The notes beneath the pieces are model-generated. The model was not told the origin of the DNA and did no database searches. It saw nothing but the letters and a program-made list of their open reading frames with translations. A stretch of DNA of 63,947 bases, filler included, from Globobulimina sp. (taxonomy: Eukaryota), in NCBI GenBank assembly GCA_003354225.1. It is 23 parts of 23 records of this genome, joined end to end, with 100 filler letters (N's around TTAATTAATTAA, not from the genome) between each part and the next. Parts side by side here need not be neighbours in the genome. Positions count along the whole stretch, not along the records: positions 41,783 to 44,466 come from PIVH01005362.1; 22 more parts are not named here. The stretch is one strand, 5' to 3'. Every line of letters begins with the position of its first letter. Positions within the stretch are counted from its first letter, which is position 1. Of this stretch, positions 1-63,947 are shown piece by piece. The translations under genes and the position numbers were made by a program.

Positions 1-995
1 ATCTAATAAAATTTTGCCTTGAAAATTCTCTTTTTCATAAATAATAACTCGCGTATTCCTATCAATTGCAATTCCGTCAAATGTAGTTTTCACAGACTTT
101 GGGAATGCCTTTTTATTTTCAGGATATTCACCTTGACCCACATACTCACTGTAATCGTCTATTTCATATGCAACACTATTATGATTATGAACATATGTTC
201 CACCAACAACCAATCCTGTAAAATATGCACGGCATGATTCTCTCGGCGATGTGTTAAGTATTTTAAAAATTCCTGGTCCAGGCAATGTATCACTGTTATA
301 TATATTATTCATTTTGTTATGCTCACTCATTTTATTTAAATATTTATGTTGTAATGCTGTGGCTTTTGTATCATACAAAGCATTGTATGCATCACATTTT
401 GTGGCGGTATAAGTTGTGTGATCAACGTCTGAAATAAATGTCACATCACTCGAATCGACACCAATTGAGGACCGAATTGGATTGAAACACAATGCTCGAT
501 AATATACATTGACACTAAAGGTGTCAGTGCTAATATTGTCGTTGACTTGATCTGATTTGGTAAATGTTGCGTATCCACGATATGCTGATTCACCGTTAAA
601 GGTCAACTTATGCGATAATCCGGTTGGTGACAAAATTAACATTTCACCAAACGCTTTACCTTTCACAATGTTAGTAATCGGAGGAATTAATCGTGATTGG
701 AAGGCTCGTGTTGATGCCAAATTAATTGCTGCTTCAGTTTGTATTACATTGTTATGATCAACAGCAATATGAATAAATTGATCGTTTAACAAAGATCCAT
801 TCAAGTTTTTACATTCAATAATGTTGTGTGCAAATTCATGTTCTGTGGTAAATTGCTGACCATCAATTTGCATACTATTCCAATATGAAATCAATGCATC
901 AATCATAATTTTAATATATTTTTTTGTAATCGATATGAATCGCCAAATATCAGGAATGTATAATACCGCGGAAATATTTAAATGTTCAGTGTTTC
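1..995 (-). CDS. Hypothetical protein exon running off the window start; ends in a beta/gamma-crystallin-like motif
   Basis: Manual minus-strand translation is open for about 330 codons (QFIHIAVDHNNVIQTEAAINLASTRAFQ ... FDGIAIDRNTRVIIYEKENFQGKILLD); missing from the ORF track because it has no stop. Confidence 0.55.
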
Positions 996-1337
996 TACAA
1001 ACATTAATTTGTAGCCATATTATCAAAAATAAACGCAAAATACGATATATTGTTACGTAATAAAATAAAACATAAGTAAAATGTTCAAGACATAATACCA
1101 ATCCAATAATAAACCAAAAAATTAAATAATTTCTGTATAATCTTGTTTCAGCTCGTTGTAATACACACAATGTGTCATAGGATGGTACAGTAGTATCCAT
1201 AACAAGACACCGTCGAACTTCAATACATAAAACAAAGTACAATTCAATAACCAAAATGACCAGCTACACACTGCAGTGATTAGTGTTATTACTAGTGTCA
1301 TTAAGAAGAGTTTAGTGAGTAAACCGAAAAGAGGAAA

Positions 1338-2688
1338 GTGGAAAAAACATTGAAAACCATTAAATTAGTTCAGATGAACTTCAAATTCAAAATATTTACA
1401 GAAAATTCATCATCGTGTCATATCCCTTGTGGCGGCGATGGCGACGATATTGATGATGACACCGATGAAGATGACGATGATATCGATGATGATGACGATA
1501 AGTCACAATATGATGCAAACAGATCAATCATTGAAAACTGCAGTCATTTAAACAGAATAATTGAGAGCTTAAAATATTATGAAACATTGGATGTTAAACA
1601 TAATAAATCAAACAGAGAAAAATTAATTAAATTTGAAGCGTGTTATAAAAATATGATAAATGATTATATACATTTAATACAGCATCATATGCAATATTTA
1701 GAAGATATTCATGATTGCTTAATTGCTATGGATAAAAATTATATTTGCAATTTGAAAGAATGTGATTTGAGCATACGACATTATGAGAGGAGAAGATTAG
1801 AGACCAAAACCTATTCAATTATTGAAGAAAAACGAGACGAAGACGATGCTGTCATTAATTTCTGTGTCGATTTCTTTGATGGATTACACTTTTTATTGTA
1901 TCATTTAACCGATATTGGTTATAGGGTTAAAGAGGAAGACATTCAGAAGGAAATTAATAATGACACCAAAGATATTAAGAATGAGGGAAATGTTTTATGT
2001 TATGATCGAAGATCGGCAGCAATGTCAAGAATAATTAAAAAGAAAAAAAAACAACACAAACAATTTCAAGAACCAGAAAATGACAAATTTACGATTCAAG
2101 TTAAACCCACACATAACGATGACATTAACGGTATGTTTTTCAAACTCCGCTGCATTTTTTGTGTACATTATTATACTTATTTTTTGTTGCCATTTTTTGT
2201 TGAATTCTTACCTATGCATATACATTATACAGATATGCCATTCGTGGATACGTTGATTCAAGCGATGTCAGACACAAATCCACACATATTTGAAGATTGG
2301 ATGTTGGAGAAGGTGAGAGAAATGGTGGAAGATGATGACTATGATTCTGAATCTATCCAAATGGATATATTATATCCACACTATGATCATAAACAATCCA
2401 ATATTTACCAATTTCTTCTTGATTATACAGATTGTGACGAAGCAGTCAAACAATACAATGCTCTCAAACAATATATTTTGAATGCTCAAGGAATGTTTCT
2501 ATTGGTTTTTGTTTGATTATGCTCATTATATATATATTTAGTGTCGCTATCTTCATTTAGTATGGGACTTCCCTTCTTCTATTGGGAATATTATAAAACT
2601 GCAACAATTGCAGATTTAAATGAAACGGCTTGCAAATTTGGAGTTAATTATAATGATTTACAAGGATTTTCGCCGAGTGACTTGTATG
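1338..2688 (+). CDS. N-terminal part of an expanded ART-fold protein family member (spliced, 3' truncated)
   Basis: Motifs shared with 41783-44039: RIIESLKYY, DYIHLIQHH, C-x3-C-x4-RH, FDGLHFLLYH, YDSESIQMDI, FSMGLPFFYW; introns 2131-2232 and 2491-2541. Confidence 0.7.
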
Positions 2689-2788
2689 NNNNNNNNNNNN
2701 NNNNNNNNNNNNNNNNNNNNNNNNNNNNNNNNTTAATTAATTAANNNNNNNNNNNNNNNNNNNNNNNNNNNNNNNNNNNNNNNNNNNN
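2689..2788. other. Artificial contig spacer, first of 22; recurs about every 2785 nt up to 61166-61265
   Basis: Identical N44-TTAATTAATTAA-N44 block with stops in all six frames; contig lengths fall steadily from 2688 to 2682 nt, as in a size-sorted concatenation. Confidence 0.99.
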
Positions 2789-3174
2789 TATAAACGGTTT
2801 TCCTTCATCTTCTTCAGCGTCATCTATATTATTTGGCGTGTTTTTGTTTCTTTGAATGGATGCATTGTCAGATTCTGATTCTGTTTCATCATCGTCGTTG
2901 CAATCATCGTCATCGTCGTCATCGATAACAATTACTTCATGATATCGTAATGTATTTAAGATTTGTGTTTTATATTTATTGCACGTTTCACGCATTAATT
3001 GCAGTTGATCTGTTGCATTTATTTCAGGGTTGTTGCCTGCAATTTGTTCGCCAATGGATACAATGCTAGATATCATTTCTCCTAATTTCTCATCAATTTT
3101 TTTAATGTTAGCCATGATCAAGAAAACATGCAAAACTTTTTTTACTTTAATACTGAAAAGCAAATTAAGCAATC

Positions 3175-4864
3175 ATGGCAGTCATAGAAATCGTAGCTAT
3201 AACATACATATCAATACATACTGTAATATTTACCGCAACATTCTGCTTGATAGCACGAAGCAGTTTGCCAGAGGGCTCCGGTTTGTGTTCAAAAGCATTC
3301 TTCAACAAACTACGTCAAACGTTTACGCAACGACGCACATTGGCCGCGTTCAGCATATTACATTTTGTTGATGTTGGATTGGATTTTTCTGTGATGTTTG
3401 GTTGGTATTTTGAACAAAATGCATTCCGTAAAGAAATATCCTACAATGGCTCATTATTATTATTTATGATAATCTTGCATACAATTTCAAAAATAACTTC
3501 TTCATTATATATTTACGGCGTTACCAGAGCAATATTACCCACAATCTTACAATTCTTTGATCTCGACATATATTACGAAATGTATTTCGATCAGAATTGC
3601 ACCAAAATGCATATGGACATGAAAATTGAGCAACTCTACAGATCCTTTGCTGTCATGCAATCGTTTCCAATCAGCATAATGCAAACATATTTATTGGTAC
3701 ATACCATGCATTATTATACTATACATCCGTCCTCATCTAACACACATAACATATATAGGTTGCGTACCAAACCGTGGCTAAAGACCAGCTTCTGGACAAC
3801 AGTGACTTTAGTTACATCCCATGGACGTTTGCGTCATTATTAGCCTCACTTTTATTCATCCTCTCGCTCCAAATAAACCATGACGCCAAATTCTTAAACA
3901 TGAAGGACAAATATATGAATGTCGGTATGCCCAAATGGTTAATTCGTGTTTTGTTCAGAACGTTTGAATTGTTGTCACGTATATTGCTGTTGACTTACAT
4001 TTGGTTGTTGTACGGAGTGATAGCTCCGATTACAATATTGACCCTGGAGTGGATATTCCAAATATATAATCATTACAGGAAAGAGCGGTACGACAACTCC
4101 TCCGATCATTCCATTCGAATGTGGCGAAAACAAAATAAGTTCTTCCTATGGCCTGCAGTCATGGATGAAATCATTTCTTTTTGGAACTTTGATTGGAAAT
4201 TACCTGCTTCCAATCCACTAAAACAACGCACCTTTGATGTTGTCGATATTTTACAAGGATGGACTTTTGCGTCATTCATTTATGGCAATAAAACCATTCG
4301 CAGATTGACCAACGAATGTCCTCCAGTTTAGTATATACATTTTATTATGTTTTTACATGACAAAAATGATCGAACCTGTTTTCAGTGTGATTGTAAACTG
4401 CCAATGGATGAATATTGGACCACTGCTTTTGACCCTTTGCAGGCGAATATTAACATACAGATCGTGGACAAATCGCTAACTTTAGAGAATGATGCGTCTA
4501 TTACAGAGAAACGTGCATCGATATTAACGCCGAAGTGTTCCTCTTGCAACGCTTTGGTGGCGATAAAGTCGCATTATTTTCGGTGTCCCACCTTCTTACG
4601 ATCCGGCAGTATCGATGAGGCGACGGAGACGCAGAAAATCACCAAACATGGCCGCTATTTATGCATCGAGTGTGGTTATGCGCGCATGACCTATTTGCCG
4701 TTTTTATTTGTGTACTCTCGAAATATATTTACATGGATTTATATGGCATTGTTTACAGTATTTGCGAGCTTCTTGGATATAAAATGCAGTTTGTTGTGTA
4801 TTGATGGTGGCACTGCATATCATGAAAGCGGCTACAAATCGAGAATATTTTTGGTCGGCATGGC
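3175..4864 (+). CDS. Multi-pass membrane protein, XK-related-like, with Cys-rich insert
   Basis: Three ORFs join in frame through GT-AG introns 3697-3758 and 4326-4385; hydrophobic helices; VLFRTFELLSRILLL resembles the XK-family motif. Confidence 0.55.
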
Positions 4865-5344
4865 CTGTCATTTGTTGAGTCCGCTCTTGACCAAGGCCGT
4901 CGGCCTGAGTTAACCGGTGGTGGTCTAATCCGTAGTCTCGGCGGCTGGAGTGAGATAAAAAAAATGCGTATCGAGGGGCAGGATCGGATCAAGGGTGATC
5001 AGCGGATTCTCGGGGATGGTGATTTTGTTAATGCTGTCCTTTCCCTGACCGACGAAAAATACTCACGGCAGCAAGAGCTGGCAACACAGGGATATAATTT
5101 TGACCGGGTGGTTGAGAGAGTTGCCTCGATTTATAATATCAAGCCAGAAGATATACTGAAAAAAGGAAGGCAGAAACAGAGATCAGCTGCACGCAGTTTA
5201 TTATGCTTTTGGGCTGTGAGAGAATTGGGCTTGTCCTTGAAAGATGTTTCTGAGCGGCTTGGTATGAGTTCACCCGGAATAAGTTATTCCGTCCAAAAAG
5301 GTGAAAAGATAGCAGATGAACACAGCCTGCATCTTCTCGAATAG
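4865..5344 (+). mobile_element. Bacterial RAYT/IS200-like Y1 transposase, C-terminal fragment with HTH
   Basis: FVESALDQGRRPELTGGGLIRSLGGW ... DQRILGDGDFV ... ARSLLCFWAVRELG is typical of deltaproteobacterial RAYT-like transposases; abrupt GC rise. Confidence 0.8.
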
Positions 5345-5593
5345 AGTTTGTTACTTACTTAAGGGAGATCCTTCTCTTCCGTCCAACATATTTTTGAAAT
5401 ATCTTGATTCTTGAGCAAAGTTTTACTTGAAAAAGCAGAAGAGATTAATCATCGGGCTTTTCGTCTTCAGAAAGANNNNNNNNNNNNNNNNNNNNNNNNN
5501 NNNNNNNNNNNNNNNNNNNTTAATTAATTAANNNNNNNNNNNNNNNNNNNNNNNNNNNNNNNNNNNNNNNNNNNNTTCAAGGTTTTCATTTGC

Positions 5594-6355
5594 ATGGAAG
5601 TTGGTGCCATATTATTAATAATTTCTCATTTATTTTTATTCTGGTTTTGGACTATGAATTATTCGCAAGATCAAGTAACAAATATATCAATAGACTTTAA
5701 TGCAATGACAGCATATTCTCAATTATTGCTTTATTATGTTGCAGAGCAGTCGTGTTTAATCATGGTATTTATTGCAGCGGCTAAAATCTATCTGGATGAT
5801 ATCACTGATTTTTATAGATTTGAGTTTTTCAAATTAAATGGTGATACTTTTTTGGTCCAAGCATTGGATCAATACACAATATCAGGAAATGACGATACGT
5901 TTACTGACACATATTGTAAACTATTATATATCTATTTGGACGAATTAATTACGAGGAAAACATTGAAATTATGTATCAAAGATGAATGGTTTCTTTCTTT
6001 ATTAACTCAGTTCGTTTGTGGTGATACAGATATCAATGTATTGTGCCAAACAGAATTGTTGCAATTATTGAATGAATCCATGATGCAAAATAGTTCCGAT
6101 ATAAAACAGATTGACGTGAAAAGTCAATCAAATGTTGTAAATAACGAAGAAAATGCAGAAAATGATAATTTGATTGTGGTTCCAATGCAAAATGTAGATA
6201 CTGATCAAGAGAAAAGCAGCGGTTTATCGGACTTTGCAATGTATTTCACTCAAAGTGTTAACAATATACCATCCACTATGCAAAGTGCAAACGCAGCAGA
6301 AATAAAACAATTGATCATACACTACGTAAACTTTTGTTGTATGAATTCGAAATAG
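5594..6355 (+). CDS. Hypothetical membrane-associated protein (5' partial)
   Basis: 253-aa ORF with hydrophobic N-terminus. Confidence 0.5.
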   Translation: MEVGAILLIISHLFLFWFWTMNYSQDQVTNISIDFNAMTAYSQLLLYYVAEQSCLIMVFIAAAKIYLDDITDFYRFEFFKLNGDTFLVQALDQYTISGNDDTFTDTYCKLLYIYLDELITRKTLKLCIKDEWFLSLLTQFVCGDTDINVLCQTELLQLLNESMMQNSSDIKQIDVKSQSNVVNNEENAENDNLIVVPMQNVDTDQEKSSGLSDFAMYFTQSVNNIPSTMQSANAAEIKQLIIHYVNFCCMNSK

Positions 6356-6477
6356 TTTGAGGGCAGTATTTAAAATTTAATATATTTATTTTGTACTACA
6401 GATAAGTAGTAGAGATTTTTTAACATAAAACTTTTTGACTATTGGCTGACTATTTAAAGTAAATCCAGCTGTCAACA

Positions 6478-8022
6478 ATGGCAGAAACATATCATAAAAA
6501 TCGTACATTTCAACAAGAAATGAAATTCATTTACCATCAAAAAGAGAACACCAACCTCTTCACCATCGACAAAGGCTTTGTCCCAAACATGCGCGTTCCC
6601 GGTAAATTTTACGTAAACTCCTCATTGGAGAAGATCGTCTTTGACGAGTTGCGTGATCATTGCCGCCGTGGCGCATACGGTGGTTTTTTACCCGCCGTCA
6701 AACAAATCGCAAATGTGGCCGGCTTGCCCGGCATTGTCAAACATTCCATCGCTATGCCCGACGTCCATGCCGGTTATGGCTTTGCCATTGGCAACGTAGC
6801 CGCCTTTGATATGAGCGATCCATTGGCCGTCATCTCGCCCGGCGGCGTTGGCTTCGACATCAATTGCGGTGTACGCCTCATCCGTACCAATTTGATGTAC
6901 AAAGACATTGAAAACATCCAAGAGTCGCTGGCCCAAACTTTATTTGACCATATTCCCGTCGGCGTGGGCAGCAAAGGCATCATTCCCACCACCCCCAAAG
7001 ACTTGCAACAGGCGTTGGAAATGGGAATGGATTGGTCCATCCGCGAAGGCTATGCCTGGCCCGAAGACAAGGAACATTGCGAGGAATATGGTCGTATGCT
7101 GGGCGCCAACGCGTGCAAAGTCAGCAAACGCGCACACAAACGCGGCCTGCCACAGTTAGGCACGTTGGGCGCCGGCAACCATTACATCGAAATCCAGCGC
7201 GTAGCCGAAATCTATGACCGTTTCGCCGCTAAAAAAATGGGCATTTTCACCGAAAACCAAGTCTGTGTCATGATCCATAGTGGTTCGCGCGGCTTAGGAC
7301 ACCAAGTGGCGACTGACGCATTGGTGAAAATGGAGAAGGCGATGGCGAGGGACAGCATCCATGTAAATGACCGGCAGTTAGCTTGTGCGCGGATTAACAG
7401 CGAGGAGGGCATCGATTATATGCAATCCATGTCCGCTGCGGCCAATTTTGCCTTTGTGAACCGTACCAGTATGACCTTTCTGACGCGGCAGGCGTTTCAA
7501 AAGATATTCAAACCGTACACTGCGGACGAATTGGACATGCATATTATATATGATGTATCGCATAATATTGCCAAAGTGGAGCAGCATATCGTTGATGGCC
7601 GATTGATGAAGTTATTGGTGCATCGGAAGGGGTCGACGCGCGCCTTCCCGCCGCATCATCCATTGATACCGGTGGATTATCAGTTGATTGGGCAGCCGGT
7701 GCTGATTGGCGGGACAATGGGCACTTGTTCTTATGTGTTGACCGGGACTAAGACGGGGATGAAGGAAACGTTTGGCTCGACGTGTCATGGAGCGGGCAGA
7801 AGTATGTCGCGCAATAAGTCGAGAAAGGTGTTGGATTATAAAAATGTGTTGAAGAACTTGGAGAAGAATAATATTTCGATCCGGATCGCGTCGCCTAAGT
7901 TGGTGATGGAGGAGGCGCCGGAGAGCTATAAGGATGTGACTGCAGTGGTGGATACTTGTCACGCGGCCGGCATATCCAAGAAGTGTATAAAATTGGTGCC
8001 TTGCGCCGTGATTAAGGGATAG
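6478..8022 (+). CDS. RTCB: RNA-splicing ligase RtcB, eukaryotic type, intronless
   Basis: [93 protein letters not shown] is the eukaryotic form. Confidence 0.97.
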
Positions 8023-8637
8023 GTGGACGTACGGCGAGGAGAGGAGAGTGACACTTGTCAGTGGTGGTGGTTTTTTAGTTTTTAATATGTATATTGTATA
8101 CTTGTCATTTTACTTATTCAGATTGTGAGTGCAAGGATCCCTCGATAAAACATGTACATCGTACCAACAACAGTTCCAAATTCGTTTTTGACATTATTTG
8201 AATTTGCGAAGTGAGTTAGTTTTTTGAAGAGAGACTTAGAATAAAAACCATCAAAATCAAAANNNNNNNNNNNNNNNNNNNNNNNNNNNNNNNNNNNNNN
8301 NNNNNNTTAATTAATTAANNNNNNNNNNNNNNNNNNNNNNNNNNNNNNNNNNNNNNNNNNNNATTTCATTGGTTAGGAACTAATTCAATTGTAATTTACG
8401 TTGGAAGTGAAATAATGTCTGGATATTTTCCATTTGGATTTCGATATGGCAATCAACAAAATCATTACAAATTATTGTTATCAAATATAATTGGCGTAAC
8501 TTGTTGGATTTGTATTGCAGCATATTTATTTCATAAGAAAGTGCGTTATGCATTGTAAAAAATATTCGGATTTATTCGTATTTATTCGTAGTTTCCATCT
8601 GTTCGTCAAAAATCTTCCCGGCCTATTTCGTGTGTGC

Positions 8638-8801
8638 GTGCGAGGAGTATTCAAATACTTCCCCGTACTTGGGTTTAGAGGGATTAGTTTTTAGATTATC
8701 CTCGCACACCAGGGAGATGGTGATAACAATACATAGGATCTAAAACGTCTAAAACTAATCCCTCCGATCCAATCTGCAGGGAAAGTATTTAATACCTGCT
8801 C
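8638..8801 (+). repeat. Long imperfect inverted repeat, candidate RNA hairpin
   Basis: GAGGGATTAGTTTTTAGA (8678-8695) vs TCTAAAACTAATCCCTC (8748-8764); GTATTCAAATACTTCCC (8647-8663) vs GGGAAAGTATTTAATAC (8779-8795). Confidence 0.8.
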
Positions 8802-8987
8802 AATCGAAACTTGATACTTATAATAACTAATAATTTATACGGCATATCATATGCATTTATACACAACACACAGTTCAAAAAAAAATAATAAAAAAAGCGG
8901 AAATGACGACTGCATCACTTGTGATGTAGTCATCATTACATTTTCTATATAAATATAAATACATATTTGTTTATAATTAATTTATTA

Positions 8988-11048
8988 TTAATACATCAAA
9001 GAAGTCTCATTATTTGCATCTGCCTCAATCAATCCTTCATTTTGTTGTTGTAAATCAATATTATTTGTTGCTACATATTTTTGTATGTCAAGTTTAAGTT
9101 TGTTATTTGGAAAAACAATCATATAATCTGCATTTGCACCCGTCACTGGTGATGTTTTCTTAATTTTTAAGTAATTCTCAATTGCATGTTTATCATAGCA
9201 ATGACCATCAAATGCTATTACAGGATCTCGCATTATCTGTTTTGTAATTGGACATAAATATTCTTTTGGAATTTGCGCATTTTTATTATTTTGCTGTTGA
9301 TTATCATCCTTATCAGGACGGTTATATTTATTCTTTAATATTTCAATTTGTGATATCAAATGATTAACAACATCAAACTCATTCATTCCTAGAAACTCAA
9401 ATGTTAAATCAGTAAATTTTTGCAATGATTTACCTGTAATACTTCTCTCTTTTAATTGATTTTCTATCTTTTGCCAATCGATTTTATCTGTATTCATTTT
9501 TATTGTTTTATATTTAAACCAAATAATTATATCTTGAAACGACCATTGCCTCCATTTTGACTCAAATACTTGCCATAATTTATCAAAATTGATATTTATT
9601 TTATCGATATATTTTTTATTATTTTCCATAAACTCATTATATAATTTTATCACTGACACACATCTTTGCGATGATATTTTTAATTTTTCAACTTTTTTAT
9701 CCATTTCATTTTTAATATCAATAATATGTTGTAATTGTTGAAATAATTTATTTTCTTCTTGTATCATTTTATTACAGTGTTCAAACTCTGCCTCGATTTT
9801 ATTTTGTAGTTCGCTTCGTTGTTGTTTTAAAACTGCATACTGTTTGTTTTGATTGTCATGTTCTTTTATGTTTGATAACGTTTCAATTTCGCATTCTTTT
9901 ACTGATTTCTGAATATAAAAAAAGTGAACGGATATTTATGGAAAAACACTATGACGCTGAAAATGGATTATTGCCATATATACTTAACAGATAAATCATT
10001 TTGGCGATTGATTAATTGCAATAAGTATTCATTTGTTGTGACTTGATTCAAGCGATTTGATTGTTGGTTGATAATGGAATAACATTCTGAATATTTATTA
10101 AATAATTTAACACCAAAACAATCTGCTGCATTTTCTTTTTTTTCGTCATCATTTTGATTTGAGTCAATAAATGATTTATCATTATACAAAGAGATTTGTT
10201 GAAGCTGTGTTGAATTTTCATTCCATTCTTTAAGGATTTCACGATGTTTATTATATAATATTTGATCATTTTCATGTTCCGTGTTGTTTTGGATATAATT
10301 ATGTTTACGTGGCATAATTATTGGATGAAACGTAATTCTTTCATCAATTAATAATTTTTTAGGAATTCCAAATAATGTATCTATAAAACAACAAATAGAA
10401 ATTGTCTCATCTTTACAATCATCTTTATTGTCATCCTCATTCTTTGCAGGTGTATTCTCAAATTTTATCAATGTATCATTCGTTTTTGAATCATCTGCAT
10501 AATACGTAACATTACCTGCAACAGACACATTTAAATCATCGCAAATAATTCTTCTCGCAATTCCCATGCTCGAACTGTGCAATGGAAATTGAAGTAATTT
10601 TAAGTCAATTGAATTTTCAGTGGTCTTCATTTTCCATTTTAAATTATTTAGTTCAAAATCAATTTCATTTGCTTTCAATTCACTCCTCTTCATCTTCCAT
10701 TCTTTTCTGTTACTCTCAATATCACAGGTAATAGTAATTGAGTTTGCTTGCAATTGCTTTAATTGCGCCAAACTCCAAATAGTTTCGTCACGCTCCAAAT
10801 AGTTACATCCGTCAAAAGAAGCAGCAAATACGTGTACATAATTTAACTCTTCCAAAGATATTTTACACCAAACGTGCATACATTTTATATCATCATCTTC
10901 ATCATCATCATCATATTCATCATCCTATTCATCTTCATCATCGGCTTCGTGAATTAAAGTGGATGAATAACGGATATGGTCTCGGTCTTCGTCGTCATCA
11001 TCGCTCGCAGGGTTTTCATTGGAGCCTAGTGAGGGATGTCTATAATGA
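8988..11048 (-). CDS. U-box E3 ligase with coiled coil and SAM-like region; possible MATH-like N-terminus; one in-frame TAG
   Basis: IPKEYLCPITKQIMRDPVIAFDGHCYDKHAI ... TSPVTG is a U-box; intron 9909-9983 joins the two ORFs; TAG at 10925-10927 in an acidic tract. Confidence 0.8.
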
Positions 11049-11263
11049 NNNNNNNNNNNNNNNNNNNNNNNNNNNNNNNNNNNNNNNNNNNNTTAATTAA
11101 TTAANNNNNNNNNNNNNNNNNNNNNNNNNNNNNNNNNNNNNNNNNNNNTAAACAATTTTTCGTAAACCCTAAAAACCGTAATAATAAATAATGAGTTTTC
11201 GTAAACAATTATAAAAACACTTTGTTTCTAAAAAATATGCATTATTTAATATTATACAGAAAC

Positions 11264-13510
11264 AAATTGAAGCTAAAGAACCAGGCAATGATGAAGATGA
11301 TGACAAGAATAAGGAACTAGAATTTGAGGAGAAAGAAGAAATGTCAATGGAGGAGGAATTATCGAGTTTAGGCAGCAAAATCGGGAGTCTTCCCTCAAAG
11401 AAACAAAAATTGTGTTTTAAAACGATTACAAGCATCAAAGAACAGGCACAGCCCGACGACGAAGACGCGGCCTCTCAGTTTCAAATGATGTTAGGCCCAA
11501 TATCCGAGAAAGAAAGGTTTGCAATATTTGTATTTTGACTTTATATGTTTACTATAATTTAATGTTTACTATATATGAATAATATGCTATGTATACACAC
11601 AGTGATGCATTCGTTAAATGTGTTGTTGGATTTTTGAAGATTTTGGGATATTCAATTTTAATTAATCAAAAAAAATGCAGCAACGCATTTAAAATCTCCA
11701 AAAAATATAATATTCAAACGTCAAAAAATGCATTTAAAATCTCGGGTAAATCCACAAAATCGATATTATCAGAGGTCTCATTAAAATTTCGTCATTTGGT
11801 GGATGCGATGCAAGATCCATCGACTGACATCTATCAGGACTTAAAATTAAAAATCCCAAACAATGCCAAAGTGCATGAACATGAAACTGGTGTTTATGAC
11901 AATAGATTTATAATATTTGAATTGGCTCAAATTTTGATGGAGAGTCAGCAGACATCATTGGTTAATAAAACTGTATTATATCCGCAAAATTTGGAGCGAT
12001 TTATTAATTTTTTAGCACCGGAATGCAGTAAGAATCTATGCAAAGATATTTATTTTGATAAATTAGAACCATTAAAGTTAGCATCCATTGGATTATTTGG
12101 CTCAAGAGAGGAAGTTTTGGATATGTTGGTTAAATATAATACGATATCCAAGTCATTATACGGTGCATTGATTAAAGATGAAACAAACGAACTTATTCAA
12201 TGTGGAATTCACGCAGTTTTACCCATCAATTTGCACCAAAATAAGCAAAACATAAGAAAATGGGATAAAGTGATTTATTTATTTTATTGGTCGTTGAATA
12301 ATTCCTTCGATATGGAAAAGATGAAAGCTGTGAGGAAAATGAGAAAAGATCCGTCATGTTTGCTATCGCGCGTTTTATACGAAATATCATCGACTGTTTG
12401 TATTCAAGTCTCCAGTGCTGAGTTGAATGATTTTGGTGTAATGAAAATAGAATCAATGGGAGACCACCAAGCTTACGAAGATGATGATGATGGAATAGAG
12501 ACAATTACTTTCTGTTTGGAGGAAACAAAGGAAAATCATATAATGTGTCAAGCTGCAGATACAAATATTGTGCCTTTAAAGCAATATTCAAAGAAACATG
12601 GCGTGGATTGTGATGATTTGTTTATATTAAACGGAATTTATTTGAGTGGATATGCTCGGTTATTTACCCAAAAAGCGAGAACTGTGCAAGATACAAAAAC
12701 ATGGACAGTTTCATCGAAAAATACGAACAAATTGTATGAGAAAATTAAATTATTAGATTCAAAATGGAAAATTGAATGGGATAAAAATTTGAGTAATGCT
12801 GAGAATCAAAAACATATTATTGTTGAGGCAATATTGCCAGCAAAATACCAGCAATACAAAAACGACAAAAAAGAATTGAGGACACAAAAAATGAAAGAAT
12901 TAAATGACTCTGTATTGGAAAAAGAGGCAGAAACAATATTAGAGTCTCGGGAAAAATTAATATTAATCGAATATTGCAATTTCTATATCAATCGATGCAA
13001 ATCATCGCATCAGAAATTAATAACAATCATAAATGAATTAGGTGATAGTTTATGGAAAGATTTATATGCAGTGATCGGTTATATCGATATGGAATATAAA
13101 AAAGTAACATTAAAGTGTACACTTGATTATAATGAGAAATATTGGCAAAAGAGGTATATTAATGAATTGTTTAATGGAATGGAGCGGATATTACGTATTC
13201 ACAAACGAGAAATTGAAGAAGTTCACAGAAATTGTGAAAAAATTATCAGTGAAACAAAAGAGGAAAAGAAACCAAAATGTGTTGGAGATAAAATATGGGA
13301 GAATGTGAGATCTAGAGGTGTATTTGTGGAACGCGACGAGGAAGAAATCCGATTGTCCAAAATGACAAAAGTGGAATGGGACTCCCGACTTAAACTCAAA
13401 ATAGATGCGGCTGTAAATAAAGCACAAAGATTGACTCTTAAACAACATAATGTAACCATACAACAGTGGTTGGACAGATTTCAAAGTAAATACAATGAAT
13501 ACAAGCCTAC
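11264..13510 (+). CDS. Large hypothetical protein (spliced, 3' end replaced by foreign DNA)
   Basis: ORFs 11341-11538 and 11589-13601 join through an intron at about 11516-11602; no family recognised. Confidence 0.6.
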
Positions 13511-13834
13511 ATCGCCTAGTGATGGTGAACCGAGCAGAAAACCGAAGGGCTCGCCTGCGATGATTACGACAACTTTACCGGTCAACCCAATACGGGATTG
13601 AACAACTGTACCGACGAATTGTGCTCTGCCGGCCTTTGTGTCCACGACGGGAGCGCCAACGTCGGCGACGTATGCAATAACGACAACGACGGTTGCAGCG
13701 CAGATCTTTGCGTTATCGACGGGACGTGCGCCGTAGGGGCACCGGTGATGTGTTCGGATGGCAATTACTGTACCGGGCCTGATACCTGCAACACCGCGGC
13801 GGACTTTGTCAATTACACTTGCGACTATCCGGTA
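13510..13834 (+). CDS. Cys-rich repeat protein fragment, probably bacterial (myxobacterial/deltaproteobacterial CxDGNxCT type)
   Basis: Sharp GC rise; ACDDYDN ... NNCTDELC ... CNNDNDGCSADLC ... CSDGNYCTGPDTC. Confidence 0.6.
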
Positions 13835-13934
13835 NNNNNNNNNNNNNNNNNNNNNNNNNNNNNNNNNNNNNNNNNNNNTTAATTAATTAANNNNNNNNNN
13901 NNNNNNNNNNNNNNNNNNNNNNNNNNNNNNNNNN

Positions 13935-14205
13935 GGAGCTTCCGAAGAGATGTCTTCAACATCAGAGGAACTGGCCTCACAGGCAGAGCAGCTCCAGGAT
14001 TCTATCTCATACTTTAGAGTTGATTCCGGCGGTAGAGGCAACAACAGACAAAGAAACATAATGTCTCATGGAGCTCATAAGGCAAAGGTTACACATATTG
14101 CTGATGAAGGAGCAAAAAAGCCACAGGCTGTTATAGAAAAAGCTATTGGAACTAAAGCACCCTCCGGAATTTCCATTGAAATGGCAGCTGGTGGTAATGA
14201 TGGAT
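13935..14205 (+). CDS. Bacterial methyl-accepting chemotaxis protein, C-terminal fragment
   Basis: GASEEMSSTSEELASQAEQLQDSISYFRVD is the MCP methylation helix and tail. Confidence 0.85.
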
Positions 14206-14228
14206 CAGTTAATTCAGTTTGCTTCTTA

Positions 14229-15185
14229 TTATATATTTGGCAACGTTAACATTTGCTGCAAATACAAATCACAAACTGCTGATCCAACATGTTCAACACC
14301 ACTTGTTTTTGATATGAATACATTTGCGACGTTTTTAATTTTATTCAATTTATTTTCATCATCCACCATCATTGACATTAAACATAATTTCCATAAATGA
14401 TCCAACTCCTTTTCAGCATTCTGTTTCTCCATAATCTCATTCAATTTATTCATTATAATTATACCCTCATTACCCTCATTACCCTCTGCCTCTGCCTCTG
14501 ATCTATTTATATTTATATTTTCATCAGTTTGGGCAACAAACGCATTATTCATATTATTATCAACCAATTCGCATATTTGTGGTATGTACATATTCATATG
14601 ATACGAGCATGTCAATGGTTCAGTAATATCAAATAAATGTTCTTCAATACTTTCACTCTCCGCACATGTAATATGAACATGCGATGATCTGCCAACACCA
14701 TTACCACATATTTGGCCATCAGTATATAGTAAACATAGTTCATTTTGTGTGGTAGGATCACAATAGTCCCATTTATCAAATATGCCAAGGTTCCAATAAA
14801 ACACATTGTCAGTCACAGTTTGTTCCACTTTTTCAAATAAAAATACTTTGTATGTATATTTTGCCTGCGTACTTTCAATTATTTCACCTTTTCGTGATGT
14901 GAGGTATTCAATCACCTCTGGAATCACAATTGCATTGTTTTCTGTTTCAGAATGGGGTGCTCGATAAGGGCCGGAATATGCATTATTATTATTGTTGTTA
15001 TTGTCATTGTTGTCATTGTTGTTGTCATTGTTGTTATTGTTGTTATTGTTGTTGTCATTGTTGTTATTATTATTTGATTTATATGATGTTTGTTCGTTGA
15101 TTTTAATTTGTCCCCATTCTCCACGAGTACTATTATTCAATGTGAATAGATAAAAAAACAGCCACACCAATGCGACCATGTTCAA
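14229..15185 (-). CDS. Secreted MRH-domain protein (glucosidase II beta/OS-9/GNPTG-like)
   Basis: Signal peptide, poly-Asn, YTYKVFLFEKVEQ ... YTDGQICGNGVGRSSHVHITC ... ITEPLTCSYHM. Confidence 0.8.
   Translation of the reverse strand: MNMVALVWLFFYLFTLNNSTRGEWGQIKINEQTSYKSNNNNNNDNNNNNNNNNDNNNDNNDNNNNNNNAYSGPYRAPHSETENNAIVIPEVIEYLTSRKGEIIESTQAKYTYKVFLFEKVEQTVTDNVFYWNLGIFDKWDYCDPTTQNELCLLYTDGQICGNGVGRSSHVHITCAESESIEEHLFDITEPLTCSYHMNMYIPQICELVDNNMNNAFVAQTDENININRSEAEAEGNEGNEGIIIMNKLNEIMEKQNAEKELDHLWKLCLMSMMVDDENKLNKIKNVANVFISKTSGVEHVGSAVCDLYLQQMLTLPNI
14982..15075 (-). repeat. Coding trinucleotide repeat (AAC/AAT/GAC) encoding poly-Asn/Asp
   Basis: TTG/TTA/TCA run on the + strand. Confidence 0.9.
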
Positions 15186-15389
15186 CGGTTTTCTGAAAGC
15201 TAAAGTGGGGTAGGAACGGAAGTAGAGTTATAAACATGTTCCTTGTCAAGGAAACCCTGCTCACAGCTAAACATTCAGATCCTACACTTGATAAAACACA
15301 CAAATTCAATACAGTTTTGTTTTACACATTTTATATAATATACACTGTTTATAACTATACCTATGTAACATGTACAGGCAACATCATCA

Positions 15390-15893
15390 ATGAAAATGGA
15401 ACGCAAACCCGAATATGATCAAGATAATGATATAAAAGAATTACAAGAAACACATTTTGCAAAACATAACAAAATGAATACATTTGAACAGGCTAAATTT
15501 GATGCCATTGCCCGATTAGCTTCATCAGACAATAAATATGCATCTGCTGCGAAACAAAGACAAAAACAAGCAATTCCAGTAAAAACAAATGAAAACCAAA
15601 GAGATCCTTTTCAGAAATCTACATCTGACATAGAGACAGAAATAAGAAATGAGATAAAAAAAGAATTCGAAGATAAATTGGAGAGAATGTCGCAAAGATA
15701 TAAAGAGGAGAGACAACTAAGAATCAAAAAAGAGGAAAAGGCGCTTAAAATGTTGGAAGATACTAAAAGTGAATTAAATCAGTTGCGAGAAACAGTTAAA
15801 GAGTTAGAACAAAATAAATTGAAATTGATCCTAGCTACTTCCAAACAGATTGACGCATTACGCACTGCATTACGAACAAAAGTGGTTCACTAA
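15390..15893 (+). CDS. Coiled-coil hypothetical protein
   Basis: 167-aa charged heptad ORF. Confidence 0.6.
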   Translation: MKMERKPEYDQDNDIKELQETHFAKHNKMNTFEQAKFDAIARLASSDNKYASAAKQRQKQAIPVKTNENQRDPFQKSTSDIETEIRNEIKKEFEDKLERMSQRYKEERQLRIKKEEKALKMLEDTKSELNQLRETVKELEQNKLKLILATSKQIDALRTALRTKVVH

Positions 15894-16058
15894 CAATGCT
15901 GATTATTATTATTATTTAATTAATTATTATTATTACTAGCTGCTGTTCTTCCTCGTTTTCATAACATCGAATTTAGCACAAAGTAGTGGCACTCATTGAC
16001 TTGAAGGTCACATTACTATGCAGATAAACTTTTAAATTACAAACACAACTTATTTTTG

Positions 16059-16620
16059 TTACATTTTAATATCATAATCCTCATTGTCATTGTCACGCAT
16101 TTGTTTAGGTGATGGTGTTTTTATTATTTTTAAATCATCCTCTTGCGAATGCAATCGTTCCTCGCTATTAATCATATCATCATCCTTAAATTTAGCAAAT
16201 GGCGATTCATATAAATCCATAATTAAACAGCAAATAGTTTGCAAAATATCATCATTAATATCAAATCTCTTCCACCAATTCGTTTCCTTAAGCTTTGTCC
16301 CATCATATCCGTATCCATTAATATGGCCATGCTGAGGCATATGGTATATGGGTGAGGTAGCAACAGCGATTGGTGACGTATTGATATTATTATTATTGTT
16401 ATTTGCAGCATCTTCGTTGTCCATTATTTTAGTATGCGACAAGAATTCCGCAGCAATGTAAATGGCGGAGGCAGATATCTGATGTGGTTTATATGATAAC
16501 ATAATATTTCTGTTATACATACAATCATTGCAGCCCGACCAGGCTAACTTAGCAATATTTATCGAGGTTTTTAATTCATTGCATTGATGCAATACGAATT
16601 GGTGTGGATGGACGGCATTG
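16059..16620 (-). CDS. Transcription-type cyclin (K/T/L-like), C-terminal part
   Basis: VHPHQFV ... AKLAWSGCNDCMY ... SYKPHQISASAIYIA ... NWWKRFDI. Confidence 0.75.
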
Positions 16621-17053
16621 NNNNNNNNNNNNNNNNNNNNNNNNNNNNNNNNNNNNNNNNNNNNTTAATTAATTAANNNNNNNNNNNNNNNNNNNNNNNN
16701 NNNNNNNNNNNNNNNNNNNNACTGTGAGTGAATAGCATATCACCATTATATATTATCTCTTTTTGTGCCACGGATTGCTTGATCCGGTGGACTATCTGTT
16801 TCTACTGGAGGTGTTAACGGTGCTTGCGTACCTAATCAAGCTAGAGCAAAATCAAGGTTAAATTGAAAAACTCTAGGTTGAGACCTAGGTCTCAATTCCA
16901 ATTACGTAAAACTAGAACTCACTCCAAATCAATAATGATGAAAATAAACAAATCAAAGTTTTTATTATCAACAAGGAATGATTTTACCGGCAAAGCAATT
17001 AACAGTTCACTATACTTTTTATATATCCAAATTCGATCGCTTTTTCGCATTTT

Positions 17054-19145
17054 ATGTTAAATATCAATATTTATATAGATGTAGACAGTTTATCCATCAA
17101 AGAGCTTTTAAATGGAAAATCATCATATATGCATTGGGAAAATAGTTATTTACAGAGAAGATTTGATGGAAATGATTTGTTTGATTCACAAGAACGATTC
17201 GAAAAATTTTGTAAAATACACAATGGCGATAAACCATTATTGATATTAGATGTTGATAATACGATGTTATATGTTCGTTTTTTCAGTGATGAAATGAGTA
17301 TAAATGACATTGTGACATATTTTGGCGATTCACATTTTAAAAACAATGCGACTGTCTTAAAATTACTAAAAACACTGCATTTGGAGATTATTGACGGTCA
17401 ATTAATTGATAAATTAGGCACAGAACACACTCAGATTTCACTATGGATTGAGGATAATGACACTTTGCAAGTTATTATTTTATACACCTTTTACAAATAA
17501 TTAACAAATATAAATACAAATAAAGAAATATAAAAAAGGAGCAACCTACGCTTATAATTCTATCCAATGTAAAATATTGAAAACAGAAGTTATTGGATGT
17601 ATTATTGCGGTGAAAAAGACTGAGCTTAATTTTGTGGAAGAATATGAAGATAATTCTGAATTGCAAACACAATCTATCACACAAATTGAAATTAGCTTTG
17701 TTGACGAAAATGAGCATTTAAGTAAGTTGGAGCCAGCATTGAACAGACCAGGAATGTTACCGATTGACTTTATTTACGAAGGGTTTTTGGTTCGTTTGCG
17801 ACCGAATTTAGACGAATTTCTTGAATATGCGTCAGAAGATTTTGATGTTGTAATATTTACTGCAGCAACAAAAGATGTTTATAATGGAATGTTATCTGTG
17901 TTGCATGAATATGTTAAAGATCAATTGGGCAGAGATGATGAGCATGATTTGCAATTATGGACAGATATGTTATTCCGTGAGGACTGTACATTAAAAAATG
18001 AGAAAACAAGAAAACCATATCATCATAAAGGTATATATTCACTTATTTGACCATATTCGTTTTAATATATATTAGTATATATATAAAAATAAAAACAGAT
18101 TTAACATTGTTTGGATGCCACTTATCCCGCACTGTAATGGTTGATAATTCACCCGTTGTGGTCTCCGGACAGGAACCAAATGTCATTTTAATACAGGATT
18201 TCTTTGGCAAAGATGAAGCAGACGATGAAGTTAAGATATTTTCATTGGATTTTAGGACATATATACATGTGTTATATTGCTCAGTTGATGGAGGTTTATA
18301 GATTATTGGATGCCATCACAGAGATTAAAGGTGATATTCGTTATTTTTTATGTGATATTGATCCGGATGCACCAGTTGCAAATATGTCAAATAATGAGGA
18401 TAAAAAACTAGATTTTTCCACTCAACGATCATGTCAACAAATTACAATTGAGTTTATTGATACATTGAAGAAAGAATTTAAACATAACAATGATCAGCGG
18501 ATATCTGTTTCATATCGATATAGTTTATCACAAAAAATAGCAACCCTTCCAATGCAATTAATTGCGGCCAATTCAACACCAATATATTCGCAATGGGCGG
18601 AGAAATGTGAGAAACGACAGGAAAAATTACGCGCAAAGTTCAAGAAAAAACATAAATCGTTGCTGATGGATGCTGGATTTGGCGAATTCGAAGTTAAAAG
18701 ACATGGAAGATATTCTTCGATGAGACCTAAAATAGAAGACTGCAAAAACTTTGATATTGAAGCAGTCGAAGAGGATATGGAACATCAAGAAATAAATGAG
18801 ATTGATAGTAAATTGGATTTATATGATGATATTACTGATGATGAGGACGGAGATGATGAATATATGTTAATTGATCCATTATTAATTAAAAAAACAAAAA
18901 TTAAAAATATACAAGTTAAATTTACAAAGATGACAGAAATCATGGAAATTAATGAAATAAGTCCCGAATCTCCGATAAGATCCGATACAAAACCATTAAT
19001 AATTGAACTTGCGATGGTTGAGGAACCACTGCTAAATGATAACACAAAAAAGGAGAACAATGAGTATAGAAAGCAAAGAAGACAAGAAATGGCTGAACCA
19101 CGGGCTGAACCATTTTGTAGTTTGTTTTGGTTTTGCAATTTATAA
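17054..19145 (+). CDS. FCP1/SCP (NIF) family HAD phosphatase, at least 4 exons
   Basis: LILDVDNTML (DxDxT), VRLRPNLDEFL, VIFTAATKDVY, LFREDC, KDL ... RTVMVDNSP; introns near 17471, 18031 and 18230. Confidence 0.88.
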
Positions 19146-19874
19146 TCCTTTTTTTGCATTTGTACACAACTTATCTCACTTGACTTATCTCACAACTTAT
19201 CTCAACTTTCAATACTAGGATTCGAATACTAGGTCAACTTCGAATACTAGTTGAAAACCACTCTAGCTAACCCAAACACCTTGCCAATCACAAAGAAGTG
19301 TTTAGAAGTTTAAGCCTAAAAAGTCAACTGTGTAGTCTACAAAAAGCGAATGCGCAGAAAGGAAACGTTTGTAATCGCATTTATTAGTATGTTGTGTACA
19401 CAGTANNNNNNNNNNNNNNNNNNNNNNNNNNNNNNNNNNNNNNNNNNNNTTAATTAATTAANNNNNNNNNNNNNNNNNNNNNNNNNNNNNNNNNNNNNNN
19501 NNNNNCTGAATAAGGTGAATGAGTGTCCAGAGTACAATGCCAGAATTATACAAAAGATCTTTACAATGGGGTACTCTTTGGCCAAAAATATTAACGGTAC
19601 TTGGCTAAGCCAGTCATTGAAGGAAGGAATGTCATTGTTTCATCTACAACTTCACTATGAAATAATTATATCCAGTGCTTGGTTTGTCTATGTTTAAAAT
19701 TGACTTGTATTAGGGCTAACTGTAAACCAAATATGTTGGCCTTGTACTTTGAATACCGGTAAATGGATCAATGTCCCCTGCATGACCTATTCCCCCCAAG
19801 TATTGCCCCCCACTCCCACCCTGAGAACCATGTCATAGTCCTTTCACACTCGGCTACAACGCTTCTTTATAGAT

Positions 19875-20462
19875 GCAGATGTTGCACTGCATGGCTTCGA
19901 TTTATTTTTAACGGATATCGGGGACAAATATTTCGTACAAATCAACTCTTCCAATGCTTTCAATCTGTTAAAAAATGTTCAAACCAACGATGTAACAAAA
20001 GAAGACGAAGAAAAATACATCAAGGAAAAAAATAGAATTGCCACCTTATATAAAACAAAAGTAGATGTAACCGGCTTACCAAGTTTGATGGATATTGAAT
20101 TCGAATCCGATGTATGGAAAAAATGGGGCGATAAATGCTTGAGCTGCGGTAGCTGTGCAATGGTCTGTCCGACTTGTTATTGTTATGCAGTTGACGAAAA
20201 AATCGATGTCTCTTTAAAACATGCCTCAAAACAAAGAACGCTTTATTCGTGTAACTTGGTAGATTTCGCCGAGGTAGCCGGAGGACACAATTTCAGACCA
20301 AAATCGGAAAGCAGACTAAAATATCGTTTTTACCATCAACACAGAGGATTCGTAGAAAGCTATGATGAGCCTAAATGCGTAGGATGCAACAGATGTGGAC
20401 GGGCGTGCCCGGCCGGCATTAATCCGGTGGATGTAATCAACGATTTAATAATGAATCAGTGA
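19875..20462 (+). CDS. Bacterial 4Fe-4S sulfhydrogenase beta / AsrA-like subunit, C-terminal fragment
   Basis: [16 protein letters not shown] ... [17 protein letters not shown] ... VAGGHNFR ... [16 protein letters not shown]. Confidence 0.88.
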
Positions 20463-22077
20463 ATAAATTTAATCAAATGACGCTGTCTAATTATAATTCT
20501 TTTAGTTTTGGTTATTGTTTTTATTATTGGCACAGTTTCAAATATAATGAATGCGTCGATAGCAACAACCCAGGCTACAGATTTTGTGATTTTTACGTTG
20601 GTAAAAAATATAACTCATTGAAAGAAGAATTAATTCATCAAAATATTAATCCTCAACAGTGGGCAAATGAACATCGTAAAGCTGCCACTCTGAAACAAAC
20701 GAATCATTGTAAAACAATGAAAGCTAATTTAAAAAAAGGAGAAGATATATTTGTTTATGGTATTGAAAAAGGAGCAGTAATCACTACAAATCATCTCATT
20801 TCCATCATATTCTACTGCGCGGCTATAATAATTTACAATATACCTTATGTGAAACATTCAGACGATTAGACGTAGAACAATATGATACATCTACCCATGA
20901 AGGAAAAGGGTTTCTTGCCTCGTTAAGAGAGCAAGTACAAGAAAACAAGGAAAGCTACACTTCGCTCAAAAAGAGAAACAGCAGTTTTCATCATTTGAGC
21001 AAGTATCTATTTGAAGCAGTCAATATTTTCTCCAAACCAGCGCATGAACAGGACATTGGAACATTTTATCATGGCGTAACACAAGAATTTGTGTTCAATG
21101 ATATGAATTGTACCATGAACCAACCATTTTCAACCACCAGTTCTTGGGCTGTGGCAGTGAATTTTGCGCAGAAAACAGGACTGGTTTTAGAACTTCGAAG
21201 TGGAGCTTTTTCGCGTTATTTTGATTGTTGCTGGATCTCAGATTTTCCAAATGAACGAGAATTATTATTTATGGGCACCAGAGAAGCGTTGACATTCATG
21301 AACATTACAAATGTATCAAAAGGAGAGAATTATAGATTATTTGTAACAGCAATATCAATTATTGCGAGTGTTGCCGATGGCTCAGGTTTTGTTTGTGATA
21401 ATGCAATTATACAACAGTTAAATGCATCTTATAATAAATTGGAAGCAGCAACGGTTGGGATGTCAGGTAAAATCGATTCGAAATTATCGTCAAAATGTAG
21501 GTTGTACCCTAACTTTTACGGAGCAAAGCCAATCGGAGCAGGAGAAAAATGGTGGACAATTAAACTAATTGAACATGAATTAAGTAGATATTATCCACAG
21601 AAGTATGAGAAATGTGCTGCTCTGAATTGGTATATTGATCAATTATTACATAATGTTTGCATAAAGAAACTTAATATTTGTTTCGATAAACAATTGATGG
21701 ATGTCGAGATGACCAAATATTTCTATCAAGGCGGGTATGGGGGATATGTATTTTTGAAACATTTATTTTGCGAAAAGGAGTATGAAATGATCAAATTAGA
21801 GTTTATATATTCATTATTTCCAAATATAAAAATGATTGGACTCAAGGGAATGTCATATATATCGCCGTTGTGTTTGGATGATGCCTTTGAATATTTGCAA
21901 AATAATATGAATACCAGTATTCGGTATATTTTTTTTACGTTAAATAAAAAGTCAAAAAATGTTGGTTCGCTTGAAACATTGGCAAATGCAGATGAATATC
22001 AACAAAAGTTTGCAACAATAGGATGCAGTGTTGAATGTACAAAAGAAACCATAGGGATAAAAAACATGAGATATTAA
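20459..22077 (+). CDS. ART-fold family protein, C-terminal part; 2-nt frameshift at 20819-20820
   Basis: FYHG ... [15 protein letters not shown] ... GLVLEL ... [13 protein letters not shown]; removing an extra GC restores [20 protein letters not shown], matching paralogue IILYTDWTELCTAFSKTFRK. Confidence 0.7.
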
Positions 22078-22290
22078 TACCTTCAACCTTTACAAGCGAT
22101 ATAATTAATCAAATACTGAGGATGATGCTCCACCTTAAATGAGGATTTTCCACACAACCTTCAGTAAGCAGGCCCGATAATGTCCATCGANNNNNNNNNN
22201 NNNNNNNNNNNNNNNNNNNNNNNNNNNNNNNNNNTTAATTAATTAANNNNNNNNNNNNNNNNNNNNNNNNNNNNNNNNNNNNNNNNNNNN

Positions 22291-22533
22291 TTTTTTCGCA
22301 TCGGCTTTGTTATCGTCATTATCGCCTTTGTTTTGTGCAAAATGAACACATGTTTTAATAGATGCTACAATTATACAAACAATGGCGGCTGTCAATGCGG
22401 TAAGACCCATTGCTTCGTCTTCTGTATCCACCCCAAATGCTGCTGATAAGGCGATTGCTGAAATAGCACTGAGTACTCCTTGTGCAATTTGGCCAACTAC
22501 TCGACAGCTGTGATCTTCGAATTCGTCAGACAT
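22291..22533 (-). CDS. Small protein with two hydrophobic segments (3' truncated)
   Basis: MSDEFEDHSCRVVGQIAQGVLSAISAIAL ... Confidence 0.4.
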
Positions 22534-22604
22534 TTTGAGTTTTTTTTTCTTCAGAAATGTCTGAAGATGTTTCTCTGACTCTGAGCAAAAACGTACTTTA
22601 TAGA

Positions 22605-23850
22605 ATGTCTGAAGATGGCGAAACAATAGTCATTGATAATGGCTCCGGAATGATTAAAGCAGGATTTGCGGGCGAAGCTGCTCCAATGGCAGTATTTCCT
22701 TCTGTTGCAGGTAGATGACGATGACAGGGGGTCATGGTTGGTATGTCATCAATAATTATAATCGTAATATACAAACTGTATAATATATTATTTAACAGGA
22801 CTGGGTCAAAAAGATTGTTACGTTGGAGATGAGGCAATTGCAAAAAGAGGCATATTAAGTTTAAGATATCCCATAGAACGTGGCATTGTTACTAATTGGG
22901 ATGACATGGAAAAGATATGGTACTGTACATATATTATATTATTCATATATTACACAATTATTTATACATTAAATAGGCTGCATACCTTTGAGAATGAGCT
23001 TAGAGTTAAAGCCGAAGAACACAGTGTGTTGCTAAGCGAAGTACCATTCAATCCGCCAGCACACAGAGAGAAAATGACGCAAATTTTATTTGAAAGTATG
23101 AATGTTCCGGCAATGTATGTTGCGGTTCAATCTGTGTTATCATTGTATGCCAGCGGCAAAATAACAGGAATTGTGTTGGAGAGTGGTGATGGCGTCACAC
23201 ATTCAGTTCCAATCTATGAAGGACATGCTTTAACTCATTCTGTATTAAGATTGAATATCGGAGGCAGAGATTTAACACATTATTTAATGAAAATATTGAG
23301 AAAAAGAGGCCATTCATTCACTACATCTGCTGAAAAAGAAATAGTTCGTGATATCAAAGAAAAATTGGCCTACGTTGCAAAAGATTTTTATGTTGAAATG
23401 GAAGAAGCTAAAATAAGCGCCGATATTGAACAAAAATATCAATTGCCAGACGGCGAATGGATAACAATCGGAAATGAAAGATTTCGATGCAGCGAAGGCT
23501 TGTTTAAGCCAGATATGATTGATCCGGATATGGGCTGTGAAGGTATTGACAAATTAATAAATCAATCTATAATGAAATGTGATGTCGACATTCGGGGTGA
23601 ATTATATTCAAATGTTGTACTAAGTGGTGGTGGTACAATGTTTAATAATTTTGATGTCAGATTGAAGCAAGAAATAACTGCGTTAGCTCAAGATGTTGGA
23701 GTTCAAATTATTGCACCTCCAGAAAGAAAATATAGTGTATTTATTGGTGGCAGTTTATTGTCCTCAATCTCTATATTTAATGAAATGTCGATTGGTAAGG
23801 ACGAATATGATGACTATGGGCCTAACTTAGTGCATATAAAATGTTTTTAA
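22605..23850 (+). pseudogene. ACT: Divergent actin with two in-frame TGA in exon 1 (pseudogene or alternatively spliced)
   Basis: [55 protein letters not shown]; introns 22741-22798 and 22920-22976; TGA at 22716 and 22722. Confidence 0.75.
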
Positions 23851-24403
23851 ATATATGGTAATGGAATGGTATGAATGCCACTCAAATGGTTTTATTCATA
23901 TGCTGTTGGAATGTGATAATACTTTATAAAATCAACGTTTTTGGGAATGTTTGTTTTTGTAATTTATGGATGAAATAATATCAAACAGAATAAGAATAAA
24001 ATAATTGAAGCATTTATATTCCGTACCTTACTTTTAATATAATCTCGTGATTCAGTGATTGGCAAATTGTATTTCTCTAAACGGTGAGTACCGATACATA
24101 ACCAGCCCGCAGGTCCGATGCGTGTTTTTTTTGGTGTTCGCATTTCGCAGTTGTTAAATTATCAAAACTTAAGAACAATCAATTAAAGCCACTGGCAAAT
24201 CAATGTCAACAATAAAAGAGCAGAAACGTGAAATAAGTCAGCTATGGGGTATGCCATTTACAACAATCAACATACAAACAAAACAAAATTATTTATACAG
24301 ATATATCCATTCCAGACATCAATGAAAAATTAGTCTCATTACGTGGATTAATCACTGACAATATCTTCAAAATTGTGATTTAGATATTTCAAAATGTGTA
24401 AAT

Positions 24404-24958
24404 ATGCATTTTAGTGGCGAGACACCACAGAAACATAGCATACAAAACAAAAAAAGATCTTTAAATGAAACAGATATTGATATTAATCGCCAAGATTCAC
24501 CAATAAAAAAACGAAAATTCAATGAAAACCACAAGAATAAAAATAATAACGTAAATAAAGAAAGAATTGGTTGTAGACATTCATTCTGTAATAATAATCA
24601 TAATATGTTAGATAATAACACTTATAAATATAATCCGATTTTGATTGGTTTACAAAAATCATTAAATGGTGAATCAAGTCTGCTTATTGCAAATATTTTA
24701 AGTCCGCTTATTTTATGCAATAATAATCAAATAATTGAATCCCAATCGAAAGTAATTCATTCTATCAAAGACTCAAAATGTATTACTAGTATTTCCGAAA
24801 TAGATGCAATTATAAATATTATCGCAGAATTTACAGCACCCAAAAAAATTAAATTTAAAACCAAACAATTTATCTCAATGATATGTATTCAAAGCATCAA
24901 ACAACAGACATTGAATGAGTGTAAACCATTATTTTATACAATTAACATTTGGAAATGA
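24404..24958 (+). CDS. Hypothetical protein with basic NLS-like segment
   Basis: 184-aa ORF; SPIKKRK. Confidence 0.45.
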   Translation: MHFSGETPQKHSIQNKKRSLNETDIDINRQDSPIKKRKFNENHKNKNNNVNKERIGCRHSFCNNNHNMLDNNTYKYNPILIGLQKSLNGESSLLIANILSPLILCNNNQIIESQSKVIHSIKDSKCITSISEIDAIINIIAEFTAPKKIKFKTKQFISMICIQSIKQQTLNECKPLFYTINIWK

Positions 24959-25337
24959 TGGGATATCAGATTCAGNNNNNNNNNNNNNNNNNNNNNNNNN
25001 NNNNNNNNNNNNNNNNNNNTTAATTAATTAANNNNNNNNNNNNNNNNNNNNNNNNNNNNNNNNNNNNNNNNNNNNCTTAAAGCAAACGGTGAAATTACAT
25101 CAATATGGAACAAAAATGGTGAAATTATCCGCTGGATTTATTTGAGTAAAAACGGATCTTTGAGGAAAGTTGTAGATAAATTTGGCCAACTTAATGCACA
25201 AAAAAACAAAAGTGACTTGTAACTATCGCTACGATTAAATAATTGTGTCTTCATTTTGATCAATCATTAGAGTTTTCTATCGGAAATAAATAAATATGAC
25301 AAAAGTGAGTTTTCTCAACAAAACCTTGTTTAAAATA

Positions 25338-26672
25338 TCATTTTATTTTGTGAATCTTGAGTTTCTGCCCCTCATCTTCCTCATTGATTATTTCCGCACC
25401 ATCTGTAAATTTATCATCCGTCTCATCCATACTCTCACCATCTTCATTATATACACTATTTACATTATCATTCACATCACATTCAACATTGGAAATATCC
25501 TCAATTAATGAATCTAACTGTTTTTGTGTGATATTTAACTTATTATAATTATCTTTATTTTGCAACAAATTCAAAAACGACTGTTGCGCATTAACACTAT
25601 CACCATTTAAATTTCCTGTCACCGATTGTTTCATAGTCGTCTGTACAATCTGCACTTTTTTATAATCATGTTGTATTTCCTCGATTTGTTTCAAGCCGAC
25701 TCTGTGTCGAAAGGCATTGCTATCCATCAATAGCTGCTGTATAATATACGAAGATAAGTTTGACAAAACATATAAATTGAACCCAATCGCCCAATTCATT
25801 GAAAAATAGGTCATTGCTCCAGTTATTCCAATGGATAACGTCTTAAACTTAATGGGATCAAAGCCAGTCTGTCTGCTCTGATTCCTTTTGTTCATTATAA
25901 TTTGTAATATCCCCATACTTAAACCAATGGATACCGGTAACAAATACGTGTTGTCCAACACTGATAAATCCATAAAAGTAAAATTAGAAACATTAAAACC
26001 GCCATTACTCCATAAAGGATACTTAGAATACATTGTTCTGAGCGTTATAAACATTGTTAAATGGATCGGTATTTGCACCATTCCAGGAATCATCGGAATC
26101 ATTTGAGATTGATATGGTGCGAAGCCATATTTGTTTTTTATTTCCTCACTTCGCAACTTTCGAGCATTGTGTTCCATTTCTTTTTGGTTTAACATTAAAA
26201 GACTGGTTTCATACATTGCTGCGGGTAATTTTGGTAACCGTTTTTCATATTTTTTTTGTGAGAATATTTGAATAGGAACGGTTATTAATGATTTTGTAAT
26301 GAACGGAATTGATAATATTACGCACCAAAATGGAATATCTTTGGAATATATAAATGATAATAATAAAGAATTGTATTTAGAAATTAAAAGAATTTTCATA
26401 CCATATAAGTGATTGACAGAATGAATCAGATCTTGAATAGTATCGATTGGTAATATGTTTTGATAAAAACCAAAATCATTTCTTGTTAACAGTTCTTCTT
26501 TAATGATGTCTGATGTTTCTGGTGATTCCGTTGCGGCAGTGAATAATTTGTTAATTTGGTTCTCCGACGTTGATTGCTTATATTTGTTATGATAGTGTAA
26601 AACATTTGTTTTTCGGGTACACAGAATTCTGTGACCATGCAATGCTTGAACTGAAGCTACCTTCTTCAACAT
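25338..26672 (-). CDS. Mitochondrial Oxa1/Cox18 (YidC family) insertase
   Basis: Basic presequence; IPFWCVILSIPFITKSLITVP, PGMVQIPIHLTMFITLR, WSNGGF, DLSVLDNTYLLP. Confidence 0.85.
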   Translation of the reverse strand: MLKKVASVQALHGHRILCTRKTNVLHYHNKYKQSTSENQINKLFTAATESPETSDIIKEELLTRNDFGFYQNILPIDTIQDLIHSVNHLYGMKILLISKYNSLLLSFIYSKDIPFWCVILSIPFITKSLITVPIQIFSQKKYEKRLPKLPAAMYETSLLMLNQKEMEHNARKLRSEEIKNKYGFAPYQSQMIPMIPGMVQIPIHLTMFITLRTMYSKYPLWSNGGFNVSNFTFMDLSVLDNTYLLPVSIGLSMGILQIIMNKRNQSRQTGFDPIKFKTLSIGITGAMTYFSMNWAIGFNLYVLSNLSSYIIQQLLMDSNAFRHRVGLKQIEEIQHDYKKVQIVQTTMKQSVTGNLNGDSVNAQQSFLNLLQNKDNYNKLNITQKQLDSLIEDISNVECDVNDNVNSVYNEDGESMDETDDKFTDGAEIINEEDEGQKLKIHKIK

Positions 26673-26977
26673 TCTGTGGAGTTAATCCACGCTATTACGA
26701 TATCACGATATCGTATTACTTTCCGCATTCGGTCGCAATGTCATATCATTGAAAATGAATAAAGCATGAAATTTAAAACTTTAAATAACAAACATAATAG
26801 TTGCGCACATAAAAAACTATTGTATACAAAAACTATTGACGCTACAATGAGAAAACACAAAAACAAAAACAAAAACAACATAAAAACCCCCACACACGAA
26901 ACAAAAACACAACGTAAAAATTTACAAAAAATAAGCACTTTTTATGAATAATGAATATATGAAATATAATATGCATT

Positions 26978-27760
26978 CTATCCAATGCTTTGGGCATTAT
27001 CGCAGTCTAAATCCCCTGGCGAATACATTTTGTATCCCAATGAGCATAAACTAACACTGCAAATCATGATTGCTAGAACCACTGCTGCCACTTTTCTTAT
27101 TTTGTATTGACTTGGTGCCAATTTACAGAAAAATATAGCGGGAAGCAAATATCCTATGGCTGGATACATTGTACAGCCCAGAAATCCAAATACCACAGAT
27201 ATTGATCGCACAAATATGGCCAAAACCACGTTCACAGATAAAAATACAAACGTTATCGAAACATGCCACACTTTGGACATTTCTTTTGGAGTTTGATTCA
27301 GACATAAAACACCAATCATTCTTCTAAAATTCCAAATAAATATAGGTTCCGTCAATATGCACGACACAGATATTCCCAACGCAGCCAAAATAACATCAAA
27401 ATGGCGCTTAAAATCATTCAGCAGCAAATTACCGCAAACCGAGTTCAAAAACATTAAAAAACCAAACGTTGCAATAAATAAATAGATCCAATTGATAGTA
27501 AATAATGCAGTTTTAAATATTCCTCTCATTTTAGTAATGGATGGATTGCGTAATTTGTCATACAACGGCAGTACATAGGCATGACCGGTAAATGCGAATA
27601 TTATCAATGGAAATGCCGTCAAAAAACCCGTACAAAAATCGCGGAACGTTTCTGGGAATAGCTCTTTCGATGTTAAATCAAAGTGTTTTTGCGGTAATGA
27701 TGTAATACTCTCCGCAGGATCACATAACACGAAATATTCCACAATAACCACGATGCAAAG
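26978..27760 (-). CDS. Amino-acid transporter (Aa_trans/SLC38-like), C-terminal half
   Basis: AFPLIIFAFTGHAYVLPLY, YLFIATFGFLMF, VVFGFLGC ... GYLLPAIFF. Confidence 0.88.
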   Translation of the reverse strand, partial: LCIVVIVEYFVLCDPAESITSLPQKHFDLTSKELFPETFRDFCTGFLTAFPLIIFAFTGHAYVLPLYDKLRNPSITKMRGIFKTALFTINWIYLFIATFGFLMFLNSVCGNLLLNDFKRHFDVILAALGISVSCILTEPIFIWNFRRMIGVLCLNQTPKEMSKVWHVSITFVFLSVNVVLAIFVRSISVVFGFLGCTMYPAIGYLLPAIFFCKLAPSQYKIRKVAAVVLAIMICSVSLCSLGYKMYSPGDLDCDNAQSIG

Positions 27761-27860
27761 NNNNNNNNNNNNNNNNNNNNNNNNNNNNNNNNNNNNNNNN
27801 NNNNTTAATTAATTAANNNNNNNNNNNNNNNNNNNNNNNNNNNNNNNNNNNNNNNNNNNN

Positions 27861-27980
27861 GATGTATATTGGTAACTCAGATTAATATATATGTTTCTAG
27901 AGAAGTGTTTGTTTCTAGAGAAGGTGTTTGTTTCTAGAGAAGATGTATATTGGTTTAGAGGTGTTTGTTTCTAGAGAATG
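27861..27980. repeat. Short tandem repeat array
   Basis: GTTTCTAGAGAA x4 (27893, 27911, 27930, 27967) and GATGTATATTGGT x2 (27861, 27942). Confidence 0.9.
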
Positions 27981-28000
27981 TTATTTTAAAACAAGTGTAA

Positions 28001-28040
28001 AATTCGACGTTTCGACAAATGCTGTCTTCGTCAGGGAATT
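28001..28040 (-). ncRNA. Minimal type I hammerhead ribozyme (Penelope-like element type)
   Basis: Minus strand AATTCC-CTGACGA-A-GACA-GCATT-TGTC-GAAA-CG-TC-GAATT: CUGANGA and GAAA cores, 4-bp stem II, GUC site, stem I AATTC/GAATT. Confidence 0.75.
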
Positions 28041-29120
28041 AAATTTAAGTTAAGTGGTTTTTCTAAAAATAGAATAAACCAAAACAAAAACTGTTATCGC
28101 TATGAAAGAAATGACAAAATAAGAATAATATACAAAAATAAAATAAAAGAAAGAATATTCGGATAAATGAGAGATGGATGTGAAATAAAATAGTCACACA
28201 ATCAAATGATCAAAATCCACAAAATTATAAAAGGAAAAGAGAAAAAATGGAGGAATGAATTCTGGGCAGATGGGGTGTGAAAAAACAAAAATATATTGTA
28301 ATAAAATCCAAAAATCATTCACTGGATAAAACCCAGTAATAATGTATAAAAATATATATATATAAAACAATTAAATGCCAACCAGTCAGATAGAACACAT
28401 TCAATATTGCATAAATCATATAACCATCAACAATAAATACTGTAATGATGAGATGTTAACAAATGGAATGGATGAATCGCGCAAATCGGATAAAAATGAA
28501 TCAGAATAAATAAGATGTTCAATATTAATATCAAATAAATATAAATTAATATCCATAAATATCTGATACTGGAAGGCATGAAGACATTATTAAGAATAAA
28601 TGAATATAGTTTGTACATAATAAACATAGTCAAAAAAACGAAAAATGAATCGTATAAAATGAAATCCTCATTGTTCAGAATCTTTTTCTTCTAAATGGTG
28701 AATATCTGATCCTGAATCATACATCGCCGCAAACATACTTTCAGCAATTTGTGTATCGCCGTGCAGCAGCCATTTATCTTTAAATGCTGTAAATGCGATC
28801 TGTTTCTTTGATGGTGCTGTTACTGTATCGCTGCTGTTCAATATACCATGTTGAAACTGCTCAAATTCGGTGATTTGAAGGTCGAATCGTTGTGGCAAAA
28901 TTGTACATGCTGTAGTTTCTTGAGGTGATCTAGTGGCTTTATTTATTTTCAGATAATTGAGATTGGTGATAGTGGAACCACCTTTTTCCAGCAGTGCAAG
29001 GATATTCAGAAACTAATGCAAAGTGTACAACAACATATAACACAAAAACACATAAAGTTAATTATAAGTTTATTATATAATTTATTTATATCTTACATGA
29101 TGAATTTAGCTCTTTTGTGG

Positions 29121-30053
29121 CTAAATAAGTGCTCGATTATCTGTCATATTATCATCTGTCTGCACAGATACAGCATCATAATCATATCCATCTGATCCAT
29201 AAATAAATTTACCACAACAAATATTACATCCTTTACACAAGAATTGATATAATTTAGTTTGCCGTTCAAACATCAAAAATAAACAAATATCGTCAGAAAT
29301 AACATCAAAACAATATAACCATCGAAACGAAGACATTCCAAACACCGTAAATAGGATAATCCAATAAATCAAACACGAGCACCATATCAACACCACAGCT
29401 TTCGTACCGTTTTCTTTTTTTTCTTGTGAACCTTGGCTGGCTTTTAATTGTTTAACATAAAAATATATCAAAATAACAAAATATAAGACATCGATCAATA
29501 ATACAATTAACATAATGATGGACTCATAAGTCGTGCCAGTATGACCCATATACATTGTCAAATAAATATTATGCGGCGATGTTACGCCAATTTCCTTCAT
29601 TGATTCTTCAGCAATGTCGTCCGCCAAAAATAGAAAAACCAACAATAAAAACAACAGACTGGCGATAATCATCCAAATCATTAACCCTTTTCTTGTTTTA
29701 CTTTTTTTATCAAATATCGACAATAAATGATACGTAAAACTGCAATAAAATGCAATTTTGCGAGGAATAATAAATAAAATTTCAATTGAATCTGTAATTG
29801 TGGCGAAGGATTGATGTTTACCATCATATTGCCACGGAACTATTAAATTATTGCAAAATGAACATACAATCGAAAGAATTGCAAATTGATAAGCTCTTTT
29901 TTTTTCAACTAATATTTTTTTTCTTTGTTGACACAATGAAAATAATATTATCATCGCAATTGTTGCGCCAATTGGAAGCAAAATAAATGTTCCAAGCACG
30001 AAGACTGATTCTTCAAACTGACCTAATTGTGAATAAGCTTCCTCTTCAGCCAT
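29121..30053 (-). CDS. Seven-transmembrane GPCR-like protein
   Basis: About 7 hydrophobic segments in 310 aa; Cys-rich C-tail (YQFLCKGCNICC). Confidence 0.65.
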   Translation of the reverse strand: MAEEEAYSQLGQFEESVFVLGTFILLPIGATIAMIILFSLCQQRKKILVEKKRAYQFAILSIVCSFCNNLIVPWQYDGKHQSFATITDSIEILFIIPRKIAFYCSFTYHLLSIFDKKSKTRKGLMIWMIIASLLFLLLVFLFLADDIAEESMKEIGVTSPHNIYLTMYMGHTGTTYESIIMLIVLLIDVLYFVILIYFYVKQLKASQGSQEKKENGTKAVVLIWCSCLIYWIILFTVFGMSSFRWLYCFDVISDDICLFLMFERQTKLYQFLCKGCNICCGKFIYGSDGYDYDAVSVQTDDNMTDNRALI

Positions 30054-30159
30054 TGTTATAAATATCTTTTTTTGAGTAGTGATGTATTAATGTTTTTTTT
30101 TAGTGTCTATTATATCAGACTACAGAGTATGAACTAAAAAAAAAAGCTACAGATGTTGA

Positions 30160-30545
30160 TCAAGTCGATATTCTTTTCACAGCAATATCATGGATTGCAT
30201 TTTTCATTCTGGTCTTAATTTTTGAAGGCGATTTCAAGAATTTATTTCTTATATATTGAGTAGCTTCTTTATCTGTACTATTCCTACTGATACATAATGA
30301 TTTGGATAAATATGATTTAATTTTTTCTTCATCATAGCCATATTTAAATATCATACAGCCATATTCAATGATTTCAGATTGATAATTTCTTAAAATTAAA
30401 AAACAATCCGTTACTTTCTCAATAAATACATTCCAATTTTTATTTCCTAACACTTTAACAAAAGATAATGGAATCGCTACTTTTGAAGCATCCAAACCAG
30501 TGACTGCTTCACCTAAAATATATGCAAAATCGATATGAAATAAAA
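30160..30545 (-). CDS. PI3/PI4-kinase catalytic domain, C-terminal fragment
   Basis: LFHIDFAYILGE ... FIEKVTDCFLILR. Confidence 0.75.
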
Positions 30546-30693
30546 NNNNNNNNNNNNNNNNNNNNNNNNNNNNNNNNNNNNNNNNNNNNTTAATTAATTA
30601 ANNNNNNNNNNNNNNNNNNNNNNNNNNNNNNNNNNNNNNNNNNNNTTATCGACCATTTGTGCGTTGTGTGTTACAGATTGACCCAATTCTAAT

Positions 30694-30979
30694 CACTGCA
30701 CTGGCCCAAATGACACAAAATAAATTAGTTTTAAGGCAATCCACACATTTTATATCCAAATCCTGCACTGATTATTCACCTTTTCGCATAGGCTCCCTTA
30801 TTGATGCATAAAAAGTGACCATTTTATTATAGCTGTATATTTCCTATAGAAAAGTGCTCCTAAATCCGGGCACGTTCGACGGATTTATTTTGTGTTGTTT
30901 GGGCAGGTGCAGTGGACTACTTGCCTAAAACACACAAAATAAATCCGTCCAACTGGTCTGTGTTCGGAAGCACTTTTCT
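30694..30979 (+). repeat. Long imperfect hairpin (30848-30979) plus a third inverted arm copy (30694-30725)
   Basis: Perfect 18-bp GACGGATTTATTTTGTGT/ACACAAAATAAATCCGTC and 11-bp AGAAAAGTGCT/AGCACTTTTCT. Confidence 0.88.
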
Positions 30980-31043
30980 CTCCGAATATTGGTGCCGTTG
31001 AAACAAAAATCATACCAATCATTAGATACGCATAAAATGCATC

Positions 31044-31454
31044 CTATTTTGCATAAAAGGCATCAAATTTATGGACGGATATGTGCTGACTGTGCTCAGT
31101 GCAGGGTAACATATATATTTGGTAGATTGAGAGAGAATTCTCTTTGGATACTTTTATGATCATTCCATACTTTAATGCGATATCTCTTATTCCAAATTGG
31201 TGTGAATGGACTGCCGTCCATCCAAAGCTTTTTTTGCATGCTTTGCTCCAAATCATGTAATCGATTATATTGTTTTCAGTGAAATTATTTATTGCTCTTT
31301 GATGTAATTTATTGAAAATCAACCAATATTTCTCAACCGATCCATATTGTCCATTTGTATTTGTTGCGTGTCGAAATTGCCAATTATCTGTTCGTTTTTC
31401 TTTGAATTGTTGTTTCGTTAACTTTCTTGGTTGAAAGTTCTTTCTCGGTCTCAT
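31044..31454 (-). CDS. Hypothetical basic protein
   Basis: 136-aa intronless ORF. Confidence 0.4.
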   Translation of the reverse strand: MRPRKNFQPRKLTKQQFKEKRTDNWQFRHATNTNGQYGSVEKYWLIFNKLHQRAINNFTENNIIDYMIWSKACKKSFGWTAVHSHQFGIRDIALKYGMIIKVSKENSLSIYQIYMLPCTEHSQHISVHKFDAFYAK

Positions 31455-31622
31455 TTTCTGTGTGTTTTTTAAGGGGGAGGTGTTTTTAGTTTAGCTTTTT
31501 AGTCAAACAGTTTTTTTGTAAAATAAAACAAAGGAAAAAACAACTTTCTGTTTTGTGCAAAAGAAAAAAAACAGATTTAAATATTTGATATTGCAGATTA
31601 TTTATGTCTATCAATCACCATT

Positions 31623-32045
31623 TCATTGACTGCCATCTTGGATATACAGTTTGTTGTTTGCAAGTAATCTCATTTCATTTTCGTGATGCGGGCCCCATAT
31701 TGCTTTGTCCTCAATGCGTTTCTGAATTGTTTGGCAACGTTGTATATGTTGCTCCAATGTAAGTGGGTATTCCTCCGCATCATTGCTTTGCAATTTAATA
31801 TCGGTATTTGATGTTATTTGCGCTCCATTTTGCAATAATTCGCGCATTGTTTCTTTCAATTCTGTGTCGGGATGTCCATAATTACCGCTTTTACCATCCG
31901 GTAATTCTTCCAATGCCGTCATAAATTTATCTGTCGGCAGGCTCCATTTTGGCGGTGTTTCCGGGACTTCGGCAGTTTTCCAGGCTTCGTAAAAACCTTT
32001 TACTGTCTCGTTGTTTCTTACTGTGGAATGTTGACATTTATACAT
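31623..32045 (-). CDS. Hypothetical protein
   Basis: 140-aa intronless ORF. Confidence 0.5.
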   Translation of the reverse strand: MYKCQHSTVRNNETVKGFYEAWKTAEVPETPPKWSLPTDKFMTALEELPDGKSGNYGHPDTELKETMRELLQNGAQITSNTDIKLQSNDAEEYPLTLEQHIQRCQTIQKRIEDKAIWGPHHENEMRLLANNKLYIQDGSQ

Positions 32046-32320
32046 TCTTGGCTATATATCTTTATAAATTAAATTTGCTAAAAGAATAACACGTAGAAAA
32101 ATAACTTTCAAACATAAACGTTCAAATTCCCCCAAAAACAAAAAGTGTGTAAACAAATAAAAAACGGATGTATACAAATCGCTAACTTTTTAACTACAGG
32201 ATTATGGACAAGATTTCCTATAATCAACATTGGCAATTTGTTACATTTTAGAACTCCTAAAATGCTATTTAATAAGCAAGCATTTTTAAGAGTTATTTGT
32301 GATTGTTTTAAAGCATCTAT

Positions 32321-33330
32321 TCATTGGTTCCTATTGTTCCTTTGCTGTCTTTGCTGATTCATAGGTGGTGGCGCCGAGTATTGTGGCTGTTGGAATTGTG
32401 GCTGTCTCTCGGGCTGATTCCAAGCATTATACATCTGATCATAGGCTCTTTTATTGCCACTTTGCTCCGTTCTCTGTCTCTTTCGTACCTTTAATGGGTT
32501 TGGTTGCCCTTTATACTGTCCTTGCTTTCCATTTTTATGCCATCCTCTTCCACAAAAATCATTATATAAATGATCGATGCAATCTCCTTTCCGATCATAT
32601 GGACATCTTCGATTTTTATTGGGTTGCAATCCCCCCATCGCCAATTTGGCTGTTCTCTGATTCTTTAATCTCTCGATCAATTCATCAATTTTTACGTGGT
32701 CCATTTCATGATATCCTAACAATTTAATTTCATCCCACGGCAATATGTCAACTTTTTGCTCTTCCTTCAATTTTAATTGCTGCTCTTTCTTATTCAACAT
32801 CCTTTGCAACAATTTTTGCAATCTTCGCCTCGTTCCTTTCAACTCAAAGAATTCTCGCTCCGCGGTCCACGTTAATGTTTCCACAAAACTCTTTCGATGA
32901 ATCATACATTTTTGATGCTCAATCAATAATTGCTGCATTTTCATTGCTTCTGCATCGTCAGCCAACTCACCCAATTTTATAATTAATTCGGTGGTTCTTA
33001 CCAATAAATCGTCTCTCTCCACCATTGATTGCGACATATTCTGTAATGACAACAATACCAACAGCTCAAATCCCGGGGCGTTCTCATCAAATGGCACCCG
33101 TTCCTCTGCAATTTTAACTCCTTTGTTTGCAATATAGCATCGTGCCCGATTTACTCTATCGGCCTCAATATTTGCTCTCAATGTTGACATAGTTATGCAC
33201 ATATAATATAATTCAAGATATTTCGCTTTATATAGATCGACTGTTTTCTGTTTATAGTCATTCATCGTTGTGACTGACGTTGTGATTTTCTTCATGTTGG
33301 TTCCCTGCGCTTTCATGGCGCCCGAGAAAG
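32321..33330 (-). CDS. Coiled-coil protein with CCCH-like finger and Q/N/R-rich tail (gag/ORF1-like)
   Basis: CPYDRKGDCIDHLYNDFCGRGWH = C-x7-C-x8-C-x4-H. Confidence 0.55.
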
Positions 33331-33470
33331 NNNNNNNNNNNNNNNNNNNNNNNNNNNNNNNNNNNNNNNNNNNNTTAATTAATTAANNNNNNNNNNNNNN
33401 NNNNNNNNNNNNNNNNNNNNNNNNNNNNNNATAATAAGAATAAGCGACCATCCTCAAACCTCTTCAATTT

Positions 33471-36114
33471 ATGATGGATGGCCCCAAGCAATCACACAGT
33501 CATTTTAGTAGTCATCGCAATGACCTCTCTTGCGGTGATGGTAATAATTCAGATGAGGCCGTTAGTTATTGCAATAATTCTATGTTAGAAGACGTAGTAA
33601 CTAGCAAATGTACAAAGTATTGTTCGATTAATAAAATTGTTTTAAATGAGCACTGTGGAAATAGCAATATCTGCGGTGTTCAGCAAGAAAATCAAAATGA
33701 AAGTGATACAGATTCGATTTTAGATCAAATTAAATATGAATATGACATAAAAAATGATATGTTATTAACTCGCGAAAAAGGATTATTAATTTGTCAATGG
33801 AATGTAGATGGATTCACAGTTAATGTCAGATCGCATATTCATTATATTGTTCTGACTAAAAAACCGGACATATTCCTATTGCAGGAAACGTATAAATTTT
33901 ACAATGAGAATGAAAGTAATTGGACAGTGAAAATAAAGAATTATAAGACTGTCACAATGAAAGACAAAGGATTTGGAAAAGTAATTATTTTAATACGTAA
34001 TGGGATACACCACGAAAGGATTAATATTAAATTCAAACATAATATGCAAATTGATAAAAAAATTGAGAATTTGAATGAGAATGACGTTGAGAGTAAAATG
34101 CAAAGGAAGTTATTATTGATGTCAAAATTGTATTGTTTATCATTGAAAGTTTATGATAATGACATGGGCCAAGCGTTCATTGTCAGTAATTATTATCGTC
34201 CGCAGAATGGCGAACCGGGTGCAAGGATTGAGACATTTACGCAGTATTTGGAGATCTTATTAGCAACAAAGAATTATGCGTCGTTTCCACTGTTTATTGG
34301 AGGCGATATGAACGCACATAATCATGCATGGTTTGATGGAGTTATACGGCCTTCGCCAGCCAGTAAATGTGGATCGTATTTGGCGGATTGGCTCTATGAT
34401 AAAAAATGGACTATTTTGAATGACAGAAGTCCGACGAGACAGAGAAAGGAGCAGCAGACTGCCCCGGATGTTACGTTTATAAATGATAAGTCGAAGGAGG
34501 AAGATTGGAATTACTGGGCAGAGGATTTTACGCGAGAAGATTCAGAAAGTTATTACTCAGATCATTTAGTTTTATTTTCTTTTTATAGTAAAGGGAAACT
34601 GTACGAAGAAGAGGTGCCGGAATTTGCAATAAGAACTGGGACAGACAGAGATTGGGATGAATGGAAAGTAAAGTTAGGAGAGAATGTGGATGAATGGTAT
34701 GATATTTATGGAGAACAGCTTAATAAATTGATAACGCATTATTTGGACATATATGGCAATGGTAACTGCGATGTAAATAGGAAACATTTATTAGATTTCG
34801 TTGGATTGACAAAAAATGATGTTTTAGATGCGGTCGGTGACTTTTTTAAGCATCGAATAGTGGATACTTCGATCGATATATTGGGTTTAAGAAAAAAAAC
34901 AATTGGAAATGAGAAGCCGTGGCTTACGAAGGAGATGAAAGAAGCATTGGGAGATTATGTCTGTTATAGAAACAGATTTAAGCTGTTTAGCAAAAGAAAA
35001 AAGAAGACAATGAAGCATGTATTGGTCGAAAAGAAGAGGATTTGTGATGATTTATGTGAGTGTGGGAGGAGAGCGTGGATAAAAGATGAAATCAGGAATA
35101 TTAGCAATGATGGGAGAATGCCATGGAAACAGATAAATAATATAATTAAATATGATAACAATGCCACAAAAAGTATCCCAGTGTGGTATAATGAGAATGG
35201 TACGATAAATGCAGTAAAATCACGCGACAAAGCCGAGAATTATATGGCGTATCTGCACAGGTTCGATGATGACGAGATAGCAAACGAGAAGGAGGGGGAG
35301 GTAAAGAATGATGAGTTTGAGAGGATTTTAGATGAATATAATCAAGAAAATAAAATTAAATTTGGCACGGAACGGCATGCGGCGGCGTTGAAAGAAGTAA
35401 ATTTAATTTTGGATGAGGGTGAAATTGAGCCACTTATCATGTCATTTAAAAGAGGAAAAGCGAACAACAGCGACAAATCAAATTATATATTGCTGCAAAA
35501 TGGTATTGAAATATTGAAGAAAGGGCTTTATTTATGTTATAATGCATTATTTATTTTGGGCATTAGAGAGATATCGATGAATATAAGGGATATTACAGTT
35601 ATCCTAAAATCTGGCAAACCGGCAAAATATATGGACAGCTACAGGCCAGTCTCGTTGCTGTCGAGTTGCAGCAATCCGTATGATAAATGGATGGCGATTA
35701 AATATTTGAACTACGGCATAAAAATGGAAATAATTAAACCGATGCATTTTGGCTTTGTGAAAGGGTTAGGATGTACCGATGCGATTGCATTTATTATTGA
35801 GCGTATATGGAATAATCGGATAAAAAATGAGAATACGCACTTATTATTTATTGATTTTAAGGCAGCATTTGATACCCTTCAACATAAGATTATTATTGAA
35901 TGTATGAGGATAAATATTGGAATTAATGGATTTGCGTTGGATTATTTGTATGTCGCATTAGAATTTAGGTGGGGACGGGTAAAAATCTATGGGTTTTATT
36001 GTCAATGGAAACAGGATATCTGTGGCGTACCACAGGGATGGCCGCCATCGCCAATCGTGTTTATATTCATTACGATCGAGTTTGACGCGGTGAACGGATT
36101 AAAAATAGGCATAT
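33471..36114 (+). mobile_element. Non-LTR retrotransposon ORF2: APE endonuclease + reverse transcriptase (3' truncated)
   Basis: CQWNVDG, DIFLLQET, NYYRP, GGDMNAH, APDVTF, SDHLVL; SYRPVSLLS, FGFVKGLGCTDAI, FIDFKAAFD, GVPQGWPPSP. Confidence 0.95.
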
Positions 36115-37072
36115 NNNNNNNNNNNNNNNNNNNNNNNNNNNNNNNNNNNNNNNNNNNNTTAATTAATTAANNNNNNNNNNNNNNNNNNNNNNNNNNNNNN
36201 NNNNNNNNNNNNNNATTGCCGTAAACATACTGGCTGCGATTTGTCATAGAGTTATTATAAACTAATACTGTTTGTATATATAAATTAAAAAACAGTACGG
36301 GTGATGCAAACGGCGATGGGAATTCATTGGAAGTGATTATTAAACTTTTACTTAATTTTAATTTTCAAAACGAAATGCAATGTTGTTATGTTGGATATAG
36401 TAAAGAGTTAGGGAGCAATGACTTATTCATTTCAATGGATATTATAGAATGTTGTGTTAAATTTATATTTGATGTGGATATGTTGCAATTGAATGATTGT
36501 AATGAGAATGCTCAATGGGATAAAGCATTGATCAGTGTAGAATGCAAAATTAAAAAAATGAGTGGGAAACATATTTATTACATCTTCAAAATATTGTCAG
36601 ATGTATACAAATGGAAAGAATAAATCATTAAGTTTCTTGTCAAGAACCGCGGAAATGTGATTAAAGTATTTAAATAGTCATTGGTAATAGATTAATGACA
36701 TAATATTTGGTATTTCCATTTTTTTGACAATTTTTGCGTATAAACGCATTGCTAGTATGTTCAAAGTACTTCAAAGTAGATGGTCAAATTATGCTGTTTT
36801 TCACAACTGTGCGTTTCAGAGGTCATAAAATGGATAATTGTTTGAACAAAATATGAAATATGATCGAAATATAATTTTGGACAGTAGTTATAATGAGTAT
36901 CTTTGTATATAAGTATTATGTTCTTCCTGACACCAAAACATGTACACTTCACTTCAAAACATACCTACACTTAATTTGAAGTGTTCCGTCATGTCGCTAC
37001 TTCCTTTGATAAAATATCATAAATTAATTACTGGATCGACAGAAAAAAAGGAAAATAAAATAGCACAATAAT

Positions 37073-38773
37073 TTATACAAACAATAAATCAATTAACGGT
37101 ACTTTTGACTCAACCACAAATGCATTATCTCCATTGTAACTAACACATATTTTTGTTATTGCTAAATTTACGCATTTTGTCACCAATTTTTTGGAGTCAA
37201 AATGAATTATTTCATCCCATTGATTATCAGCAATCCATTCAAATCCAAATTTATTATATCCTTCCAAATATAGAAAAACATCATCATTCCCAACAAAACA
37301 CAAACCGAATGCCAATGTTTCATATATATCATCACCACATTTATGAATCTCATCCAATCCCAACTGATACTCATAAACCATAAAATTATGCACATCGTCA
37401 TTCTCGATGTACTTATTATCCTTAAACGCGTTATTCACCAAACTAACAATCTGAAGCGAAACAATATCTTTTTCATCATTATATTTTATGCACACTTTAC
37501 CACCAAACCCAGTATATACACATTTACATATTTCACCAAATCCATCACCATCTAACATTGACCGCCTATACCTCTGTGAATCTCCCATTTCATGTACAAT
37601 CCCGACAGGCAATGGAGGCATTGGTACTTTCCTCGAATGTACTTTCCCATTCCCATCATACTCATTTCTCCGCCGCTGAACCGGTGGTTCCTTAATCAAT
37701 GCCTTCCAACTAAGTATAAACTGTTTCAACCCATCCATTAACTCCTTATGTTCCTTCATTCGCATTGCATGTTTTTCGCGCATAAATTTCCGTTTCTGTC
37801 GCACCAATTTTTGTCTATCTTTCCTTGCCTGTCTCTCGTACGACATCTCCTGTTTTCTAATCTTGTTTTTCTCCTTTTTAATCTGTGCCTGCTCTGCTTT
37901 TTTAACCTCCAATATTTTCTGCCGTAAATCTAATTCGCTTTGCTCATGTTTTAAGTCATCGATCTTTTGTAACAAAATAGTTTGTTTGTTATTCTCTTGG
38001 AAACTCTGTTTCATTTCATTCAATATCGATTCTTTGATTTGTGATAAATGCGATTTCAATGCTTTTCTATGTTTATATGAATGCAAATGCTGCATTGCAC
38101 CCATATTCATCTTAGGAACATCGTACATTGTCCGAGTGGAACATTTATATTTAAAAACATATGTTTTCCGACATCCACGCGCTGGATCACCAATTTTTCG
38201 ATGGTCGATCTTATATTTACAGCTTGCTTTGTTGTTGCAGGCAGTTTGGAGATTTTTTAATTGATTGTTCAAGTTTGATGGGTTACAATTTTTGCCATAG
38301 GAGGCTTGTGTGATTTTAATGTTTCCGGCATTTGGACAATTTATATTTACTGTTTTCCCACTGGATTCTGCATTTATTGTCGTTGATTTTGCAGTGCGGT
38401 CGTCAGAAATTCCAGGCATTCTACGTTTTGTTGAGGTGCTTGGTATTGTAATTTTATATGAAATTTCATCAAAATTAGTGTTATCAAAGAAGTTTAGTTG
38501 ATGATTGTTGACAATATAGGACAATGATGATGAATTAAAAATTGTTATTAGTACATTGTTAGCGATATCATTTACTAATATATTATTATTTGGTTTGTTA
38601 ATAATTTCACTATAATCAAATTCATAGTCATGTGATTTGTAATAAAATGTGTCATTTGAGCTGCAAATAATGCATGATAATGATGCCAATAGTAAAATAA
38701 TCATCCGTTTGTGTGTGGAGTTATTGTTGGTATTTAAAGCATCTACAACTTTTAGTGGAGAAACAGTTTTCAT
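37073..38773 (-). CDS. Secreted SUEL/rhamnose-binding lectin domain protein with coiled coil
   Basis: Signal peptide MIILLLASLSCIICS; INCP ... IKITQASYG ... ACNNKASC ... GDPARGCRKTYVFKYKC. Confidence 0.8.
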   Translation of the reverse strand: MKTVSPLKVVDALNTNNNSTHKRMIILLLASLSCIICSSNDTFYYKSHDYEFDYSEIINKPNNNILVNDIANNVLITIFNSSSLSYIVNNHQLNFFDNTNFDEISYKITIPSTSTKRRMPGISDDRTAKSTTINAESSGKTVNINCPNAGNIKITQASYGKNCNPSNLNNQLKNLQTACNNKASCKYKIDHRKIGDPARGCRKTYVFKYKCSTRTMYDVPKMNMGAMQHLHSYKHRKALKSHLSQIKESILNEMKQSFQENNKQTILLQKIDDLKHEQSELDLRQKILEVKKAEQAQIKKEKNKIRKQEMSYERQARKDRQKLVRQKRKFMREKHAMRMKEHKELMDGLKQFILSWKALIKEPPVQRRRNEYDGNGKVHSRKVPMPPLPVGIVHEMGDSQRYRRSMLDGDGFGEICKCVYTGFGGKVCIKYNDEKDIVSLQIVSLVNNAFKDNKYIENDDVHNFMVYEYQLGLDEIHKCGDDIYETLAFGLCFVGNDDVFLYLEGYNKFGFEWIADNQWDEIIHFDSKKLVTKCVNLAITKICVSYNGDNAFVVESKVPLIDLLFV

Positions 38774-39393
38774 CTAAAAAAACTAGGTCATGGCAGCAGT
38801 GTTAAATCCCAACGCTGTATGCTTTTATCCAGCAGCAAAAGTTTCTAAAAATAGTGGTTGGATAAACTGGATTCAATTGCCATCATTTCCATTAGATGNN
38901 NNNNNNNNNNNNNNNNNNNNNNNNNNNNNNNNNNNNNNNNNNTTAATTAATTAANNNNNNNNNNNNNNNNNNNNNNNNNNNNNNNNNNNNNNNNNNNNAA
39001 GCGACAACACATGGTTTATTGGCGTACCAAGAATAAAAAACACCGAAGTAATACGTTCGAAACAATTTATTGACGCGAATTCCTGTAATAGCGGATTCAT
39101 TGCGTATGATTTAAAAATGATTAAAGAAACACAATGTGAATATATGGCAACACAACAAGCATTGATCGAGAATCCGCAGTTAACAAACTTTACCAAGAAA
39201 TATAAGAATGCAAAACTAATATCAGTGCATGTCCCGTTTAATTTTTGTCTCAAACAACGCGGGAATGCAAAAATAGTGATCGCATCTCGGGCCTATACGT
39301 ATTTGGGAGTGGACAAATCTGATTTGACTCAGTTGGATGATAGACTTTGAACAATACAATAAAACTAAAACACAGAAGACACTATTCACTGAT

Positions 39394-40194
39394 TCACACA
39401 TCCCATAATTTCAAGCTTAATCCGTTGCAAAATTCCACAATGATGGCAATAATTTCCTCATTTAATATATTCCCAACCCCTTTGGCTTTGACAATGGATT
39501 TTTTAATCACCAGACTGCCGCGAACCATGGCTTCAATCAAGGAAACATCATTACATTTTTGCCTCTCCTTCAAAGCCATAACATAAGCACTGTCATTCAC
39601 CATTTTTTTAACAGTGCACGCCGCTTTTAACCTTTTCTGTTGTTGAATTAATTGATTTTGTCTCATGAACAGTCGCGTAATCTGATTGTGTAATGTTTCG
39701 ATCATTTTTACATCATTTAAGCGTTCATTCTGATCACTGGATTGATTGTACGGCTTCAATTGTAATTGACTCATTTTCTTTGCACATTTCTGTTTGACAA
39801 TGGCAGTGGCTCTCATTTGCGAGGTCACCGCATCTAATTCCTCCTGGTCTGCTGGTCTTGGCGTCGATGTGTAAAATGTTGCCGAATGTATGTTGGCTCC
39901 GTACGACACTAATAACTCGACGATATTTATATATTTTTGCAATGAGGTACCAATGTATTCAGATGTGGCTATTTGTAATGGCGTTATGTTGGTCTCAGTT
40001 GGTAATATTTTTCCTTTTGCATAGCCATCATCTACAATGATTTGAAATTCTTCATTTGAATGGTCACCCACTAATATATCCACATTTTTCTTTTTCTTTT
40101 TCTTTTTATTCATTTTTTTAATTTGTTGTTTGCGATTATTTTGGAGAATCGATTTTACGGTCTGTTGCATTCCACGAACACTGGCTTGCGACAA
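39394..40194 (-). CDS. Ankyrin-repeat-containing protein (5' partial)
   Basis: TPLQIAT ... INIVELLVSYGANIH. Confidence 0.65.
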   Translation of the reverse strand: MSQASVRGMQQTVKSILQNNRKQQIKKMNKKKKKKKNVDILVGDHSNEEFQIIVDDGYAKGKILPTETNITPLQIATSEYIGTSLQKYINIVELLVSYGANIHSATFYTSTPRPADQEELDAVTSQMRATAIVKQKCAKKMSQLQLKPYNQSSDQNERLNDVKMIETLHNQITRLFMRQNQLIQQQKRLKAACTVKKMVNDSAYVMALKERQKCNDVSLIEAMVRGSLVIKKSIVKAKGVGNILNEEIIAIIVEFCNGLSLKLWDV

Positions 40195-40490
40195 AGGGGA
40201 AAAACAGGCGGGATGTGCATATAAAACGGGGTGTTTATAACTGGAACGTTTGACCCAATTAGGTGGCTCTGCAAATAATACACTGCCTGAATTTGGACTG
40301 TACGAACTTGGTCCTAGTTGTGCTGTGCATGAGCATTGTTATCTCAATTATGCAATTTTTAAAAATAAATCGCATACAATACGTAACCTGGTCGACGGAA
40401 CATTAGTGGCTGTAAATTACGGTGAGTATAAAATAAGACACGGTACCATGCAAAGATTTCTTTAAAAAACTAACAGTGCAGTAACAAATA

Positions 40491-41201
40491 ATGGAACCTT
40501 CAAGAGAATATGACTCAGATTTAGTAAAATTCAGCAATTGTGATGTTTCGTTGGTTAGTTTTGATGATAAAACAATTGATCAACATGGCAATAACCAAGT
40601 GATTGATGATGGAAATGAAGAAGAGGGCGAATTACGTCAAATTTTAAACTCTTTATTGCCGCCAAAAGAAGTCGGAGAAAATGAATATAAACAAGTGTCG
40701 TGTGAAAAAACATCGCGATCGCAAGTAATATTATTGCGAAGCGCATGGGATCGACAGTTACAAATACGGCAAGCGCGTGAAACAGGAATATGTGCCATTC
40801 GCGAGTCATTAAATGAAGAGGCATTTAGTGAGTTAATCCGGCAAATAACTATAAATTTGCCGGAAAGAGGTTTACTATGTTTGAGGATTAGAAATGAATC
40901 AAAAATGACCATACAAACATATCAAACATTATATCAAAGCTCATTGTCATTTGGAATGAGAAAATGTATCGAATCCCAAAATGATGTAATTGCCTTAAAC
41001 GAAGAAATTAGAAATTTGAAAAATAAAAAAAATGATTTGATGAATAAATTAAAAGAAGTACAAATTGAAAAACAAAATGCTGAGAAATTGTATAATGCAC
41101 AAAATCAAATACTGCAAAAAAATCAGAATCAAGAAAAAGAATTTTTGAAACATCAAAAAGCTGCGTTACAAAATTACCTTAAAACTCAATTCGGAAAATA
41201 A
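40491..41201 (+). CDS. DNALI1: Axonemal inner-arm dynein light chain p28
   Basis: ILNSLLPPKE, RQARETGICAIRE, ELIRQITINLPERGLL, YQTLYQSSLSFGMRK. Confidence 0.92.
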   Translation: MEPSREYDSDLVKFSNCDVSLVSFDDKTIDQHGNNQVIDDGNEEEGELRQILNSLLPPKEVGENEYKQVSCEKTSRSQVILLRSAWDRQLQIRQARETGICAIRESLNEEAFSELIRQITINLPERGLLCLRIRNESKMTIQTYQTLYQSSLSFGMRKCIESQNDVIALNEEIRNLKNKKNDLMNKLKEVQIEKQNAEKLYNAQNQILQKNQNQEKEFLKHQKAALQNYLKTQFGK

Positions 41202-41782
41202 CAACATTAACATATTGTTTTTTGTTGCATGTTCAATTTTAATGAATTTTTTATTTAATTTCGTCTCTGTGGTATTTCCGATAATATTTCATTCTCATCA
41301 CTTTCCATCACGTATCAAAACATAAGCAGCACCTATACTTTTTTTGAAAAAGCAAAATCATTAATAATGTCGTCGATACACGTGCGAAAAAGATATATTT
41401 CAGGAATTTTGCAGCATATAAATCATTAAACGCATCGAATCATTTTATGTTTGTTGACGACATCAATATGATTATGAATATTGATTGATTTTAAAAAACA
41501 CAGAGTCCACCGATGATATCTAGCGGGGATGATTCCATCCCAAGCTCACCATCACCAGCACCAGCACGTATTTTGAAACAAGCATCAGAAATATCTTTCC
41601 GCCGAGTTCCAACATTATCAGAACTAAAGCGGCAATACACTGCAGACATCCAAAGATACAGCAGTTTGGATATTTCAATTCANNNNNNNNNNNNNNNNNN
41701 NNNNNNNNNNNNNNNNNNNNNNNNNNTTAATTAATTAANNNNNNNNNNNNNNNNNNNNNNNNNNNNNNNNNNNNNNNNNNNN

Positions 41783-44039
41783 AAAAAGATATTCACCTTC
41801 ACCACCAAATGTACTCAACCATGAACAGGAAAATGTTTTTAAATAATTATACCTTGGCATGCCACGCATGCTGAGCTCAATCACAATCCCTTCTTCTCCA
41901 GCAAATCGATACGCTATTTCAATTTGTCTGGTTGTACTGGTTGGGCCTGACAATCGGATATTAAATTCAGGCATCACCATAGCAAAAGACATGCCACAAT
42001 AAAATGACTCTTGTTGCGTTGCAGCATATTTTTTTTGGACAGCATAATCCCCAAATAATTCCACAGTCTCACGCAATAATCTCGACCAATTTGCAAATTG
42101 TCGGTGTCTGTTTATTATCAATGCAATTGGTTCATAAATATGTATTTTCCTAAATGTTTTTGAGAATGCTGTACATAATTCCGTCCAATCTGTGTAAAGT
42201 ATGATTGACAACAGATTGGACACTCTCACTTCTCGGCCATTCTTTATGTTATAATGCAGTGGCGTATACAATGAAGAACTTGTTTCTGCTTTTAATTTCC
42301 TAGCACGTGGTGTGTCGATGTATTCATTTGCTTTAACCAATGAATGCTTAAATTGATTTATATTCAACGGATGTATTGAATTATGCAATATTTCAGCTTT
42401 AATATTAATGAATTTCGCTTCAACAAATAATTGATGCATGTCATAACCACCATGATCATTCAAATTGTGCACATCGTTATCAACTTCATTTTTAATATGT
42501 TTCGTACGGTAATGCTCCCAATAATAAAACCGAAAACCAGTCGAAAATAAATGTGCATGAACTGTTTAAATTGTTTGTTTCCAAAGGTGAACAAATTAAA
42601 TTTAAGATAAAAATAAAAGTAAAAGTACATTGACCTTTTAATGTGACAAAGTATTTCTTCATCATCTCATATTTGACTGCACTGAAAAACCTTACAATAT
42701 TTGATTGCGTTCCACTGTGCATAATATCTGCTTGTATCGCATCTGAATCATATTCATGTTTCTCAAAACATCTCATTATTTCAACCGCCTCTGCCAAACT
42801 TGTGCTACTTTTCATTTGTTGATATAATCCGTCAATAAAGGTATAATTTTCTGCTTTAGCCATATCAATGTTGAATTTAGTATTTGTTGCAAATCTCGGT
42901 ATTTTGTTCAATAGAACTTTTTTTTTGTTAATAATTTTAGATAATAATGCAAATGCATTGTCTTTATATGTCATATGTTCAACATCCTCATCATCCTCAT
43001 CATCATCTTGATATTTCTCAGCAACTTCCTCCTTTCTATATATTCTGTAACCAAAGTCGTATTGATGTAACATATAACAATGAATTCCATCAAATAAATC
43101 ACGAATGAATGTAAATTCCACTTCAAAGTCTCCTCTGCCATCAACATCATAAATGTTACTCTCTTCGAGTTGGGCAACCTCAACAGGCTCAACTTGTTCC
43201 TCGAACGTTAACCAATCATCTTCAGAACCTTCCTCTTCATCCGCATCTAATTCTACGTCGGTGGTATTACTTTGTATTGTTGTAATTGGATACGAATATA
43301 ACGAATCATTCTTTTTTATTTCCACTTCTGGAGATTGACAAATTTGTTTATAATCGTCCTCATTGAATTGAACTGTGCAATTTTCATCTTTGGTTCTGTT
43401 CCTGTTATGTCTCGCGGACAATACACAGTCGATCACATTGCATTTATTTAGAATTGATTTGTTGTCCATGATAAAATCGTATATGTCATCCATTTGGGCG
43501 TGATGCTCTTGTATTATATGAATAAAATCTAATAATAATCCTTTATATGTTTCTTTATAAAATTGGACCAGTTTAAGTTGGCCGTTTTTATGTCGGATAT
43601 TTAATGATTGATAATATTTCATAGCATTTACTATTCTCACTTTGGCTTTGCACGACGCGATATTGCTACAATCAGTTGGGAAATCAGTGAAAATCGTAAA
43701 ATCAATATTGATATTTATGGGGATTTGCGTGGTATGTTTTGGTGGTACACCGTGCTTATAACAATATTTTATTACTTTAAATACTTTATAATCACGAGAA
43801 TAATTTTTACCATCTTTGTTTGTATCAATTAATGGGAAATTATCATCCATATTTGTAAATAGGCACTCGGTTGGTTTTACATCATCGCCTAATTCCAAGT
43901 CTATGTCTTGCTCATCAAACTCACCATCGATCACAAACAACAGAAACTTCCCATCATCATTTTCATCGTAATAGTCATTTCGACCGCAATTTGCGTAATA
44001 AATGCCCAGTGCCCTATCAATTCTCTCAAATAGCTCCAT
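41783..44039 (-). CDS. Most complete ART-fold family member (2 exons, 3' truncated)
   Basis: Intron at about 42563-42633 joins the 515-aa and 245-aa ORFs (HLFSTGFRFYYW); FYCGMS ... GPTSTT ... AYRFA ... GIVIEL ... WLSTFGGEGEYLF. Confidence 0.75.
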
Positions 44040-44566
44040 CCCGTTAGCAGACTACATTTAAAGTGCAAGGATGTTAATAATTAGTATTAAAAGTGAAAGC
44101 AAATTAAATTTTAGTGTAGTTAACCACAAAAACCGTCTACACGAAATTTTGATTACAAATACTGAAATTCATCCAAAATACAAATATAAGAATATGTTTC
44201 ACACAAATTGTTACACACAAACTGCACCATTTTCATCATTATTCCTATCAACCAACAACTTCAAATTTGCATTCTCTCTCTTCAACTTTTGCACCGCCTT
44301 CTTCAGCAAACTTATTTCAGTCTTGAGTGGATTCGCTTTGTTCTTCAATTCTTTCTCCAATTTCTTACTTTTGCTATCTTCCATTTTAAATGGCGAGTCA
44401 TGTACCACTGAGCCTAGATTTACTTCTTGTTTAATCACATCCAATTTCTGTAAGATTCCAATATTCNNNNNNNNNNNNNNNNNNNNNNNNNNNNNNNNNN
44501 NNNNNNNNNNTTAATTAATTAANNNNNNNNNNNNNNNNNNNNNNNNNNNNNNNNNNNNNNNNNNNN

Positions 44567-45509
44567 ATATTGCAGCTTGCGGTGCGGGTATTATTATGGG
44601 AGGCATACACTGCAACACCGTATGTCCTAAATATCGCTGGATTATATAGCCTCTATTCTGAAAATATTGCATCTCATTATTCTCATCACACTCATTCAAC
44701 TCATCCACGCATTGTTGCATCAATGGCAACTTCCTTAAAATGGATTCTTGTATTTTAACCCAATGTGAATTCTCAAAAACGTTTCCTTTCCTTTCCACTA
44801 AGTCCTTATTAGCGATATTATGGTCATGCTGTGAGTGATAATGGTTGGGCGATATCGCGCATACGGCATATCCAATGATTTCAAACGATAAATCACACGG
44901 TATTTCACCAATAACCTCCATTTTTAAGGAGGTAAATTCCCGGATTCGCACATATTGATAGCGCCATAAAAATGAGTCGGTGAATTTATATCGACATAGT
45001 GTTGGATTTGCAGGTATTATCATCATTGTTGGCGTCAATAAATCGTCAAATAAGCCTGGTCTTTGTTGGCTTATTGGGAGTGGAATGGTCATAGGAATAT
45101 AGAGATAATGTTTTCGTGTTTTTGCTTGTAATGATAAACAAATGGGTATGAATGGTTTGATTTCATTTACAAAATGAATGGCATCGACACGAACATATCC
45201 TAATTCACATAGTTTGGGTGATATTGTCACATCGAATGCTATTTTATATGAATACTGTTTTAGTTCAAGTGTCAATGATTTAAGGTTTGATGCGGGTAAT
45301 GGAGGTTCATCGTATATTTCAACTGAGTGTGTTAAAAATGCATCCGGATGGAGTGTAACACGCAAAATTTGAGCATTTTTATTCTCTCCAATGCTCAAAT
45401 GAGTTGTAGAATAATCATCTGTATTTCTGTCAGAATCAGTATCTTCATCATCATTATTGGTGTCTTCTGATAAGCTCAAATTCAGTAATAATTGTTTGAT
45501 TTTCTTCAT
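44567..45509 (-). CDS. Hypothetical protein (3' truncated)
   Basis: ORF of more than 300 aa. Confidence 0.55.
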
Positions 45510-45764
45510 TTGAAATTTCTATTATTTTCTATAGCTTATTACTGTCTGTTGACATGGTTCACCACATTTGTTTTTTTGTTTTCTTTAACTTACTTTAAGA
45601 ATGGGCAACAAGTCAAGTAAAACTTTTTTCGATATCTCATCAATTAAAAAAATCAGTATCGTCGAAGATGAGTATAGTTAAAAAATCAGTGTCATGGACA
45701 ATTGTGGATGGAACAGATAAGAAAATGAAGGTAAAGCCATGTAAATGTTTAATTTACGAACAAA

Positions 45765-46583
45765 ATGGACATTGCTGTTTACAAGAATGTTTACCCGCAG
45801 ATTACTACCAACATCTTAGCAAAGTGTCACGCATTTCAAGTCATGCAGGTTTTGAATAAAATGGAGTTACAAGACATGATCTTCATAATTGGAGCATTTT
45901 TAGATGGAATCAACTCCACATTGGAAGAATACAATATATTTTGCCATGGCCCGGTGGATAGCATTGGTATTCCCTGCTATCTATGGCTAAAAACACGAAG
46001 GCGGCAAATTCAAATGGAAATATTGGGCGCAAAAGGTGTTGGAAAGTCTGCGTTGGCTTTGAAATGTGCCAAAAATATGTATCCAATTCATTCTGATGAT
46101 AATATACAAAGTGTTTATGTCAAAAAAGTATTGTTCGAAAATAATATAGCATTGAAATTGCGGATATTTGATGGTTCATTATCAGGATTTGCTGCTTTTC
46201 AGTCCCAACAAGAGCTACATTCAAATATTAATGGATATGATGGCATTAACTTCATTTATGTGTTATGTGTGGACCCATCCTCTGATGCACACTTTGAGGC
46301 ATTTGGAGAAATTAAAGATTCTCATTACAATTTAACCCAAACCTCAGATCCGCTCAATTTGGCACATGATGCTGTGACCACTGCCTTCATTGTTGTTGCT
46401 ACAAAATGTGATTTAAAAAGCCAAAAATATATACGTCGAAGTGAAATGATTATCATTTATTGCAAAGAACAAAATATTCCATACATCGAAGTATCCGCAA
46501 AGAAAGGAATAAATACGGATCGATTATTAACGAGATGTGTCTATGAATTATGGATACAAACACAAACACATTGCAGTCAGTAA
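45765..46583 (+). CDS. Divergent Ras-superfamily small GTPase domain protein
   Basis: G1 GAKGVGKS, G3 LRIFDG, G4 VATKCD, G5 EVSAK; upstream ATG 45601 (MGNKSS) may start exon 1. Confidence 0.8.
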   Translation: MDIAVYKNVYPQITTNILAKCHAFQVMQVLNKMELQDMIFIIGAFLDGINSTLEEYNIFCHGPVDSIGIPCYLWLKTRRRQIQMEILGAKGVGKSALALKCAKNMYPIHSDDNIQSVYVKKVLFENNIALKLRIFDGSLSGFAAFQSQQELHSNINGYDGINFIYVLCVDPSSDAHFEAFGEIKDSHYNLTQTSDPLNLAHDAVTTAFIVVATKCDLKSQKYIRRSEMIIIYCKEQNIPYIEVSAKKGINTDRLLTRCVYELWIQTQTHCSQ

Positions 46584-46894
46584 CGTTTTTCTTATTGTTT
46601 TTCTTATTATTTTTATTATTGTTTTATATATATCGATCCATTTATTTTTCTGTTAGCTTTCATTGTTCAAATTGACGCCATTCAAACAAAAAAAAAGTTA
46701 CAATGAAATTTGTATGAGGAAATTTAGAATATTTCATTGATCACAAATCGCCCGAAATAGGATAGGGGTTATTTTCAAACTACAATGGGTGCGAGGATAC
46801 AAAAAATTAAATGAATAGCAAAAACAATTAATGCATTTTAGTACGTATTTTAGTACGTTATCGACATTTAAATATGATACACGATCATTCACGT

Positions 46895-47250
46895 TTATGT
46901 TTCTGTAAATCCTTCCAATTGAATAGTTTCCAGTGATTGTCTATTATTTGTCGTCTTTGTTTCCGTTGTATTCCATATTATGTTTGCATCGAATTCATTC
47001 TTTTCCCCAATAATCATTAATAAATCTTCTTTTTGTTTAACATTTTCATAAAAGAGTTTCTTTGTAAACACACCATTGTCATTAAACAGTTGCACATAAT
47101 GTTCACATTGAATTTGTTTGAGCCAATCTTCAAACTTTGTTTTATTTTGAATAAATTTATTGATTTCTTTCATAAAATATTTTGGATGTATTAGATCATT
47201 CATTTTTATCTCATTCTCCAATAAATTATCATCAAAAACTGCCAAATATC
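46895..47250 (-). CDS. C-terminal fragment with SAM-like domain
   Basis: FEDWLKQIQCEHYVQLFNDNGV. Confidence 0.5.
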
Positions 47251-47481
47251 NNNNNNNNNNNNNNNNNNNNNNNNNNNNNNNNNNNNNNNNNNNNTTAATT
47301 AATTAANNNNNNNNNNNNNNNNNNNNNNNNNNNNNNNNNNNNNNNNNNNNTGATAACGACCCTGTCAACAATCATAGTGATGTACCCATCATCAGCTCAC
47401 CGCATCAGAACGCCTCACCGCATTTAAATATTTCACGTACGACCTCTTATTTAGTGGGTACAGTAGTGCCTTGGGGCGCAG

Positions 47482-50034
47482 ATGGTGACCAAATGGAGGA
47501 GTACATCTCTCAAACATAAAATCGTTCGATGTGACTTCTGCAATACTTATAACCATATTAACTGCTTTAACCTCAATGACTTATATTTAATTAAACCGAA
47601 ATGGCAGTCATATAAACATTGGTGTATGCAATGCAGCTGTCCTTATCCTATTATTTACTTATTTAATGGCTTCGCATCCCCGGATACCTTTAATAGACAA
47701 ACTGCGACCCATTTATTCATCAATTTGGTCAATAATCCATTACGCATTTCCAATATTGATTTGTTTTTAGACAGTGCTGACACTGTGTTTCTCTCATTTA
47801 TGAATTGTTTATTTCATCAAGACATTAAATCTATTTCCCCGGCCCCCTCATCTCGATTATCCAATGACAACCATCCACAATCATTATCTCACAGATCCTC
47901 AGCCAGCTCTCATCCATCATTTACTATTTCAAATAAGTCATCATTAACATCTGTATCCTATCACTCGTTGGACACTTTAACTGATAATTGTTTAAATGAT
48001 AAATCAATATTAACTTATCAACGATCATCAAGCCGCAGCATCAAATTAGCAATTAAACTCACACAACAACACCAATGTAATTCATTTATGGAGCAAGACC
48101 CTCATATCAATACCCTCAGTAACCACGCATATGATACTCCTGCTGAAAATGAACATAAATCTGAATTAATGGACACACATTCATCAAGAAGAACTACCAA
48201 AATCGTTTCAACGCTGAAACGCCATCGTTTGTTATTGCAGATGCGGATGAAACGCGCCATGAAATTGGCTGTGATCAATACAATTAAACATATCTTTTTA
48301 TCTGACAGAGCACCATTGATTCGCCATATTTTCCACCATTGATTATTTGATATCAAGGACCCTGAACTTATTCCACCATTGATAAACCACCATATTTTAC
48401 CATACCATCCCACCTTAAATCAGATCAAAGCGCGACGACAGTTTGCGAATCACCGCCGTCGACGTCTCCTCAAAAAGCATAAAAAGAAAATTCGATTCAT
48501 ATTTTTTAAAGAAGCTTCGCGCGTCGCTCCCACCCAGAAACCTACCATTTTGATACCCGATTATCAGCCCTGCGACGCGTTAGTATCGGTTCTTCAATTA
48601 AGCCTCAAATTTGTTAGCACTCCGCAACAGTTTGACTTTAACAACCTCCATATTGGCTTGTTAAATATGGCTCGTAGCGCAAGGCTTCAATGGATTTTTA
48701 ATAAACCTGACGATGATGACGCACGTTTCAATTCTAATAATGATGATGGTGCCGAAGAAAAAGGTGTGCGCCGCCCAAAGATCCCTAAAAATGATACCAT
48801 TTGGTACAACAAAATCCGCTCTATCTTCACTCATTGGGAGAATAACCACATTTCCTTTCAAGATGACCCCCAGAGCGGCTTTAATAAAAATGTTGTCTTT
48901 CAAGGTGGAATCAAGAAAGTTATAGAACACACCGGCAAAATGAATCTAGAGGCCTTCCTTAAAATGGTCATCACCGAATATCTCGAGGAAGCCCAAGCCA
49001 TTCAACGTAACTCCATATTTCCCCGCAACCTCTCCCAGGAACAGGAGGATGCCATCAATGACATCATCGACCATCCAGCAATCATTCAGCGACCGACCGA
49101 TAAAACAGGTAATTATGTGTTTACAACCAATGATTTATATTATTCGCAGTCCAGAAAAACGATATTAAAACAAAATATGGTGCCGCTGACTGATTTTAGT
49201 ATATCCGACTTTGCCTTTAAGTTTAACCAGAAACTATTATTCTGGTTCGAAAGAGGTGAATTATCATTTGAATGGATTGAATTATTAAAAGCAAAGTATC
49301 CCTACAATTATCATTATAAACTATCAAACATTTATTGCCAATATAAAGACCACAAACCAGATCCAAATAAACAGCGCGCGATTAACTCTTCGTGTGGCAC
49401 CATATTAAAACCGACAATGCAGATGATTTTATTTCACTTATTACCACAATGGAAAGCACTCAATTATCAGATTCAGGATACCAAGGCATTAATGTTAATC
49501 TTGATGGAATTAAACGATTTACCATCACTCCACGAAGCCGCGTTGAACGGCACTTTGATGATATTTTCCATGGACGTTGTGGGAATGTACCCATCTATTT
49601 TACATAAGTTAAGCCTTTTAATGTTGTGTTATGTATACAATTTAGTTCGAGAACTTAGTTATTCCCATCCTTCTCCTGAATGTATTCGCGACTTATTATA
49701 TTTCTGCATTAAAAACAACGTTTCTGACTTTAATGGAGAAACATTTATTCCAATCAGCGGTATCGGCCAAGGAGTTGACTTTGCGGCACAATTATGCGAC
49801 TTTGTTATGATAATATTTGATGTTTTATTACGAAATAAAATATGGGTCAAACAAGTCTGCGACTTAGACTTATTATATTCGGGCCGTTACCGTGATGATT
49901 ACTTATTAATTGCCATTGGTGAATTATTTGATGTTTTTATGTTACGCTCCGCAATGAATCACTTATTTACTTTCAATCCAATGCATATCAATCCGATTAA
50001 CGACATCTTCGATGAATATAATTTTAATTTAGGC
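47482..50034 (+). mobile_element. Penelope-like element reverse transcriptase with N-terminal PHD-like finger; in-frame TGA at 48340-48342
   Basis: LSLKFVSTP, QRPTDKTGNYV, YCQYKDHKP ... RAINS, SMDVVGMYPSI, FNGETF ... GIGQG, RYRDDYL; CDFC-x4-HINC ... WCMQC. Confidence 0.85.
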
Positions 50035-50314
50035 NNNNNNNNNNNNNNNNNNNNNNNNNNNNNNNNNNNNNNNNNNNNTTAATTAATTAANNNNNNNNNN
50101 NNNNNNNNNNNNNNNNNNNNNNNNNNNNNNNNNNATATGTCCATCTATATGCTCTACGGCCACCACTGACCACTACCGACCTAATTAAAATATGTGGCGG
50201 TATAAAATTTCCATCAAAATTCCAATCAAAAATTTATCTCGGCTCAAGATCATGGCATTACTAATTAAGATGTAGATTTGATTCTGGATTTTAAAACAAT
50301 ATTAAATATCTAAG

Positions 50315-50890
50315 ATGTTTATATCCTCAGATATGCTTTTAAAACTTCTTTTAACATCGATTTTTGTCTACATGTTGTTTGGTTTAATTGCTGAAGTTAC
50401 GCCAATAATGAACATTTGTTACAGGCCAGAATCAATTCACGTGGCATTCACGTATTTAATATATTTAGCAGTTGTTTTTTTTATTGTTGCATTTATAGCT
50501 CTTGTTTATATTATTATTGCTCAATTAATCGCAGGGAACTCAGTTCACCGTATCATTATAAAAAGTATATTGCAAATTGTAGAGAGTTTATTTCATGACA
50601 AATTATTTGACATTTACAATGGATCAGCACCATCCAATGTATATTTATTAAACGATAAATCAAGTAACAAACATCAATGTGGTATTTGTCTGGATGTATT
50701 TAGTCCATTATCGGATGAGACGGAATGTATATTGAAATGTGGCCATCGATATCACAAAAAATGTTTAAGACAATGGGAATTGCACCAATTTAATAAACAT
50801 ATGAATCCGTTTAATGGCCATAAGTGCGCAATATGCAAAACTAAATATGATTGGAAAAATAAATGGGGATATGTTAATAAATTAAATTAA
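50315..50890 (+). CDS. Membrane-anchored RING-H2 protein
   Basis: Two TM helices; CGICLD ... CGHRYHKKC ... W ... CAIC. Confidence 0.88.
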   Translation: MFISSDMLLKLLLTSIFVYMLFGLIAEVTPIMNICYRPESIHVAFTYLIYLAVVFFIVAFIALVYIIIAQLIAGNSVHRIIIKSILQIVESLFHDKLFDIYNGSAPSNVYLLNDKSSNKHQCGICLDVFSPLSDETECILKCGHRYHKKCLRQWELHQFNKHMNPFNGHKCAICKTKYDWKNKWGYVNKLN

Positions 50891-51185
50891 ATACTTTATT
50901 CTAGCACTTCGACATTGTCCAATATTTTTGATTGTATAATGAGTGCAAGGATACGCTGATCGACCAATTGTTAAATCCTTTGTCAATTTCAGTATAAATA
51001 TAATATAAAACAATAAATACTGCAATTTTGTTTTTGCGAAATAAGGGGAAAACACAATCGAAGAATACACGAATTATAAATAGATCAAAATATTGGTTGT
51101 TGAAAGAAAATAAAGGAATATATAAGAAAACAACAACACAACAGTTACAAACATGGCAACCAGATCTAAATATACCACATATTAT

Positions 51186-52754
51186 TTAAACTAAAAAAGA
51201 ATTATCTCGTTCGTCCATAATATGTTGATATGCCTCCATCAATGAGTTACCGCCGGCACTTTGCTGTACCATATACTTCCACACATAGGAAGACCTCCCA
51301 ATTAATCGATTCCTTTTCTTTGTTGTCAGTTGTTGGATATTCTTGGTTTCATCCACAATAAAATTCACAATAATATCAACAATGTACTGATTTAATCCAT
51401 AAATCGGATACCTATCACAAATATAATTTAATGTAAACAACAACGCTTTCCTTTCATTAAACTCATTATATAATCTATTGATTTGCTCCTCAATCTCATC
51501 ATTACTAAAACATGAAATCGCCGCAAACACCGTTGGATTCCTCAAAATTCTAAAATTCCAGCCATTATTCATCAGCCACGACCTTTTACTCAGCACAAAA
51601 ACCACTGCAATTAAAATAAATATCACCTGTACCACCACCACAATAACACAAAAATATACTTCAAATAACTGATAAATAAACCAAAATTGCAAGGCAACAT
51701 TGCCACACATGGACAGAAATAAAATCAAAGGCCAGATATATTTGACATAAATGAGTGGCATAGTCGCATATCTATGATAATGATCGTGTTCGTTATTGAT
51801 ATAATTAATGTCTCTTCGGATAAAAATCCGCCGTAAACCTAATATATCTTCGTTTATAATCATATCTAATGAGAGTACGTTCAACTGAGTGATATTTATG
51901 GTGACATGTTTACTTTGCGTACCATCCCCAGCCTCAATAAAGAATGTATATTCGCCATATTTATATAAATCATTTATCATTGGCTCAATGCGTTTGATCC
52001 AACGCATGGTTTCGATAAAATTAATGGACGCAGTCACATTATACGATTGATGGAAGACACAAATCAAATAATAATATAAGGTAATAATACGTCGCATTTT
52101 CTCGTTTTCATTGCTTTTCGCGTTTTTGATGAATTTTATAATGGAGGATTCCAAGGAATTGGTCGCAATGGATATGATACCCCAGAAATCATAATGGGTC
52201 TCGAAATTTGAGCCTTTTAATACTAAGCCATTGTAAGATACGGAGAAGCCCATAATAAAGGAAAAAAATACGAACAATTCTTGCCACCAAATCGTTTTTG
52301 CAATCACAGAAAAGCTATATTTGCGGAAGAAATATAAAGTTAAAATAATTACAATTATATGCATTGAGAATACGTACATTCCAATGGATAACAATGATAA
52401 AAATGGATCAATCATTAAAAATGAGATTAAGACAAGTACTGGTAACCAGATAATGAAAAAAAACCATAAATAAAACCACGGATATTTGACAGTTAATTGA
52501 GTTAAACAGTTCCGTAATTTACATTGACATTTGGATGATTTCCATTTCTTTCTTTTCATAGATATGAGTTGCGTTGTGCTTGGCTTATTGTTACAGCATG
52601 TTACGTAGTCCTTCTTTTTGGTTTCAATCACAAAAGGATCTGTCTCTGTTTTCGCGATTAATCGCAATGATACTATATCTTCGTCTGATGAACGCATTGT
52701 GTGCTGAGTTGTGTATGTTTCGCTGTGACGCATCAAAGACACATTACAAAACAC
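51186..52754 (-). CDS. Multi-pass membrane hypothetical protein
   Basis: 522-aa ORF with several hydrophobic segments. Confidence 0.6.
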   Translation of the reverse strand: MFCNVSLMRHSETYTTQHTMRSSDEDIVSLRLIAKTETDPFVIETKKKDYVTCCNNKPSTTQLISMKRKKWKSSKCQCKLRNCLTQLTVKYPWFYLWFFFIIWLPVLVLISFLMIDPFLSLLSIGMYVFSMHIIVIILTLYFFRKYSFSVIAKTIWWQELFVFFSFIMGFSVSYNGLVLKGSNFETHYDFWGIISIATNSLESSIIKFIKNAKSNENEKMRRIITLYYYLICVFHQSYNVTASINFIETMRWIKRIEPMINDLYKYGEYTFFIEAGDGTQSKHVTINITQLNVLSLDMIINEDILGLRRIFIRRDINYINNEHDHYHRYATMPLIYVKYIWPLILFLSMCGNVALQFWFIYQLFEVYFCVIVVVVQVIFILIAVVFVLSKRSWLMNNGWNFRILRNPTVFAAISCFSNDEIEEQINRLYNEFNERKALLFTLNYICDRYPIYGLNQYIVDIIVNFIVDETKNIQQLTTKKRNRLIGRSSYVWKYMVQQSAGGNSLMEAYQHIMDERDNSFLV

Positions 52755-53102
52755 GAAAAAAACCGCAAAAGCTCCTTTTTTTTTAAGTAAATATATTACC
52801 CAAAAACTGCTTTTGTANNNNNNNNNNNNNNNNNNNNNNNNNNNNNNNNNNNNNNNNNNNNTTAATTAATTAANNNNNNNNNNNNNNNNNNNNNNNNNNN
52901 NNNNNNNNNNNNNNNNNTCTTGTACTCTTCTTTTTTTTCGCAGTCCATTTGAGTTTATGTGCTTTGGATATTGGCTTGTTTTCATCATTTTGTTGTGCCA
53001 TTATGTGTTAGTAACTCAATTTTTTTTAAAAAACTCTTTGCATAGAAACATAAGAAATTTGTACAATTCTCATTCTTGCTCCTCCCATACTTACACATAA
53101 AT

Positions 53103-53788
53103 ATGTTTAATTATCGAAACCAGTCCCATTTTGAAACTCCATCAATAAGAACATATAAAAGCGTTCGAAATCAAAATAATGAAAGCAATCAAATATTTTC
53201 GACGATTAAACGATCAAAAAACTTAAATGCGAATAAAAACAAAAGTAGAAGATTTGGCACAGATTTAATGAACAAATTGCCAGTTACAAGGATTCAACAT
53301 AGTAAAACCACGCAAATTAATAAAACATCAAAAAAAATATCATTTAAATTTAAAGTTAATAATAACGGAATAAAAAATGAATTTGAATATGAAGAGCCTG
53401 AATATTGTCCTCCATCGACATCATGGAAACCATCGATAAATACATCATTTGATGGTATTTTTAAAAAAGTATTTAATTTTATTGGTTCATATAAATTATT
53501 TATTCCATCAACAAAAATTACATCATTTAACTACGACATTAAAAATCATTTTAAAGAGATTAAAGAACTGAAATTACCATTAAATTATGCATATGACACT
53601 GATAGTGATTATTCTGATGATGATCAATTTTTATCTCAATTTCAAAATAATTGTCATATTCCTTTGGTATTTTTTTATTTTCTGTTTTATCTCCAGTCCG
53701 TTATTTAAAAACAATAAATAAATAAATAAATAAATAGGCTGACATTCAGGTCGCAACAGTAATGTTAGAATGTCCTATGTTTGGTTAA
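53103..53788 (+). CDS. Low-complexity protein, securin-like candidate
   Basis: D-box-like RRFGTDLMN; EEPEYCPP; probable intron at about 53667-53737. Confidence 0.4.
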
Positions 53789-54228
53789 ATGAATCCAATT
53801 AATTGTCTGCTTAAATTTTATCATGTGTTTGTTGTGACGGTTGTGTTGTATTTAAATTTCATAGTATTTTCATACTGATACTGTTGTTCCCACATTGCAA
53901 ACAAGTCAACAGCCAATAATGTAAAAGCAAATAAGTCATTCAAAGAATTTTACAATGCAGATCGAAATTATATACACTACATTTACTCAGTTACTAATTA
54001 TTCGTGACACACCATTTGGCATTTGAGCATAAATCATGATATAACCTAATTTAATTACTAATCGCAAGTCATTTTGTTGGAGCTTGGAGATGAGATCATC
54101 ACCGACTCCGAGTGGTTCATTTTTCCTAACACTGATCCCAAATTAGAAATTTCCAGGATTTTTAATGTTGGTTTCAGAAATGACCAGAATTTTCAGAAGC
54201 ATAAGTTAGTAAATAAGTAACGTATATT

Positions 54229-54345
54229 CAACAGATAAACATAAACATATAAACAACTTAAACATAAATTAAACATTTAAGCATCAACATGTGGTTGTAT
54301 GTTCGGTTTATGTTTATCTGTTTATGTGTTTATGTTTAAGTGTTT
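54229..54345. repeat. Fold-back repeat built from TAAACA units
   Basis: AACAGATAAACATAAAC vs GTTTATGTTTATCTGTT; ACTTAAACATAAA vs TTTATGTTTAAGT. Confidence 0.75.
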
Positions 54346-54549
54346 AAATAGATATTTACTATTTAGTTTTTCAGAAACTATTTTTTCAGAAACGGATTGA
54401 CAAACAATATGTAATTACGTAATTAACTCAATCTTTATTACATAATTTTCATAATCACAAAACGAAATAAATTATATTACAATTGCTGTACAAACGGAAC
54501 ACTAAAAGAAAAATGCTATAAAAGTTAATTAAAAAGTGTAGATCATAGA

Positions 54550-55060
54550 TCATAGATCATTTGGATCATACTCTGTTGAAACATACCAATCTTGTAAATC
54601 AACGCTATTTTCATCATCACTATACACACATTGTAACAATGATATATCTTTTACAAAACAATTGGTGGATACACCATAAAAAATTACTGGAAGTAACGAT
54701 TTCGGGTTAGATTGGTATATAATTTCTTGCATTGTTTTATATTTTGCTGTTACAAAATACAATTCATTGCAGATTGATGTTAATTGAGTTCCATATTTCG
54801 AAAATGTAGAGTTATTCATAAATGCCTTATGCCACCAGCCATTGTCCCATTTAATTGGTTTATATTTCTGTCTCGTTACCGGGTCATAGAGAGACGATAA
54901 TGTTTTTGAGAAACATTTCCAAAATGGATTCACCATTTCATTGATATCATTATCATTTTGTGCTTCGTAATCATCCAAAGCCCAAAATACAAATCCTTGC
55001 GAATCCTTCCATGTTAAAAACTTGATAAAGTTGTTTATTTCCGCTTTGTCTGTCCATGTT
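54550..55060 (-). CDS. Hypothetical protein
   Basis: 142-aa ORF that extends upstream in frame. Confidence 0.45.
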
Positions 55061-56076
55061 ATAGTGTTATTTTAAAATAACTACAAATATAATATTATAT
55101 ATATATATATATATGTACACACCATGAGAGTAGCGATTAAGATCTGAGATCAGTGAGATGAGTAAATCCGCACTATAAATAGTTTGTTTTTTTAATGGAA
55201 CAATTATCAATGACGTAGATAAAATGTATGGTGTACATTTCTTATATGTTTTAAATAAACCAATCAAGCTCACAAAAATTATTCGTCGTGGATCGAATAA
55301 CTTATTATTACTAATGATAACACGTTTTTTTTCTGTATTTTTACATGTGGTGTTGGAATCGGATTGTTTGCTGTGTGATTTGTGTCTGTATAGAATTAAA
55401 GAAATTATTACGTGTTCGTGAATTTACTGGCACTTTGCGTAAAGTTATTTAACTGATTTCCCATTGTCTGAAAATGATTAAATGTTAGTATCAGAGAAAT
55501 ATTGGGAAGGAAAATAGGTTAATAATAAAATGTTAATGGTTCCCGATGAAACACAACCTTTAAGAATTCAATTTTGACTTTCAATGTTTTTATTTTGAAT
55601 NNNNNNNNNNNNNNNNNNNNNNNNNNNNNNNNNNNNNNNNNNNNTTAATTAATTAANNNNNNNNNNNNNNNNNNNNNNNNNNNNNNNNNNNNNNNNNNNN
55701 ATAGCTTGTTCTGTGAAAACCTTTCAAGAGTAAGTATAATTATAGCTTGTTAATAATTCATTAATATCAGTTATCTCTCAAGTCGCAACTACTAATTTTA
55801 ATCCAGCGTTAGATCGTTATATGAGACGGAAAACAAAGCCGAAAAACATTATATATCCGCCATGTTGGCGGGATAGTAATAAACTAATACGTGATTATAC
55901 ATTTTTTTTAGATTATGTGTTGAATTCTATTTGAAAGCATGCGTAGTAGAATACAAAACGTACACACTCTAAGTAATAATAATAGAAAATATAATATTAT
56001 ATGGTAAAATATATAGATAATTTAAGCAAAATGCAAAATGTCTATATCAATCTTCATTACTTTGTTTATTCGCAAA

Positions 56077-58383
56077 TTAATCTTCATTTTCTTTACTTTC
56101 TGCTGCATCTTTGGCTGCATTTAATTTATTTTTTAATCTCTCCAATGATTCATATTTTCCTTCCATACTTTTCATCTCAATCTCTTTATTTTGCAACATC
56201 TCTTTCAATGCTTCAACTTCTTTCCTATATTTCTCTATCTCTTTTACATCCAAATCACCTTTTTTTTTCAACATCTCCTTGGACTCTTTCAAGCTTTCAA
56301 TTTCCTGCCCATTTTCATCAATTTTTTCCTCAAACTCTTGATTTAATTGTTTCAAACTTTCAATCTCTTTTCCATTTACATCCACCATACCTTGCAATTC
56401 TTCATTTGCTGTTTTTAATGTTTCCACCTCTTTCGCATCCGATTCACATTTTGTTTTTAACTCATCATTCTCTTTATTTTTGCCCTGAATATAAATCCAT
56501 ATAAATCCGAAACAAAAACAAACCAAAAACACGCATTAAACCTAACTTGTAATTCATTTGTTAATCCTTCATTTTCCTGCTTCAAATTTTCAATTTCTGT
56601 TATATTGCCATCGATTTTTGTTTGTAACTCCTCCATTTGTTTTGCGTCTGAATCTCTTTTTTTCTTCAATTGTTGAAATATTACAATCTTTTTTACATTT
56701 TCAGCAATTTTACCTTGTAACTCACCATTTGATTGTTTTAAAGATTCCATCGCCTGCACATTTTCATCAATTACACCTTGTAACTCTCCATTGGACGCCT
56801 TTAATGCTTCCATCTCTTTTGCATCCTCCTCACATTTTGCTGTCAGTGCATCATTCTCACTATTTTTAGCCTAATATACATTTATAAAAGCCGTTAAACT
56901 CCGAAATAAAACACACAAAAAATACAAACTCAACTTGTAATTCATTTGTTAATTCTTGATTTGCCGCTGTCAAAGTTTCAATCGCCTTTGAATTGTCATC
57001 AACTTTGCTCTCAAATTCTTGATTTAATAGTTTTAAATTTTCAATCTCTTTCACACTTTCACCCATTTTGCCTTCTAAATCCTCCCTTTCTTTCCCATCA
57101 GATTCGCATTTTATTTTCAATTCGTCATTTTCTTTATTTTTATCCTATTTTATAAATCCATAAACATCACAAACAAAAATGTATATAAATAAAGATAACT
57201 TGTAATTGATTGCTTATTTCTTCATTTTCCTGCTTCAAAGCTTCAATCTCCGTTGTATTTTCATCGATTTTTGCTTGTAATCCGTCGCTTTGTTTTGCGT
57301 CTTCGTCTGCCTTTTCCTTCAATTGTTGCAATGTCTCAATCTCCTTTGCATTTTCATCAATTTTTGTTTGTAATTCTTGATTGCTTTGCTTTGCAGTTTC
57401 AATCTCTTTTAAACTTTCATCCAATTTACTTTGTAATTCTTCATTTGCTGTTTTTAAGGTTTCCGTCTCTTTTGCATCATCTTCATATTTTGTTTGCAGT
57501 TCTTCATTTTCTTTATGTTTATCCTGTAAATTTATAAAAATACGTAAAACGCCGAAATAAAAACACACAAAAAAAAATAAACATACTTGTGATTGATTTG
57601 TTAATTCGTCATTTGACTTTGTCAAAGTTTCAATCGCATTTCTATTTTCATCAATTTTTGTCTCCAATTCTTGCTTTAATTGGTTTAAACTTTCAATTTC
57701 TTTTACATTTTCATCCATTTTCGCCTGCAATTCTTCATTTGTTGTCTTTGACGTTTCCATCTCTTTTGCGTCTGATTCACATTTTGTTTTCAGCTCATCA
57801 TTTTCTTTTGTTTTTTCCTAGAAATTTATAAAAAATCCGGAAAAATCAGAAACAAAAACGTATATAAAAACATATATAACTTGTAATTGATTTGTTAATT
57901 CTTCGTTTTGTGTCTTTAATTCGACGTTTTCTGTTTGAATTTTATTAACTTTGTCATTGGCTTCATTTGCCGCAGAATTTCCATTCTCTTTCAATTCATT
58001 TAATTCTTGATGTATAGCTTCATTTTCTTCTTTTGACTCATTTAATTCTTGTTCAATTTTAGTATTTGTTTCTTCTAATTTTATTTTATCCGCTTTTAAT
58101 TGATCTAATTCCTCATTTAATGAATCATTCGCTTGTTTTGATTCATTTGCCTCGGACGCAGTCTCTTCTTTCATTTTATTTATTTCTTGTACATTTTCAT
58201 CAATTTTTGTTTGAAATTCTTGATTTAATTGCTTTAAACCTTCCGCTGCCTCTACACTTTCATCCATTTTACTTTGTAATTCTTGATTGGATATTTTAAA
58301 TGTTTCCATCTCTTTGGAATCCGCCTCACATTTTGTGTTTAATTCCTATAAATTTATAAAAAATCCGTGAAAATCCGAGACGA
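56077..58383 (-). CDS. Acidic coiled-coil protein built from tandemly duplicated exon-intron modules
   Basis: Six exons beginning xKxKENxELxxKCExDxKE and mostly ending LTN(E/Q)LQ, separated by related ~60-nt phase-0 introns. Confidence 0.85.
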
Positions 58384-58483
58384 NNNNNNNNNNNNNNNNN
58401 NNNNNNNNNNNNNNNNNNNNNNNNNNNTTAATTAATTAANNNNNNNNNNNNNNNNNNNNNNNNNNNNNNNNNNNNNNNNNNNN

Positions 58484-58999
58484 TATAATCCATTGAATGA
58501 AACAAAAATAGCATTGTTGGGATTTCATAATAAATTTTTATCCGCATATAAAAATGGTACAATTGAATTAAAAAAAGGTGACATTGGATCAAATGAAATA
58601 TTTACAACCATTCCAAATACGAAAGGTGTTGAATCTCAAAACGATTATCGAATGAAAATATGTTTTAAGTTAAATGGAGCCGATTTATATTTATGTTGCG
58701 AAAAAAACGGGAAATTGTCTCTGAAACAATGGTGCAGAAAATGGGAAACGTGGGTTGTTGAACAGGAGGAAAAGTCCGGAATGTATTCATTTAAATCTTA
58801 CCATAATACATATTTATGTGCAGAGAAAGGAAAAGTAATTGCAAATAGAAAAAAGAAAAAAGATTGGGAGAAATGGAGAATTATTGTGGTTCAAGATGCA
58901 AAACCAAAGCAACAACAACCAACACAGCAATACACAACGCATGATTCAACTGCAAATCCTCCAGAACCAATGGCAGAAAATGATGGATCATATTACTAA
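58484..58999 (+). CDS. Fascin-like beta-trefoil domain protein (5' partial)
   Basis: IALLGFHNKFLSA, YLCCEKNG ... WETW, YSFKSYHNTYLCAE ... ANR ... DWEKW. Confidence 0.75.
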   Translation, partial: YNPLNETKIALLGFHNKFLSAYKNGTIELKKGDIGSNEIFTTIPNTKGVESQNDYRMKICFKLNGADLYLCCEKNGKLSLKQWCRKWETWVVEQEEKSGMYSFKSYHNTYLCAEKGKVIANRKKKKDWEKWRIIVVQDAKPKQQQPTQQYTTHDSTANPPEPMAENDGSYY

Positions 59000-59014
59000 G
59001 CGTTAGTATTATCC

Positions 59015-61165
59015 TTGCACAACAGTAAAGGTTTATTTTTAGTGTTTTTTTTTTGGACGTACGTCACTTTCGATATGTTGTACATGCAACAGATGCATAT
59101 TTCACTTTGGAAACATGGTAAAGGGTTTCTAATATTTTGTGTGCTAATCACAATAGCCACTTTTCTGTTGGTTCACTTTGATATACCATCATTACATAAC
59201 ACCCAACATTTTTACGTACAACATGTACATGTAAATTCTATCCATGATAGAATTGCAGCACAAAAACAATATTTTGCGACATCAACCAATGCATTGAATG
59301 AGTTAATAAAACATCAAATCATTAACAAAACACATCTGATCAGACTGCGTCCATTTCTTCCAAAGAAAAAAATATCAAATAATTATAATGAATTATTTTC
59401 CAAATACATTAGAAAAGATACTAACAAATTGTCTCAATCAACCAGCAAAATAATAATGTTATTTGTGACTGGAATAAAAGGTTTCGACCATAATATATTC
59501 GATTCAATATTCAACAAATTACAAATACTCGATCCAGACCATATCATTCATTTATTGCCCACCTCAGAAATAGCCACATATCTCGACCAGTGTTGGTCCT
59601 TTGATTTCTGGGGAATCACTGATTTGAATGTACGCTTCAGCGGCTTTGCCAAATGGAAAAATATCAATACAACTCATAGCATTCAGCCAGGTGACAATTT
59701 TTGTCATCACGTTCAACAAAAATTGAATAAAATATCTCTACAAAGAAACAATAGCAATCGAGATATTTTATTACTTTCAGCCTCATTCAGTTATCCATAT
59801 TATTCCTTATCAAACACACAATATCCAGATATTACAAAATTAATCGAATGGACCCAAAACACCAAACCATTTCCCATTGATTTAAGGTTATTAGTATTAA
59901 ATACAGATTACAATCAGTCGATATCTGTATGTTTAAAATATAATGACTGTCAGCAAAGGATATCATTACAGTCACATATGTTAAACGCAATGCACTCACA
60001 GCTGTTACAGATCGACCCTCGATTCTGGACACAAATAAATTATACAGACTTCTTACAAAATACGTTTGAGTATGTATCCATTTTGAAATCATTAACAGAT
60101 TTGGATGAGGATAAAATTATAAACGCATTGACTGCAATCAAATTAAATCCAGAAAGCCAGGATGCTACAAATAAATTTACAGCACTGCAGTTATGGAGTA
60201 TCAATGCATCGTATTATTCCTTCCATGTTCGGAATAGATGGCCATTGTTCACTGCTAAATACATCGACAAACAGCTCCAAAGTATTGATTACAATGCGTT
60301 ATATGCAAAGTATATAAAAAAAGATTATACTGCACTGCAGCGGAAAAATTTAAAATTAATATTCATTGTCGGTGTGGAAGGAGTGGGACATCATTTTTTT
60401 AGGACATTGTTCGATGAGTTACAGAATATGAATGCATTAAGTTATGTCCATCAAAATGATCGGCCATGGCCCCAGGATCCGTTATGGTTACTTTTAGACC
60501 AATGCTGGGCGTTTGATATGTGGGGAATGGTGAAGCCACCATCATGGCTCACGGTGAATGTAGCATATTTGCCCAAAATCGAACAGGATATAACCCGTCG
60601 CAGTAAATCAGTATGTAATGTGGTGCAGAAACGATTTAATGATTATTCGTTAAGTTTGCGTAATAATTCCGTATTATTTATGTCAACACATTATAGTTTC
60701 CCGTATGATGATGCAGTGACGAACAGATATCCTGATTTCGTGCAACTGATTGAATGGGCCAACAATGCAAAACCATACCCATTCGATGTGCGCATTTTGA
60801 TATTAAAACGGGATTATAAGACATCGATAATCTCAACTTGTGTGAAACGGTTTGGTGGATGCACCGAAAGGATACCTTTATTGGCCAATATGTTGAATGT
60901 TATTCATGCTCAGCTGTTGCAAATTGATGCCGAGTATTGGCTGCAAATCAATTATACCGATTTGACCAATCGCATGCTGCAATATGCAAATATATTTAGT
61001 GTGTGGTTTAATGTCAAATTGGAAAATGTTAAAAAAGCTATGCGATTATGCATAAAGTCATACAAAGCGCGTAAACAAAAGATGAATACAGGAAGGAAGT
61101 CACCAGCATTAAGTGCAGAACAGCTGTGGGCAATAAATGAATCTTATTATACGTGGCATGTACGA
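59015..61165 (+). CDS. Type II membrane protein with two tandem sulfotransferase-like domains (3' truncated)
   Basis: N-terminal TM; two ~310-aa repeats; LIFIVGVEGVGHHFF resembles the 5'-PSB loop. Confidence 0.6.
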
Positions 61166-61359
61166 NNNNNNNNNNNNNNNNNNNNNNNNNNNNNNNNNNN
61201 NNNNNNNNNTTAATTAATTAANNNNNNNNNNNNNNNNNNNNNNNNNNNNNNNNNNNNNNNNNNNNTTATACAATAAATCATATCATCTCAATCTGCATTC
61301 TGCAGTGCACAAAAGTTTTCAAATTCAGACCTAGTTGATTTATTTAACATACTTTATTT

Positions 61360-62649
61360 ATGAATTGCAATACAAACAAAGCGCCTGAATTTTGCAAATA
61401 TCCTCATGATTACTATTCAATTGTTGCAGTATTTGGTGAATATCCTATGAATATCTCTGCATTCTCAGATTTATTGGTCAATGGTTATCAAAATCTATCA
61501 AATATTGATAAATTGATTCCATTTATGACAGAACAAAGATATACATGGTTTCAATTAAAAAATGATAAACGCATTATCCGTGTTGGTACGTTAATAAATA
61601 ACAATGGAACATATTCTGATGGAATTGAGATCCAATCGTTTTGGGACATGCAATTCCAAAGTCATCCAGAAACACATTCTGTTTCTCAAAAGTCCTTAAA
61701 ATGGATTGGTATCATTCAAATGATGCCAAAGTATAAAATTATCCAAAATAATTTAATAAAATTAGACATGAATCAAGCTCAAAATTATAATACATACAAT
61801 AGAGTTCGATTAAAACATGCATATAATACAAATATAGTTTATTCCAAACATGCAAACAATTATTTTATGATTGAGTCGTCCAATATGACGGTTTATGATC
61901 CAATGTATGATAACTTAGAACTTTATAATGTAGAAAATGGAAAATGGTTTATCCGGTACGATGGTCAATTATTAATTGAACATGAAAGTGTTTATAAACG
62001 CAATTTGTTTCTCGAAGATGATAAGTTGTGCCCAAACAATGAGATCGATTATGACATATTTGAGGAAGCAAAAAAAGAATTTATGGAAAATGAGGTGGAT
62101 AAAACATTGATATCATTTTGGGTTCGGGGCATAGCTAAATTTGAAGAATACTGCGCACAGAGAATTAATATGTTGTGCTCAATTTTATCATTCCCCGAAT
62201 CAATATGCCAAGTTATTGTAAATTGTTATGAAATAAGCCCAAGAAGTCATCATTGGTGGTATGTCAACAAAAGGTTCTATCAAGATTCAATTGGAGATAA
62301 TTGGGAGTTTCCTTGGGATCCTGTTGTTGGATTTGAAAGTAATACAATTGGTATATTTGATAGTAAACATGTTAACGATGAACAATGTGTTGAACAGGAA
62401 ATAAAAGATGAATGTCAAGTGTTATTCATTGAATATGGATATAATGAAATCTACCAAGATTTATGGGGAATGATGTTCAACGAAACATTGAATTATGTAT
62501 CAAAACATTGCCATTTGGATTGGTGCGCATTACCATTTGGTGTCGCTGCATACAAATCTCCATACGAATCTGAGTCATTGTTGGTCAAAAGGGACCCTCA
62601 AACAAATAAAATAAACGTAGTTGCACTTGCTCATATTTGGGGAGACTGA
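61360..62649 (+). CDS. Hypothetical protein
   Basis: 429-aa ORF, no family recognised. Confidence 0.6.
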   Translation: MNCNTNKAPEFCKYPHDYYSIVAVFGEYPMNISAFSDLLVNGYQNLSNIDKLIPFMTEQRYTWFQLKNDKRIIRVGTLINNNGTYSDGIEIQSFWDMQFQSHPETHSVSQKSLKWIGIIQMMPKYKIIQNNLIKLDMNQAQNYNTYNRVRLKHAYNTNIVYSKHANNYFMIESSNMTVYDPMYDNLELYNVENGKWFIRYDGQLLIEHESVYKRNLFLEDDKLCPNNEIDYDIFEEAKKEFMENEVDKTLISFWVRGIAKFEEYCAQRINMLCSILSFPESICQVIVNCYEISPRSHHWWYVNKRFYQDSIGDNWEFPWDPVVGFESNTIGIFDSKHVNDEQCVEQEIKDECQVLFIEYGYNEIYQDLWGMMFNETLNYVSKHCHLDWCALPFGVAAYKSPYESESLLVKRDPQTNKINVVALAHIWGD

Positions 62650-62688
62650 CGCTTTTCTTGAAGTGAGCTAGTCACTCTTAAGACGACC

Positions 62689-63947
62689 ATGTGGTCAAAG
62701 ATCAGCTATATCAACACACACAATGTGCATGCTTTGCAACACCAACAAAAAAAGCCACATTCCTGTAAAGCAATCTGTATTATCACAGCAATTATATTTG
62801 TAGCAATTATTTTCTACATCACATATTTTGGCAGAACCACAACAAATCTCAATTCGCGATCACCAGCACAGAATCTATTGCAAAAAAATGATATCCAGTC
62901 GGATGAATTTTTATTACCACCGGTGGCTAATGACGAAACCGACACATTTTATCCAACAGAAATTCTGCTCGATCCATCTCGAGAAATAATTCAATCAGAC
63001 ACCAGCGAAACAAGTACCTATTATGCCTCAAATGGTTATGATGATTTAATCACATCAATGCCAAATCTATTACCACAAACATGCACTGATTCGCCATCAA
63101 ACTGCGGCTTCAATCATTATTTTGGCTATTTATTAGCAAACAATAACCGAGAAATACATTATTGGTTTATCGAAGCAGAGCGTAAACCACATAAAAAACC
63201 CGTATTCTTCTGGACAAACGGTGCGTTTCTGTGTTTTTATCAATCTCTTTTGCGATTTTCTATAACTATAACTATGACAAGGAGGACCTGGCTGCAGCGG
63301 TATGGACGGTTTATTAACAGAACATGGCCCATGGAAAGTGTTAGAAAATGGCCAGATTGGCTACAACAAATACAGCTGGATCAATGAAGTGAATATGGTT
63401 TATTTGGAACAACCATATGGTGTTGGATTTAGCTGTCCGGATACCGGTGAAAATGTGATTGGTGGCGATCAGAATTCAGCGGACGATATGGATGCTGCCA
63501 TCAGAGATTTTATTAATAAGTTCCCTGCTTTCGCGGATAACAAATTTTATTTATCTTCTGAGTCCTGGGGCGGACATTATGTCCCAATCACAACCTACAC
63601 CATATTGCAGAATAATGATAATGGCGTGCAGCCATATATTAATTTTGCTGGTTTTTTGTTAGGTAATCCCTCCACCGATCCCTATGAAAATAAGTATGGT
63701 TTTGTGGGTGGTATTTATGGCCACGGACTGTTGAAAAGCAGTGATTGGGATAGCTGGCGGGAGGAATGCTGGAGTAACAGAGAAGCGATTGATACTTCAG
63801 AAGTGTGCGCAGCTATCCATACTCGCGCATATTATGCAGCATTTAATGCAAATGTGTATGCATTGGACTATCCGCAATGTTATGCGGATGAAGACTGGAG
63901 CTTAAATGAGAAAGTGATGGAATCGGCAAAATTTATGAAAAATGCGC
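62689..63947 (+). CDS. Serine carboxypeptidase, family S10 (3' truncated)
   Basis: HYWFIEA ... FWTNG|GPGCSG (intron 63221-63281), EHGP, LEQPYGVGFS, SESWGGHYVP, GFLLGNP. Confidence 0.93.

Follow-up and report, generated by a model that had tools for sequence, protein, structure and literature searches.

Does the gene at positions 41783-44039 (minus strand) of the window encode an ADP-ribosyltransferase (ART) whose catalytic arginine has been replaced, and could such a protein still modify its targets? The window, i.e., the whole stretch of DNA analysed here (63,947 nucleotides), is made up of 23 unrelated contigs of ~2.7 kb each, with N spacers between them, from the fragmented Globobulimina sp. 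assembly (70 Mb, 48370 contigs). Papers are cited by PMC number.

The locus and its paralogues in the window

The original prediction described three divergent paralogues on 3 of the 23 contigs, and the motifs are all present in the sequence at the three loci. The N-terminal module motifs said to be shared by two of them are likewise there, although the Cys spacing is C-x4-C and not C-x3-C. A chance resemblance can be dismissed, as the ART exon of the main gene finds at least 152 matches in its own genome at E ≤ 0.001. The proportion of 3 in 23 is not to be extrapolated as a family frequency, however; among contigs of similar or greater length, 92 of 5369 were listed (1.7%, a lower bound).

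The main gene has two exons and reads without a stop for 728 residues, as far as the contig end (Table 1). Exon 1 specifies a small N-terminal module, a His/Cys module split by an acidic insert of ~100 residues, an NKF motif, and a SAM-like module. Motifs read from the minus strand are DFIHIIQEH, C-x4-C-x4-RH, DGIHCYMLH, FSTGFRFYYW, FYCG, PTSTT, AYRFA, GIVIEL, and WLSTFGGEGEYLF. Since the contig ends three residues past the catalytic Glu, this locus lacks both the C-terminal domain and the final ART strand. The N-terminal module gave 38 matches in the genome among 58 candidates scored; by eye, it also occurs near the end of P0019, and no family match was obtained.

Evidence of a spliced transcript of the main gene was found in a near-identical organism (public run X4). 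Contig 18 of this run, whose library kind is not on record, covers 42639-42760 and then 42206-42563 with two letters between, a spacing equal to the length expected once the 73-nt intron is removed; the joint was read from flank coverage and is not in the joint table. Contig 24 of public run X5 spans the intron, which is retained there.

Table 1. Coordinates of features of the main gene and of its two paralogues in the window.
Feature	Position	Strand	Basis or remark
Exon 1	42635..44039	(-)	ATG at 44039; limits from ORF and spliced run contig
Intron, 73 nt, GT-AG	42562..42634	(-)	Joins two frames without a stop
Exon 2: ART domain, FSTGFRFYYW to GEGEYLF	41783..42561	(-)	47% identical to L002
N-terminal module, ~75 residues	43810..44039	(-)	Recurs elsewhere in genome; no Pfam match above cut-off
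His/Cys helical module, candidate metal (Zn) site	43043..43670	(-)	Conserved ligand-type residues
Five-helix EYD(S/T)DA module, weakly SAM-like	42640..42845	(-)	Paralogue model
Helix-3 Arg in S-x-T-F-R, second NAD-phosphate Arg of ARTC-type enzymes	42149..42151	(-)	Kept
Strand-1 Cys of F-Y-C-G, at place of R-S-E Arg	41996..41998	(-)	Strand E186-190 of L002 model
Strand-2 Ser of P-T-S-T-T	41936..41938	(-)	Alignment tallies
E-x-E motif (E-G-E)	41792..41800	(-)	Alignment tallies
His-type paralogue, FYHG, His at 21070-21072, with C-terminal domain	20459..22077	(+)	ORF reading
Paralogue with His/Cys and SAM-like modules	1338..2688	(+)	Contig ends before ART core

The paralogue at 1338-2688 carries DYIHLIQHH, C-x4-C-x4-RH, DGLHFLLYH, and FSMGLPFFYW, and introns were inferred at 2131-2232 and 2491-2541; its His/Cys module gave 104 matches in the genome. 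Read by hand, the only frame-keeping intron at 2491-2541 has a GA donor, not GT, for which a non-canonical donor, an error, or a pseudogene are possible explanations. The core of the His-type paralogue at 20459-22077 gave at least 151 matches in the genome. In view of a frameshift near 20818, the absence of the N-terminal modules, and a bacterial-type gene directly in front of it, this copy may be a pseudogene or lie on a chimeric contig. The bacterial-type gene (19839-20462, plus strand) is of the 4Fe-4S dicluster kind, matching sulfhydrogenase beta and AsrA best but at scores under the cut-offs, and its 3' end runs into the first part of the ART copy; the contig is probably chimeric, with gene transfer as the alternative. 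On another contig, an ORF of bacterial look (4826-5344, plus strand) with a weak match to the C-terminal region of DnaA abuts eukaryote-like ORFs, possibly a second chimera. By eye, long plus-strand ORFs at 33444-36113 and 48343-50034 look like retroelement proteins (an endonuclease plus reverse transcriptase and a Penelope-like RT), and an ORF at 6463-8022 (plus strand) resembles an RtcB RNA ligase.

Fold and active-site pattern of the catalytic domain

Sequence searches did not place the main family among known ARTs. Pfam and NCBIfam gave no ART match for it in the window ORFs, Pfam gave nothing with alignments A1 and A5, the cut-off of PF01129 was not reached by the window ORFs or by 25 aligned members, and no match came from the PDB when its sequences were searched with the exon, the N-terminal part, or A1, A2, and A5. 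Language-model neighbours were PF01129 and PF03496 (0.96), with a recognition value below the usual level that is weak by itself; the nearest feature neighbours in the ESM Atlas were rotifer, haptophyte, and giant-virus ART clusters (0.94-0.96). The fold was assigned through L002, a complete paralogue 47% identical to exon 2 of the main gene, for which AlphaFold2 gave a model with pLDDT 92.1 and pTM 0.91. When this model was compared with ART folds by Foldseek, as had been proposed at the outset for the window copies, rat ART2.2 came first (E 2.9e-4) and ART structures filled nearly all the rows listed. The VIA structural search agreed (ART2.2: Z 13.0, rmsd 3.3, 193 residues aligned), followed by the Tre1 entry 6drh (11.2), XopAI (10.8), HopU1 (10.4), and ExoS (9.2), with PARP and diphtheria-type (ARTD) chains at Z 6.1 or lower; viral ARTs also match the model structurally. 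The motif residues of L002 lie in strands 186-190 and 207-210 and in the loop into 256-259, and R-S-E enzymes have the same strand placement of the three residues (PMC7827354). As judged from this model, the main family has the ADP-ribosyltransferase fold, with a split beta-sheet core, an NAD cleft, and motifs on strands 1, 2, and 5, in keeping with the R-S-E/ARTC-type assignment originally made. Residues 1-281 of the model align to residues 7-209 of ART2.2, N-terminal helical lobe included, and since this match begins at the FSxG..FYYW motif, the motif opens the N-terminal lobe of the ART domain; its earlier reading as a linker was abandoned.

The likeness to ART2.2 (PDB 1gxy, PF01129), which is the best match over the whole domain with the Ser and catalytic Glu in place, contrasts with an identity of 12%, the absence of the strand-1 Arg in 97 of 99 domains, and the lack of a Pfam ART match. 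Unlike vertebrate ARTC ecto-enzymes, 89 of 90 long members have no signal peptide, and the family adds His/Cys, SAM-like, and C-terminal domains and runs to hundreds of copies. The bacterial mono-ARTs Tre1 (6drh), HopU1 (3u0j), ExoS, and Vis fall in the same fold subgroup (Z 8.1-11.2) and share E-x-E; however, these are secreted effectors that carry the strand-1 Arg (PMC6829252; Vis alignment), whereas the foraminiferan genes are intron-bearing, eukaryotic, and multi-domain.

The active-site pattern was tallied in 99 distinct domains from fetched loci of this genome, a sample steered by the queries and not the whole family, and in 151 domains drawn from the top-scoring public representatives. 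At strand 1, the former have His (64), Cys (27), Thr (2), and Arg (2), the remaining four being a gap and three residues of other kinds; the latter have Cys (104), Thr (18), Ser (16), His (8), and no Arg. The strand-2 Ser (STS) is present in 99/99 own domains and 150/151 representatives, the first Glu of E-x-E in 98/98 covered and 149/151, and the second, catalytic Glu on strand 5 in 98/98 covered and 151/151. Replacement of Arg by His or Cys with retention of Ser and E-x-E, as first noticed in the window copies, thus holds across both sets, and E-x-E is conserved in every sampled paralogue of this genome in which it is covered. The helix-3 residue is Arg in 80 and Lys in 4 of 86 covered own domains and Arg in 144 of 151 representatives, its equivalence resting on transitive alignment, by way of a weak profile match (probability 50%, E 1.6e-4), to the Glu in the VLE of XopAI. 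Among 78 sequences (23-49% identity), the only invariant columns are the Ser and the first Glu. The pattern is not that of the H-Y-E class, as strand 1 has His in 64/99 domains yet strand 2 has Ser and not Tyr; nor is it the triple loss, with its resulting acidic cleft, of the XopAI type, as of arom-R, aliph-R, and the STS Ser the main family lacks arom-R only.

In a tree built by a quick method, in which the root is unsure and long outgroup branches meet, Cys types fall mostly in one group (support 81), His types are more scattered, and one Arg member lies within a His group; His therefore appears to be the older state. An Arg or Lys six residues before the Ser occurs in 24/27 Cys-type and 22/64 His-type domains. 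A compensating role for this Arg in the Cys clade was considered and set aside, since it is confounded with phylogeny: the residue is one of ~50 columns that differ between the clades, and so is not evidence of compensation.

Accompanying modules, size of the family, and relatives

The typical order of domains is a variable domain, the His/Cys module, the SAM-like module (not always present), the ART domain, and a C-terminal alpha/beta domain, conserved over ~200 residues, for which no match was found. The His/Cys module follows the pattern C-x5-7-C, D(Y/F)xHxxxxH, C-x4-C-x4-RH, DxxHxxxxHxxDxGxR. In 89 representatives picked without regard to the module, its last two His are conserved in 89/89 and its second Cys pair in 86/88 and 88/88, and the His pair is invariant over 99 rows; a count of 89/90 members carrying the module was discarded as circular, the profile having been built from the same proteins. 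A model of the upstream region of one paralogue (L039) is all-helical (pLDDT 87 overall, about 90 in the His/Cys module), so that the conserved helical module postulated from the window copies is borne out. The His/Cys part of this model gave no usable Atlas match and no Foldseek match at E ≤ 0.001, and the VIA rows barely covered it, being filled by the SAM-like part. On the strength of its conserved ligand-type residues, the module is a candidate for binding a metal such as Zn. For the EYD(S/T)DA module (model residues 218-294), the best match was the Sans SAM (Z 6.5, rmsd 2.5, 64 residues aligned), followed by the tankyrase SAM (Z 6.1-6.2), scores below the tool's reliable level, and Pfam SAM had no match in the window ORFs. 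By eye, one or both modules are missing, or ligands have been lost, in some members; the SAM-like module is absent from several (e.g., L016, L017, L040, L063).

Other Pfam domains were found on 13 of 37 long members scanned, these being predicted proteins in which mis-joins are possible, and comprise PH, Ras/Roc, IBR, C2-copine, ricin-B, fibronectin III, PUB, kinase, PITH, WH1, CAP-Gly, and MYND. By eye, a 1523-residue frame at L031:562-5130 (minus strand) combines the His/Cys module and ART domain with ankyrin-like and Hsp70-like regions. A simple hydropathy scan found a signal-like N-terminus in 1 of 90 long members and a TM-like stretch in 9 of 90, and the hydropathy maximum of the window protein was 0.86. 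Given the single signal-like start, the family is probably mostly cytosolic, and predation by secretion, a role that had been entertained, is unlikely.

The family is very large and lineage-restricted, as predicted. Members lie on at least 308 contigs of this genome in the union of four protein searches, each of which scored the best ~150 of 419-560 candidates and yielded at least 147-149 contigs. A Chao-type estimate of 364 was rejected, as each search scored only its best ~150 candidates and the searches are not independent. Most members are 25-50% identical, and so are not alleles; their reading frames stay open over long stretches, and their introns lie at differing places. Stops or frameshifts interrupt some copies, and 7 of 145 members carry two ART domains. 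Against public 50%-identity representatives, a 78-member profile gave 5877 matches at E ≤ 0.001, the weakest of which may include ordinary ARTs, and 2813 at E ≤ 1e-30; the best 150 were inspected. Species labels were available for 20 of 30 homologues looked up, all from the foraminifera Bolivina argentea or Nonionella stella, from which a rotaliid foraminifer is the probable source of the genome. Searches of viral contigs with the A1 alignment or a sister-family protein, which were short-pattern searches of low sensitivity, revealed no sequence relative. In 11 of 12 computable paralogue pairs dN/dS was 0.21-0.80, and in one 75-codon pair it was 1.1 (a thirteenth pair was saturated). These values suggest purifying selection, loosely applied; none of the 12 was significantly above 1, and an arms race is thus not demonstrated.

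Relatives of the family occur in the same genome. A sister family (42 matches) is also Arg-less, with YTG, YSG, or YSA at strand 1; its members (L108, L113, L142-L158; contigs such as C3231, C11291, and C7123) show an S-W motif and a different His/Cys-rich N-terminal module that ends in YRHPPR, and contig C1259 carries one gene from each family. Ordinary YRG-type ARTs are present as well, and the 13 PF01129 matches in the genome comprise these and sister-family members. Two proteins that match PF01129 (L111, L112) contain ankyrin-like repeats, have FIG or FVG at strand 1, and represent another Arg-less ART lineage. The ADP-ribosylglycohydrolase (ARH) family, PF03747, has 24 matches on 21 contigs (L101-L103 and 18 others), and the three that were read are all eukaryote-like; L102 has an N-terminal Cys/His finger that by eye looks like zf-UBP.

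Proposed function and its alternatives

From sequence and models, we give about an even chance to the view that this is a foraminiferan mega-family of cytosolic, regulated, arginine-directed mono-ARTs with an ARTC (ART2.2/Tre1/HopU1-like) fold. NAD+ would still be bound, through backbone contacts together with the Ser and the Arg on helix 3, and His or Cys at strand 1 would make this binding weaker or conditional; the second Glu would cleave NAD+ and the first would position the arginine acceptor. The His/Cys module would bind a metal such as Zn, and the time and place of enzyme action would be set by this module jointly with the SAM-like one and the shuffled domains. ARH-family hydrolases of the same genome would reverse the mark, although the ARH genes could also be explained by the ordinary YRG-type ARTs. 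Birth, death, and domain shuffling would fit cell-autonomous defence or control of intracellular microbes, which is the weakest step. A bolder form, possible but rather doubtful, is that of a rotaliid intracellular signalling or immune layer with hundreds of active H/C-S-ExE ARTs (a hybrid of the two classical triads), gating by the His/Cys module, taken as a metal binder with a new fold, and by a SAM-like clustering module, targeting by shuffled domains, and an expanded set of ARH erasers. Active transferases are favoured because three of the four NAD-related features are kept and the fourth is often His, the normal NAD-binding residue at strand 1 of H-Y-E enzymes (PMC7827354); conservation of the STS Ser and helix-3 Arg is easier to explain if nucleotide still binds. 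In ARTs, NAD is bound with the help of the strand-1 Arg or His and cleaved with that of the Glu (PMC7827354), and R-S-EXE marks arginine specificity, the hydrolase form of rat ART2 having QXE instead (PMC3102197). By this analogy, E-x-E argues for an arginine acceptor over the NADase activity or unusual acceptor that had been suggested. Against an active enzyme, the strand-1 Arg has been reported to matter for NAD binding in the R-S-E class (PMC7827354, PMC6829252), and its position here is occupied variously by His, Cys, Thr, or Ser, the kind of drift expected of a relaxed site.

It is this drift, seen also in the YTG, YSG, or YSA of the sister family, that gives some weight to an unlikely but substantial alternative, that the proteins are pseudoenzymes like XopAI of Xanthomonas (6k94, 6kly), which turn over no NAD+ and act as readers or decoys, E-x-E binding arginine peptides or ADP-ribosylated proteins. 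XopAI, the third-best structural match (Z 10.8), has an ART fold, has lost the strand-1 Arg (FTG), keeps the E-x-E/ARTT motif, and binds an Arg peptide; it seems unable to bind NAD+ and was proposed not to be a transferase (PMC6829252), so conservation of E-x-E alone does not demonstrate catalysis. However, XopAI also lacks the aliph-R Arg and the STS Ser (VLE and AAS at these places), whereas the foraminiferan family keeps the Arg and S-T-[ST] almost always, and its strand-1 residue is mostly His or Cys, not Thr. Distinctly less probable is that the proteins are activated NADases or producers of ADP-ribose signals, in which a cue at the N-terminal modules, perhaps through SAM-type clustering, would trigger NAD+ hydrolysis, with the death or arrest of the cell, or of one of its compartments, as the outcome. 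The position of the SAM-like helical module just ahead of the ART-fold domain is reminiscent of SARM1 and tankyrase; the SAM match is middling, though, and tankyrase, unlike the foraminiferan family, is of the H-Y-E class. Rat ART2, whose fold the domain resembles, is a hydrolase, but has Gln in that form where the first Glu is invariant here (PMC3102197), and several members lack the SAM-like module altogether.

Two further explanations carry little weight. A selfish, self-amplifying gene family, for which AACRNL offers a precedent (PMC12957317), or a set of mostly decaying duplicates would agree with the very high copy number and with the stops or frameshifts of some copies, but is very improbable given the divergence of most copies, their long open frames and variously placed introns, and the dN/dS below 1 in 11 of 12 pairs; nor was a transposase noticed beside the loci in a casual, unsystematic look. 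That a fragmented assembly or bacterial contamination inflates a small family is scarcely credible, even though one window copy abuts a bacterial-type gene. The copies contain spliceosomal introns and are too divergent for alleles, thousands of clusters occur in other data sets, and the named matches come from two foraminiferan species; this explanation is refuted for the whole family, although single contigs may be chimeric.

A full-text literature search, which did not cover subscription papers, found no description of a foraminiferan Arg-less ART family, including in the available parts of PMC3417536 and PMC12957317, and the available part of PMC9503650 does not mention foraminifera or Rhizaria. 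The family is thus apparently a real, large, and so far undescribed variant of the R-S-E ART class. If the bolder form of the active-transferase proposal is true, it would amount to a code of arginine ADP-ribosylation as extensive as a family of kinases or NLRs. If its members are active, the Arg of the R-S-E triad would be replaceable on a large scale, and the family would be, to our knowledge, among the largest ART expansions. They would also be cytosolic arginine-type writers, a kind called uncharacterised by a 2010 review (PMC3102197). If they are inactive, they would instead make up a huge eukaryotic set of readers built on the ART fold, for which XopAI was the only close precedent identified. 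In both cases, a large share of foraminiferan gene content lies in a family that Pfam and NCBIfam do not annotate, and its sequences and models suggest a signalling or defence system of large size that has gone unrecognised.
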